From the NCBI GenBank assembly GCA_025558095.1, contig JAIVFI010000031.1, positions 310,001-374,000 of the forward strand: a stretch of 64,000 nt of DNA, read 5' to 3'. The notes beneath the pieces are model-generated. The model ran no database searches. It was not told where the DNA came from and saw only the letters and a list, made by a program, of their open reading frames with translations. How positions within the stretch are numbered: the stretch's first letter is position 1; each line of letters opens with the position of its first letter. The position numbers and the translations under genes are program-made. This document shows, in pieces, positions 1-64,000 of this stretch. The DNA comes from Hyaloraphidium curvatum SAG 235-1. Lineage: Eukaryota > Fungi > Monoblepharomycota.

Positions 1-514
<514 letters not shown>

Positions 515-540
515 ACCACATAGACCTGATCATTCGCGCC

Positions 541-1511
541 ATGGTTGTTGCCGTCGGACTCGGTGGTGACGCACGTCCCCTGCCATCCCTCCTCGACGAT
601 TCCCATCCTGGCCCGACTAGCGCCGAGATGCCTCTTGCTCCTGCTTCTCCTAGGTCTCTCCGTCCCGGGAAGCGACGCCAACACGGAGAAGATCCGCCTG
701 GCGGTCGGGGGACGTGACGAAACTCCGTGCTTCGCCGGAGACCCCGCCCTCGTCGGCCATAGCCAAATGTGGCCGCGGGCCCGCATCCTCGCCGCTCTGA
801 CAAGAGCGGAAGAGTGAGAAACACTTTGCGTCGGGTTCCACTGCCCGGACCGATGAGATTTCCTACTCAGATCGCCCAAGCCGGTCCTGCAACCTCCTTA
901 CACCCTCGCCCCCGGAAACGTCCTGAACGCGACCTGCTGCGGCCCGGGAGCATCGTGGGACGTCGATGTCTATTTCATTCGCGCGAATGAGGTCGGGACG
1001 GCGCACGAGCTGCGGATATCGTACCCCGCGACGGTGGGGCGGCTCCACTCCCGCTCTCGACTTGCCGGCCTGACTCCGGGACGCAGTTCCCGGCGGACTT
1101 TTACCAGGACGTCTTTACTGCGGGCTGTTTCGTGCGGTTCCTGGGCCGGGATGCGGGGTCGCTCGCGGCGCCGACGACGGGCGAGCTCCAGCTTGCCTCG
1201 CACGTGCAGCTCGTTGCAGCAAAGGCCACGGGCGTCGCCCTGCCGGACAAGCACCTTCCCACGCTCGTGCCCTATGATATGGGTGGGTGCTCCGTCGTTC
1301 GTCGGCTCGTGCGGGGAGCTAAACGCGGACGATCCGGGCAGTGCTCGACAGGCTCTACTTCGGGGCCGTGCCCCACTCTTCCCTCCGCCTGATCGCCTTC
1401 CTCGTCGCCCTCATCATCCTGTCCGCCAAGTTCGCCGTGCCTTGGGTCGCCGCACGCATCGAAGCCATCCTCGACGCCCCCGACGCCGGAAACCGCCCCA
1501 AAACAGATTGA
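541..1511 (+). CDS. Type I membrane protein, Pga1-like (GPI mannosyltransferase II co-activator); multi-exon
   Basis: Spliced model gives a signal peptide (CLLLLLLLGLSVPGSDA) then NTEKI, later HELRISYPAT, VPYDM|VLDRLYFGAVP and a C-terminal TM helix (LIAFLVALIILSAKFAVPW). Stop TGA at 1509-1511. Start model needs an intron ending at 620. Confidence 0.55.
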
Positions 1512-1694
1512 CTTGATGGCAGCTTTATTGAGCTTTTAGGAGAGTAAAGGCAATTGTTCGCAGCTCCTCCTCAATATCCCCTTCCCCCCCTCGTCCCCGC
1601 CCGCGCGGCCGCTCCTCAGCCCGCAGGGATGCCCCACAGCCCGCTCACCCCCCAACAATCAGCCAACCCGCCCCAACGCCACACGTCCGGATAT

Positions 1695-3362
1695 CTAGTG
1701 CGAGGAAGCACCCTTGAGCTCGGCGGCCTGCTCGGGGCCAATGACGAGTTTCGGGAGGCCGGCGTCTGCAAGCGCGGGGAGGGTCAGTCGGTGCCGGCGG
1801 AAGATGCACGCAGGGCAACGCACGGTAGTGGTGGTACTCGGGAGGCGAGGGCAGGTTCCACTCGAGGCCGACGGTGGCGAGGGTCTCGGGCTCACGAAGG
1901 TTGCCGTACCGGAACTTGGTGAAGAAGAGCGGGGGCATGCTGCAAACCGGCCGGGATGAGCGAAAATGCGGCCCACGGCCCGCGCGATAACCCACATCTG
2001 GGCCCAGTAGTCGTTGGCGAGGTGGTGGGTGTGGTCCCACGACGGCCGCGGGGCCTTCTCGAGCGCGACGAGGCGGTCGGGCACCTCGGCCGAAACCGGC
2101 CACGCGTCGCGGAACTCGACCGTCTCGACGGTCAGGCCCAGCTCGGCGGCGCGGTTGGCGATGCCGGCCTTGACCTTGGAGGCCAGGGCGGCGCGGTCCG
2201 ACTCGGAGAGGGGGGTGGCGACGCCGGCGACGGCCTCGGCCATGACCTTGGAGGCGTAGGTGACGAGCTCGAGCTCGCCGTCCATGGAGCCGCTGTTGTG
2301 GTGCGAGACCTGGACGAACTAGCGTGAGGAACCGTTCGAATGGGGCGTCGGGGTGCAACACACCTTGGACAGGTCGCTGTACTTGGCGTAGATGACGGCG
2401 TACGCGTCAACGTCGCCAGCTGGAAACGCGAAATGCACCGTCAACGCTGGAATGCGACGCATGCATGCACGGGAACCCACTCTTGCTCTTGGCCTTGCGC
2501 GACAGGACGCCGAGCGTGGTGCCGTGGACCGACTTGACCGCCTTCACCTTGTGGATGAAGGGCAGCAGGACGTTCCAGCCGGGACCGGCGACCTTGGAGA
2601 AGCGGCCGCCCGACTCGATGACCCACTGCTCGCTCGCGGGCACGATGTTGATGAACTGGGGGTGGCGGATACGTCAGCGCCCGAAATCGAGGGTTGCGAC
2701 GCGACGGGGCTGGCGGGATGCCGGCACCGTCCCGGGCAATAAAGGCGTCCAATGCAAAGGCCCGCAGGCGGATTCCGGGCTCCATCCGCGCTTTCCGGTG
2801 CGGATGGCGCCTCCTGGGCCCCGAACCGCGGTGGGTCGACGCGGCCTCCTCCGACCCGCATCCGCCCCGGCATCCCCTCCCGACGCATCCGCGTGATTGT
2901 CCGAGCCGGGACAGCCGATACTCACCCCGGGCGAGGGCTTCTTGCCGTAGTTTGTCGTCGACCAGAACACCCAGGTCTTTTCGCGCTCGGTGATGGCGCG
3001 GGCCTGTGCGACGGGGATGCCGTCGACGAAGGGCACAATGGGAGCCGAGCCGGCGTTCCAGGTCACCGGCTGCTCGACGACGGCGGACGACGACGAGCGG
3101 ATGGCAGCCGACGGGGCGCGGCGGGCCTGGGGAGCGGCGGCGTCAACAGCGAATCCGGGCTGCGGGCGGGGCGCCCTCCGCGTGCAAGCGAGGCGCGCTC
3201 GAGCTGCCAAGGCGGCCCCGCGGCGGGAGCAGCACTGTGCGCGCGGCATCCGGCGGCGGGCCGCGTGGCGCCACGCGGGTCGCGGCGCGCGGAGGGCGGT
3301 CGCGGCGCGGCGGCGGCGCGTACCTGGGCCGTGGCATTGCGGAGCAGGACGCGGGAAGCCAT
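1695..3362 (-). CDS. Mitochondrion-targeted divergent SPFH/band-7 protein with C-terminal Cox1-c motif; 7 exons
   Basis: Presequence-like MASRVLLRNATAQ|ARRAPSAAIRSSSS. SPFH segment FINIVPASEQWVIESGGRFSKVAGPGWNVLLPFIHKVKAV...ELGLTVETVEFRDAWP. Introns 1995-1940 and 1823-1766 give the C-terminus LEWNLPSPPEYHHYHAGLPKLVIGPEQAAELKGASSH*. Confidence 0.8.
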
Positions 3363-3569
3363 CGCACTCGGATTGCCCCGGCGAGGAGGACTGGGGAGGG
3401 AGAAACCGAGCTTGACTCACGCAGACGGCGCCTGGACGGGAGGCGCTAACCGGCGGGCGCCAAAAACCCGCGACTACCAAAACTCCTAACGCGATCGCTC
3501 CAACACACCCCCGCGACGCAAGCGCGTTTCCCGGGCCATCGGAAGGTCCTGCGGTCATCAGACTCCGCA
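3363..3569. promoter_or_regulatory. Probable bidirectional promoter between the two SPFH genes
   Basis: 207 bp separate the divergent start codons at 3362(-) and 3570(+). No individual elements were identified. Confidence 0.45.
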
Positions 3570-5139
3570 ATGGCCACGGCCGTGTCGCACGCCGTGATCG
3601 GCGGGCCCTCGGCCGCCGCGAGGCGGCTCGCACGGTCCCTCGCGGCCGCCGGCCACGCCGCCCTCCGGGAACGCGCGCTACCCGCGTCCTGTCCGCCCGG
3701 CACGCGGGCATTTTCCTCCTCGAACTCTGTGACCCAGTCATGGACGGGCTCCTCGGGCTTTGGCACCGCCACCGCCCGCCAATCGTGGGGCAGCAACTCT
3801 TCGGGCGGATCGCGGTCGGCGCGGCGCCTTCCTTCGAACCTGCCGATCAAATTCGTGCCGCAGCAGGAGGCTTGGGTGGTGGAGAGGATGGGTCGGTTCT
3901 CGAGGATCCTGGAGCCTGGCCTGTGAGCGGGACGCGTCGCCCGGGCCGGGGCGTCGCTGATCTCCGCCCGGATCGCGGATCGCCCGCTGCTGCCCAGTGC
4001 TATCCTCATTCCCGTCATTGATCGGGTACGCTACGTCAAGGTGCTGAAGGAAGTGGCGGTGGAGATCCCCAGCCAGAGCGTGGGTGGTCATCGGGCGAGT
4101 GTCGTTCGGCCTGCTGACTCTAGATCTCGTTGTGGTTCAGGCCATCACCCAGGACAACGTGACCTTGGATCTGGACGGCGTCTTGTACTACAAGGTCGTC
4201 GACCCGTACAAGGTTGGTCCGACCCCGCTACGGGGATCTGCCGCCGGCTGAATGACCCACCAGGCATCCTACGGCGTCGAGGACCACGAGTACGCGATCC
4301 AGCAGCTCGCGCAGACCACCATGCGCGCCGAAATCGGCCAGATGACGCTGGACCGGACGCTCGCGGAGCGCACGCAGCTCAACGAGAACATCGTCAACGC
4401 GATCAACCACGCCTCGGACAGCTGGGGGATCCGGTGCCTGCGATACGAGGTCGGCGCGGACCGCTGCGGTGGCGCCCGTGGTTTCTGACGCCTGCGCTTC
4501 CGTTTGCGGACAGATCCGCGACATCCACCCGCCCGAGAACGTGGTGAACGCCATGCACCAGCAAGTGTCGGCGGATCGGAAGAAGCGCGCGGAGATTGTG
4601 AGCGTCCCCCTTCTCCGCGCTGCGAATCGTCGGCTCACTTTCTTCCTTCCAGCTTGAATCGGAGGGCGCCCGGCAGGCGGCCATCAACGTCGCCGAGGGC
4701 AGGAAACGTGCGATCGTGCTCGAGTCGGAGGGTAACAAGGAGAAGCAGATCAACGCAGCGGCCGGTGGGATTGTCCGCAGCCCCCTCCGAGGTTTGCCGC
4801 TGACGCAAGAACACCCCAGGCGAGGCCGAAGCGATCCAGCTGCGCGCAGCCGCCACCGCGCAGTCCATCCTCCGCGTCGCCCAGGCCATCGCCGGCAACC
4901 CCGCGGGCCGCGACGCCGTGTCCCTCTCCGTGGCGGACAAATACGTCGAGAGCTTCTCGCAGCTGGCCAAGGAGAGCACGACGCTGATCCTGCCCGGGTC
5001 CAACGCTGGGCAGGTGGCGGGGGCCGTGGCAGAGGCGATGGCGGTGTTCGAGACGCTGGCGAACAAGAACGGGGCGAGGCCTGCGATCGTGGATGGTACG
5101 CTGCAGGTCGAGAAGCAGGCGACGAAGCCGGCGCAATAG
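3570..5139 (+). CDS. STOML2: Stomatin-like protein 2, mitochondrial (SPFH + band-7 C-terminal coiled coil); multi-exon
   Basis: IKFVPQQEAWVVERMGRFSRILEPGL, AITQDNVTLDLDGVLYYKV, ASYGVEDHEYAIQQLAQTTMRAEIG, IRDIHPP, AINVAEGRKRA, SLSVADKYVESFSQLAKEST; Arg/Ala-rich presequence. Confidence 0.93.
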
Positions 5140-5359
5140 ATTCCCTGCCAACTTCATGGAAAGCCACCTGTCCACAAGCGGCTGGCGGAACAAGGGCGGG
5201 CCGGAAACTGCTGAATGCAATTTCCTGATCGACATATGTACTTCCGCGCGCCAGTGAAGTTTACGCGACGGGGTCGTGCTGAGTTGGATGACTCGTCGGA
5301 CTGGTTGACGTCAGCGTTTCTGCAACCCTTCTCCCAACGCTCCCCCTTTCTCCCGCGCC

Positions 5360-6682
5360 ATGGCCCCCGTGCAGTTGCTTCTAGCGAGCTTAGTTGCCCT
5401 CTTTGCAGTCCTTCTCGCCGGTGTTCCCGTGTCTGCCGACTGGCTCGGGCTCCTCAAGGACGGCGCGGACCCACCCGAGGCGGCCAGCACCTGGGAAATC
5501 CCATCGCGCGTCGGCAAGCCTCTCCGCGGCTTCTTCCTTCCCGATGCAGCGGCCGACACCGCCCACGGCCCCGGCATCTCCCACCTGGAGCCCGATCGCG
5601 AGCTGCGTCCCCACGCCGCCGTCCCGCTCCTCTCCCACCCCGCAAGGAGGCAGCAGGGCTTGCAGACCCAGGCCGGGCCGAGATCTTGGGGACTGGACCG
5701 AGTGGACGGAAACGAGGATGGGCAATTCCGGTACATCGCGAGCGGAGGCAGCGGGATCACGGTCTACGTGCTCGACTCGGGAATCGCCAGCGAGCTGGAC
5801 GAGTTCGAGGGCCGCGCCACGAAGGGCCCCAACTTCTCCAACGACACGTCCACTACGGACAACGAGGGGCACGGGACGTTCACTGCAGCGATCATCGGGG
5901 GGAAAGAATACGGGGTGGCCAAGAAGGTCAAGATCGTGGGCGTCAAAGTGACGGCCAGCGAAGGCATCGGCCGCGTCAGCGACTTCGTTCGCGGATTGCT
6001 CTGGGTCCTCGATGAAACGAAGAACGGAACCGGCGATCCGAGCATAATCAGCCTGTCCATCGGGACGGTGAGTGAGAGTGACGTGTAGAGGCGTCCAAGG
6101 GGTTGAACGAAAGTCCAGGAGCAAAGCATGCTTCTCGATCAAGCGATGAACTACATCGTGGATCTCGGCATCCCCGTCGTAGCCTCGGCCGGCAACCAGG
6201 GCGAAGATGCATGCAACTGGTCGCCGGGCTCCGCGCTTGCCGTCCTCACAGTGGGCGCCACAAACCGCACGAACGAAGTCGCCACGTATTCCAACTTCGG
6301 GCCATGCGTCAAGATCTGGGCTCCCGGCAGCGACATCGTGTCCATCTTTCCCAACGGTACCGAAAGCGTCAGGACGGGAACATCCTTTTCCAGCCCCCAC
6401 GTCGCGGGAGTCGGTAGCCGTGCGGGCGACGGTCTTCGTGCGGCCTCGTAACATGCCATCCCGCAGGCGCTCGCTCTTTACTGGGGGGAACTGCTTGCGA
6501 ACCGTTCGACAAATGCAACGGGCCAAGATGCGATCAACGCCTTGGTACGTTGTACGTAAAACGAGCCGCAATCCGGTCAACTGATGCTCCCTTTTCAGGG
6601 CGAGGCCGCGACGCCCGGTGTCCTTGGCCTTGGCTTCTTTTCCCGCACTGCAGATCTCTTCGTCAAGACACCGAGCAACTGA
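5360..6682 (+). CDS. Secreted subtilisin-like serine protease (S8, proteinase K subfamily); multi-exon
   Basis: Signal peptide and degenerate propeptide, SWGLDRVD, catalytic triad VLDSG / GHGT / GTSFSSPHVAG, ASAGN oxyanion motif. Last exon ATPGVL...PSN* ends at 6682. Confidence 0.9.
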
Positions 6683-6737
6683 GCGGGAATTCCCAAGCAA
6701 AGCAATGTAATGAAGAGCACAAAATCAAGAGCGGAAT

Positions 6738-9700
6738 CTACAGATCCTGTTCCAAGACTGAGTTGTCATCATCGTCCGGCTCCAGAAGTCCGGACATACT
6801 CCCTTTGCTCGCCAACCCCGGAGCAAAGATGGCTGGTATGCTCATGCGCGCCCCCGCAGATTTGAGCGCGAAATTCGGGCCGTCTTCTTGCACACCGTAT
6901 GTCGACGGAGCCATTGAAATAGAGGGGTTCCGCTTCAGCGGCGAGGTCGGAGAGACAATCTTTATCTCGTCCACGGTCCTGGGAGCGGTCTTTGTCGGCG
7001 ACGCCGGCGTGGAGAATGCCGGCGGAGATATGTTCAACTGGACCAGCCCGAGGCTGGAATCCGAGCGCGGCTCGACGGAGCGTGAGCGTCTCCGTTGCTC
7101 CACCTCTACCTCTTCATCCGCCAACTCTGCGTCCAGTGTGGAAGCGGCACGTCCGAGCCCGTGGGAAGAATCGCGGGGAGGAAGCTCGACAGGGATCCGA
7201 ATCGTGGGCGAAGGCGCCCGGTTCATGGTGAGAGCGACTTGAGGAACGAGCGTCTCCGGGCGTGTTCCCTCCAGTCCAGCCTCTTCCACGTACGTCGGAT
7301 GGTCGCCGGCATCGCCAGCAACAGATTCGTGCGGCAAACGCACTAGCGAACGAGTGTCAGCCAGTGCACGTAGATGACACGACGGCTACTCACTGATTCC
7401 TTCAAGCACCAGCTGACGTTCTTCCGTGAGAGTTTCCCAACGGTAAACCACGCGAAGATCCGGTACATTCGTCTTGTGGATATCTGGGGCGTTCCGATCA
7501 ACGATGTCCTATCCAATGCCCGCATCGTCCTCACCATTTCCTGTTGGCCCTGGGATAGCGCAGTCGTCGCCCAACCAACGCTTCTTCATGCCCAGTTCCC
7601 AGCCGCTCTGCATCACTGAATTGCGAGCAATTTCGCACATATCTGACAAAGCACCTCACGATGAGCCAGGTCGGTTTTGGCCTGTTGTCCGGCCCACCGG
7701 TTGGAGATAGCTTCCAGATCTGGGCTGCGACGCTGTACTCTTCTATCAGCGGCTCCTTGGTGAAGTGAAACTGCAGAGGATCGTCCGTGGACAAGGAAAC
7801 GTTAAGGCCCCGCTGAAAGAACTGCAGGAACGGGTTCCGCTCGAACTCTGGATGCGACAGACAGGCAGTCAGTTTAGCAGAGTGGCGAATTTAAAGAGTC
7901 ACTCGCCGAGGAAGAGGGCATTGTTGGACAGTGGGCTCATGGCTATGCCGATTTGATCCAGGTAGTATCTGAATTGAAGTTGTCAGAGGGGCAGCAATGT
8001 AAAGCGCCCCTTTTCTCACGCACAGGTACTGAAGAGCGGGCACTTTCCGCAGAAGGATGCCGTGGCTGATGCTTTGGGAAGTGAGATATGCTGCTGCTAG
8101 GTGCTCTGTGTCGCCGGCTTCCCCCGCGTGGGGCCGGAACACGAAAGTGTCTGCAAGGGAACATGTCAGTCGTGATGACGGTGGCCACAGACATCCACCC
8201 ACTAAAGCCCCGCTGCTGCCGCCAATGGTTCAAAGACACCATGTTTGCGTACAGGAAGTACGCCCAGTAGCTGTACGGCGGGTTCGTCGCGAAGTTCCAC
8301 TGTTTGGGGAGCGGATACTTCCGCCAGATCCGCTTCTCCGGCTTGGATTCGTCGTCCACCGAATCGAAACCGATGACGTTCTGCAGAAAGACGTGCAGCT
8401 TGGGGTCCACGGAGGGATCCTTCGTAGCCGCGTAAAGAGGCTCGAAAACGTCTCGAAGGCTCGTTAGCAAAAGACTTTGATAACCCCCCTCGGTCACTCA
8501 CTTGCGATGACCTCTGCAAAGTCCTTGACCTGACCGCTTTCCTTGTACACGTTGTACAGGCGAGGGATCTGAATGAGCCAACGCACATTGGTTGAGAAGA
8601 GCTTGTTGTCGACAACCCAGGCCTGCAAGACGACAGATGTGAGCATAGCTAGCGGGCAATCCGGCGTCGGCACGTACGGCAAGCTTGCTCCACTCGGATT
8701 TGCTCCGACCGTAGATCGAAATCCTGTACTCCGCATGCTGGTACTTGGACGCCTCCAGGTCCTGAAAGACTTCCTTGGTGAGCTCTGCGAGGTACTTTCC
8801 CTTGATGAAGTTGTCCGTTTTCAGGAAAATCTCCCGCAAGCGCGATTCTCCGAGCGGGTTGTACTTGAGGTTGAACTTGTCAAAGCGGTGGAAAGAGTCC
8901 TTGTGCGCCTGCGACAGGGTCAGCTTCCACCAGGCGCTCACTGTCGACACCCACGTGCATGTCGAGCGTATCAATACTCAGATCGTACGCAGTTAGGTTC
9001 AGCGACTGGAAAACTTCGTTCAGGGTAAGGTGCTTGTTATCACGGAAAATGACGATCTCCTGTGCGTGGGGAACGTCTAGATGCTGAAGAGGCGCGGCGG
9101 TTTCGAAACCCACGTCGCCGCTCTTGCGGAGCTTGGACTTGATGAAGCGGAGGAGGTGCTTTTGATTCATGCAGCTAGAATGGTGGACGTGGGTGTCCAC
9201 CTTGCGGACATTGTAGAAGTCTCTGTGCGGCACTCGCTAACAAGCACCCGTTAGCGGCGAGGAGCGTTTGCGCGCGAGGCACACACACCTTGCTCGCGGC
9301 CATCTCCTGGTAATCGTTCAGGAGAGTGTACATCTGGAACTTGCTTTCCAGGTACCGCATGCGGCGGAAGGCAAAGCTCTTTGTCGGCCCATCCGAGATC
9401 ACTTCGAGGATGAAGTCCAGCTTGACGTAGTAGTCCTTGACGCTCGGCACGTGGAAGACGCATGAATCCTGGTCTCGAAGAAAGTCTGCGATGCAAATGG
9501 ATGGCAATAGTGACCCTCAAGTCGGACACCGCGAATCAAGAGCTCGAGCCGTACCTCCGTCGGATTCGAAAACCTTGTAGACTCCGTCGTCGCACATGGC
9601 GAACGTTTTCTTCCGAGAGAGTGTCAAGCAGTGCTTCCTGATCGTCCATAAATAACCTACGGTATCAGGCTCCGGTATCGAAACCTTGGACATGTCAAAC

Positions 9701-10176
9701 TCCGGCGGTGGCCGCCGTTCCAAGGTATCCAGCTTGACGTCCCCGGTTTCCGACTTGACATACGACGAAGGCGGGGGCGGCGGAAAGACATCCCAAGAGT
9801 CGCTGTCCTTGGGGTTGTCCCCAATCCGCTGGAGGGACCACGCCATGTAGTCCGCGCGGAGCTCCAGGCAACGCTTCAGCGAAGATAGGAGCGACTGGAG
9901 CTCGTCCGCCAGCGCACGCTCCGAAAAGCGAAAATTCCACCCCCCGGCCTGACTCTCATGACTGACGGGCGGAAGTGTCCCGGGGCCCCCGCGGTCGGCA
10001 ATCTGCTGCGCTTGAGAGAGCTTCGAAACTTCCGGTTGCGATGGCCGATGAAGCGTGTTCGTGAGGACTTTGCTGTCTATCTGCTGCAGCACGCGCTCGT
10101 TGTTCGTCCCATAGTAAGGATTCGACGCCCTTCTTGTCCGTGCGGCGCCAAAGGCAGTCCCATTGTCCGACGCCAT
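6738..10176 (-). CDS. AMD1: AMP deaminase; multi-exon
   Basis: [108 protein letters not shown]. 5' start not certain. Confidence 0.95.
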
Positions 10177-10400
10177 TTGGGTGCAGGACCCTGCACCAAG
10201 AGTCCGTCTCTGGCCTGCTGGCTCGGTAGAGAATCCGCCGGAAGAAGTTCGGAGTTCAAATGCTAACGATCTCGACGCGTCTCAAAGGTTGGACACGTTC
10301 GAACGCGCGACGGCGTCAGACGCCGGGGGTTCAAGAGCGGCGGGGTCTCGTGATCGGGGGACCAGTCAGCCGGGGACAGAAAAAATACCTAACATTCATA

Positions 10401-11532
10401 TCAAGCTGCAGATTTCTTCTCCCGTTTCCGCTCCATCTTTCTCTGTAGCTTCTTTAGATCCCGCGCGCTCATCTGATCCAACGACTTCGGTTCCTTCGGC
10501 TTCGCAGGAGCCGCGGCGGGCGCCTCATCGTCCCCACCATCCGGCCGCTCCGTCGGTCCAGTCGTTTCCGCAGCGATCGCCCCTCCCGAAGACTTTCTTT
10601 TCTTCTTCTTCTTCAAATCGCCGCCGTCGCGGAGGTGTCCCTCGAAGAGCGTGTCCCGATCGCCGTCCTCGTCAAGCTGTGCCGGTCCTTTGATCGAGAG
10701 CGGACCGTCCCCATCATTCGCGCCTTCTTCAGCTGGCGCCGGCTCCACTGGGCCAGGCCGATCGATCCGGGTCTTGGCAAGAGGCTCATAGAGGGGCGGC
10801 AATGGCACAACGTATGGGACGCTCGGCCGCGGTCGCGAGCCGACCACGCCATCGTCTCCTTCCATGTTCAGCTCCCCGGTAATGGTCATCATGTCGTTCG
10901 CGTGCATGAGACTGGAGCAAATGAGACCTCAAGCACTCCTCGGCAGCAAAGACAGTCACCTGTGAACCCGAAAGCGGATAACGGTGCCCTCCTCCACATC
11001 CTTTCCGGAGCTTCGCTCCTGCCAACACCGCCTCTGGTCGTCATACTCGTATCCTGACGAAGGAATATGGTCCACCGGAATCGACGCGTTGAAGATGTCG
11101 TGGACCAGGAGCCCGATGTGGCTCCGCGAAGTCTTGGTCACGGTACCAACTTGAAAACCGTGTCACCAAGGCAGTCGGGTCAAACCGTCTTCGAGCCTAC
11201 CTAAGGCGCTGCCCACAGCCGGCGAAAAGACAAGGAGAGTAAGGGAGACGTGAAAGTGGAAGTAGCCGTTGTCGTAAAACATGACGGCGTCGTTGGAGAC
11301 GGGTTTCAGGTCCGTGTACGACACCAAGATCCCGTCAACCTCCGGCAGATGCCTGGGCAAAGGTCAGGGGATCGCCTGGGAGAGCTGGGACGTCGAACCT
11401 CATGAGGTAGCGGCCGAGGAACGTGTGGGCTCCGTCGGCCGGCGATGCCAGGAAGACCGGCGGCAAATGGAGAAACCAGTCGGCCCGTATCCGCCGGAAC
11501 TGGCCATCGGAGCCGGATCTTCGCCGTTTCAT
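10401..11532 (-). CDS. RPA43: RNA polymerase I subunit RPA43 (SHS2 + OB, Lys-rich tail); multi-exon
   Basis: LHLPPVFL...YLMR|...GILVSY...YFHFHVSLTLLVFSPAVGS|...SHIGLLVHDIFNASIP...GTVIRFRV...MTITGEL, then a KKKKKRK tail. Confidence 0.85.
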
Positions 11533-11622
11533 GCCCTCGCGGTTTTGTGTTGAGTTGTTGACCGGAGGCCGGGCCCGATCGGCCTTCCAAACACCCCTCA
11601 AATCTGGTGACGGCGACCGGCC

Positions 11623-14600
11623 ATGAGGCTCGGCGAACCCAAGTTCGCTTCGCGGGGCAATGCTCCTTCGAGCGACATCACTGGCCAGCTGACGGCCCGG
11701 CTGCATCTGCGCGCTGCTTCGTACGATATCGAACTCGAGCTGGTCCTGCGGCGATGGCTCGCTGCACTCCTTCCGGCCCATGCGGTGACGCTCCTCAACC
11801 CGGGGCCGGTGTTACCTGGGCCGATGGGGAACGTCCCGTGGGCATCGTTCTTCCAAACGCTGTCGGACGGCGTCATCCTGTGTGAGCTCATAAACAAGGT
11901 CCTGAACCAACCGGATTCGCGGATAAAGATCGAAACGAGCGGCAAACGGCTGGCTCGGTACCGAAATGTGTCTGCATATCTCGCCGCATCGGGCAAACTG
12001 GGGATTCCGTCCTTCACGATGGACGCACTGCAAGAGGGTCGGGACCCCAGCGCCGTGCAGCTCAACCTCCACCGCCTTTATCTCTTCGAGACGCGCAGGG
12101 CGAAGAAGGTACGTCTGCGCTCCTTCCGTTGGGCGGAAGTAACGCCCCGCACCACGCAGCTCCAAGCCAAGCGGCTCTCGAGGGAGTCATCGCAAGCTTC
12201 CCGCCGCTCGTCCCGGCACAGCTCGCAGACCTCGCTCAACGGCTCGTCGCAGTCGCTGGCTTCTGCGGCAGGCACCACCCACCCCGCGGCGCTCCATGCC
12301 CGGACTCCGATATCCGCGATGGCGCCGACGACCCAATTCTCTACGGAGAACGAGTACGAGCGGCTCTTGAGGGAGATCGATGACATTCTAGTCGTTGGGA
12401 ACTCGGACAACGTTGTGGTCCAATCGAGAGATCCGTCCAGCACTGATCTTGGACTGCCATCTGGACCGATCGAAGCTGCCTCACCGGAAGCTTCCCCTGA
12501 TGGGCGACCGGTCGTGCCTCCGATCGTCACCAAAGCTTCGAAGGCAAAACAAACGGAGCCCATCAATGGGAGACAACCAACAATGTCGGAAGCAACGAGA
12601 CGATTCCTCCAGCAACTCGACGAGCAGAACCTCATGACTCCCAAGGACGACTCTTCTTGGGATGTGCCAGAGTCGGAGGAGAAAGAAATGGTGAACTGGG
12701 TCAACTCGAAGCTTAGGGACCAAGTACCGAGTCCCGTCGGGGTGTCGCATTGTCTTGGCGACGATGACATGAAGAGGGGGGAAGAACGCCCCACCAGGAT
12801 CTCGAACGTGGGGAAGGATTTCAGAACGGGTGTCGTCTTGCTTGAGCTGCTGGAGGTAAGCGACGTCTAGCGCTTGGCATTCGACCGTTCTGAAGCTCAG
12901 GTCTCCCCAAGGCATTGGGAACCAACGTGGGCCACTACGAGAGAGAAGTCACGTCGCTCTACGACTGCGCCAGCAACGTCTCGCTCGCGATCCGTGGCCT
13001 GTCGGCAGCCACCTTCTGCCCCAATTTCAGACCGCTCGAGATCGTAAAGGGAAATGCAGCGGCCACCATGGAAGTGCTCAAGTACGTGCGGGAGAAGTTT
13101 GACGGTAGGTGATGCGTTCCGATTTCCGTGCTCAATCTGACGACAAGTCGCAGTGAGTTTGCCGGCGCTACACACTGTTGTCCCCTGTTACGTGCGCCCC
13201 GCTAACTTCGCGCATCTTGCAGTTTTCGTACTTCTATGACCGCCTCCTGGAGCACACCCACGTGACGAAGATGGTCACACAGGCATATTCGGCGCCCGCG
13301 ACTCCATTGGCCAATCCAGAGCTGGAAGACGACGAACCTGGCACCGATGAAGCCCCAGCGGACACCGGACGTGTCGCAAACGGTCCAACTCATCCGGAAG
13401 CTGGTTCTCAACCAAGCCAAGAAGTCAACGCCCCAACTGCGGATGTAGGGCCGTCGCCCGTCGACCTCCCCCCACGCTGGATACCGCCGCGCATGGACAG
13501 TCTGTCGACTCAAACGCAGCTTCTTGCTGTGAATCCTCCACCGGAGCCATCTGCCCCGAAGGCTGCGGCGGCCAAGGACGAGGCTCGTACCCACGTCTCG
13601 GCCTCCGCGATCGAGATCTCACAGGCCCATGCAACGATGCGGAAGCACATCGTCGAGGAGTTGGTGTCTTCGGAGCAAAAGTATTGCGAGAACATCCGCC
13701 TCCTGCTGCTCGACTATGCCGAGCCCCTGCAACACGCCGGCGGATTGAAGGAGGAGGAGCTCGTACCTCTAACAGGCCGGATCAGGGACATTTGGCGGGC
13801 GCATCTGAAGCTTCTGGCCGACCTGGAGGACGAGCTGGCTCAGTGGAACGACACGAGCTCCGTGGCAGACATCTTCCGCCATCATCTCCCGCACTTGTCG
13901 TGCTACGGCACGTACATGAAAGCCTACTCGCGGATGGCGGTGCATCTTGCATATGCTCAGCGGTTCAACCCCGAGATCGCGGCCATCGTTCAGCAGTTCA
14001 ACGGGAAGGTTGCCTCCCAGAACGGACTGTGGCTGGAGTCCTACATGCTGATGCCAATCCAGCGACTCCCTCGCATCGTGCTGATGCTACGGGACATGGT
14101 AAAGCACACTCCGCCGACATGGGAAGAGGCAGAAGACCTTGCAAACATTATCGAGCGGCTGGAGGGGCTCCTCAAGAACATCAACTCGGAGATTCCCCAG
14201 CAGCACACCACCGCTCTCAAGGAGATGCAAACCATCATCCTCTCCGCCGAGGGCTCCATGGACGCAATGGCTTGCTTGTCCCCTGATTCGAGCTTGGTTG
14301 CAACGGCCCAGCTCGAAGGGTACAAGATCACCAAAGGAGGCAAGTCGTCGAGCGGGGAGGACAGCAACATGCACAGGGTCGTGGTAACCACGGCCGGCAT
14401 GCTGCTGACGTCCCAGAAGATGGCCGCTCAGCGCAAGAAGGTGCTCGGACTCATCAAGACGGGGACCATTGTCCCCGACTCGACGAGGAAGATGGAGATC
14501 CAGTGGTGGTCGACCTGGAAGGACTGCACCGTGTCGCTGCTCGGCAACGCGATCACGGCGGTGAATCCGGTTCCGGAGATTGGCGTGTGCAAGATGTCGT

Positions 14601-14659
14601 TCGAGGACGCGTCGGATGCAGAGGTGGTATTCAAAGCCGTCAAGAAGTTGGCATTGTAG
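11623..14659 (+). CDS. Rho guanine-nucleotide exchange factor with two calponin-homology domains, a DH domain and a PH-like C-terminus; multi-exon
   Basis: CH1: LSDGVILCELINKV...NVSAYLAASGKLGI. CH2: MVNWVNSKL...DFRTGVVLLELLEV...EIVKGN. DH: RKHIVEELVSSEQKYCENIRLL...LESYMLMPIQRLPRIVLMLRDMVKHTP. Confidence 0.82.
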
Positions 14660-14671
14660 TTGGTGAACACG

Positions 14672-15865
14672 TCAGCTCAAATCTTGCTGCGCCCCCGAAT
14701 CGTAGTGCCCGAGCCCCCGTCCCTTTGCCATGATCCGGACAGTGACTGGCTCCAAGATGCCCGAGCTTCCGTCCTCGCCGGGCCTGCCCAACCCCTCACC
14801 GACCGACCAGCCCATCTTCTCCATGAGTTTGAAGCCGATACCGCCGCTGATAGGCGCGACGTCGGCGCCGACTTCCTCCCCGATCGCATAGCCCTTGGCG
14901 GCAGGCCGCGCCTGATCCTTGTTCAGCCTGAGGCCGGCAGAGCCCTTCTTCCTCCGGTCCGCCTTGGAAACGACGTTCGGGATGGTGTTGGACATTTCGC
15001 TCGCCGTCGGGTCCACCGCGAGCACCTTTTCCACGAGGCGATTCCAATCCGGCGGCACCGCCGACGCCTGCGTCCGGTAGAGAGTCGTGTACTTTCGAGC
15101 GCCGTGGCCCTGCGTCCCCGTTTTGACGCGGTACTCGGCCGCGAGCTTCAGCGCCGGCCGCCGAAGCACAGCCGGCATCGGCGGCAGCGCGCCCATCTCG
15201 GGCTGCAGGGGGTCGGCGACGAAGCTGCGCAGGGTGCTGTTTATCGGCCCTAAGAGCGCGTGCAGCTTGCCCCCGGCGCCGCCGTCACGTGTACCCTGCT
15301 TCAGTCCGTTGCGTATCTTGCGCGACTCGGTGTCCATGGCCTGGATCCGGTCGCGCTTGGCCTGCAGCTTCGACCTGCGCTCCGCCTTGCGTAGCTTCTT
15401 GGCCGCCGACTTTGATATCTGTCCCGGACCGGAGGGTCCCACCGCGCCATCGTTACCATCCGAATCCGATCCTTCGTCATCGTCGCTCGCGTCGAACCCC
15501 AGCACCGCCGAAAACGCGGCGCCGCTCAGGAGGTCCTCAGCACCCAGGCCCCCGGAGTTCTCGAGGTAGTCCCGGATCCAGACTTCGTCGTCGTTGTCCG
15601 AATCAGACGAGGATGCGGAGTCCCCCGCAGCCGGTCCGCTGTCCAGAAGCGGTCCGCCGGGTTTCGAGACAGGCGACGGTTCGGTCGACGCGACGAGTCC
15701 GTCCACCGGATCCTCCAACACAGAAATCGACGGCCCAGCCGCACCAAACGAGTGATTTTCTGTCCGGCCCTTTCCCACGCCAAGCGAGCTGGGCTCGTAG
15801 TCAATGACATCCTGAGCCCCATTCTGGAGCCCCTGATCGCCGACGGTGTCTATAACGAAGGCCAT
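14672..15865 (-). CDS. SQS1: SQS1-like R3H + G-patch domain protein
   Basis: FVIDTVGD N-terminus, R3H-like LPPMPAVLRRPALKLAAEYRVKTGTQGHGARKY, G-patch IGFKLMEKMGWSVGEGLG...GILEPV...KGRGLG. Confidence 0.78.
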   Translation of the reverse strand: MAFVIDTVGDQGLQNGAQDVIDYEPSSLGVGKGRTENHSFGAAGPSISVLEDPVDGLVASTEPSPVSKPGGPLLDSGPAAGDSASSSDSDNDDEVWIRDYLENSGGLGAEDLLSGAAFSAVLGFDASDDDEGSDSDGNDGAVGPSGPGQISKSAAKKLRKAERRSKLQAKRDRIQAMDTESRKIRNGLKQGTRDGGAGGKLHALLGPINSTLRSFVADPLQPEMGALPPMPAVLRRPALKLAAEYRVKTGTQGHGARKYTTLYRTQASAVPPDWNRLVEKVLAVDPTASEMSNTIPNVVSKADRRKKGSAGLRLNKDQARPAAKGYAIGEEVGADVAPISGGIGFKLMEKMGWSVGEGLGRPGEDGSSGILEPVTVRIMAKGRGLGHYDSGAQQDLS

Positions 15866-15999
15866 TTGACGCGGTGCTCGTAGGCGGACGGAGGTTGAGA
15901 CGCCGACTCACGCCTCGTCAACCTTTACTCGCGCAAGGTGTTGCGACTAAATTGCAACCATCGTTAAAGATCAAACAAACATTCTTGCCAGCTGTTGCG

Positions 16000-16212
16000 A
16001 TGTCCCAGCAGCATCTCGTCGACCGCCGGGACGTCGCCCAGAAGCTGTGGCGGGGCGGGATGTGCCAGACGAGTTGGATATGCCGCGCGTTCGGGGTGGA
16101 CCGCAGCACCTTCTGGCGATGGATGAAGGTCCACTTTTCCGCCGGTTCTAACGAATCGAGACCTATGAATAGAGCAGAGGCAGTTCCAGTCTATGTACCA
16201 TTACGTATCTAG
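16000..16212 (+). pseudogene. Short helix-turn-helix ORF, possible transposase remnant
   Basis: QTSWICRAFGVDRSTFWRWMK has HTH spacing. No catalytic domain follows. Confidence 0.35.
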
Positions 16213-16292
16213 CACACAAGAATTCCCCGGCCCGGTCCGAGGCCCACGATCCGCCCTCCCGCACATCCAGCCCCTTTTTCGAGATAGATCCC

Positions 16293-18031
16293 TCACTGGT
16301 CGTCAATCGTCGTGAACGGCACGATCAGCAGGAAGTAGATGGTGATCAAGAAGCTCCCCAGCGTCGCCAGGATGCTCGCCAGCGGCCCCTTTGCCCTCCC
16401 GTCCCCGAGCACGGAGCGGTAGACTGCGAGCGCGATGCCCGCGAGCACGTAGCGCAGCCCCGAGTTGCGGAACGGGGCGCGCCGCACGTACACGCGGCGG
16501 CGGTCGTGCACCCGCGCGAGGTTGTCCATGAAGATGCGGCCCATGACCTCGAGGGTCCACTTTTCCCGGGCCGCGCGGACGACCGCGGCTCGGTCCAGGT
16601 CCAAGCAGGCGTGGATCGAGTCGGCTAGGCCGGTCGGGAGCATGTAGCCCGTGACGCCGGGGTCGATGACGTCCTTGGGGCCGGTGACGTAATGCGCGCT
16701 GGCGAGTTTTGCGCCCACGTCAGCTTCGGGAACTCGACCGCGGCATCGACAACACTCACGCAACGGGCGTTCCGCATGCCATTGCCTCGATCATGACGTT
16801 GCCGAACGTGTCGGATTTGGAGGTGAAGACCAGGACGTCGGCACCCGCGAAGTGCATGGCCAGCTCACGGCCCAGCTTGAGCCCGGTGAAGATGACGCGT
16901 TTGCCATACTTCTTCTCCAGGTAGGCCCTCTGTAACGCAACCAAGAAGTGCGGTCAGCTCCGGAAGCCTGCGCGAGCCGTGCGTCCCACCTGCGGCCCCT
17001 CGCCCACGAGCACCTTCGTGCCCAGTGAGTCATCCAGCGCGCAAAACTCCTCCACGTTCTTCTCCCTGCTGATCCTGCTCACGCACAGGATCACCGGCCG
17101 CCTCAGCCCCGCGTACACCCCCGCCTCGGCCGCGGCCTCCCTCATGGCCGGGCAGAACAGCTCCGCGTCGACCCCCCTCGTCCACGGCACCAGCGCGATG
17201 CCGTCCCCCAGCCTCTGCTCCAGGTCGCGCTTGACCCCCGCGGTCGGCACGAGGCAGCCCCGCGTGGGCCGGTGGAACCACGACAGGAAGGGGTAGCACA
17301 CGGCGGCGGGGAGCCCGATGAGCTCGTCGAGGTACTCGGGGAAGCGGGTGTGGTAGCTCGTGGTGAAGGGGATCTCGCGCTTGCAGCAGAAGATGCGGGC
17401 GGCGCCGCCGAGGGGGCCCTCGGTGAAGATGTGGATGGCGTCGGGGGAGACGTCGATGATGCGCAGGCCGACGAGCCACGGGGTCAGCGCGAGGCGGACC
17501 TCGGGGTAGGCGGGGAAGCCGACGGTGGTGAACTGCGAGGGCTCGATGATGTGCACCTCGTGGCCCAGCTTCTGGGCGTGGATGATGAGGTTGCGGATCG
17601 TCGTGACGACGCCTAATCGGACGACAGAAGGGGGAATGCTCGGCAGTCAGCAACATGACGGCAAGCTCGCAGGCTGCAGACGGCCCACCGTTGACGCTGG
17701 GCAGGTACGTGTCGGTGACGAACAGGATGCGCTTCCCCCTGCCCCTGCCCTCGCCCTCCGCGCGCTCCTTCTCCTTCGTGCGGCGCCGCAGCCTGCCCGC
17801 CCACGGCCTGATCGCGCCGGACAGCCCGCGGTGCTCGGGCAGCGCCGGCACGGGCACCGACGGGTCCGGCGGCGGCACGGGGTGCAGCACCGGCGACACC
17901 GTCAGCTTGTTGCGCGGGGCGACCAGCGGCTCGACGTATGTGTCGCCGGTGAAGGTGAAGTCCGTCTGGATCAGGAACGGCGACGCCGGCGACGTCGGCG
18001 AGGCCGGCGCAGCGCCCGCGGGGTCCGCCAT
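16293..18031 (-). CDS. GT4-family glycosyltransferase (bacterial Agt/MgtA/SQD2-like glycolipid synthase type) with C-terminal TM helices; multi-exon
   Basis: ILFVTDTYLPSVNG|VVTT, FPAYPEVRLAL, DAIHIFTEGPLG, FTTSYHTRFPEYL, RGVD, RISREKN, VFTSKSDTFGNVMIEAMACGTPVA. Confidence 0.88.
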
Positions 18032-18257
18032 TTCTCTCGGGGTCCGATTCCGGGCGCGGGGCAGCCGGGCACGCGGACCGTGCGGAGTGCGCCCGGCCGC
18101 GAGCAAGCAAAGAGGCGGGACCGCTTCCGCGGCCTTGGCGACGGCCTCAAGCAGTGCCGAGATGTGACCCGATGGTTGGGGCGGCTGGGCGGGTGATCAT
18201 CCGATCCCGGAGAACACCCGCGTGGACACCACGCCAATACGTGGCCGCAGCCCAAGC

Positions 18258-19289
18258 ATGGCCCGCAGGCGCGAATCGACCGCGGACTCGGGCATCGTGC
18301 TCGAAGACAAAAGCGGCGCCGGCCTCTCGGCACCCCCCGCCGCCCTCCCCGACCCCCTCCCCCGCCGACATGCGAATCCGGCCATCCCGTCCGATCTCGA
18401 GCTCCTGGTCACTGCAATTGCGGTTCCTGCTTCATATTGGGCCGCGGGGGACGCTGGAGAGGGGCTGGTGGGCGCCGTGGCGGCCGCAACGGCGGCTTAT
18501 CGCCTGGGGCTGCTCTTCCTGCGGCGGTGGCTCGCCGGGTTTGAGTTCTACAAGGTGCGTTGCTCTCTTTCTGGCTTCAAAGGGCTCTTTGCTGATTTCT
18601 GCCTGTAATCTGCGCCGATTCGCGGATGGTGTCTTCATTATCGCCACCTCCGCCCGATCTCGCCGGTTCCCCGTCGCCGTCGTTCTGTGCAGTCGATGGA
18701 CCCGCCCGCCCGCCTGCGCTTCCAAGGCTGGTCCCTGAGCTTTGCCAACGCGCTGGTCATGACGGCATTGGGCCTGCGGTCGCACCTGAGGCCGCACCGC
18801 CGCACGGACCTCCTCTCTGTCTCGCTGCTGGCGGGTTACCTCCTCGCGGATCTCGGCGTCCTCGTGCCTCATTTCTCCCAGCGCATCCTGGACATAGCGC
18901 ACCACCTCCTCAGCCTGGCGCTGTGCTGGGGCATGCTCTTCCGCGGCGTGCTCCCCTCGCACCTGGCCTTTGTCATGCTGACCGAGGTCTCGACCATCTT
19001 CCTGGACCTGGCGAGGGTGCTCCCCGTGCTGGGCATGGAAAAGACCCCGGCGTTCGTGCTCTCGGCCGCGGGCTTCGCGGCTTCGTTCCTCTGGGTGCGC
19101 GTGGGCTGGTTCGGCGCGCTGATCTGGCGGGCCGATCTGGGGGCGGGGGACCCGGACTGGCCGGGGCTCGGGGTCTTGGGGCGGACGGCGGCCAGGGCGC
19201 TGTTTGCGCTGCAGGTGTGGTGGACGGGGGAGATCTGGAAGAAGGCGGCGGAGCTGATGGGCAAGGGGGGCGCGAAGAAGGCGACGTGA
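18258..19289 (+). CDS. TLC (TRAM/LAG1/CLN8) domain membrane protein
   Basis: GYLLADL...IAHHLLSL...LTEVSTIFLD...FLWVRVGW...LQVWWTGEIWKK is the TLC signature. One intron at about 18555-18692. Confidence 0.8.
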
Positions 19290-19438
19290 GCCGGGTCCCA
19301 CCTGTACTGTGGGCGTAACATATGAGCTAAGTGTAGTCTTCCTTTAATGGAAAGGGGTGAGAGGAGTTGGACGACGGTCCCAGGGGCGTGATCAGTTTTC
19401 GAGCAACGGTTCCAACCGTCCCCAGTCCCCAATCAAGG

Positions 19439-21460
19439 ATGTCTGGCGACGGGGCGCGGTCGCCTGTCGGCGGGCCGGTCGCGGTGCAGACAGCCGTGCC
19501 GCTGCCGCGCCTGCCGCCGATGTACCTGCCCGGCGACGGTTTCCCCGGGGGCGGCCCCTCCCCGGAGCCCGGGCTGCCGATGCTCGTCGAGCACGACGGG
19601 CGGCTGTCGCTCAAGAACGTGCCGCTGCCCGCGGGGCTGCCGGCCGCCGCGATGCCGCCGCTCGCGGCGCTCTTCCCGCCGTACGCGGCGCTGCGGCACG
19701 CGCCGCTGCCCGCCCCGCTGCCCGGCGCGCCCGCCCCCCGCGAGCGCGCGCCGTCGGTGTCGACCGTCGCCGCGTCGCCGCGCACCGACGCGCACTCGGC
19801 AAACACGTCCGTCGCGGGCAGCCCGCCGCGCGGCGGCCCCGTCGTCGAGCCCGTGCGCGGCGGCCCCGTGGTCGCGTCGCCGACGCGCGCAACGTACCTG
19901 CCGGGCCCCGTCGTGGTGCTGCCGCTGCAGCCGAAGCCGAGGAGGCCAGGGAAGCGGCAGCGGGACGACGCGTTCGACGACGGGACGGTGCGTCGAACGG
20001 CTCTTGACCCTCCAGACCGCGGACCTCACCTTCTTCCCCGATTCCACCAGTCCGTCGCATCCTCGCAGCCGTCGGCCATGCCCTCGATCCCCGCCGCCGC
20101 CCGCAAGGACAACCGCTCCCGCAAGAAGGGCCGCCCCGCCGCCGCCCCCGCGCGCAAGAAGCCCGCCGCCGCCCCCCAGGCCGTCTACGTCCCCCAGCAC
20201 ATCCTCAACCTCCCCCACGCGGACAAGCTCGCCGCGTACCAGCGCCACGTGGCCCTCGCGCTCAACCAGCACAAGAAGCGGCCGCGCTACGAGGACTACT
20301 TCCCCCTGTCGCACGGCGAGGACTACCACCCCTGCGTGTGCGAGGGGCGCTTCGTCGGCATGGAGGAGACCGTCTCATGGATCGCCTGCGACGTGTGCGA
20401 CTCGTGGTTCCACGGGGAATGCGTGCAGATGCCCCCCGCGCTGATGGAGCTCTGCGAAAAGTGGTTCTGCCCGTCGTGCCGCGTGCACGAGGGCCGCACG
20501 CACCTGTGGCACAAGCCGTGCGCGAACGAGCTGTGCGCGAGGAGGTGGCACGCCGACGCCGAGGGGGGGAGCAAGTACTGCTCGCGCGAGTGCGGCGTGG
20601 CGGTCGCCGAGAGGAGGCTGGGCGAGAGCAACGAGCGGCGCAAACGGGCGTGGCGGGACGGGGTGATCGGGGAGGAGACCGAGGAAAAGGCGGGCGTGTT
20701 CAGGAGCATGGTGGCCGGGCTCGCGGGCGCAGCGCCGGACGTGGAGGTGGAGGAGCCGGCGGACGAGGTGTGGCTGGGGCCGCTCGAGAGGGACGACCTC
20801 GCGAGGGCGCGCGAGATTCGCTGGGAAAAGGCCAAGGAGAGGGCTAATCTGCGGCGGTGGCTGGCTAGGAAGGTGGGGTTTGTGCGGATGGCGTAGGCGT
20901 CCCGGGAAGCTAACTCACAAGGCGCGTTCACCCCACAGGAACTCTTCGATGCCTTCACCAAGCGCCTCGACGCGCAAAACGAGTCCGCCGGCGCCCCCGG
21001 CGTCTGCGGCTTCCACCCCGCCCTGCTGCGCCTCCTCGACGGCGACCCCTCCTCCCTGGACCCCGCGGACCTCGCCGTCTTCGACGCCGACGCCTCGGGC
21101 GTCCCCGAGGGCGCCTGCTCCCTCGCGCGGCGCTCGTGCCCGCGGCACGGGGAGTGGCAGGCCTCGCACGCGGACGAGCTGGACACGGAGCTCGAGGCGG
21201 GGGTCAAGGCCGTGCGGAGGCTCAGGAAGGAGGAGGGGGACCTGGTGGCGCGGATGGAGAGGAGGATGGAGGTCGCGGTGGGTTGTTTGCCGCACCGATC
21301 CGACTGCGGTTGTCTGATCCGTCGTCGCTCGTCGCAGGACATGTTCGGCACCCTGGGCAAGCTCGACGTGGACGTGCTCGTGGAGCGGCTGATCAAGCTG
21401 GGCCCGCCCAACTTTGCCGACGGCGAAGGCATCGAAAAGGCAATCAGGTCGCTGTACTGA
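19439..21460 (+). CDS. SPP1: COMPASS/Set1C PHD-finger subunit Spp1/CFP1; multi-exon
   Basis: PHD CVC...WIACDVCDSWFHGECV...WFCPSC, then C..ELC...SKYCSRECG, GVCGFHP and C...RRSCPRHGEW. Confidence 0.82.
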
Positions 21461-21651
21461 TACCCCCGGCGCGCGCGCCGGATCATACCCTGTTCTTCGT
21501 TGGATTGTACGCTTACGGTAATGAGGATGGACGGTTGTTCGAGGAACGAGGCGAGGCCAGAAGTCCAGGTCCCACCCATCGATCTCGCTCCACTCTACAT
21601 GTATCAATCGACTAAAGAACGACTCGGGTATTCGACACAGCAAATCAATCA

Positions 21652-23891
21652 TCAGTCGTCGTCATCATCGTCCGTGCCGGAGTCGTCGCTGTGCTCCTGC
21701 TCGTACCGCTGCTGATCACGAGCATCCGGGGGTGCCGCCGCCCCTTCCGTGCCGTCCTCATCCGCGTCGGGAGCCCGCATCGACCTCGCAGGGTACTCGT
21801 CCTTATGGTAGGTCTCCCACACCTCCAGGGTCTCTTGAAACCTGACCCTCTTCTTCAACGCATCCAGCACCGCTTCAGCGAGGCCAGCGAGCGGATCTCC
21901 CCCGGCCAGGGTCTCCGCATCCGCCGCCAAGTCCGAGCTCGCTTCCTCCGAGGCGACAAACGATCCGCTGCGCTGTGCCGCGCACTCGAAGCACCATCCA
22001 TCCCAGGCACGGAACGACGAGCGGTGTTCGCACACCGATGCCACCTGCTGCGCCTGCTTCAGGATCTGGACCTCGGTCCGGGACAGCCGCGCATCCTCCG
22101 CATCGAGCAGGTCCGCGAGGAGCTGCCGCACCGCCTCGGCCTGGCCGCCGCCCGAGAGCGACATGATCTCCATGCACGCTCGGACATCGGCGCGGAGGTC
22201 GCGGTGCAGACCCAGCGCCGAGGCTTGTACACCAGCCGGCTCGGTCGCGAGGAGCGATCGGAACCGGCGGAGCACGAGGAGGTGCAGCCAGGCCGCGTGT
22301 GTGGCGGCGCTGACGGCCATTTGGGCAAAGACCACGTCACGGGCGACGGCGTCCTGTCCCTCGCGTGCGGCGCACATGCGCATGTTGGCGGATATTTGTC
22401 CGGCGCATCGAGAGGCCTCGCGGAAGGACGGGGAGGAGAACCAGAACAGGAGGAGTTCGGCCTCGGCTTCCTCGTTGCGCACGCCGTCGCTGTCCTGGCT
22501 TACGTCTGCGAACGGTTCGGGGCACATGAGGAGCATTTGGATAAGGCGCAGTGTTGCGAGGATCGCCATCACGTGCGGCCGCAGTGGCGGAGCGAGATCC
22601 GTCAGCGCCGCGGCGAGGGCGCCGTGATCGCTGTCTCGGGCAGCGGAGACCAGATCGTGCGGCAGATGGCGCTCGACGTCTCTCATGGCATGGAGCAAGA
22701 ATGACCGCCGGCGAATCGCTTCCGACAGCAGCGGCTTCCCGAGCACCGCTTGGACGTAGGATGCCGGAAGCTGCGCCGGCAAGGAGCTCGTTCGAAGGAC
22801 TTCCTCCGCGACCAACAGATCCAGCATCGAGAGTCCGGCTTCGTCACTGAGCCACGAGCCAAACTCGGCCACTTTCTCACGAATAAACATGACGAGGAAG
22901 TCGACGAGCGAAAAGCCGTGCGCAATGAAGTTGGGAAACACCCAGGCGAGAACTTCTGCGCGTCCTAGTGCACCGACAGGGCCGGGATTTGAGTGATCCA
23001 GCCACCCGAGGAACTCGCGGCATCGAAAAGCGGGTTCGGACCGAAGCAGATAGTCCGGCACGGGAACGTTCGGGGCGCGCTCCGTCGGGCCGGGAACGTC
23101 GCGAACCATGAGCACCGGGCGCAACAGCGGCGCCGTGGGAAACTCTTTCGCCAGATCGTACTCGAGTTTGCGACCGGTGTTGGCGGCGATTGCCGAACCG
23201 CTGCGTAACCGACCATGGGGTAAGCAGTCCATCAAAATCTCACCACAATGCAGCGAAGGACCCACATTAGTACCAATGGCGTCCAAAAAGCGATCTTCCA
23301 GTGCTCAAGAAGCAGCAGGTCGTCCATGTCCTGCGGTTCATACTCGTAGCCCGTCTCGCCCGGCAAGCGGATCCGCCTGAAGATGGCCAGGGACAGCTTG
23401 ACGAATGCCGGAGCGCCTTCGATGCGCGATACAGCAAAGTGGCAGAAACTGCCGGCCAGCTGCACAGCGAAAGCGAGAGCCAGGTTCTCAATCGAGTGAA
23501 GAGATCCCCCGGTGACAGGTGTAGAATCGGCTTCGCGCCAGAACCGCGCAAGGTCCGCCTTCAAGGTTCTTTCGACGAAATTCCGCTCCAGCAGGACGCC
23601 GAGATCGCCCAGAGAATGTGTCGTCGAGAAGCTGCGGTCGTCTGCAGACGCCGTGCGGCGTGCGAGGGCCGTCATTGCGGCCATCCAGTTCACGACAGAG
23701 ACCACCACAGGGTGGCCGTAAAGGCGAACCCATCGTTCATCGCCGGTCCACTGCTCGCCCGATTGGACGGCTAGGAACATCTCGTGCTGGAAGGGGTGAT
23801 GCCGCGAGGGACTAAAGAGACCCAGGCCTCGACAAGGGACCGAAATCGAGGGGTCAGCCGCGGCCCATCGTCCGTCGCGGAAGGCGGCCAT
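21652..23891 (-). CDS. Protein with fungal transcription-factor middle-homology-like region and C-terminal PP1-docking RVxF motif
   Basis: Two ORFs joined by a probable intron near 23272-23200. EHWKIAFW...NTGR resembles the Fungal_trans region. C-terminal KKRVRFQETLEVWETYHKDEYPARSM. Confidence 0.55.
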
Positions 23892-24056
23892 GGCACGCCA
23901 CTCGTCTGTGTGCGCGGGATCACCATCGGCGAAGGGCGGGGATGGGGGATTGAGGGGATTGAGCGTGCCTTCGCCACAACGGCAGTGTCGTCATTGCGCA
24001 CCGAGGGACGCGAGGGATTGGGATTCTCTCCGTCTTTCATAAAGCCGACCGTTCCA

Positions 24057-25507
24057 TCATGCCTCTTTGGCCTCCTCTCTCGCCTTCCGCTTCTTCCGGT
24101 TCAAAGCAGCCGTATTGTCACAGAATTCGCAGCAGGTCGCGACGGAGAAGCCCAGCAAACCGGCCAGCAGACCAAGGATCCCGCTCAAGAATGCCCAGCC
24201 TGCGATCAGAGAGGCGGTTAACGGCGACGCTCAACCGGCCCCGCTTGCAACAGCCACCACGTCAAGGAGAACCCACCATTGTAGATCGACGTCTCCACAA
24301 AGGTCTCAACATCGAGCGAGCCGAGGGTGAACGACAAAATGAAGGTTTCGCGGGCCCCAACAAGAGCTTGCACGGGGCGGAGCGAGGATACAACGGGCCA
24401 TCTCTGCTGCACGCAAGACGGCAGCGGGCAAGCCTGTTCGGGATCGCAGGCCTCAAATAGGGTGCACCTGCCCGATCCCGACTGACACGGGTAGATCGGC
24501 TGCTTGGTCGGGCAGCGGCCTTCGAGGAAAGCGCGCTCGCACGAGCCGGGTACTGCGTCTGGATCGAATCCGCCGTTCTCGGCCGTCGGGTAGCGGCAAT
24601 TGCAGTTTTTCTCCACGCACTGCTGTTGGAAGTTGATGCGACAGGCCGACTGCCCGCCCGGCGCGTCCGTGCAGTCCTTGATGAGGGTGGTCTCCTCCAG
24701 CGAAAGGAGAATCCGGTAAAGGACGCCCCGCGACACGACATTGTTCAGCAGCGGTTCGGTCGCCGGATATTCCGCGTTGACGATGCCGTACGAGATCAAG
24801 TCGAACTCCCCATACGAAGGGAACCTGCCCGCGATCGAGAGGCTTGCACCGGGCGTGATCGGGGCGAATCCGCTATCGCCGGTGTTGAAGATGCGGCAAA
24901 CCGTGGGCAGGATCGTGAAGGGAAAGTCGACCCATTGAGTAACGACCGGGCCGCACGTGCCCTCGGCAGGGATGTCCTCCCCGAGAGAGCCCAGGCCAGC
25001 GACGCAGGCCATGCCGCTAGAAGTTCCGTTGACGAGCCCTTGGATTCCTCCGGTAGGAACTGCGACGAATTCCTTTGCTTTGGTCGCGTTCAAGGTACTC
25101 AGGCAGACTGCAAATCCCGGGAACGGGAACGGCGACCTGCGCTCCTTGCCGACCGAAGTACTGGTCGGCCGGCTAGCAAGGTACATGGCCTGGATCACAA
25201 CGTAGGCGATGAACAAGCCCCAAAGCACGAGCCCGAAGAGCAACCAAAGCCGACGGGACCACAGCGAGCGGGATTTGTCGACCGGCTTGACCATGTACGG
25301 CGGGGCCCCGGAATCGCTCGTGATGTAGAAGAGCGAGTCGCGGAAGTTCTTGGGGAGCTCATCCCCGTCCGCTTCGTCGGCAGCCACGATCTCCTCTTCG
25401 TCGGGTGCTTCCACGACGGGGATCTCGAGAACCTTGGCATCGCCGTTCTCGGGCAGGGTGCCGGCCGGCACCGCGGCGTCCGGTTTCTCCACCGGGTTCG
25501 CGTCCAT
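24057..25507 (-). CDS. DEG/ENaC/ASIC superfamily ion channel subunit (2 exons, intron 24276-24200, 457 aa)
   Basis: TM1 RRLWLLFGLVLWGLFIAYVVIQAMYL, post-TM1 PTSTSV...FPGFAVC, thumb ACRINFQQQCVEKNCNCR and CPLPSC, SLDVETFVETSIYN. Spliced TM2 is GWAFLSGILGLLAGLLGFSVATCCEF. Confidence 0.85.
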
Positions 25508-25759
25508 GTTTTCTGCTATCGTGCAGATTGCCCTCTACGGCTGCTGACCGCTCTCGTTGCGCGGAACGCAGGCAGCGGGTTTTTTGATCAAGGGTTCAAG
25601 CGGGTCGGCCTCGGGGTCCATGCGCTCTGCGTTTCCTCGCTGACCTAATCCTGAGGTCAAGCAGCTCCCACCGGAAGCCGGAAGGCGCGAAGGATCAAGT
25701 GCTAAGTACGTTAGCCCTCATGGAAATTCCTTCATTAGAAGAATTGAATTGGAGCTACA

Positions 25760-27940
25760 TCACAGATTGCTGCCGCCCGCAGCCACGTGCTTGGCGAACT
25801 TGGGCTCGATTTCCGCCTTCAGCAACCTTTTGTCAATCTTGGCCGTCGCATTCTTGGGCAGCCCTTCGTAGGCGTCGACCTCGCCGGGCACCGGCACCGG
25901 ATGCCTAATATCGATGAACTCGGGCACTTTGAAGGCCGCAAGCTGCCCCTTGGCATGATCGATCAACTCCTGCATGGTCGCCTTCTGCCCCGGCTTGAGC
26001 ACCACAACCGCGCCGACAAGCTCGCCAAGGATGCGATCAGGAATGCCGACGGCCGCAGCTTCCATCACAGCGGGGCTGCGCGAGACAGTGAGAACGTGAC
26101 CCGAAGGACCCGGCGGCGATCAACCCACTGCGAGTAGAGGGCGTTCTCCACTTCGACGGCGTACACGTTCTCCGCGCCGCGGATGATCACCTATGAAGCG
26201 ATGATTACATGCCAGCGCCCAGGAAGGCACTAGCGCCGCCGTACCTGCTTGAGGCGATCTGCCAAGAAGATGAATCCTTCATCGTTCATCCAGGCGCCAT
26301 CGCCGGTCTTGTAGAACCCGTCGTCGGAGAAAGATGTGGCGTTTGCATCTGAAACGGAAAGCAAATGAGCTACGATCGGAGGTAATGTGGTGCCCGCACC
26401 ATTTCGCTTCCAATATCCGAGAATGGCGTGGCTAGATCGGAGCCAAAGCTCGCCGACCTGGCCCCTCGGCATTTCCTTTGCTCCGTCAAGGCTCATCACC
26501 TTCGCTTCGCACACTGGCGTGGGAAGGCCGATCGAGGTCGGATATCTCGCAAAGTCGTCCATCAGGTTGACTATACAGCTGTTGCACTCTGGAGAGACAC
26601 CAGTGAGCGTGCCACAGACGTTTGAGGGCCCAAGGCAAGAAAAGACCTACCAGTGAGACCGTATCCATTGCCGCCGACGACGTTCGAGGCCTTCTTCTTG
26701 AGGTCCTTGCCCAAGCCGGCCGAGGCCGGTGCCCCACCGCTGCTGATGGCTTCGAGGCTGGACGTGTCGTACTTGGCAAAGTCGGGGTGCTCCAGAACCT
26801 GCATGATCATCGAGGGCGCGCAGACGAGCGCGGTCACCCTCTCCGCCTGGATGATCTTGAGCGCGGTGCTGGCGTCCCATTTCCACGGGTAGATCGTCGT
26901 CCCGCCCTGAATGGCCATCTGCATGCTAACTACGATCCCGAATCCGTGGAAGCAGGGCATGGGGTTGATGGCGATCGGCGGCTTCTCGCGCGGCGGGGGA
27001 GGGAAGGGGTCGCCGCGACGTACGAGCTGGCGTGCACCGCCAAAGGGAGACGAGATTTGGATGTTGGTCCAACTCCGATGTGGAGCAAGGCAGCCCTTAG
27101 GTTGCCCTGTAGTGCCCGAAGAGTAGTATATCCTGGCCGAGAGATGGGTCAGAGCTTTGGAGGGGTGAAGCCGGCAAGAAACGCTCACGTAGCCGGCTCA
27201 TCCGGGTGGAGCTCGCATTCCGGGAGCTTCCTGCCCCGCATCCTTTCCATGATGTCCTCCCAGAAAACAATCTTTGAACCGTAGCTGCCGACTCCGGCCT
27301 GCGAACGCGGCGTCCGCACGAGGACGAGGCGCTTCAGCCCCGGAAGGTCACGCAAGAGCTCCGCCAGCGTTCCGGCCTCGTGCAATCGCGAAAACCGCTC
27401 CCGGTCGAGGATCAAGACCGAAGGATCGGAATCCCTGATGACGTAGGCCAGCTCCGGCGCCGAAAACCAGGCGTTCAGCGCCGAGAAGATTATCCCCAGG
27501 GACGTGGTCCCGAAGAAAGTAATCGGATACTGCGTGAAGTTGCTGTCGACGGGGTGAATCTCAATCACGAGAAGGAACTCTCCCGATCACACCCACCGCA
27601 TGCCGGCGGAGACGCGGTCGCCCTTCTTCAGTCCGATCTCGGCCAGCCAAGCACCCCATCTACCGATGTAGTCGTCCGTTTGAGCGTAGCTCATGACCTC
27701 CTCACGCTTTCCGGCCGAATCGTATTGGACCACGTAAGGGTTGTCGCCGAAGGCCTTTGCAATGTCCCAGAAGGCACGCAGGGTCGGCGGCGCGTTCTTC
27801 CAGCACCGGACGCGCGCCGTCCTTCCGTCGAGGCACTTCCATTCGAAAGTGTCCAGCTCCCACGTGGGAACGGTCGAGAGCAGCAGGTCCGTCGCCTCCT
27901 TGACTGAAAGCTTCGGAGGCGGGGGGCCATCGTCCGACAT
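25760..27940 (-). CDS. Acyl-CoA synthetase (ANL/AMP-binding family), possibly peroxisomal; multi-exon
   Basis: YYSSGTTGQPKG, GYGLT, FYKTGDG...FLADRLK, IIRGAENV, LPKNATAKIDK. C-terminal SNL is PTS1-like. Confidence 0.9.
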
Positions 27941-28219
27941 CGTTCAAGGAGCGGCTCGCGGACTCAGAATCGCAAGCTTTGGAGGTCCAAGGTCCTCGTT
28001 GTCCCCAATCCCCCCAGTAGGAGCGTCTCCCGCCGGCGTGTGGCGAAGATCCGAGAGGAGTGTCACGTGACCCACAATCAACTTTGAATTCATCGAGCGC
28101 CATTCCCGTCGGCTGCGCTCGACGAGACGTGCCAGCACGTCCCCGTGACTTTCTGACGCCGCCCTCCGCGCGGCCGGCGAGGACGGGCTTCGGGGGACCG
28201 GCGCGCACCGCGCTTCACA

Positions 28220-29228
28220 ATGGCAATGGCGGCGCCGCCCGTCCAAAAGATCCAGGTCGAATCCCGCGGGGACATTCTGCACCTCCAGCGGGTGCTGAAG
28301 CAGGCGGCCCGGGACCGCGTGGAGAAGGCCGCCGTGCCGGAGGAGGACAGGGCGGCGCTGGCCAGCTCGCTGGACCAGGTGTGTTGCTGCCCCGCAGCGC
28401 ACCTCCTACGCCGGTCTGACGCGGCCGGCTGCCTTACGACTAGTGGGTCGACGAAATTTTTGATATGGCGGGGCCGAATATCACCGTCAACGGGATGGAG
28501 TACGCGGAGGCCATGCAGGACAAGGAAGGTGGGACCGCCGTCGCCCCAAGGAGTAGGAAGTTTCCAAACCGCTTCTCGGCGTCTTCCAGAGTACGAGCCG
28601 AAGGACGAGCGGCTGGACAAGCTGATTGAGGACAAGCAGCGGGAGGCGGAGGAGCGCCTGTTCAAAGTGACGGAGATGCGGCGCAACTTCCCGGTGTTCC
28701 TTTCAAAACTCGCCGAGGACGCCGAGCGGCGAAAGACGTGGGGAGAGGCCGAGGGAATCGTCTTTGCGGACCATTCGTCGGCAGAAAAGGTGGCGGATCC
28801 GTCGCCTGCGCTGGACGTGGACCTGGAGGAAATGGTCTCGGAGATCAAGGAGACGGCCGAGGCGGTGAAGGAGATGGCTTTGGTGGGTTTCGCTCTCCCT
28901 TGCTTCTGTCTGGTCTGCTCGGTCACCAATGAACTCACTTACGCTTCGTCAGACCGTGCCTGCTCTGGAGTCGAAGCTGGCGAACGCTCACTCGGTCATG
29001 GAGGATCTCGGACTCCTTGTGGAACCTCCCGCGGAGACGCCCAACAAGCGGTTGTCGATCGGCGGCATGGTGCGGGCCGCTCAGGCCCAGAACGATGACA
29101 TGGAGGACGAACCTTCGACTCCCCGGCGAGCCATCCCCGCGCTCGTCAAGAAGCTCCGTGGGAGCGACGCTGCGATGGTGCGAGAGCAGGCGGACGTGGA
29201 GGCGGGGAACGATAACGAGGAGCATTGA
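28220..29228 (+). CDS. NSL1: Kinetochore Mis12-complex subunit Nsl1/Mis14; multi-exon
   Basis: KIQVESRGDILHL...Q|WVDEIFDMAGPNITVNG...EYEPKDERL...VTEMRRNFP, then TVPALESKLANA. Confidence 0.75.
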
Positions 29229-29350
29229 TTCGAAAGGCCTGCCGTGAGACCAACGGCTCGCATCTCCGTTTCGATACCTTCGATACCCCTTTGTAAGCTC
29301 ATTCCAGTTTGATTCCCGCTACAAGTAGTCCTACCGGCCCTCGCATGGAT

Positions 29351-29965
29351 CTATCGCCTCTTCCTCTTCACCGGCCGGTCGCCGCCCCACGGCAACGGCG
29401 TTGTGTCCTGGAGGCGCACGATCCTCCACTCCGCCTCGCGCACGGCCCGCACGATTCCGTCCCTGCCCGTTCCGAATCCGTTGAGCTTGACCCACACTCC
29501 GCCGGCCATCATGCCCTTGGGCACGTTGATGCCTTTGTTCTTTGCCTTGTCGGCCAGCAGCTTCCCTGCGGCGAGGGCGGCGTCCACGCTGGCGCGGTTC
29601 GCCCCCTTGAAGCCCGCCATCCCGCAGCTGGCCATCGTCAGCGGCTGGCCGTCGCGGTCCGTCAGCGTGGCGAGGGTGTTTTTGCGGTTCGCGACGACGT
29701 GCAGGATGTGCGTGTAGTTCAGGTTGGGCGCCGGCGGCCGCTGCGGGCGCTGCGCGTAGAACTCGCGCGGCTGGTTGCGCTGCTGCCGCGTCGGCGTCGC
29801 GCCTGCGGCCACCGCGGGAGTCGTCGCGATGCCGCGCGGGGACGCCGCGGCGCGGTGCGAGGCTCGGGGCGGAAGGCGCGGCAGCATCGCGGCCAACGCG
29901 TCGCCCGGCCCGCCGATGCCGCGCGGCGTCGAGCGCAGGAAAAGACCGCTACACGGCGGTGCCAT
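29351..29965 (-). CDS. MRPS11: Mitochondrial ribosomal protein uS11m
   Basis: LHVVANRKNTLATLTD...SCGMAGFKGANR...LNGFGTGRDG...LQDTTPLPWGGDRPVKRKRR, with a presequence. Start may instead be the ATG at 29887. Confidence 0.9.
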   Translation of the reverse strand: MAPPCSGLFLRSTPRGIGGPGDALAAMLPRLPPRASHRAAASPRGIATTPAVAAGATPTRQQRNQPREFYAQRPQRPPAPNLNYTHILHVVANRKNTLATLTDRDGQPLTMASCGMAGFKGANRASVDAALAAGKLLADKAKNKGINVPKGMMAGGVWVKLNGFGTGRDGIVRAVREAEWRIVRLQDTTPLPWGGDRPVKRKRR

Positions 29966-30173
29966 CAGGGCCGCAGGGACGGGAGATGAGCGCGTGCGGT
30001 GGTTTGTTGCACGCCAGTCACGCAGGCGTCTCGGTCCTCCGCCGGCTTCGCGCAGCCGAGTGGATGCGAAGAGCACAAGATTGAAGTGTACTTCATCAGA
30101 ACAATGCCAGGTATACAGCTACGCCAACAGACTCGCTTTCTTTTTCCTTCCCTCCATTCGTTCCGCCCGCCGA

Positions 30174-33100
30174 TCACGCCGCCTCCTCCGTCGCGGTCGC
30201 CACGCGCTGCACGCCGCTCTTCACCACCTGCTTGCCCGGCGCCATCACGCGGGTGCCCGTGGAACCCGTCGAGCCGGCGCTGCCGATGTCGCTCATTTGG
30301 TACCTGGAGATGGTCGATCAGAATCGTTGAGGCGGGATCGACTTCCGGGCAAACTCACGAGATGTCGTCCCACGGGTGGCGGTACAGACCCTGCTTCAGG
30401 CGCTTCTGGTCCAGGTAGTGACCGATAAAGCCGATGGAGCGACCAAGAACGAAGAGGCCGTTCAGCGTTCCGATCTTAAGGGAAACAGAATGAGATCGCG
30501 TCTCGAAAAGCCAGGCGATCGAAACCGACCTTGACGTACTCCTCGGCCTCCTCGGGGCTGAAGGCACCGCTGCCACGGAGCAGGTCGACGAAGCAGACGC
30601 CGATGGCACCGTCGACGTTCAGGATCAGGTTGTCCTTCTTGCTCGTCGTGATCTTCTCCGTCTCGAGCGCGTAGTCAAGCAGCACGTGCGAGGGAAAGTT
30701 CTTGATGACGTAGTCCTTGACAAGCTCCACGCGGAGGTCGGGGTTGGTCCGGGACTTGATGCGGTGGCCGATGCCGGGGATCAGCTTCTGGGCCTTGCGC
30801 ATGGTCTCGACAAAGTCCGCGGGGGTCAGGCCGCTGTCGTACGCGGTGGTGAACTCGCGCGCCGCGTCGTCGAGCGCGCCGCCGAAGCGGGGTCCGATCG
30901 TGCACAGGCCGGCAACGAGCGAGGAGATGAGATCCTTGCCGGCGCGGGCAGTGACGATCGTGTTGAGGGCACCCGAGACTGGAAGCCGCACGTTAGCGCG
31001 AAGCGGATCGCTAAGCCACGGCCAAACTCACCAGCAGGACCGTGGTCGGCCGTCAGCATGAGCACCATCTCGATGAACTTGCAGGCGTAGTCGGGCAGCC
31101 GGCGACGGAACCACAGCAGGCTGAGCACGCCTCCGATGCCGAGGTCCTCCTTGAACACGTCCGAAATGGGCATGCCGGCGTACAGCAGCTCCTGCCCGCG
31201 GTCGTCGGTGATGGTAGAGATGAAGCTGGTCGGCTTGCGGACGAGGCCGAGCTCCTGAGCCCAGGAGTAGTCGATCGGGATCGTCGGCGGGTCCGGCTCG
31301 GGGGCCACGCGGATGGCGCCGCTGTCGACCATCTTGCTGAAGAGCGAGCCGAGGACCTTGGGCAGGGACTCGAAGGTGTCGGGCACGTGCACGCCGGCCT
31401 CCTTAAGCGCCTTGTTTTTGGCGGCCGCGGTCTCCATGTCCGAGTTGGCGAACGAGCCAGCGTGGCCGAACTGGACGTCGGTGGTGAACATCGTCCCGCA
31501 GGTACCGATGCACCAGGCGACGACGGGCTTGGTGATCTTGCCCTCCTTGACCGCCTTGGCGATCTCGTACTCCTCCACGCCGCCGACCTCGCCGAGGAGC
31601 AGGAGGATCTTGGCGCCGGGGTCCTGCTGGAACCGCATCATGTGATCCACGAAGGTCGAGCCGGGGTAGCGGTCCCCTCCGATCGCCACGCCCTCGTACA
31701 CGCCGTCGGTGCACCGCGAGACGATGTTGTTGAGCTCGTTCGACATGCCGCCGGACTTGGACACGTAGGCGACCGAACCGGGGCGGTAAAGCTTCGAGGC
31801 GACGATGTTGTCCATCATGCCGCCCGTGTTGCCGATCTTGAAGCAGCCAGGCTTGATGCCGCCGACGGTGGCGGGGCCTATGATGAGCACGTTCTTGCGC
31901 TTGGCCTCCCACAGGAGCTGGCGCGCGCGCTTCTCAGGCACGCCCTCGGCGATGATGGCGACGGTGCGGATCTGAGGGTGGCTCATGATCTCACGGGTGC
32001 TCTCGTAGACCCTGGTTGGAGGTGGTCAAGCGAGGCCAGAAATATCCGTGAAGACGGGAAGCTACTCACGACCGGAAGCTAGCAAAGTTAACGACGACGT
32101 CGACCTCGGGGAAGCGCGCGATGGCCTCGGACAGGCTGGTGAAGACCGGCAGCAGGGTCTCCTTGGTGCCCCAGTAGAACTTCTGCACGTGGGCGCCGCC
32201 GAAGGGGTACACCATCGCGGCGACCGAGGGCACGGAGCGGTTGCACATGTAGTCAAAGTCCAGCATGCCCTGCACGGCCTTGGGCTGCATGCCGTAGACG
32301 AAGGCCCTGGTCTTGTTGGTGAAGGGCTGCCACCACTGCGCCTTCTCGATCGGCGTGGTAGGGAAGTGCACCACCCCGGTCTCGTCCGGCGCCGGCGTCT
32401 TGGGCTTGGGCGGCATCGTCGTCAGCGGGGCCGGGGCGGGGGTGGAGCCGGAGCCGGGGGTCGACGGGCGCAGAGTGGGGAAGTCGCTGGTGGTGGAGGC
32501 GCGGCGGTCCGAGAGGGCGGCGCGCTCGCGATCCAGGTCGTCCAGGAGGCCCATCTCGCGCGCCTTCTTCTCGCCGAGGAGGGCAAGCGGGACGATGCCG
32601 GAGACGTGCATCTCGGGTCCATAGACCTGCCAAGGCGCACGTGTGAGAGAAGGATCTCCAGGCACGGGCGAGCGGCAGCGGGAAACCGACCTGCATCTCG
32701 ACGCCCAGCTGGCTCCCGCACTGCCTGATCATCTTGAGCCCCTCCTGGTAGTTGGGCCCGGCGCGCCGGACAAAGATGCGGAAGTTGTGCTGCTGCAGCT
32801 TGAACTTGAACTCGTTCAGGGCCTTGATGATGCCCTTGAAGGTCGCCGCGACGTTGGTGAAGTTGGCGATGCCGCCTCCGATGAAGAGGACCTTGCCCTG
32901 CGGGTTGGGCGCGCCGCGGGTCATGAGGTCCAGCAGCGTCTTGGCGTACTCGTAGGTCTGCGCCTCGGAGGGCGCGCCCGAGTATTCGCCGTAGTTGGCC
33001 AGCTCGTCGGCGAAGCCCGCGTTGGCGATGGCGTCCGAGTAGACGACCGAGGCGCCGCCGCCGGCCACCATGGTCCAGATGCGGCCCTTGGGGTTCAGCA

Positions 33101-34252
33101 CCGTCAGCTTGAGCGAGGCGCCGGTCTTGCTGTCCAGGTCGGCGATGTACGCCTCCTCCTTGCTGAGCTCGCGGCCAAAGGGCGCGGGGTAGTCCAGCTT
33201 GGGGCCGCCGAACTGCGGGTTGCCCTGCTTCGAGGCGGGGTACAGCGCCTGCAGCGCGGCCGACCAGCGCTTGGAGCATTCAAAGTCGGCGGTCTGGTCG
33301 ATCTTGGCGGCCAGGTCCAGGAAGTTGACGGAAGTCCGCTTGGTGGCCGGGTCGGTGATGACCACGAGCGGGTTGATCTCGAGGTACGTGAACTGCAGGT
33401 CCGAGTAGACGGCGTACAGCCGGGTCACAAAGTCGACCAGGGCCTCGTGCTTGTCAGCGGGCACGTCTGTTTCGGTCGGAGAGGCGGAGCGTGAGCGCCC
33501 GAGGCCAGTGATCCGGGGCGTGGCTGAGCACCCACCCTTGAGCAGCGTGCTCTTGATCTCGTCCGCCGAGGGGAAATCGCCATCGACCTTGACCATGAGC
33601 CTCATGGCCTTGGCGTCGACGTCGCCAATGTCGACGCCGCCCTCGTGAGTGAAGAGGATCCAGTCTCCCTCGCGGACCGACTGGATGCAGATGTAGTACT
33701 CGTCGGCGCCATCGTGGGGGAGGAAGGGCTCGACGAGGAAGTTGCGGAGGATGCCGGTGGTCTTGCCGATCTGTTCCGGGGCGGCCGGGGAGGCGGGATC
33801 AGAGGCGTCGCGCGATCGGGGACGCGCCGGGGACGCACCGTGACCGGCTTGCCGGCGCGCGCAGCGATCCAGTCCTTGGCGCCCTGCCAGTCGAGCTTGA
33901 TGCCCAGCAGGCCTGCCTTGCCGCGCCGCTTGATCAGCTGGTCGGGCTTCGCGACGAGCCGCACGCCGGGCTCGACGAGCCACGGGTAGTCGCGCTCTGC
34001 CTGCTGGAACACGCCCTGCACGTGCTGCGCGAGCTCTACGCCCTCAAGCGACGTGTCGAACTCGAGCTGGGCCAGCCGCGGCGCGGGCAGGTACGGCAGC
34101 GCGGCGGCGGGCGCGGAGAGCGAGGCCGCGGGCGGCGCCTTGGCCACGCCGTTGGCGGTCGGCGGCGGGTTCTCCAGCGGGCGCGCGATGCGCGGCAGCC
34201 AATGGCTGATCAGCAGCTTGCCGTCGTACTCGGAGACCGCCTTGGCAGACAT
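30174..34252 (-). CDS. ACLY: ATP-citrate lyase, single-chain (fused A+B) form; multi-exon
   Basis: [63 protein letters not shown] (phospho-His), [27 protein letters not shown]. Confidence 0.96.
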
Positions 34253-34703
34253 CGCGGCGGCTCTCTAGATGGGTGTCGGAGTCTCAGAGGGGAGACGTGT
34301 TCCTTCGTGGGTTTCGGGGCGTGGAGCGTGCTCGGGGGAGCGCAGAACGCGCTGGAGTGTCCGATGCGCTGGACGCCGCGTTTCCTGGCGACGGCAGAGG
34401 AGAATGCGCTCGGGCCAGGTGTTGGGGAGGTGTCGGGAAGGCACAGCCGACAACGATGGGCTGATGTGGAAAAATCCCAGCTGATCCGGCGTTCCGCCGA
34501 AGCCCCAACCGGCCTTTTATTTTGCCGTCCGGCCGAGGCGCCAAGTCCACCTGCTGGCGGCAAAGGCGATCATCAAGAAGCTTGCGACTTGAGTTCAGCG
34601 CGCAACCGTGTGAAAGGACGCGGACAATCGCAACCTGCACACAAGAATCCTGTACCATCGTGCATTAGCTTAGTCCAATCTAGTCAATGGACTTCCTGCC
34701 CGT

Positions 34704-35768
34704 TCATGCCGCCTGGCCGTCCGCATCCGCCGCCTTGCGCCCCACGCCCGGCGGCGGTGCCTCCGGCGCGTCGTCCTCCGCCTTCGCCGCCAGTTTCCGC
34801 ACCTCCCCCAGGTCCGGCACGCTCCTGATCACCCTCCCGACCGAGTTCGGCGGGCTCGATGCGATCTCCGACGGGGACAGCGACCGCAGGGGCACCTCCA
34901 TGCTCACGCTCCCCGTCAGGGCGTCCTCGAGGGCGCGCTGGCGCGCCTCCTCCTTGAGCTTCCTGGCCAGCTCGAGCGGGTCCGAGATCTTGAGATGCGG
35001 GAAGCGCGTCTCGGCGCGGTAGTTGCGCGCCACGGGCGGCAGCGCTACGCCCTCGCCCAGGAAGGCGTCGATCTTGCGGTCGATGTTCTCGCGGGTGACA
35101 AAGTGCTCCGAGGCATGGAAGAGCGACAGCAGGTCCGCCAGGCGCTTGTCGGACTTGTCGGCTTCGGTCTTGAGGTAGTTCTGGAAGCGGAACTGCCTGC
35201 GCAGGTGCAGGTAGCGCTTCCACCAGCGCTGCCGCTGGGCCACCACGGGGTCCTGCGATGCGGGCGCGAGCCCCAGCTCGTCCGCGACGTCGGCGGACGC
35301 CGGCCTGGCGGCGGATGCGGGCGCCTCGGCGGCCTGCCTGGCCTCCTCGGCGTCGAGCGCGGCGATGATGTCCCGCAGCAGCGGCGTGGCGCCCCTGATC
35401 GGCTGCGCGGGGGCGGCCGACGGGCCAAACTCCTCGAAGTTCGAAATGGTCTGCTTCGCCTGCGCGAGGTACGCCTCGCGGTCGCGCTCGAGCGCCTCCC
35501 TGCGCTCCCTGCTGCGTGCGATGCGCGCCTCTGCGTCGGCGGCGCGCTCCTCCTCGGCGACCTTCAGCTCGGCCATCCACAGGCGGCGGCGGCGTCTCAG
35601 CTCCTCGCGGTACTCGTCCGCGCCGGGCAGCGCCGTCGGGCGCGCCGCGGGGTGCCGCACTGCCAGGCGCCGCGCACCGCGCCGCGCACCCATCGCCGCG
35701 GCAGGCAGCGCCGCGGACACCGCGCTGAGCGGCACGCGCGCTTCCGCACGGCTCGCGAGCCGCAGCAT
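34704..35768 (-). CDS. Probable fungal mitochondrial ribosomal protein mS26/Pet12-like
   Basis: Presequence, coiled coil, YLHLRRQFRFQNY, LLSLFHASEHFVTRENIDRKIDAF and LEDALTG resemble fungal mS26. Confidence 0.55.
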   Translation of the reverse strand: MLRLASRAEARVPLSAVSAALPAAAMGARRGARRLAVRHPAARPTALPGADEYREELRRRRRLWMAELKVAEEERAADAEARIARSRERREALERDREAYLAQAKQTISNFEEFGPSAAPAQPIRGATPLLRDIIAALDAEEARQAAEAPASAARPASADVADELGLAPASQDPVVAQRQRWWKRYLHLRRQFRFQNYLKTEADKSDKRLADLLSLFHASEHFVTRENIDRKIDAFLGEGVALPPVARNYRAETRFPHLKISDPLELARKLKEEARQRALEDALTGSVSMEVPLRSLSPSEIASSPPNSVGRVIRSVPDLGEVRKLAAKAEDDAPEAPPPGVGRKAADADGQAA

Positions 35769-35965
35769 CGTGGTCGGTGGTCGACGCGTTGGCCTCGGCG
35801 TGACGACAAAAGTTGAAGGCGCGCCGCGTCGGCAGCGTCGCTCACCAACTTCTGCCGCACTCTCTGCGACCGAGCAGGGCTGCTTCTCTAGCGCAGTTCC
35901 GGGAGATATTGTAACGTTCTTGGTTTTCGGCGCGCCGGAAAGGGCGCCGGACCGCAATCGCCGCC

Positions 35966-37025
35966 ATGGCCGGCGCACCGGGAACCCTCGAGGCATCGGT
36001 GCCTCCGAACCAGACCCTGTACGTGCGCAATCTCAACGACAAGCTGGGGAAGGAAGGTGGGCGCCTCTTTGCTGCCGCGTGCCGGAACGCGCCCTCCAAC
36101 GGCCCCGATTCGCGGCAGTCCTCAAGCGCAACCTCTACAACCTCTTCTCCTCCTTTGGCCGCGTGCTCGACATCGTCGCCCTCAAGACGATGAAGATGCG
36201 TGGGCAGGCACACGTCGTCTTCGAGGACATACCCGGCGCGAGCGCCGCGCTGCGGGGGCTGCAGAACTTCCCCTTCTTTGACCGGCCGCTGGTGCGTCCC
36301 CCTTGCCGCCCCGCACAAGGGCCACTGACGCGCCCGATGCAGAAAATCTCGTACGCGAAATCCCGGTCCAACGCCGTCGCGGTGCACCAGGGCACCTACG
36401 TCTCGGCCGCGGACCTGGCGGCGGCGCGCAAGTCCGCGCAGCCCAAGAAGGCCGGCGCGGCGTCGTCGACCAACGGGCCCGTGTCGGTCGGGGTGCCGAA
36501 AAAGCGGGGCAAGGACGACGGGGAGGAGGGGGACGACGAGGGGGACGGGGAGCAGAGGAAGCGGACGAGGAGGGAGGAGGACGGGTCCGAGGGGTCCGGT
36601 GGGTCGCTTTCGGGGCGTCATCGAAGGTCAGACGCTCACCATTGTGCAGATATGGAGACCGAGGACGTGGAGGAACGGCCCGCCGGCGTGGCGGGCGCCG
36701 CGAGCGCGCCCTTGCCGGAACCGCCAAACAAACCCAACCGGATCCTCTTTGTCTCGAACCTCCCCGCCGAAATCACCGACGAGATGCTCAGGTGCGTTGC
36801 CACGCGCTCCTTGTCTTTGCCCCCGCTCATCCGCCGCTCGACAGCCTCCTATTCCAACAATACCCCGGCTTCAAGGAGGTCCGCCTCGTGCCCGGCAAGA
36901 CCGACATCGCCTTTGTCGAGTTCGAGACCGAGGTTAACGCGACGACGGCGCGGGACGTGCTGGACGGATTCAAGCTGACGCCGCGGGACCGGATGAACGT
37001 CACGTTCGCAAAAGTCGGGACGTGA
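35966..37025 (+). CDS. MSL1: U2 snRNP B''/U1A (SNF-family) two-RRM protein; multi-exon
   Basis: [84 protein letters not shown]. Confidence 0.92.
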
Positions 37026-37064
37026 GAGGATGTAGCACCGTATTTCCGGCAAAAGAGGAACGAG

Positions 37065-38305
37065 CTAGGATCGCTTGACCTTCTCCTCGTGCAGAATTTT
37101 GGCAGCTTCGTGCTTGACGTTCATGGCAACCTGTCGTTGGAGCCGTTAGAGACTGCGAAGCCCCACGGAAAGGCATACCAACAGCTTTGAACCACAAGAG
37201 ATCGTCGATGTCCGCGATTCGCCAGCGAAGCTGCGTGCCCCACAAGCGCACGTTCTTGTTTGGGGACATCATGTTGCTGTGTACCGTGAACTTGATGGGT
37301 CTCTTTCGCTCCTCCGCGAAGATGACCTCGCGCTTCGAATTCCGGTGCTCAAAGAAGACGTTGGCAGTCAGCTCCACATCTACGTAGAGGTAGAATCCGT
37401 CCGAAATGAGCTCCCCGTCAAGGGTATTGTACCAGTTCCATACGGCCCCTGCGTGCACCTGAACCGCTCTGAAAGATACCAAGTGCGCTTGAAAAGCGGA
37501 TCCAGCATAGCTAGTTGCCCGCGGTCCACTTCGAACTCGGGACCTAATGCAACAAGCGGCCCCGCAACAATCGTGGCGGCGATTCATTGGAAATGCTGAT
37601 GGTGATCGTTTCTTTTTTCTTCTCCAGCTTTGCGAGCTCCTCATCGAGGTACGCGGCGAGCGGCTTTGTGCAAACTTTGTGCAGCGATAAGCGGTCCCGG
37701 GAGAGCACATCTAGGAAGCGCTTGAGGGCCAACTCCGCTCCGAGGGGAAGCTTCTCCTCGACGTATTCCTTGACGCAATCGCGGCCTTCCAGCATGGCCA
37801 AGGAAGGTCCGTTATCCTTGGGGATGGGGTACCCATAGACCATATCCAAAATTGGCGGCTCCGGACAGCAGCGATCTTTTCGAGGACCTTGAGCGTCCCG
37901 AGGTCAGACAGCTGCCCAACCTCCGCCGGAGCAGCGTGCGCACTTGCTCCTCCCGGTTAAACATGTGGAACATATCCACATAGTACTAAGCCTTCTGAAG
38001 TAGAAGATCGTGTCGTAAATGTGCTGGAATGCATTCCTTTCTTCCGTCGGACCGAACAGAGCCCGTGACGAGCCGCGGGAACGCCTCCTCCGACGTCGGA
38101 TAGCCGGGATTCAGTCTCGGTTTTCCTTGCCAGAGGCTGAGTCCGAATAGTTGCGTTCAAGGGTGGTTCCCAAGACGAGGCCCCCGAGTCCCCTTGGTGG
38201 GAAGGCCCGGCAGGAAGCGAGCGAAAAGCGCGTCCACCGCGGCATCGACGAAGCAGAGGGCTTTAAAAATCGAGGAAAGGCGGCCATGGCTCTCGATGGG
38301 GCCAT
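37065..38305 (-). CDS. Hypothetical mitochondrial protein, possibly Tim44/Mba1/MAIP1-like; exon structure uncertain
   Basis: Presequence-like MAAFPRFLKPSASSMPRWTRFS. Coding-like exons GAELALKRFLDVLS...LAAYLDEEL, YLYVDVEL...WRIADIDDLL. Last exon ends at TAG 37067-37065. Confidence 0.45.
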
Positions 38306-38424
38306 CTTTGCCAGAGGCTGCGAGGTCGCGACGCCTTTCCACGCGGCTGCACGTCGCGGACTCATCGTGCGATCGCCGCCGCGTTCGAGCCGCACTCCCC
38401 CCGTGCCGAAGACGGCGGATTAAA

Positions 38425-39723
38425 ATGAGCAAATTCTCGGCGTTACCCGACATCGACGACGCGCCGGACGTCTACGAGTCGGAGCCGGCGGCGCGGCGCG
38501 AGGAACCGCTGCCCGACGCGGACGAGCCCGACTCGGAGAACATCGCGCACCCGCGCGTCGCACCTGCGGAAGCGCGCAAAAGATTCGGCGGCGCCGTCGT
38601 GGACGCGCGCAATGCCGATTTCGACGGCGCGCGTGGCTACCGCACCGCGTCGCGTGAGGTTTACGAGGACGACGGCGATGTCGAGTCGCCGGCAGAGACT
38701 CTCGCGCGCCTGGGCCGCGAATTGGCGAGGCTTAAGCAGCGCATGGGTGCAAGTGCCGCGGTCAACGGGATTACAGGCGGAGAAGGGCGCCAGAAGGTTC
38801 TTCTGGACCAGGCACGTGCTTTGGAGGCCGATCTCGACGGACTGGAGCTCTCGCGTTTGGGAGGAATGGCCGGAGCAACGGATCAGGCCGCGCAGAAGTC
38901 GCTGATGAAGCAGTTGGCCGCGTTCAAAGAGGCCAAAGGCGCCACTCGGGCTCCCAAGGCCGCGGCCTCGGAAGGCGCAGCCGATGACGGTCCGGACGGG
39001 GCAAAGCTCACGTACGAGCTTTACTTGTCGCCCGATTCTGCCGCCTCACACCAGGTTTCGGTGCTTGCCGAGATTGACGGGCGCTTGGCATCCCTGGAAA
39101 AGCTTATCGGACCAGCGCCGGACCCAGAGGCGCTCATCCTTCCGAGCGGCGGCATCCAGCAGCCTCAGCCTTTGCTTGCCGCAGTGGAAAAGATGGAGCA
39201 GCAGCTCAATCTCCTCACGCAGCCCCGCGCGCTGGACGTGCTCGCGATGAAGGTGCGGCGGCTTGCGGCCGACCTCGACCGCATTGCGGAGGCCAGAACG
39301 AGGCTCGCTGTCCCGTCGGTCGAAGCCGCGGGCTCCGCGGCCAGCTCCCGCTCGCCTTCCCCCGCCCGAATCGCGAATGCTCCCGGTGGCGGCGGCGCCG
39401 GCTCTGAGCTGGTGCCTGCATCCGCCATCCGCTCGCTGTTTTCCACCATCACAACGCTGCAGCCCTTGATACCCCAAATCCCGCAGCTGCTTCTGCGCCT
39501 GCGCGCCCTGCAGCAAGTGCACGCGGACGCCGTGACGCTGGTCGATTCGGTGGCTGCGGTGTCCGAGTCACAGACCAAGCTGGACGGCGAGGTGCGCGAG
39601 CTGAAGATGCTATGCTCGAAGCTTGAGGAGAGCATGATGGACAATGCTTCGCTGGTCGAGAAGAACGTCGAGACCCTCGGCGCCAGGATCGACGGATTGA
39701 AGGCGATGATCAAGGGCGCCTAA
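38425..39723 (+). CDS. DCTN2: Dynactin subunit 2 (dynamitin/p50)
   Basis: MSKFSALPDIDDAPDVYE, ESPAETLARL..EL, LTYELY, RLASLEKLIG, IPQLLLRLRALQQVH, NASLVEKNVETLGARI. Confidence 0.9.
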   Translation: MSKFSALPDIDDAPDVYESEPAARREEPLPDADEPDSENIAHPRVAPAEARKRFGGAVVDARNADFDGARGYRTASREVYEDDGDVESPAETLARLGRELARLKQRMGASAAVNGITGGEGRQKVLLDQARALEADLDGLELSRLGGMAGATDQAAQKSLMKQLAAFKEAKGATRAPKAAASEGAADDGPDGAKLTYELYLSPDSAASHQVSVLAEIDGRLASLEKLIGPAPDPEALILPSGGIQQPQPLLAAVEKMEQQLNLLTQPRALDVLAMKVRRLAADLDRIAEARTRLAVPSVEAAGSAASSRSPSPARIANAPGGGGAGSELVPASAIRSLFSTITTLQPLIPQIPQLLLRLRALQQVHADAVTLVDSVAAVSESQTKLDGEVRELKMLCSKLEESMMDNASLVEKNVETLGARIDGLKAMIKGA

Positions 39724-40020
39724 TGGGAATGGTTTGCGGTGGCGAGCCATTGTAGTGTGTCTCAAATACCCTGTACATCGAAAGAGAAGCAGAATTCTAA
39801 ATGGGATCGATTCCGGTTGCGGTGCAAGTGACAGAGCCAAAAGCCAGCGGATCCATGCCGCACTAGCTTGCGCAGTCCTGCAAATCCATTTCCAACCCGA
39901 TAATCGTGCCAACCATTAGCACATCGAGTCCGAGCCGGAATATGGCATCCGCGGCAACCATGGCCGCGCGCGGGGATGTTGGCAGCAACCGGCGCTGCTC
40001 ATCTGCGAGTCCAAGGACGC

Positions 40021-41103
40021 TCAGTGGCTGTAATCATAGAGCTGCTGCGGGCTCTTGAGGGTGATACCGTAGCCCTTGACCTCCTTCTTGGCAAACTCTC
40101 CCGCGTGCCCGTCGTCGTAGACCTTGCCGCCCTTCCGGCGCTCCTTCAGATCCCGCCTCAGCCAGCCCTCCACGACCCGCATGAGCGGGCTCATGCCGCT
40201 CACGGCGCTCTCGGCGGCGTACTGCTTGAGCTCGGGGATGTCCTCGACGCGGTGCACGGCCCTGATCCGCCCGCCGGCCATGTGGGCGACGTGGGTGGGC
40301 CAGTTCCCGAGGCCGTCGAAGATGTGCGTGGCGTAGACGATGGTCGCCGAGCGATCCTCGCTCTCCCGCCTGAGGAAGCCGAGCAGGTCCTGCCGCACGA
40401 CGACGTCCAGGTCCACCGTGACCTCGTCCAGGAGGAGCACGCGGAACGGCTTCATGAGGCCCATGACGATCTGGACGCGCCTCCGCTCGCCGTCCGAGGT
40501 GGCGTTCATGTGCCACGAGGGGTTGGCGTCCATGAGCTCCAGCAGCTCGGCAGTGCGCTCGGGGTAGGTGTCGGCGCCGCTGGTCTGCAGGAGGCGGGAC
40601 ACCGGGAGGTCGCCCCGGACGACGGGGTTCGTGGCCCATTCGGTGCCCAGGTACGTGAGGTCCTGTTGGAATGGATGGTCAGCACTGTAGTTCGGGCGAG
40701 AAAAGCGCCCAAAAGCGAGCTTGGACGGACGTGGAGCGACATCCCCGGATCACGCGACAGGAGGGCTCGAACACCGCCAAAACTCGGTCCATCAAGCCCA
40801 ACGGCCTCATAGACCAGCCCACAGCGCCCGAAACTGCTCCCAACGATCGACAGGCCGTTCGGAGAAACTCACCGGGATGTTGTCAAAGAAGGCGCGGTAC
40901 CCCAGCAGCTCCACCTTGCCCTCCCGCACCATCCTCTTCCCGGCCAGCACCCTCAGTAGCGTGCTCTTCCCCGCGCCGTTGGCGCCGATGAGCAGGCACC
41001 GCGCGCCGGCGGGCAGCTGCAGTGTGACGTCCTTGAGGATCGGGGGGCCGTTGAGGGCAAAGGTGAGGTTCTCGACGTCGACGACGTGCGGGGCCGAGGA
41101 CAT
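40021..41103 (-). CDS. CAF16: CAF16-like soluble ABC ATPase (CCR4-NOT associated); multi-exon
   Basis: GARCLLIGANGAGKSTLLRVLAGKR, TYLGTEWA, WHMNATSDGERRRVQIVMGL, LLDEVTVDLDV, VYATHIFDGL. Confidence 0.9.
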
Positions 41104-41384
41104 TGCGGCGGGGAGAGGGGGGCTGCGGGGTTTGTTTCGGGAGAGGAAGGGTGCCTTGGGGGCGGAGTCGGTGGTGAAGACGAATCGGCTTTCTTGTTCT
41201 GGGACGCCCATCCCCGCCGGGTCCTCGGCAAAGTTCATGCGGTCCCCCGATCGCCGCAGTAAAGCTATCCCGACAGCTTCAGGGATAGCGACGTTCACCC
41301 ATCAAACGCTCTCAGAGTTACACTGTACACTAACTGCATCAATCGCCTCGAACCGGCCAGCTTCCCTTGAAACGGCTCGGACTA

Positions 41385-41674
41385 TCACTTCCCCTTGATT
41401 TCCCGCACGTACGCCTTCTTCCCGTAGCAAACAACGTCATGATCGGGCCCGTGCTCGATGTGCGGGGGCCTTTCGTTCTGGTAGACCTGCTGGATTGCCC
41501 GCGGGATGGCGTAGAGGTTGCTGTTCGACCCCCAGGGTTTCTGGAACTTGGCCGCGTGAAGTCGCCGGCCTTCTGAATCGCGGCGCACCGCTTCTCGGCG
41601 TCCGCTTTGTCCGTGGGCCCGACGACCGTCATGTGGCCGCCGCCCTGGGTGGGAACGCAGACGACGTACGACAT
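41385..41674 (-). pseudogene. Small frameshifted ORF (about 96 codons), possible minimal 2H-phosphoesterase-like protein
   Basis: Coding-like MSYVVCVPTQGGGHMTVVGP...GDF continues in another frame as AAKFQKPWGSNSNLYAIP...PPHIEHG...YVREIKGK*. No intron at the switch near 41555. Confidence 0.35.
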
Positions 41675-42003
41675 GGCGGCCCCGGCGCCGGTGGCTGCAA
41701 GAGCCAGCGGCGTAAGCTTTTCGGAGTGCCGAGCTAGTGGTCGTAACGGTGCTGTGCCTCACAATTGAAAGGGCGGCGATTAGTTTGGCTTGGTTCGAGT
41801 GCCTGAAGTCGGCGGTTGCGAAAGGGTCCAGCGAGTGTCGTTGCAACTGCAGGTCACAGTTCATCCGCAAAGGCCTCGGAAGGCGACCTGACGCAGAGGA
41901 AGCGTCCGTGGGATACTGCCGCCGACGGCAGCGCAAGAAGGAGCTGTTCGGAAGAGGGGTGACCACGGGTCCGGCGACGACAAAGGATCACCTGGCAAAG
42001 CAC

Positions 42004-42801
42004 ATGGGGTACGATAATTGGATCAGCCTGTGGGAGGATGTTACGGGCCTCGACTGCGACTCGCAGTGCCCGTGCATCCGCCCTGGGGTCGGCACCCACA
42101 GGATCGAGGACCCCGTGGGCGCACACGTCGGAGTCATGTCGAGCACCGGAGCGGTCCTGCTCGGCTTCGTGCCGACGTGCAGGAAGTGCAACGCCCGGAA
42201 CCAGTACGGCCGCCCCAACAACTTTGCCGCCGGCTGCGAGCTGGTCGTGGCGGCCGTGTACGAGAACGAGAACGAGGATTTCGAAGATCCCCAGGTGATT
42301 TGGGAGAAGCTGACCGCCCTGGTCGGACCCCGGTTCTCGTGGAAGCAGCTCGGCACCCGCTACCTGAACCTGCGCGACAGCGTGCACCTGAGGCCCAACA
42401 TCGCGCCGCGCCATCCCCAGCGCGCAAACACGCAGTACGGAGACTACGGATCGGAGGAGGTGCAGTGGCCCCCGCCGCCTTTGGCGCGACCGCAGCTTCA
42501 CGGCTCCGCGACAAGGTCCAGCGGATCGCGCTCAGAGCGCGTTGCGCACTACGCCGATGCTTATGCCGATCCCTATGCCGATCCGTACGGCTTCGACGGT
42601 ACCGCCGCGTCGTTCGGCACGGGCCGATCCCAGCCGGCGCGTGCCCCCACGGGCCCGTTGGGGGCCGCGGAGGCGTCCTACTACCCCGGCCAGCAGCAGA
42701 TTGCGTACCCTCCCTCCTACCCTCCCACGGCGACGTACATCCAGGGAAAGGAGGAGACCGAGCCCGCGCCGCCGCGCGAAGGGGACTGCTGCTGCTGCTG
42801 A
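42004..42801 (+). CDS. His-Me finger/HNH-like domain protein with Pro/Tyr-rich tail and terminal CCCC
   Basis: WISLWEDVTG..C...CPC...VGAHV...FVPTCRKCN, YADA/YADP repeats, ends EGDCCCC*. Start may lie further upstream. Confidence 0.55.
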   Translation: MGYDNWISLWEDVTGLDCDSQCPCIRPGVGTHRIEDPVGAHVGVMSSTGAVLLGFVPTCRKCNARNQYGRPNNFAAGCELVVAAVYENENEDFEDPQVIWEKLTALVGPRFSWKQLGTRYLNLRDSVHLRPNIAPRHPQRANTQYGDYGSEEVQWPPPPLARPQLHGSATRSSGSRSERVAHYADAYADPYADPYGFDGTAASFGTGRSQPARAPTGPLGAAEASYYPGQQQIAYPPSYPPTATYIQGKEETEPAPPREGDCCCC

Positions 42802-42963
42802 GCTTCGGCGGTTCCGCCGTTGAGGAATGGAAAGGAGGTTGTGACACAGAATCGCAATGTGCAGCTCGGGTATCCTACACAGTTCCACACAAGTCCACGT
42901 TTGGTATCTCCTGTCGTCCACCTGCACCGGGAACCGTGTCCACAGCACTCCCCACTCCGGTTT

Positions 42964-43614
42964 TCAGACGGGCACGCCCCTCGAGTTCCCCCCGACGCCC
43001 GCCCGAGGATCCCCCTTTCCCAGGCTGGCGAGCAGCACCCTCCCCGCTGCCGACAGGTCGACGACCAGCGTCGGCAGCAGCGCCAGCATGTCGTCGTCGC
43101 TCGGCTGCGCCTCGTGCGGGTCGCCCTCGGCGGGGTGCCACGGGAACACGGTCCGCAGCCGCGGCGGGGGTGGCGGGTCGGCGGCTCCACCGGGCGCTTC
43201 GGCCTCGGGTGGCAAGGGCGGCGGCCGCCCGTCGAGGTCGTAGCCGCGCAGGTCCGAGGCCGAGTAGAACGTCCGGGCAAATGTGAGCATGGCGGCGCAC
43301 CGCAGCAGGTCGGCGGCCAGGGCGGCGAAATCGACCAGCAGCAGCTTCGCCCTCGACGGCTGCTCGCGGCCCAGAAAGTCCAGCACGATCGACCACGGGT
43401 TGGCGCCGCCGAGCGCGTGTGCCGCGGCGCAGACGGCGTTTGGCGCCACGGCGGCCCACGCGTGCGCGGCCGGGCGGAGACGGGGCCCGAACGAGTGCGC
43501 CGCCAGCCGCAGCAGCAGCAGCGGCAGCGACGCGTCGAGCACGAACGAGTAGATCGCGAGCAGCACGCCCAGGCGGGACAGGCTGCCCACGAGGCGCCGC
43601 ACGTATATCTGCAT
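42964..43614 (-). CDS. Dsc4/Vld1-like (DUF1746) membrane protein of the Dsc E3 ligase complex
   Basis: LAIYSFVLDASLPLLLLR...IVLDFLG...SRAKLLLVDF pattern. Confidence 0.6.
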   Translation of the reverse strand: MQIYVRRLVGSLSRLGVLLAIYSFVLDASLPLLLLRLAAHSFGPRLRPAAHAWAAVAPNAVCAAAHALGGANPWSIVLDFLGREQPSRAKLLLVDFAALAADLLRCAAMLTFARTFYSASDLRGYDLDGRPPPLPPEAEAPGGAADPPPPPRLRTVFPWHPAEGDPHEAQPSDDDMLALLPTLVVDLSAAGRVLLASLGKGDPRAGVGGNSRGVPV

Positions 43615-43801
43615 GGTGCTTTTCAGAGAATCAGAGTCTAGAAACCGGGACTACAAAGATACAAAACCCCCTACCCTCCCTTAACCTCAACTACAATTGG
43701 GAAGCAGTTGTTGATCCAGCGAGTGGTCATCACAGCTTTTGGCTTGCGATGGTCTAACTCGAGCTCCATTGGCACTTTCTGCGGCCGTTCCCAGGACCGT
43801 T

Positions 43802-46096
43802 CTATTCGTCGCCCTCCTCCTCCATCTCGTCGTCGTCATCACCGTCCGCCTCGGCCGTGCCCGCATCCTCGCCCGCAATCGCCGCACCGCTCGCGGCCTT
43901 CTTGCGGCTCCGAGCCCCGTCTGTGCCCTTGGCCTGCTTGGTGATCATCCGCCTGTCCTTCCCCATCGCCGCATCCAGCCGTAGGAACTTGCAAAGAAGA
44001 TGTTCCCAGTACAGGAGGTCCAGGAACACCGCGCTGGCGGTCGGTCTCCCCGACTTTTGCGGGGGATAGCCCCACTTGGTCAGGAAGTCCTCGACGTCGG
44101 CGTAGACCTCGGACAGCTTCCACCCGTTCGACCTGAAGAAGGCCGCCGCGCGCTCGGACCCGAGCCCGAGGTCGAACTTGTCGATCGGCCCGTCGGGCAG
44201 CTCGAACCACTCCTCGCAAAAGTAGAAGATGTCGCCCAGTGCCAGCAGGAGCATCAGCTTGCCCGCGTACGTCTTGCGCCGCTCCGGCTTCAGCGCCTCC
44301 AGCTCGCCCTTGTCCTCCAGGTTCTCGAGGTACGTGTTCATCAGCTCTTCAAGCTCCTTCTTGATCGGCCAATGGCGAACGTCCTTTCCCGCCTCGACGA
44401 AGTCGCTCCAGCGCAACTTGCACTTCTCCCCGCGCTTGAGGAAGGCCATCGACATGCACATTTCGAAAGCGCCGGCCGCAAGGTCGGACAGCAAGCCGCA
44501 GTGCTCTGCAAGGTCCTCACGGCCCAGCTTGAGGATCTTGTTTAGCGGGGTCTGATACGCCGTAGGAGAGCATTGCATGTTCTTCGCACGAAGAACAGCT
44601 TCCTTCCATCCCAGCCTGGTCTTTGGTATTATGCAACGCCGGACGGTAGACCTCACCTGCAGCTTCCACCAGTATCTTGCGGTCTCGTAGTCGGCATACA
44701 CCCGGTTTTCGGTCTCCCGCTTTCCCTTCCAAAGCTTGACAGGGCGCAGGGCGATGTGGTCCGAAAAGGCCGGGTCCGAGAAGACTATAGAGGCCAGCGC
44801 AATCGGATCCCGGTAGTATAGGACGGGTTTCAATTGCTCGATGAGCTTCCGCTCGTGGGCCTTCAGAGGGGGGTCGAAGGCGTCGGGCATGATGTCCCAG
44901 ACCTTGAAGTCCTTCGAAGACGGTTAGTGAAGCCGTGGAATGGATGGCCGCCACGACTTACAAGCTCGCGCAACTTCCCATCCAGCCTTTCGTTCATCTG
45001 GTCCGCGCTCTTGAAGGTCAACACATCGGGCACAAGCTCGTTCAGCTTTCGAATGAGTCTATGGGGAGGGGATGAGCAGCTGCGTAATCTCCTCAACGAG
45101 AGCAAAGTACTCAGTTAGGTGGGCCTTGGGCAGCTTGGCCTTGAGCAGCCCGAAGTCCATCAGCCACTTGTCCAGCTCCGTGAAGCCCTCGTCCATGTCC
45201 TCCCAACGAGCGCTGTGTTCCGCGGCTTCCTCCGGCGATCCATATGGTTGTCCTGGTCGTTGATTAGCAACAAGGGCGCGGCAGCCGCAGGAGGTCTCAC
45301 CTGCCCCCTCGAACTCCTCCCAAATGCTAACCCCGTCCCCAGAATCCGACTCGTCCTCCGAGCCCTCAACCATGAAAGCGGGCTCTGCCTGCTCCTCCTC
45401 GTCGTCTTCCGCGTCCTGAGCCGCCTCCCCAGACGCCATGCTGCCCTCGTTCCGCTCCGCAGCAGCCTAGAAAACGGCGGTCACTGACGGGCAAGCGGAA
45501 CGCGACGTTGCCGTCACCTGTAGCTCGTCCTGCGTGGCAGCACCGTCCAGGACTCCAATGGCCGATTCCGTGCGGTGGCCCCGACGATCTCGACGCCATC
45601 GTCGTCGAGCTGGATATCGTGGATAGTGGCGTAGCGGTCAGGTCAAGCATCGAGCACGAAGCCGTCCACGTACATCAAGGAGGCCGTCCTCAAGTTCGCC
45701 GTCTTCGTCTTGCAGCGCATGCTGAGCTAAGCTCGAAACAACATCACGCGTGTCCGCGTGCTCGACGCGGTTCGAGGGGGATGAAGTCTGGCGAGGAGCA
45801 CCACCGAGTTGAAGGGTCGGCGACGTCGTGCCCTCAAGCTGTTGGCCTACTTCAGTCTGGGAAACGTGTACCTCAAAGTCATCGTCCACAATGAGGTCCA
45901 AGGAGCCGGATGGGCTAGGCTGGCGCGTTGAATAGTCCCCGGCGAGGTCGCTCCGTTGCGGACTCGCGGGGGGCGTATCCTCGACCTTCCAGACACTCCG
46001 CCTCGCCTGGATCCCGCATGGCTTGTTGGAAGCATAGTGTCTATATAGCGTGGTCTTCGGCAACGCGCCGCAAAATGGGCATTGCTCGTGTGGCAT
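43802..46096 (-). mobile_element. Plavaka-like transposase N-terminal region fused to an ADDT/aGPT-like helical domain (degenerate or domesticated element)
   Basis: N-terminal CPFC...YRHY...PC finger, FKSADQMNERLD, YYRDPIALASIVFSDPAF...RVYADYETARYWWKLQ (Plavaka-like). Then GKLMLLLALGDIFY...LGLGS...WEHLLCKFLR. Confidence 0.65.
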
Positions 46097-46215
46097 CTAG
46101 ACGTGATCTCGATATCGCGCGTAAACAAACGACCAGTCAAGCTCTCCAGCTCTCGAGCCCTGCGCAATGGCAACGGCTCGAATTCACCTGCAGTCCCGCC
46201 ATCACTGTTGCGACG

Positions 46216-47684
46216 ATGTCGAAGAACAAGGGTGCCCGCAAGGTGCGTGTCACCCATGTCACAGCTGGTCCTTCACCTTCTCGTGAACTCACCGAGGCGC
46301 GTCGGCAGCAGAAGCAGCCGCCGCAAGCCATGTTCGGGGGCGAATCGGACGACGTGGACCAGAATAGCGAGAGCAGCGGCTCGGATACTTCGTCCACCAC
46401 TGGCCGCGGGGTCGCCAGACGCGGGAGCCCACCAAAGAAGGATCCCGTCGTCGTGGCACTCTCGCTCACTGGCATGCATCGCCATCCGCAGCGGATCACA
46501 GCTACCAGGAAGGACGGTGGTTTCTCCGAAGGCGCGTTCCGGGGCGGACGAGGCGAAAAGTGCCTCCGGAGCGGATGACCAAGCACGGCGAGAGTGCCAA
46601 GGAGCGCCGCGAAAGAGAAGCACTGTAAGCTGACTTCGTGTCATTCAACGTGAGCCCTTGCTAACGGCGGCTTCTAGTCAAGTAGTCGAGAAGGGCGACG
46701 TGCTGGAGCGCTTCAAGATACTCGCCAAGCAGTACGCCATCACCGATAACGTCTTCGCCAAGTTCCCCGGAACGCCTCAACAGGCGCTCGTTGCCCGCCG
46801 TCGCAAACTCACGGAGCTGTTCAACAAGGCTGTTGGGCGTCAGGGCACGAATGCCGAGCTGGACATCTTCGACACATTCGTTGGTCTGGCGTTTCCTCGA
46901 TCCTGGATGATGCTCACATCCCTGTAGTTCCAGGACACGGTCAACGGATTCCGCGGGAACCTGGTAAACGAGTTCGGCAAGTACCTCGACCTGGGGGAGA
47001 ACTTGGCGACTCTCGGCATCCCTGGCGGCACCACTGACGAGGCAAAGAAGCAGGCGGCCTCGCGCATCGAGGCCTTGTTGAAGGACGACACGTCAGTAGC
47101 AGTCATTGCCGCGCTCCAGGGCTCCTGTTCACGGTGCTGCCTCACAGGTACCTTTGCCAAGACATGGACGCCAAAACCGGAACCTTCTGCAACAGTCTCA
47201 TCGTCGACTTCATCGAGACCAAGATCTACGGCATGACCTCGAAGAAGGCTGGCCGCATGATCGGGCATTCCAGCATCGAGGAGATGAAAGGTTGGTTCCA
47301 TCGCGAGCGCGTCGCACGAGGCCGACATTGACGCCTTCTACAACGTCTAGTGCCCTTTGGGACCATCTTCCTCGTTGCCACCATGTTCCAGCACTGTCTG
47401 GAGAACCTTCGGCGCAAGAAGCTCGGCGTGAAGCAGCTCAACTTCAGCAGCAAGGAGTCGCTGGCGGTGGAATCCTACCTTGACGAGGGCGACAGGCCGC
47501 CCAAGCCGATCATCAAGCAAGCTGTCGACATCATCTCGGCCATCGTCTTCGCGGAGGCCATAAGCCGCAAGGCGATAACGCGCGGGAGGCGGGCTAACGT
47601 CGGAGCTGAAGATTTGGAGAAGCTGGAGGCCGCAGAGAGGCAGGCCCGGATCGAGGCCGGCGAGGAGGAAGACGACACCCAGTA
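46216..47684 (+). CDS. Transposon-associated hypothetical protein (DUF6532-like); multi-exon
   Basis: Divergent from the Plavaka-like ORF (119 bp apart). GTFCNSLIVDFI...VPFGTIFLVATMFQHCLE...LNFS resembles DUF6532-type proteins. Confidence 0.4.
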
Positions 47685-49165
47685 GAAATAGGAGCAAGCA
47701 CTGTACTTGTATTGTTCAGCCAAGATCTCGTTGTGCCACTTCCGTCGGCGAAAGGGCTGAGCGTGATCAGATCGAGTGATCAACCCCACCGACACAGAAT
47801 TCAGGCATCGACCGGGCAACCTCGACCGAGTCTCCGCGCCGGGCCGCCCACGGCAACGCGTCTTCCGCGCTCTTCATTTCGCTGCCGTGATCCGTCGCGC
47901 GGCGGGGACCCCGGCGCGCCGGTACTGCTGCCGAACCGTTCCCGAGTTCCTCGCACTCGCTGCATGTCCGCCGCTCCCGCCGCTACTGACCTCGCTTAAG
48001 CGTGCTTCTGACACGTGTTTCCTCTTCTCCCCCCTCAGGTCCTCGTCTTGGGGAGCTCTCCGGGTGGGTGCCTTCCGCCGTCCCCTCTTCGCTGATCCGC
48101 ACCGCTCCCTCCTTCCCTTCCCCGCAGGCTCGCTCATAGTCGCCAGCATCATCAGGTACGTGGCGCCGGGTTCTCGTTTGCTCATCTGCTGACCCGAACC
48201 GCGACCTCAGTGTTCGGCTCCTGGGCGGACGGCGACCAACGGCGACAGCGCGGCCTGCCGAGGCGATGGGGAGTGGCTATATGAACAAGTTAGCATCGAG
48301 TGTACGTGCCAGGTGGAGCTGAATACACGGGTTTCAACACTGGTATGGCTGTACGAGTCCGGGAGCATCGAGACCTCCGGCGCCGCCTGCGGCAGCATCT
48401 GTATCCGGACCGCGGACCCTGGCGACATCTCAAACGGAGGCATGTCCCAGGGGGCATCTGGATGAACTGCTCTCCAAGAGCTGCATCTGGATGTCACCAG
48501 ATTTGTCTTCTCGGATTCTGGTAGCATCTCGAGCATCTGGGAGCCTCGAGGTGCTTCGGGATGTCTCTGGATGGACTCGAAGGATTTCCTGATGGAATGA
48601 CGGCTGTATGAGTATGAATGAACTCGTATGGTCCCAACCTTCATTCGCAGATCCTTGCGGTCTTCCGTTACAGCCGCTGATCGAGGGTCAGTTCATCCCG
48701 CGGCGACGCCCGACGGCAACCCACGAGGTCGACTCATCGAGGACAGCATGCGTGGGCAGACGATCATCTCGGCGGAGCCCTCGGCGAGCTGCTTCCTGCC
48801 GGGCGTGTTCCGTGCCTTGGAATGAGGGCTGAGTCGCCCTTGCAGGAAAGCAACCGAGTCCCTAGTGCGATTATTGCAGTGGACAGCCACCGGAGCGCCG
48901 TGACGCCGTCGCAATAGCCCGCATCGGTGCCCGGGCGGCAGCGCGGTCCGCCGCAGGTCCGCCGCACGACCCGCCCGGCTCCCGGCAGAGGAACTGCGGC
49001 TTGACTGCCACCCAGCCGTGGTTTCCTGGTTTCCCGCCCCAGCCTGCGCGCGCCTCCAAGCCCTTTCGCGGGTCCCTGGCTCCGCACGAAACAAACGCTT
49101 CCCGGCCCCGCCCCGCCCATCCGCGCGCCCCGCGCCCCCGTCCAGTTCACCCTTCCCGCAACACG

Positions 49166-50318
49166 ATGGCCGAAGTGTCGACGACGCAAGTGCGGGAGCC
49201 GGCTACGGGCTTCCCCGCCGACGACGGCCTGCCCAAGGTGTTTGCCGGCAACCTGCCGTTCTCGGCCACGGAGGACTCGCTCAAGGCATTCTTCCGCGAG
49301 GCCGCCGAGCCGTGGGTGTTTCCCGCGGGGGCGGGGGGCCGCATCGCCCCCTGCCGCCCCTCCCCCATGTCCCCCTCCCCCTTTCCATTAAAACGGCGCC
49401 CCGCAGCAAATACGCAAACATCATCCACCGCGGCACGCGCTCGCTCGGCTACGGCTTCGTGGCATTCACCTCGGACGCCGACGCCGAGAAGGCCGTGCAA
49501 ATGATGGACAAGAAGGAGATGGAAGGCAGGCAGATCAACGTCGAGCTGGCCAAGGCCAAGGTGGGCCCCGCACGCGGCCGGGTCGCATTCATTCGATCCG
49601 TGTGCTGACGGGTGTATCGTGCAGGAGGACGGCGTGCCCCGCGGACGCGGGCGCGGCGTGTACCGCGGGACGGGCGAGTTCCGCGGGCGCGGCACGCGCG
49701 GCCGGGGCGCCCCCAGGGGCCGCGGCAGGGTGAGCGTCGTCCTGCCTGCCGGCCGCTGTTTCTCATCGTCTGACCGCCGCCCCCGTTTTGCAGGGAGGTG
49801 CGACCGGCGCCGCCCCCGCCGACGGCGAGGCCGCGGCCCCCGCCCCCGCCGCCGACGGCGACGCCCCCGCGCCCGCCGCCGACGGTGCCCCCCCCGCCCG
49901 TGGCCGTGGCCGCGGCCGCGGCCGCGTCGCGCGCGGCGCCGCGGCCCCCCGCGCGCCCCGCCCGGCCCCCGAGGGCGAGCCCAGCAAGACCACGCTGTTC
50001 GTCGCCAACCTGCCCTTCACGCTCGACGACGCCGGGCTCAAGCAGATCTTCCAGGAGTACCGCGTCACTTCGACGCACGTGGTGCGGATGAAGAGCGGGC
50101 GGAGCAAGGGGTTCGGCTTCGTCGAGGTGGCGGACGAGGCGGAGCAGAAGAAGGTGCTGGGGGAGCTCAAGAGCGCCACCGTCAACGGGCGCGAGCTCAC
50201 GATCAAGGTGGCGTACACGAGCCAGGTCAAGCCCGAGGGCGACGAGGGCGAGGCCGCCGAGGTCGCCGCCGAGTCGGGCGCGCCCCCGGCCGAAGCGCAG
50301 GCCGAGGTGCAGGCCTGA
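49166..50318 (+). CDS. Two-RRM RNA-binding protein with central RGG region (Sbp1-like); multi-exon
   Basis: KVFAGNLPF...RSLGYGFVAF, RGRGRG repeats, TLFVANLPF...RSKGFGFVEV. Confidence 0.85.
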
Positions 50319-50790
50319 GGCCCCCGCGCGGCGGTATCCCTGCGGGCGGTGTATGTGCCCCCAGGGAGCGGTATCTAAACTGATGGCGCACGCGCACGCT
50401 GCGAGCCGACGCCTCCCTGCGCGAAGTCATGGATGCGATGCCACCGCGAATCGTGGACGTCCGAGGGTCCGCGCATGCACCGTACCCTGCATATCCGAGC
50501 CTGTGGCAGCATGGCCGCCGTCCCGCCACCGGTCCGCCCGGCGGGGACCGAAGGAAGGGTCCGACGTCGAGTCACCGCGGCGGGTTCTCTGACCGGTTAC
50601 TCACGAATCCGAATCCGCCCGCCGGATCCCGCCGCCGAGCTCGCTTCCTCGTACTGGCCCCGATCCGGTTCGGACAGCAGCCCTCCGAGGCACGACATCG
50701 GGCCCGCTCCGCTTCGGGCGGCAATAAACCTGCGGCGGCCGTGACGGCTGGGGCGCTGAAATCCAGCTTCCAATATAGCCGCGTGCCCAC

Positions 50791-52356
50791 ATGACCGGCC
50801 CCGCACACGAGGGCGGCGGCGCGGACGCACGGGACGGCGATGCGGCGGAGGACGCGGGGGGCCCGGGCGGCGGGCGCGATGCGGGGGAGGCGCGGCGGGG
50901 GGCCGGCGGCGGCGGCGGGGATGGTCCGCCGTCTGACGGGGGACCACGGGGGGCCGAGGGGCACTCCGGGGCCCCCGCGCACGCCAACGGGGACCCGCGA
51001 GATGCGCCGGCGGGGGCCGGGGCCGCGCAGCCGCCGGGGGAGCCCGCCGCGGGGACGCCGCCCGATGAGGCTATTCCGGCGGGCGCGCTGGCGGCGGCCC
51101 CCGAGGCGCCCCGCGGCCCGCCGCCCGGCCTGAGGCCCGTGTCGGTGTTCTCGCTCAACTGCTACCTCATCCCGGCATTCTTCCTGGAGCACTACACAAA
51201 GGGCGGCGCCGCCGGCGAGCCCGCGTACGACCTCGCCTCGTGCCGCGACCAGGCCGTGCGCGCAGCCCGCATCGGCGCCGCAGTGCGCAGCAGGCGCCCG
51301 CACCTCGTCGCGCTGCAGGAGGCCTGGGGCGGCGCCAGCGACGTGCTGCTGGCCGCGCTCGAGGCGCCCGGCGGCGACCCCTGCGAGGTCGTGCTGGGCA
51401 GGCCGTGGGGCTTCGGCGGCTGGCTCGCCGGTTCCACGCTGGCGGACATGATCAACGCCGCGTGGGCTACCGTGTGCCGCTACGGCGGCCTCATGTCGGC
51501 CGTGCGCAGGCCGCCGCGGACGTGGCTCGAAACCCTGACCCTGGGCTGGGCCGGCGTGCCCGACTCCCTGGAACCGCGCCTGCGCGTGCTGCGCTCGCAC
51601 CACCACACCTTCCGGCACGCAGAGGGCGAGGAGTTTATGAACAAGTCTGTCTCGTTCCTGCTCCTGGACGCCTCGTCCTTTTGGGGACCCAACCACCGCC
51701 TGCTGGCCCTCAACACGCACCTGCACTCCCCCGACCCCTTCATCAAGTCGCCGCACCGCACGGTGCAGATCGCCGAGATCAAATCCGTGCTGTGCGACCT
51801 GCGCGCACGGTGGCGCTCCCTCTTCATCTCCTTGTCCCCGGACCACCCCGACCCGGACGAGGCCGAGGCGGCCTCGTGGCGCCGCACCGCCGTCATCCTC
51901 TGCGGCGACCTCAACATCTCCTACCTCTCCGAACCCTCCGCGCACATCGCCGCCCGCGGAGAGGGCGGCCCCCTGCGGCCCTCGGAGGAGTACCTGGACC
52001 TGCTCGCCGCCCTGGACGCGCGCGACCTGTACCTGCCCCCGCACCACGCGGAGCACCTCCTCCGCACCTTCTCCTACGACCCTGCGCGCAACCCGTACGT
52101 CGCGGAGCGGTACCGCGCCAGCAACGAGATGGCGCGCATGGACTTTCTCCTCGCCCTGGACCGCCTCCCCTCTCCTCCCGCCCCCGGGGGGGACGCGGAC
52201 CCTTTGGACCGCGCCGAGGCGCAGCCCGCCGCCGCGGGGCTGGAACTGCTCCGCCTGGACGGCGCGGTGGAGGTGCTGGATGCGCCCGGGGGGGGCGAAG
52301 GGGTGCTGTCGGACCACTGGGCCGTGGCGGCCGAGGTGTGGCCCGCGGGGAGGTGA
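50791..52356 (+). CDS. Endonuclease/exonuclease/phosphatase (EEP) family protein, sphingomyelinase-like
   Basis: SLNCYL, VALQEAW, LNTHLH, ILCGDLN, RMDFL, LSDHWAV catalytic motifs. Single exon. Confidence 0.85.
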   Translation: MTGPAHEGGGADARDGDAAEDAGGPGGGRDAGEARRGAGGGGGDGPPSDGGPRGAEGHSGAPAHANGDPRDAPAGAGAAQPPGEPAAGTPPDEAIPAGALAAAPEAPRGPPPGLRPVSVFSLNCYLIPAFFLEHYTKGGAAGEPAYDLASCRDQAVRAARIGAAVRSRRPHLVALQEAWGGASDVLLAALEAPGGDPCEVVLGRPWGFGGWLAGSTLADMINAAWATVCRYGGLMSAVRRPPRTWLETLTLGWAGVPDSLEPRLRVLRSHHHTFRHAEGEEFMNKSVSFLLLDASSFWGPNHRLLALNTHLHSPDPFIKSPHRTVQIAEIKSVLCDLRARWRSLFISLSPDHPDPDEAEAASWRRTAVILCGDLNISYLSEPSAHIAARGEGGPLRPSEEYLDLLAALDARDLYLPPHHAEHLLRTFSYDPARNPYVAERYRASNEMARMDFLLALDRLPSPPAPGGDADPLDRAEAQPAAAGLELLRLDGAVEVLDAPGGGEGVLSDHWAVAAEVWPAGR

Positions 52357-52767
52357 TGCGTCGACGGAGCGAGGGCGGGGCTGTGCGGTGCTGTGCGGTG
52401 CGGCGCGGGGAGGGATGGTATCTATTCGGCCCGTTGTTACGGGCCGACTTTTGCACAGGGAACGAGGAATGGAACGGAGGCGTCAAGAGGTGCCGTGCCG
52501 CCGCTCCCGTCGGTCCGCTCCACACATGCACCGAGCCGCACGATCGGTGCTCCTGCATCCCAGCAGTTCGCCGCACGATGCCGTTCTCCCCGTCCGGATC
52601 AGGCGACTTTGCCGCTGGCTGTGTCCCGGGGTGATGACGCGGTGCGGCAAGGCCCCCGAACCGCACGCTCCGCCCCGCGAGGGACGCCGCACTCACCCGT
52701 CCCCTGCCGCCGAAATCCGCATCCTGGCCTCCCTCCGAGGCCCGCTGCACTCTCCCCCGTGCCGAAC

Positions 52768-54329
52768 ATGACAGATCGCGGGCGCCGATGGCGCCCCCGC
52801 CTCGCCGCCGCCGCGGCGCTGGCGCTCCTCCTCCCGCTCTCGCACCCCGCCGCCGCGCACGCCCGCGCGCTTTCCGCCGCCGGCGATCGCCCGCTGGTCG
52901 ATGCGGCGGTGCTTCCGGACCCGCCGATGCGCCGGGCCTTTGGTCCGGAGCCCCGGGCTGCCGGCGATGGCCCGCTGCATTCCCTCTTGCGGCGCCAGCT
53001 GTTCCAGCAGGAATCCCTCTTCTCCAACGCCTCCCTGCGCCCCTGGACCGACGCGGACTTTGCACCGGGGGACGATCCCGATGCGCAGAGCATCGTGGGC
53101 GCGGAGAGGGCGCCGGTGACGATGCAGGCGCCTCCCAGGCCGACCCGGGCGCCTTCGCGGAGCTGGCGCATCGCCCTGGGGCCCTTCCGCATCGTGCCCA
53201 ACAACGTCGATCGGCAGTACTCGAACTTCTACCATGTCACGCCTGTGATTAGTGCGCCCGACGACGCCTGGAGGCATTGCTGACACGTTCCGTTCGCAGG
53301 ACTGCTTCGCGCCCGTGCTGCCCCGGGTTGCCGGGGGCTGGATGCAGTTCTGGAGCGAGAGCTCCAACTACCGCACCGTCGCCACGAAGTCGCCGTTCTT
53401 CGAGGACGCCGCGCTCCTCCAGCCGACGAAGATGGTCTTTGGCGGCGCCTACAACCGTCCTGGGTATGACAACGGCGGCAAATGGCTCATGAGCGTCTTC
53501 AGACACCCAACCAAAGGCGGCACGAACCTCATCGGCTTTTACCACGCCCAAGACAACTACGGGGACCCGCTGAACGGCGGCGCCGCGGCGTGGAAGACGA
53601 TTGGCGTGGCATACTCGGCCAACGACGGCGTCAGCTGGACCAACGGCGGCCTGATCATCACCTCGGCCGAGCCGCGCCCGCCCAACTCGGCGCCCAAGTT
53701 CGGCGGGAACGGGGACCACGGCGCGGTGTGGGACTACGACAACCGCCGCTGGGTGCTGTTCTACGGCGGCGAGAACTGGCTATCCATGGCCATCTCCTCC
53801 GACCCGGACGGGCGCAGGGGCACGTGGTACAAGTACGCCGGGCCGCAGCGCGGGTTCTCGAGCCCGGGCATCCGCGGCAGGGGGTTCCCCGTCGGAGGAA
53901 GCCAGCTCCCGGACGGTTCGTTCGATTGGAACGGGATGAGGGGTCTTTCGCTTAGGGCCGGAAGCAATCCCGGCATCCACTACAACGTCCACCTGGCCAA
54001 ATGGATTATGCTATATAACGGATGGTGCGTACAGGCTCAATCGACGCAGTGGGACGCTGAGAAGCTCACTGCAATCCGCATGCAGGGACAACGCGATCTG
54101 GGTGTCGGCCAACGTCAACATCTCCGACCCCGACGGATGGGAGACCCCCCGCCTCGTGGTGCGGAGCCGCGACGGCACCCGTGCGTGGCATCCCACCGTC
54201 GTGTGCCGGCTGGGCGGCTCGGCCTGGTGCCCCAGCAATGCGGGCCGACTTTACTACGCCGACCAGTGGAGGGCCCCGGACAGGCGGAGCTTTGTCAGTC
54301 GGACGATCACCTTTATTCGCAACGATTAG
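52768..54329 (+). CDS. Secreted beta-propeller glycoside hydrolase-like protein (GH32/GH43 clan-like); multi-exon
   Basis: Signal peptide, LIGFYHA, KTIGVAYSANDGVSW (Asp-box-like), GGNGDHGAVWD, SNPGIHYNVHLAKWIMLY. Introns near 53244-53299 and 54025-54085. Confidence 0.6.
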
Positions 54330-54587
54330 GCCGGGAGAGTGTGGATGGATGTGCCCTAGTTGCCGCCGCATGGAACAAGGACAAGGCCTGGAGTCATTTT
54401 GTAGCTCTCTGTCTGCTCATCTCTGTGTCAATTGATTATCGCTTCGTGCCACTGTCTCCTCTTCGTCGTTGCATTGGCGGCCGGCCGCGGCACATCGGGT
54501 GACGGTCGTCCCCACCTTTTAACTCTTCCTGCAGACTCTCTCCGCGAGACAGTACCGCGTGCGGCTCAAAAAGATACAGGCCAAAGA

Positions 54588-55034
54588 ATGCCGCCGGCTA
54601 CGGAAGGGAAGGGCTCCGGTTCCACGGCTGCGGACCCTTCGAAACCTCCAGCAGTTTTCGTGGCGACGAAGGACCTTGCCCTGGAATCAACGCTGGATTT
54701 CGGGAACCTCCAGTGGAAAACCATCTTTGGCGGCGAGGGCGGACCGTCCACCGGCTTCACGCAAGGAATCGTGTGTGTTCGACCAAAGACGGAGGTCCGG
54801 CGACACCACCACGAGCAGCCCGAGACGTGTTTCGTGCTCAGCGGGTCGGCCCTGGTTTCGACCGGATACGACGGGCAATACGAAGCTCCGAGACGCGTCG
54901 AGGCAGGGGATGCGGTATTCTACCCCTCGAACTGCAGCCATCAAACCTATAACGACACGGACGAGGACTTTGTCGTGCTTTACACCTTTCCGGCTGCTGC
55001 AAAGTTCTCTGACGTTGTCTACTGCTACGAATGA
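54588..55034 (+). CDS. Cupin protein resembling DddK/DddW cupin DMSP lyases
   Basis: GNLQWKTIF...GFTQG...HHHEQPETCFVLSG...GDAVFYPSNCSH...YTFP...FSDVVY. Confidence 0.7.
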   Translation: MPPATEGKGSGSTAADPSKPPAVFVATKDLALESTLDFGNLQWKTIFGGEGGPSTGFTQGIVCVRPKTEVRRHHHEQPETCFVLSGSALVSTGYDGQYEAPRRVEAGDAVFYPSNCSHQTYNDTDEDFVVLYTFPAAAKFSDVVYCYE

Positions 55035-55076
55035 TCTACCATCACATGGAAACGGACATCGCATGGAAAACCTGAA

Positions 55077-56245
55077 CTAGGCGCGCACGAGCAGCTCAAC
55101 GACGCGCTCGACATTGCCTCCGTACCTCTCGAGCATGCCGCGGAGGTTCTCGTCGTCGCCGAGGAACCCCATGCTGTGGAGCGTCGAGACCTTTTCCTCG
55201 ATTTCCGCGGGAGTCGGCCTGGGGTCTGGAGTCCTCGCCGCCTCCGAGCCCCTGGGATCGCGGTGCATCCAGCCGAAGGGCCCCCGGCCATAGGGACCCG
55301 GCCACGTGCGGCCTCCGCGCCCGCCGTACGGTACGCGTTCGGCGTGGTTGTCGGTGCTCGAACTGGCTATCCCAGCTGACGTGTCGGCCTCGTCGTGCTG
55401 GTGCGCCGCCTGCATGTTCTCGAACCACTGGCGGGCAAACGGCGCCCACCAGGGGCCGCCGCCCTCTTCACCTGGCCTCCCACTTCCACCAAGATGTTCC
55501 TGAACGTGCGATGCCCAGCCTTGGAGCTTTCCCTTCAGAGCTTTTCACCCCAACGTCAGCGCCGGTCCTTCAGTTTCGACAATGCCACGCACCTTCGACG
55601 TCGAACTCGCCATCTCCGTTCTCAAAGAGGCGAGAGAACGCTTGCATGTGTGCAGCCATCCCGGGCTTGTTCTGGAACATGTCGTGAAAGTGGGAGATCA
55701 CTGAAGCCACCTGTTCGAAGGCCGGCCCAGAACCGTCCGGAGCCGGTGCGGGCTCCTTGCCCTTGTCTTCGGCGGCAGGCTTGTTTTCGGCGGCATGCGT
55801 CTGCTGGGCTCCTTGCGCTTCGCTTGCTCCGTTCGCATCACCCGCCACAGCCATGTCCACGTCCGACTCGGGAGCTAGGGAACCGAGATCTTCGTTCGAC
55901 AGGAGCTGCTCGATAGGCGTCGCCTTTCCACCGTGCTTAAGAACCACTTCGAATCGCAAGGTGTTGTTCCCGGTGGCCTTGGCCAGGGCGAAGAGCTCCG
56001 CGAGCTCCGCGTCCGAATCGATAGCAATTATGTCGCCCTCCTGGTCCCGGTAGCCCACGAAGAATGACGATGGCGCGAGATCCGTCACCCGGGGCAGCCT
56101 CTGGATCTGTTGACCGCCGTCAGATCGGTTCAAATGCCGCGTTGAACGCACGAACCTGTCCGGCAACCTGGGCCCAAGACGCAGTTTCCTCGATGGGGAA
56201 GCGCCGGAGGACGCCGTCGTACGCAACTTTGACGGTGAAGCTCAT
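55077..56245 (-). CDS. PB1 + UBA domain protein (p62/SQSTM1/NBR1-like); multi-exon
   Basis: MSFTVKVAYDGVLRRF...YRDQEGDIIAIDSDAEL (PB1 with basic and OPCA motifs). C-terminal LHSMGF...LERYGGNVERVVELL (UBA). Confidence 0.8.
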
Positions 56246-56503
56246 TGTGCTGAATTGGCCGGCTGTCTCCAGCGTACGGAGGGGAAGCTTTTGTAGCCGG
56301 AGAAAGGTGAGGTCGACGCGCAAGCGGGTCGGCGGGGGATTACGCAACACCCAACTCTCGTCCACGACCTTCCATAGCGTGCTGCTTATGCGATTGCTCA
56401 GTCTATAGCGGTAAATCTTTATGTACAGGCCACCTCCAGTGAGCATCTACAAGCTCTTGCAATGCAACCGCGCTAACCGAGCGAGAATGAATGAGAGAGG
56501 TGT

Positions 56504-57148
56504 TCAAGCGCTGGCAAACACGGCGTCCATGAAACTTCGCCACGCAGCAGTGCCGTCCTCGGCAAAGCGCTTAACATTCGGATGGTCCGTAATGACGGAA
56601 AAGGCGAGGGAAGGGGAAGGAAGAGGGGAGGGCGGCAGGTTGACGATCTGCGGGAAGACAATCATGGGCACGTCGACCATGTGACCGCCCTCGAGCTTAA
56701 ATTGCTCCCAGTCGCCGAGTAGTGCGTCCGAGGTAAGGACCGGGAGGCTTCGGCTCCGCGCAACGGCGATCTGATAGAGCGCCGCGTCTCGGAAGGTGCC
56801 CCGAGCTGGCGAGGAAGCGGGGCCGACCGGCGACGGCGCCGCGTCCGAAGAAGAATCGGACTCAAAGTCCTGCGCGGTCCATGTAAGCGTTCCAGAGGAC
56901 CGTGTCGTTAGCGACAACAGGCCTCCAGCGGCGATGTGCTCAAAGTCGCCGCCGACCGTCGAGCCGACCGAGGCAGTCGGTGAACTGCAGCCGTCCGAAA
57001 AGCTGTCGGAAGTGCGCAACTGATTGAATCGGCTCTTGTCCGGGGCGAACCAGGGGTCGGACCAGGGTTGGCCACTACCCGAGCCCACGGGCCAAGCCGC
57101 GCCGACACCTCCCTGCATCTCCGAAAAAGGTGGCACAGGCGATGACAT
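56504..57148 (-). CDS. Hypothetical Ser/Pro-rich protein
   Basis: Open frame from MSSPVPPF, low complexity, no family recognised. Confidence 0.35.
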   Translation of the reverse strand: MSSPVPPFSEMQGGVGAAWPVGSGSGQPWSDPWFAPDKSRFNQLRTSDSFSDGCSSPTASVGSTVGGDFEHIAAGGLLSLTTRSSGTLTWTAQDFESDSSSDAAPSPVGPASSPARGTFRDAALYQIAVARSRSLPVLTSDALLGDWEQFKLEGGHMVDVPMIVFPQIVNLPPSPLPSPSLAFSVITDHPNVKRFAEDGTAAWRSFMDAVFASA

Positions 57149-57990
57149 GCCGTCTTGAGTAGGAAAGGTGCGCGAGGGAACGTCCGGCTTGCCCGCTCGA
57201 AGAGAAGCGGAGCGCAAATTGCGCCGTGCCGGCTCTTGCCGGCCGTCGCCGCGCTGCCGGCGCTCTTGCGCGGACTCGTATGGAGCCGGGGAGTGGCGAC
57301 ACGTGTTCTTCGACCCGCATTTCAAGCACGGGACCGGGGGCCTGAAGACGAAAGGGGATCAGGGGTCTGCCGGCGCCACGTCGCGAGGTCCCGGCAAGCG
57401 AACGCCGGCGAACGTACCGGGACATCGTCGATGTTGTTTTCCGAGATTATTGGCGGATAGCTGTGGCGCCACGCCGGGTGACGAAGGCCGGGATTTGTTT
57501 CCGCTTTTGCCACCGGGAATGGTCCCCTCCTGGTTCGCCAAGTAGCAACGGGTTTAGGGCTCCGAGCCCGGCGCCGATGCTTCGAAAGTCGTCGGCTAAG
57601 CAGCCGATGATGGGGAGCTTGTCAGCGAGAAGTGCCGCTCTGGTGTTCTCCTTCTGCACCCGATTCGGTAGTTCGGGCGGCTTCGGTTTCGCTTTCCTGG
57701 AGCCGTTTCGAACGTCCAAACCAGCAACGAGGTCGAGAGGAGCTTTCAGGCGATATTGCAGCACAGGAATAGAACGACGATGTTGGCCAAGCGGGTTGTG
57801 CGCAGGGCGGGAAGCAAATCCCGGCTCTTCCGTGCCGCCGCCGCACCGCCACCGATCATCGGCGAGTGAGGAGTGAGGACTTCATTCACTCCAGAGTCGA
57901 CGACAATGTAATCCGACGGCCGATACACGGAGCATAACTACTACCCTCCATTTTCTATTTTGCGAAAGGAATGTCCAGCCTCAGTTAGGT

Positions 57991-60805
57991 TCAGAACAGG
58001 ATCTCGGAGTACTTGGGGTACGGCCACATCGAATCCGCCACGATGTCCTCGAGCCTGTCGCAAACAAGGTCAGCCATCACGATCGACAAGCGAAGGGCAA
58101 AGGGTGGAACTCACGAGTCCACGCTATCGCGGATTGCCAGCATGATCGGGACGATGGTGTCCGAGGCGTATTCGGCGTGGGTAATCTCCTCGCCCTCGCC
58201 CTCCATGTGGTGCTGCGCCTTCTCGAGCTCGTCGACCTGGTTGGTCAGCTGGACGACGAGCTTGCCGATCGTCTCGACGGTCTTGGTCTCCTCCGTGACG
58301 TCCCCGCCGAGGTCCTTGACGGACTTGGCGCCGGCAGCCACGACGCTGCGGTACTGCAGCGCGGCCGGGAGGATGCCCTGCTTGACCATGGTCTTGAGGG
58401 TGTTGACCTCGATCAGGATGTCCTTGAGGTACTTCTCGACGAGGATGTTGAAGCGCGCCTCGAGCTCGCTGGGGTGGAAGACGCCCGAATCCTCGGTAAG
58501 CGCCTTGACGTTGGCGGCCTCCTTGATCTGCTTGAACGCCACAGGGGCCTTCTTGATGTTGAGGAGCCCGCGCTTGGCGGCCTCGTCGACCCAGGCCTGC
58601 GAGTACCCGTCGCCCTCGAAGCAGACGTTCTTCGCCTTGCCGAGGAACTCCTTGATAACGGCGATCTTGTCCTCATCCGAAGGCAGGGGCTTGCTGCCCT
58701 TGGCCTTCTCGAGGGCGTCGGCAACCTCGTTGATGGCGACCGAGACGATGGCGTTGAGGATCGTGACGGGGAACGAGGGGTTCTGCTGCGAACCGACGGC
58801 GCGGAACTCGAATTTGTTGCCGGTGAAGGCGAAAGGCGAGGTGCGGTTGCGATCGGTCAGATCGCGGGCGATGGGAGGGAGGGTGGTGACCTTGAGGTCC
58901 AGAACGGTGCCGCCGACCTTGATGGCCTGGACGTGGGGCACGGAAAAGTTGCTGCGTTTGTCGTTGCGAGATCAGCGAGGTTTTCCCAGTGGCTTTCGGT
59001 TAATTCACTCACCGGACCTCGCGACCCTCGAGGACCGAGTTTATGACCTCGGTGAGCTGCTCGCCGAGGAAAGCCGAGATGATCCCAGGGGGAGCCTCGG
59101 CGGCGCCGAGACGCAGATCGTTGCTGGCGCTCGCGATCGAAGTGCGGAGAGCACCCGAGTTCTTGTACACACCCCACAGGATGGCGGCGAGGAAGAGGAG
59201 GAAGCGGTAGTTGGTCTCGGGCTTGACGGTAGGGTCCAGCAGGTTGTCGCCAAGGTCAGTAGCTGGAAGAATGAGGCGGTTCTCAGTCAAAATACAAAGA
59301 AGCAAAGCCAGAGCTGCCCACCGATTGACCAGTTGCAGTGCTTGCCGGAGCCGTTGACGCCCTTGAAGGGCTTCTCGTGGAAGAGGGCCTATGGAGGCGG
59401 GATTAGCAGCTGATCTGATAAAGCCTTGACTCGCTAGCAACGCCTACCTTGAGCTTGTGGCGGTGGGCAACGCGGTGGGTGATGTGCATCGTCAGCAGGT
59501 TGTGGTCCACGGCGATTGCAGACTCCTCGAAAATAGGAGCCATTTCGAACTGGGCCGGCGCGACCTGAGCAAGGAAAGACGAAATTCAGCGGATCGTCCG
59601 TTTGTAGTACTTGATCGGAGACGGACCTCGTTGTGGCGGGTCTTGATCGGGATGCCGAGTTTGTAGCACTCCAGCTCAGTCTCCGAAATGGCAGCCAGGA
59701 CACGGCTCGGGATCCGGCCGAAGTAGTGGTCCTCGAGCTGCTGGTGCCTCGGGGGCAGGCGGCCGATGAGGGTGCGGCCGCAGATCTTGAGGTCGGGCCT
59801 CATCTGGTAGACACCGCGGTCGATCAGGAAGAACTCCTGTTCCGTGCCGAGCGTGGTGTAGCAGCGCTTGACGTCGGTTTCGCCGATGAGGTGGAGCAGG
59901 CGGGTGGAGGCGGTGGAGATGGCCTCGTTCGAGCGGAGAAGGATGGTCTTCTCATCCAGGGCGTCGCCGTTGTAGGAGATGAACACCGACGGGACGTAGA
60001 GAATGGCGGTGTCGTGGGGACCCGACTCGACGTACATGGGGCTGAACGAGAGAAGAGCGCAGGGTGCGATCAGCACAGAAGGCGGAGTGATCACAAGTCG
60101 GGCTCACCTGCTGGTCTCCCAAATCGTGTAGCCACGGGCTTCAAAGGTCGTCCTCATGCCACCGGAAGGGAACGACGAGGCGTCGGGCTCAGACTGGAGG
60201 AGCTGGCTACCGGAGAAGGCGTCGATGGCAGCGATCTGTGAAGGCACGTGATAGGCGTGTGAGGCTCAGACCGGGCAAGCGGGGCCGCCGAACGCATGCC
60301 AAAACCGACCTCTTCGCCGTTGCTGGTCACGACGGAGCGCAGAGTCAGGAAAGAGTCGTGCTTCTCGGCGGTGGCGCCGGTCTGGGGCTGGAAGATGTGG
60401 GTGAAGTGCGTGGCACCCCTGAGGAAGACACCGCGGTCGGTACTTTGATCACACTGCAGCAGACGGAGCAGAACCCACTTGTCCTGTGCCCAGACGCGAA
60501 CGGCGTGGGCAATGGCATCCGCGGTGGTGCGGTCAAGGTGCTGACGACCCTGTTGATCGAACCAGTCCATCAGCCTACCAAATCCACACTCCAGAGGGAG
60601 CGCGGGAATCTACCTTGACCTGCTGGATGAACTTGGCATACACAGGCTTGGGCAGGTACGCCTGCATAGTCTTGAGCGTGAAGACCTTGTCGCCGTAGAA
60701 GTCGGCCAGCGGGAGCCGCTTGCCCGCGGCATCCTTCGGGAACTCGATCGAGCGGGCCGGGCGGTCCACGGCGGTGAGAAGCGCGCTGATCCTGGCGGCC
60801 TGCAT
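57991..60805 (-). CDS. glnN: Glutamine synthetase type III (GSIII); multi-exon
   Basis: [119 protein letters not shown]. Confidence 0.95.
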
Positions 60806-61345
60806 CGTGATTGCTGTCTGTTTGCGGCGAAGAACGGGAGGGATAGGCGGGTGGCGGGAACACGACCGGCGGAAGCGCGCCGGGCGGCGAGCGAGACGGC
60901 ATCGCGGTGAGTCGGGAGCCAATGAATGCCACGCCGGCTGCGCGCGGCGACGGCGCCCGGGGTTCGCGCGGCCGACGCGCCGACCACCGCGCCGGCGGGT
61001 GGTCCGAGCAATCCGCGTCGCAACCCACCAAATCGCGTGCCGATGGGCCGTGCTAAGGAGAGCCGATATACGAGGCCGATTTGCCCGGTGCGAAACTCTC
61101 CGTCGGACGACGACGAGTGCGTCCGGCCGCGAAATGAAAACCGTTATCGCGGCGATGTGGCGGCGTCGGCGTCGGCGCGCGCAGATTGGCAATGGGCAAA
61201 GATACCCGACCGGGGCGAACCGGGCAAGGTTAGACCCTCCCTCCATCATGATGGATGCGGCACGAGGACGGCAGAAGCTATTGATGCTCGAGGGGCGAGA
61301 TTGAGCTGGTCGGCATCCGCGGCACGAACGGCTTTTGGTGGGACT

Positions 61346-61861
61346 CTACACTTCATCTAGGCACGAACACTGTCCCGTGGCATCCCGCCTGCAGGCCTCG
61401 GCTTCAGCCTCGGTCTTTCCTTTTGCCTTGGCCATCTTCAAGGATCGGTCCATATGGCAGCTGCCGAAATCCAGAATCACCTCCAACGTCCTCGTCTCTC
61501 CGGGCAGGATCCCAAAGCTTGCGAGGGTCGCGTCCGCGACAGTCAGGGCAACCGGCGTAGTTGTCGACGCCTTGTTGTTCTCGACGATGAGCTTCCGGAG
61601 GGCTGCCTGCTTCTGCTCCACGGTCTCAAGCGACTCGTCCGCATTAACCTCCTCCTGGAGTTCCTGCATCGACCGTTTTGGGGGACGCGTCTTGTCGCTC
61701 AGCGGCATAAGAACCATCTTCCATTTCCCCAGCGCCGTGCCCTCGTACGTCGAAACGAGGTCCTCGAGTTCGAGGCAAGTCATGGAGCACAGCAGCTCCA
61801 GCGTCGGAGGGACCGCCGTCTTCGGAACCATTGTCCTCAACTTCGCGTGGAAGGTGGCCAT
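61346..61861 (-). CDS. Hypothetical protein
   Basis: 171-codon ORF with coding-like codon usage; the TLASFGILPGE segment is weakly ubiquitin-like. Confidence 0.4.
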   Translation of the reverse strand: MATFHAKLRTMVPKTAVPPTLELLCSMTCLELEDLVSTYEGTALGKWKMVLMPLSDKTRPPKRSMQELQEEVNADESLETVEQKQAALRKLIVENNKASTTTPVALTVADATLASFGILPGETRTLEVILDFGSCHMDRSLKMAKAKGKTEAEAEACRRDATGQCSCLDEV

Positions 61862-62286
61862 GGTGGAGTCGGACTGCGAGGCTCGCAGCCTTCACGGCCA
61901 GGCGAGCACGAGAGGGCGACCGTGATTTGTCAGCTGCACCACGCAACAACACCGATGTGGCGCGCGAATCCGCAGCAGTGGATCCGGCGAACGAAGCGCA
62001 AAGCATTATCGAGTTCGGCTTGTCGTACGATGATGCATGCTTGAGCTGCGCAGCCAAGGGATGGCAACGAGTGTACTATCCATAAAGCGAAGGCAAGAGA
62101 GGGATGTGAGGCGTCGTATGGCTGCATTGAGCTGACTAGGCGCCCGCGAAAGAACATGGGCAGGATCGGCGTCGCTGCAGAGATGGAGCGCTGCAACAAT
62201 TGAAGCCCCAGCCCCCCCACTCCCGACTCGCAACAACAAGGAGGCTGTGCCAAACTCCGCACCCCTCGCCCGCACTCCAAGCAACG

Positions 62287-62819
62287 ATGGCCCCCGACGC
62301 CCTCAAGCAGCCCATGGAGTGGGCCACAGCCGTTTACGCCGCGGCGGACGCGATGGACGCCGAAGGCTACCTCAAGTTCCTCTCTCCCGGTTGGGCATGC
62401 CTGACGGGCTGTGCCCGATGCTCGAGCTCATTACGTTGCGCGACAGATGTTTGGTTCCGGTTCGGCAACAATCCCCCGGCGATCGGTGCGGAGGCGGCCA
62501 GCGCAGCGCTCGGCGGCTTCCTGGGCGCCATCAGCAGCATGAAGCACGAGTTCGTCTCGGTCGGGGCGACCGGATCCACCGTCGTGATTGAGGCCGACAT
62601 CAAGTACGGACGCAAAGATGGGACGTCGGTGACTATCCCGGGGACCATCCTTTACCATATTGGAAAGGACGGTCTGGCACAACAAGCACAGATCTTCATG
62701 GTAGAGCGGTCTCCATCTCGTTCTTCCTTCCATACTGATCTCCACAATCTGACAAGGATGCCTCGCCGATCTTTACGGGTGCCGAAGTTCCGCACGCCCC
62801 CAGGCCCAAGATCGAGTAG
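62287..62819 (+). CDS. SnoaL-like/NTF2-fold protein; 3 exons
   Basis: YAAADAMDAEGYLKFLSP|DVWFRFGNNPPAIG...SMKHEF...VIEADIKYGRKDG...QIFM|DASPIF. Confidence 0.8.
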
Positions 62820-62990
62820 GGTAGAACGCTTTCGGTGGGCAACGACCGCTGTCCATACCTCCGGCTGCTGGATGCTCTTCCACAAAGCAGCCGGAATGTG
62901 ACGCCGCGGATTGATGATTGTGGGTTAACGACGAAGACGGATAGCCGGTAAAGGCTTCTTTTGCATCCAATAAATACGCGGAATTGCAAC

Positions 62991-64000
62991 CTAAACCAAC
63001 ATCATCATCACAAGCACCAGAACAGCAAGGACAGTAGTCCCAATCATCCACGGCAAGGAGCTCCCTGCGCCCGACGGCCTGCTGGTGGACACCGACGCGG
63101 TTGTGGACTGCGCCGTGGCCGATGCAGAGGCCGATGCCGATGCAGAGGCCGATGCCGAAGCAGACGCTGTTGCCGAGACCGACGTGGCCGTCGAGGCGCT
63201 CGGCGTGATCACGGTCAGCGTCGAGGAGCCTGCCGCGTTGCTGGTCGTCGCAAGAACGCTGCCCGAAGCAGAGACCGTCGCGGTAGACGACCCAGTGCGG
63301 CTGGAGGTCCTCGTTGTTTCCGGGGGAGGGTCCTGGTAGAATGCGCAAGCGGGGCTCGTGGAGTTGGCGAACGGAATCACGGTATCGGCGACGACGCCGT
63401 TTTCGTCGGCGCATTCCACGCTGAAAGACTTGACAATGATCCGGAAATCGGCTGCAGATACCGTCAGTCTCTACCAGCTAGGTCCACGATTTCGACTCAC
63501 GGTTGGACGGTTCAGTCCAGTTTGTGGGACCTCCCGCCCAGCTCGAAGCTCCTTCGTTGCTCTGCGAATCAGGCGCCGCGAATCAGGAAAACAGCTTCAC
63601 CAGCAGTACCCAGCTTTTCTCACAGAGCCAGCATCCCAGATCGTCATTACAATCTTCCCCGGCCGGTACGGAATGTCGGGAAAGTCTTTCCGGAAGGTCC
63701 CACGCTTGGTGTCGCCGTCCAAGGTCCAGAAGATGGAATCCGGGGTGCGGAGGACGCAGTACTCGTGGAAGTTCTCGAAACCGTCCGAGGGGAGTGGATG
63801 GAAGCCACCGTGCGAGTTGTTAAGCTTCTCGAGCCCGAACCAAACGCTTTCGAAGCGGTCGGTCCGGATGCCGGTGAGCTCGACGTCGATTTCGTCGTCA
63901 ACGGTGGCTCCGGGGATATAAGACGAAATCACTGAAGCAGTATAAGACGCGTTTTCGACAGAGAAACGGGAGAGTGACCCACTGAACGCCGTGATCACGC
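62991..64000 (-). CDS. GH16 (Crh-like) transglycosylase with Ser/Thr/Ala stalk and GPI signal (5' partial)
   Basis: ITAF...DEIDVELTG (ExDxE), FHEY, IFWTLDG, MTIWDAG, (SA)n stalk, hydrophobic C-terminus. Confidence 0.85.

Follow-up and report, generated by a model that had tools for sequence, protein, structure and literature searches.

The nuclear genome of Hyaloraphidium curvatum contains a gene whose product joins a diverged SPFH domain to the C-terminal tail of cytochrome c oxidase subunit 1 (Cox1), and the mitochondrial Cox1 of the same species ends before this tail. Related fusions are found in other chytrid fungi. The nuclear fusion is very probably a functional Cox1-c, the name used for the nucleus-encoded Cox1 tail of protists.

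The gene lies near the start of the window, namely the 64-kb stretch of contig JAIVFI010000031.1 that was analysed, and a canonical SLP-2 gene stands next to it. The features are as follows (window positions).

1695-3362, minus strand: fusion gene, 7 exons, 972 nt coding, 323 aa
3324-3362, minus strand: exon 1, aa 1-13, start of the predicted presequence (about aa 1-25); RNA joint 3125/3323
2926-3126, minus strand: exon 2, aa 14-80, end of the presequence and family-specific conserved block; RNA joints
2950-3039, minus strand: conserved N-terminal block within exon 2, aa 43-72, G-x-P-x4-R-x-[LI]-x3-E-x2-W-x-F-W; family-specific
2481-2655, minus strand: exon 3, aa 81-139, beginning of the SPFH domain; the exon alone matches Band_7 (E 7e-5)
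2364-2419, minus strand: exon 4, aa 139-157, SPFH; followed by the phase-0 intron that is aligned to an SLP-2 intron
1996-2309, minus strand: exon 5, aa 158-262, remainder of SPFH (as far as about aa 228), followed by a Pro-rich linker and the conserved DYW block
1824-1939, minus strand: exon 6, aa 262-301, PPxFF block and Cox1-c motif
1866 (start of L287-E288-W289) and 1833-1831 (H298), minus strand: Cox1-c motif within exon 6
1695-1765, minus strand: exon 7, aa 301-323 plus stop codon, last part of the Cox1-like tail (LPK), with a C-terminal His
3363-3569, 207 bp: region between the divergent start codons, presumed shared promoter
3570-5139, plus strand: canonical SLP-2 gene, 402 aa, 7 exons, six RNA joints; probable parent paralogue

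Public RNA contigs aligned to positions 1450-5300 join all six introns of the fusion gene, and spliced transcripts are recognised because these joints are free of intron and have GT..AG ends. The evidence consists of assembled contigs, and the RNA label of the run is a guess. The last two introns, which the first-pass annotation had placed at 1995-1940 and 1823-1766, are real and exact: the joints at 1939/1996 and 1765/1824 skip 56 nt and 58 nt, respectively, with GT..AG borders when read on the minus strand. Splicing follows the frame that keeps the Cox1-like motif. The protein does not end at ‘GLPKL’, as had been stated; 16 further residues follow, ending ...GASSH. The spliced model equals KAI9009171.1 (323 aa, hypothetical protein DFJ74DRAFT_687250, Hyaloraphidium curvatum) residue for residue. 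Both joints of exon 3 are also present in RNA contigs of a related organism from a freshwater metatranscriptome. One transcript contig covers 3323-3922 and thus crosses the intergenic region; the strand is not readable from the contigs. Furthermore, a low-depth unspliced contig lies over intron 2 (2630-2955). The introns at 1766-1823 and 1940-1995 total 114 nt. If both are retained, the reading frame stays open as far as the same stop, with the frame of exon 6 changed and the motif gone. No RNA contig was found for the form retaining both, and the corresponding intron-retaining ORF of 196 aa at 1695-2285, which skips the motif frame, is rejected because the RNA contigs splice both introns.

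The GC content at third codon positions is 0.94 for the whole fusion gene and 0.90 for the tail. The latter value and the two spliceosomal introns point to an old transfer, with nuclear codon use fully adopted, and not to a recent mitochondrial insertion. A six-frame search of the window finds the Cox1-c motif a single time, and the genome likewise contains one copy.

Residues 1-22 of the protein contain four Arg and no Asp or Glu, a composition that is similar in most full-length homologues. From composition and conservation, residues 1-25 are predicted to form a matrix presequence, and several homologues carry R-x-(S/A/M)-H-x-L at its end. Pfam assigns Band_7 to residues 84-226 (32 bits against a cut-off of 23.6), and the domain exceeds the Pfam cut-off in all five family members tested. 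In the AlphaFold model, built with 37 homologues, the SPFH part reaches block-mean pLDDT values of 86-98, and its fold is matched by Foldseek to stomatin, HflK/C and prohibitin (probability 1.0), as well as to QmcA; the E-value for stomatin is 5e-8. Residues 278-304, which include the Cox1-like motif, are mostly below 50. The absence of the stomatin coiled-coil tail, noted in the first-pass annotation, is borne out by this poorly ordered end, which contains no long helix, and Pfam finds no Band_7_C in the fusion protein. No 19-residue window exceeds a hydropathy of 1.2, which argues that the protein has no membrane span. Between the domains, the linker block (GH-x-L-x2-DYW, PPFF, G-S) is conserved nearly as well as the motif, and the linker length is almost constant. 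Two database matches, one to the Pfam Hermes DBD and one to a cytochrome c552 in the PDB caused by a His tag, are regarded as chance. Many family members end in His (SH, AH or HH; here at window 1698-1700, minus strand), and the end of Acanthamoeba Cox1-c is also His-rich. Such an end is possibly proton-collecting or metal-binding.

The homology of the C-terminal part to Cox1 was reached only by a family profile, because single-sequence searches with exon 5, with exon 6 (PDB) and with the tail (plasmids) gave nothing; a best ESM Atlas match of 0.87 to FloA was treated as noise. With a profile of 29 positions, the seven best PDB matches are all Cox1 C-termini, led by the plant chain 7jro at 497-518 (E 0.0025) and including Paracoccus at 527-548 (E 0.009) and Rhodobacter-type chains at 535-556. 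A longer profile adds actinobacterial Cox1, and no protist Cox1-c is among the profile or PDB matches. Comparison by hhalign gives the tail a probability of 97.2% with a set of 19 Cox1 tails that are intact, and of 0.05% with the Cox1 ends of chytrids. The proposed Cox1-type tail is thereby upheld. When the comparison is limited to fungal tails, the matched region reaches further upstream and takes in a P-x-F-F block that is present in some fungal Cox1 and was not seen in the bacterial Cox1 sampled, which hints at fungal mitochondrial DNA as the source. The third Pro of the SPPPxH-type motif is Asp or Glu in the fusion family. H298 aligns with the His of this motif and is taken to be the equivalent of bovine His503. 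The bovine residue is located close to D91 on the N-side surface (PMC10194837), and the His of the SPPPxH motif has been proposed to control proton entry (PMC5664110).

The mitochondrial counterpart had to be sought outside the H. curvatum assembly, which does not include mitochondrial DNA; no mitochondrial cox1 was found there, and a weak match was noise. Cox1 was reached by way of E. coli cyoB, Sinorhizobium ctaD and a metagenome DNA pattern in which TAG occupies a conserved Leu codon, followed by a protein search in which one metagenome cox1 locus served as the query for named Cox1 proteins. The metagenome scan returned 24 loci of two kinds. Chytrid-type loci reach a stop 58-86 codons past HFLG without the SPP motif (eight complete loci, about six distinct sequences, one of them read with TGA as stop), and green-algal loci from the same scan continue through IEW/LEW..SPP..H and serve as an internal positive control.

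As the first-pass annotation had anticipated, the mitochondrial Cox1 of H. curvatum (NP_150103.1, 505 aa) ends before the motif, closing with an unrelated stretch of 20 residues after helix XII. From GMPRR to the stop it has 67 residues and scores -1.4 bits with the tail profile, against 89 residues and 33 bits for Conidiobolus. The motif is likewise missing from Cox1 of Harpochytrium JEL94 (487), Rhizophydium 136 (505), Blyttiomyces (500), Synchytrium microbalum, Synchytrium endobioticum, and Spizellomyces punctatus and ‘palustris’ (496), and it is present in Conidiobolus, Neoconidiobolus and Capillidium (523-524). Chytrid Cox1 ends score at most 0 bits with the tail profile and those of the latter three genera 28-33 bits. 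In a Cox1 tree of 95 rows, restricted to sequences of at least 440 aa that extend to helix XII, none of the 64 rows on the chytrid side has the tail (SH-aLRT 100, midpoint root), and all 12 rows from other fungi have it. The protein search had a ceiling near 524 aa, above which longer chytrid Cox1s would be hidden, but the metagenome DNA scan and cluster members of up to 535 aa, which have no length limit, agree on the missing tail. No displaced motif was found in six-frame scans of 16 kb of a 19-kb mitochondrial contig from a close relative of H. curvatum, in which cox1 is followed by non-coding repeats and then cox3. Apart from its end, H. curvatum Cox1 retains the D-channel motifs PDMAFPR and HPEVY, and the nuclear genome encodes members of the COX5B, COX4 and COX5A families, which indicates an otherwise conventional oxidase.

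Several further features of these cox1 genes were observed. Many Chytridiomycota Cox1 proteins, although not those of monoblepharids, end in Trp (RW or NW) close to the site of the NPW motif, which lies ahead of the lost tail, and the cut point may have eroded differently between lineages. Rhizophydiales-like cox1, including that of Rhizophydium 136, has Lys in several places where Met is conserved (GKPRR instead of GMPRR), a feature that may reflect codon reassignment, editing or an artefact of the translation table. Two contigs filed as viral are mitochondrial DNA, namely an IMG/VR GVMAG contig with cob, cox2 and cox1 and another with an intron-rich fungal cox1.

The fusion itself was searched with phmmer among 1.84 billion representatives. 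About 35 family members precede the ordinary SPFH proteins, with 26 matches below E 1e-10. The named members beyond H. curvatum are Gonapodya prolifera, Gorgonomyces haynaldii, Entophlyctis and Caulochytrium protostelioides, the other members looked up are environmental sequences, and no named member outside chytrids is among the matches. The protein record of Caulochytrium is partial, and its DNA runs on in frame through the motif. Overall identity within the family is about 20-40%. The tail follows the consensus SLEWxIPSPPDFHHFNxxP, in which PSPP and HH are invariant in 30 rows. The fusion thus spans Monoblepharidomycota and Chytridiomycota, a range beyond that considered in the first-pass annotation, and in the comparison of fusion with truncation proposed there, the lineage with the fusion is the lineage without the mitochondrial tail. 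Both halves are paired within one species in H. curvatum, and elsewhere the pairing is by order or phylum.

A duplicated SLP-2 gene had been suggested as the import carrier. The canonical SLP-2 of H. curvatum is 64% identical to proteins with Band_7 and Band_7_C and is arranged head to head with the fusion gene at a distance of 207 bp. In Gorgonomyces and two environmental chytrid-like genomes, SLP-2 lies directly upstream of the fusion in tandem. The linkage is lost in Gonapodya and Entophlyctis, and in two family-member contigs the gene upstream of the fusion is not SLP-2. The phase-0 intron after K157 of the fusion aligns exactly with the intron after K169 of SLP-2, a coincidence with a roughly estimated chance of about 2%. 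An intron at the K157 position recurs in the Entophlyctis fusion and apparently also in Gorgonomyces SLP-2. Among the SPFH loci of the H. curvatum genome, the fusion has significant matches to SLP-2 only, and its identity to SLP-2 is 26-30%. Conserved adjacency and the common intron position therefore speak for an SLP-2 duplicate as the carrier, as do the best matches. The SPFH tree does not settle the parent: a branch with SH-aLRT 98 sets the fusion family apart, and the family, which has a long stem, could not be placed within SLP-2. Judged by sequence, the fusion probably derives from an SLP-2 duplicate, yet it has neither the coiled coil nor the Band_7_C domain that mark membership of SLP-2.

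The surroundings of the gene pair show further regularities. A DEAH-box helicase gene (Prp43-like; window 1-514, plus strand) is located no more than a few kb from the SLP-2/fusion pair, the same is seen in other chytrid-like contigs, and this arrangement is an old microsynteny. In those other contigs, an LRR gene lies between the helicase and the pair. In Caulochytrium, a highly degenerate SPFH gene of 602 aa (plus strand) is located 2 kb upstream of the fusion and shows about 30% identity to SLP-2 along a short segment. On the other side of SLP-2 in the window, the neighbour at 5360-6500 (plus strand) resembles a secreted subtilisin-like serine protease in its ORF translations.

The conserved N-terminal block has a less certain origin. 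Its P, R, E, W and W are invariant in 13 members, and it weakly resembles the C-terminal linker that follows the beta-helix in gamma-carbonic anhydrases (G-P-x4-R-x-L-x3-E). Matches were obtained in two libraries (PDB, E 0.004; PaaY, E 0.004), and hhalign of the block against gamma-carbonic anhydrase gave a probability of 78% and a score of 34 against a shuffled maximum of 23, for a pair picked after the match had been seen. The alignment covers a linker-like stretch of 20-28 residues only. The block has no hexapeptide repeats and no left-handed beta-helix with Zn-binding His, and no clear gamma-carbonic anhydrase gene was found in the H. curvatum genome. Homology to the anhydrase linker is a rather unlikely, though conceivable, reading of the sequence, and the likeness may be a convergent helix cap.

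Nuclear Cox1 tails are known from protists; Cox1-c was reportedly described by Gawryluk and Gray in 2010. The chytrid fusion shares with Cox1-c of Acanthamoeba (XP_004340336.1), CoxIV of Dictyostelium and the proteins of other protists its nuclear location, a presequence (here predicted), the LEW..SPPxxH tail and the absence of a membrane span. As in these protists, it is paired with a mitochondrial cox1 without the tail, so that both features that define Cox1-c at the sequence level are present. Unlike the protist proteins, it has an SPFH carrier and its motif lies near the C-terminus; the flanks of Acanthamoeba Cox1-c appear unrelated to those of the fusion when compared by eye. With SLP-2/STOML2 (slipin subfamily; bacterial QmcA) it shares a presequence, again predicted, and the full SPFH fold, but it differs in its strong divergence, an extra N-terminal block, the absence of coiled coil and Band_7_C, and a Cox1 tail at the C-terminus. 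A piecewise transfer from organelle to nucleus also resembles that of cox2a/cox2b (chlorophyceans, alveolates) and of rpl2 (eudicots), in other genes and lineages. In such transfers, the nucleus takes over the coding of the hydrophilic part, and the hydrophobic core remains encoded in the mitochondrial DNA (PMC5664110). The chytrid product, in contrast to these examples, keeps a whole folded domain of a duplicated host gene. Two papers from 2017 list split cox1 as absent from fungi/Opisthokonta, animals and plants, and state that no recent functional organelle-to-nucleus transfer has been described in animals or fungi (PMC5664110, PMC5374615). A diplonemid paper from 2025 describes Cox1C and makes no mention of stomatin or SPFH. 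A literature search on chytrids combined with stomatin or split cox1, the scope of which excluded Gawryluk and Gray 2010, returned no paper. Split cox1 is known in protists, and the chytrid fungi are a clade-wide exception to the reviews.

The following course of events would explain these data. The terminal 25-45 codons of mitochondrial cox1, which encode the matrix-side tail after helix XII, would have reached the nucleus in the common ancestor of Monoblepharidomycota and Chytridiomycota, where they may have replaced the coiled-coil half of a tandem SLP-2 duplicate. Mitochondrial cox1 would then have lost its tail after the nuclear fusion arose. The product is presumed to be imported into the matrix by its cleavable presequence, and its tail, poorly ordered alone, would fold into the matrix-face groove of Cox1 that is filled in cis elsewhere. 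This would restore the Glu/Trp/Ser-Pro-Pro/His elements near the D-channel entrance. The SPFH domain would stay attached as the peripheral, membrane-binding body of a complex IV subunit and build no SPFH cage. Its retention and confident folding across orders suggest more than a spent import tag, and the loss of the coiled coil argues against normal membership of SPFH cages. A matrix location of SLP-2 has been reported elsewhere. SLP-2 has, however, been placed on the intermembrane-space side (PMC3986555), and for this reason the side of the carrier is only presumed. The best explanation of the sequence data is that the intact fusion, SPFH domain retained, is probably a stoichiometric, chytrid-specific subunit of complex IV.

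Other explanations fit parts of the same evidence. An accidental or convergent resemblance of the motif to Cox1, with the Cox1 truncation as an unrelated event, might be argued from the shortness of the match (about 22 residues) and its modest E-values (0.0025). Yet the top PDB matches are all Cox1 tails, the family-invariant residues are those conserved in Cox1, and the lineage bearing the gene is exactly the one without the mitochondrial tail; this complementary distribution largely refutes a coincidence, which we regard as extremely improbable. The tail could alternatively stem from an ancient protist nuclear Cox1-c that persisted in opisthokonts, either silent or overlooked, before its fusion to SPFH, with no new transfer in chytrids. 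The patchy distribution in protists was read by the discoverers as possibly one early transfer (PMC5664110), and chytrids branch early among fungi. However, Acanthamoeba Cox1-c has no SPFH domain, carries the motif in mid-protein and shares no flanking block by eye (PMC4500093 supplement), the chytrid tail aligns further upstream with fungal mitochondrial tails (P-x-F-F), and the other fungi sampled have kept the mitochondrial tail, all of which makes an ancient origin unlikely.

The role of the SPFH domain allows two further readings. As a bridge or assembly factor, it would join SLP-2 oligomers while the tail holds Cox1, and complex IV or its assembly intermediates would thereby be tethered to SLP-2 scaffolds rich in cardiolipin. 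SPFH cages are built by the coiled coil and Band_7_C, both of which are gone from the fusion. SLP-2 and prohibitins do affect complex I/IV assembly and bind cardiolipin (PMC3986555), and the long-kept adjacency to SLP-2, head to head in H. curvatum, suggests co-regulation, but this linkage is lost in Gonapodya and Entophlyctis. In addition, the tail is permanent in solved oxidases, so that the mature enzyme would lack it if the role were transient, and a bridging function is a good deal less probable than a subunit. Some tie of the SPFH domain to cardiolipin or SPFH scaffolds may nevertheless exist. Less probable still is that SPFH is merely a carrier from which a protease frees a short Cox1-c peptide for complex IV, SPFH being degraded or working elsewhere. 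The Pro-rich, low-confidence linker between the domains in the AlphaFold model and the association of SLP-2 proteins with inner-membrane proteases (PMC8630662) would agree with such a release. Against it stand the linker block, nearly as conserved as the motif and almost constant in length, and the fact that no conserved cleavage site is evident. Compared with these alternatives, we lean, on sequence grounds, towards the reading that chytrids split cox1 independently of protists and thereby gained a new complex IV subunit composed of an SLP-2 duplicate and the Cox1 tail, with SPFH as a permanent part. The extended version, in which the N-terminal block is a remnant of gamma-carbonic anhydrase and the protein a three-part chimera, has little probability.

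The fusion illustrates a transfer route in which an organellar gene fragment is captured by a duplicated gene whose product is already imported, and the folded domain is then kept. It represents a second, apparently independent cut at the same place of Cox1, which bears on the question of single or multiple splits in protists. It also leads to the prediction of an SPFH domain as a stoichiometric complex IV subunit, for which we know of no precedent. The split is a candidate shared derived character for Chytridiomycota and Monoblepharidomycota, and in these fungi the role of the Cox1 tail becomes genetically testable from the nucleus.

Follow-up and report, generated by a model that had tools for sequence, protein, structure and literature searches.

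Hyaloraphidium curvatum, an early-branching freshwater fungus, carries a small family of DEG/ENaC ion channel genes, one of which, lying within the 64,000-nucleotide stretch of genomic DNA analyzed here (hereafter the window), is expressed. Animals use DEG/ENaC channels for sensing acid, touch and salt. The original prediction, which recognized the gene from its sequence, described the channels as generally considered absent from fungi, and our survey agrees with this: no report of a fungal DEG/ENaC channel was found in the open-access literature. In a BLAST survey that included Fungi (Elkhatib et al. 2023; PMC10507113), the candidates came from holozoans and, beyond these, from a single alveolate and a single stramenopile; it used animal queries and missed the fungal family. 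The database entry of the protein described here (P0001) does already bear a precomputed, automatic PF00858 tag.

Gene structure and transcription

The gene occupies positions 25507-24057 of the window (minus strand) and encodes 457 amino acids (aa). Exon 1 (24277..25507) specifies residues 1-410 plus one base, i.e. an acidic N-terminal tail, the pre-TM1 segment, the first membrane helix (TM1) and the complete ectodomain. Exon 2 (24057..24199) contributes the second membrane helix (TM2), a short basic C-terminal tail and the stop codon. Between them lies a phase 1 GT-AG intron of 77 nt (24200..24276, minus strand; GTGGGT...CGCAG) with an in-frame stop codon at 24220-24218. Read without splicing, the open reading frame (25507-24218; 429 aa) terminates within the intron, and its product has no second hydrophobic helix (the best 19-residue hydropathy value after residue 380 is 1.06, vs 2.07 for the spliced form).

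That this intron conceals TM2 had been proposed from the DNA alone, together with the suggestion that RNA be consulted, and a public spliced-RNA assembly bears the proposal out. Contigs of run X1, which cover both exons, omit exactly the 77 nt, which on the minus strand are bounded by GT..AG. They also omit seven introns in two flanking genes, which indicates that run X1 represents spliced RNA and that the channel gene is transcribed. An NCBI protein of H. curvatum (P0001; “hypothetical protein” DFJ74DRAFT_354864) is 457 aa long, 100% identical and has the same junction, but this record may itself derive from run X1 RNA and so does not provide independent support for the splice. Such support comes from homologues without an intron at this place, which continue directly into the exon 2 sequence and TM2. 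A transcribed 5′ leader extends over 25508..25593 (minus strand); at 25593 the RNA contig runs into adapter sequence and stops, which does not fix the true start. The two-exon gene is thus confirmed as a genuine, transcribed gene of H. curvatum.

A single 4.3-kb RNA contig (window positions 22900-25593) spans the channel gene together with its same-strand neighbour. The two genes are separated by 166 nt, the intron at 23200-23266 is spliced, and both overlapping UTRs and read-through fit this arrangement. The downstream gene (window positions 21652-23891) is expressed and spliced, and has no Pfam match.

Assignment to the DEG/ENaC family

Three lines of evidence support the assignment of the gene product as a predicted DEG/ENaC-family subunit, as originally proposed. 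The search that had been recommended, with the Pfam ASC model (PF00858) against the 457-aa product (record P0001), gave 36.7 bits (cut-off 23.6) with the match at residues 286-437, while exon 1 alone scored 20.8 bits. Six fungal-side homologues or paralogues also exceed the cut-off (24-99 bits). Among control genomes, a PF00858 match above the cut-off was seen in Thermotoga maritima, which may be spurious.

The second line is a fungal-only profile, built from 18 sequences of H. curvatum and its metagenome relatives. All 24 of its matches in the PDB are DEG/ENaC proteins, ASIC1 being the best (E 2e-16; 63 bits) and ENaC alpha scoring much more weakly (33 bits). The channel protein is about 15% identical to ASIC1, and PDB searches with the single sequence found no DEG/ENaC protein; the weak EphA2 matches that they returned (E about 0.07) were dismissed as chance.

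The third line is the predicted fold. An AlphaFold model of residues 52-445 (monomer; 18-sequence alignment; pLDDT 71), which replaced a first model with pLDDT 55, shows the palm, beta-ball and thumb, and matches ASIC1 by Foldseek (E 5e-15; TM about 0.5-0.57) and by VIA-align (Z 17.5; 311 residues aligned at 5.3 Å). Its nearest neighbours in the Atlas are ASC clusters. Two hydropathy peaks (residues 86-112 and 411-437), with which the model helices agree, place two membrane helices around the large ectodomain. The structural comparison proposed earlier, made here with a monomer, gave the expected likeness to ASIC1 and ENaC (Z 14.6-14.9 for the alpha, beta, gamma and delta subunits).

It is very improbable that the product is instead a chloride channel of the PAC/TMEM206 type, or some other trimeric two-helix protein with a mere resemblance to DEG/ENaC. 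PAC shares two helices and a beta-rich ectodomain with the model and aligns with it at Z 12.5, and the lack of a His-Gly (HG) motif in the query might be read in the same direction; however, DEG/ENaC chains hold all of ranks 1-8 in VIA-align, above PAC, with unrelated chains at Z 7.3 or below, and no Pfam TMEM206 match was obtained at E values up to 10. The Cys-rich thumb, the G-x-S belt and the HG motif of the paralogues are DEG/ENaC features, and PAC/TMEM206 is not known to have such a thumb or such a belt.

Conserved and altered residues

The sequence landmarks listed in the original prediction were all found. TM1 (about residues 83-112; 25172..25261, minus strand), delimited by hydropathy, the model helix and Pfam, begins at RRLW. 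The FPxxxxC motif after TM1 (residues 129-135; 25103..25123, minus strand) reads FPGFAVC, with the Thr of FPxxTxC replaced. The Cys-rich thumb (Cys289-Cys365; 24413..24643, minus strand), located by alignment and within the Pfam match, starts with the spacing C-x7-C-x4-C-x-C; ten Cys lie within residues 279-365, one of them, corresponding to the second thumb Cys of ASIC1, displaced by four residues. ASIC1 (chicken and human; PDB 6ave, 2qts and 9e4a) thus resembles the fungal protein in fold, pre-TM1 position, FPxxxxC motif and thumb cysteines, while its finger has no sequence match there.

The predicted gapless match of TM2 to ASIC1 was upheld by the profile alignment (chicken ASIC1 numbering = query + 16). 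The G-F-S belt (residues 427-429; 24144..24152, minus strand) corresponds to G443-A444-S445 of chicken ASIC1, and Glu435 and Asp438 (24117..24128, minus strand) to the lower-pore residues E18′ and D21′ of ASICs. In chicken numbers, G436 (G3′), G443 (G10′), S445 (S12′), E451 and D454 are retained, whereas five positions differ: S432 replaces the Gly of the degenerin site, G433 the Asp at 0′, L435 the Gly at 2′, A439 the Gly at 6′ and G440 the Leu at 7′. The replacement of the TM2 Asp by Gly had been read correctly, but it is not peculiar to this gene: the 0′ Asp is missing from both fungal subfamilies described below, whose members have Gly, Ser or Ala. The column of the post-TM1 ASIC His (H73/H74), a residue that proton gating requires, contains Thr in all fungal members. 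With both of these residues replaced, the sequence would not place the product within the proton-gated ASIC subfamily.

The pre-TM1 His-Gly pair serves gating and is highly conserved; DEG/ENaC channels are described as having it almost without exception, although it does not define the family. It is absent from the query, where Pro69-Pro70 (25298..25303, minus strand) occupies the position of the family's re-entrant loop motif in the alignments. The earlier reading of this motif as Ser-Gly has to be corrected, as Ser66-Gly67 aligns with a Ser-Thr of subfamily B, three residues earlier. In known channels the His-Gly belongs to a re-entrant loop beneath the belt, and ENaC opens less when the motif is mutated (PMC7308080). 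All ENaC subunits keep the motif, and the fungal ectodomain is shorter than theirs.

Genomic loci and subfamilies

Five DEG/ENaC loci were identified in the H. curvatum genome, on two contigs: the present gene, three intact paralogues (C12:266 kb, C12:721 kb and C31:93 kb), all of which carry HG, and a truncated duplicate (C31:81 kb). The duplicate (C31:80924-81769) is a copy of the 5′ two-thirds of the C31:93 kb paralogue with 91% nucleotide identity; it stops before the lower thumb and TM2, and is annotated at NCBI as a 609-aa hypothetical protein. Further relatives were seen on metagenome contigs from Lake Mendota and other assemblies.

A tree of the H. curvatum loci, the metagenome relatives and a Chromosphaera protein separated two subfamilies, A, which includes the present gene (support 100/100), and B (97/97), and left one Mendota protein unplaced. 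A and B are about 35% identical to each other, and the members of A share 47-55% identity. In B proteins S-T-A-H-G precedes TM1, and TM2 contains G-G-M-M-G-L-L-L-G-F-S, much as in ASIC. In A the former columns read S-x-A-P-P/T, so that Pro-Pro or Pro-Thr replaces His-Gly, and two TM2 glycines are shifted in every member. Tree and alignment together show an old duplication that gave rise to HG-bearing B and HG-less A. Two Lake Mendota proteins, P0004 and P0014, have His-Asp where His-Gly is expected, and possibly represent a third subfamily.

The genes beside two metagenome B copies map adjacent to the C12:266 kb copy of H. curvatum, and those beside two A copies encode proteins 63-77% identical to H. 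curvatum proteins. With homologues in related freshwater genomes, one of them in a syntenic position, the family has been passed down within the lineage as its copies diverged to about 50% identity; it is an old family there and not a contaminant. Within the limits of the search, a related genome (SRR26194948) yielded two copies of A and none of B. Word-index homologue searches are insensitive. Scanning metagenome and viral contigs by pattern brought up no relatives, a weak negative in each case.

One lake A copy (L021:475-1597; JGI 3300042870) breaks off right after TM1 and enters an unrelated ORF of 358+ aa. The same protein was found on a Lake Mendota contig too. Motifs in the ORF recall a family-A-type polymerase of mobile elements, without a Pfam match, and an insertion may have interrupted the channel gene here.

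Origin of the family

Two histories of the DEG/ENaC channels are under discussion: an animal origin with later leakage to some protists, or a greater age followed by widespread loss (PMC10507113). Among 1.84 billion representative sequences, a search with exon 1 gave 12 matches and no other fungus, although 50% clusters can hide members. The sole named non-fungal match is an uncharacterized protein of Chromosphaera perkinsii (EukProt EP01135_P003703; P0012; E 9e-4). The fungal-only profile aligns with it along the whole protein, including TM1, the palm, the start of the thumb and TM2, and scores it by a modest margin above ASIC1 (77 vs 63 bits). It has the same C-x7-C-x4-C-x-C spacing and, like the query, no recognizable HG, but differs in its low identity (20-24%), a thumb insertion of about 100 residues, Glu at 0′, a GAS belt and a branch of 3.3 changes per site. 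In Tunicaraptor and Cafeteria (PMC10507113 supplement), as in ASIC and ENaC, the thumb spacing is instead C-x3-C-x8-C-x-C; these two are non-animal members too, yet keep HG and an acidic 0′ residue (PMC10507113). The profile score and the shared spacing point to one divergent lineage common to these fungi and an ichthyosporean. Ichthyosporeans are not listed as having DEG/ENaC genes in PMC10507113.

The original prediction offered ancestral retention or horizontal acquisition as explanations. Its second option has to be narrowed, in that a recent acquisition is unlikely; retention and ancient transfer both stand. Under vertical descent, to which we give an even chance, a divergent DEG/ENaC lineage already existed when animals and fungi last shared an ancestor; this fungal lineage and Chromosphaera retained it, and most other fungi lost it. 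The nearest outside relative is indeed a unicellular holozoan, however distant in sequence, which has the unusual thumb spacing in common with the fungi, the third-position GC content of the channel gene (GC3 0.79) lies within the range of its neighbours (0.77-0.92), and the old duplication and the synteny speak for descent as well, but many losses are demanded, and no other fungus appeared among the 12 matches. A single ancient transfer from an ichthyosporean-like unicellular holozoan, or from another protist, into the ancestor of the lineage before the A/B duplication is a serious candidate, if short of an even chance: it accords with the very narrow fungal range and the specific likeness to Chromosphaera, and transfer among osmotrophic eukaryotes is documented, although fungus-ichthyosporean pairs lay outside that screen (PMC13345962). 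Against it, the very long branch of Chromosphaera indicates that this organism is not a close donor, and the pattern scan of viral contigs, a weak negative, found no viral carrier. The supposed absence of the channels from fungi would itself invite suspicion that animal or protist DNA had contaminated the assembly or formed a chimera in it, but the probability of this is negligible. The contig, 573 kb long, has ordinary eukaryotic, fungal-type genes around the channel gene; the introns are short and of GT-AG type, and the channel gene is found in spliced RNA together with its neighbours. With five loci on two contigs and synteny in independent samples, the contig is fungal, as the prediction had assumed.

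A bolder scheme, which we regard as doubtful, would make the fungal family and the Chromosphaera protein a deep third DEG/ENaC branch predating the animal-fungal split, with heteromers evolved independently in fungi and the HG-less subunit gating by a different lower-pore mechanism. An old, duplicated and expressed fungal family with a sister-like ichthyosporean sequence adds a kingdom to the distribution of DEG/ENaC channels and provides deep outgroups for rooting them.

Proposed function

The account that we consider likely as a whole is that of a genuine, expressed DEG/ENaC subunit from a small inherited family, with A acting as a modulatory partner. By analogy with known channels, the product is most likely a trimeric, non-voltage-gated cation-channel subunit. 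Three subunits would quite probably assemble in the plasma membrane around a cation pore that is independent of voltage and that the acidic ring of its lower part makes Na+-preferring, and the ectodomain would open or modulate it on an outside signal; in ASICs, E18′ of the lower pore governs Na+ preference (PMC7062507). Proton gating of the ASIC type is probably not to be expected, because the post-TM1 His is Thr.

Because every A member has Pro-Pro or Pro-Thr instead of His-Gly and two displaced glycines in TM2, A may work poorly alone and serve as a modulatory partner in A/B heterotrimers, perhaps needing B; this proposal is about evenly balanced. In such a heterotrimer A would widen the upper pore and lower block by Ca2+ and by amiloride, to which DEG/ENaC channels are usually sensitive, positions 439 and 433 presumably being those tied to such block. 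ENaC offers a precedent for unequal subunits within one trimer. The main alternative is that three A subunits can function without B and gate in their own way, through a pore that the Pro-Pro loop and shifted glycines render wider, less selective or permanently leaky. The changes are conserved in all A members in spite of their divergence, the belt, E18′ and D21′ are intact, and the genome with two A copies, if its lack of B holds, is a poor fit to obligate A/B pairing. This alternative nevertheless seems unlikely to us, since HG substitution cripples ENaC (PMC7308080) and H. curvatum retains three intact HG-bearing paralogues.

Whether in A/B heterotrimers, as we favor, or otherwise, the channel's likely task, judged by analogy, would be chemical or osmotic sensing in fresh water. 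The family also hints at sensory channels of the animal type in early fungi. Since a single genome here holds natural paralogues with and without HG, the role of the re-entrant His-Gly loop could be tested directly.
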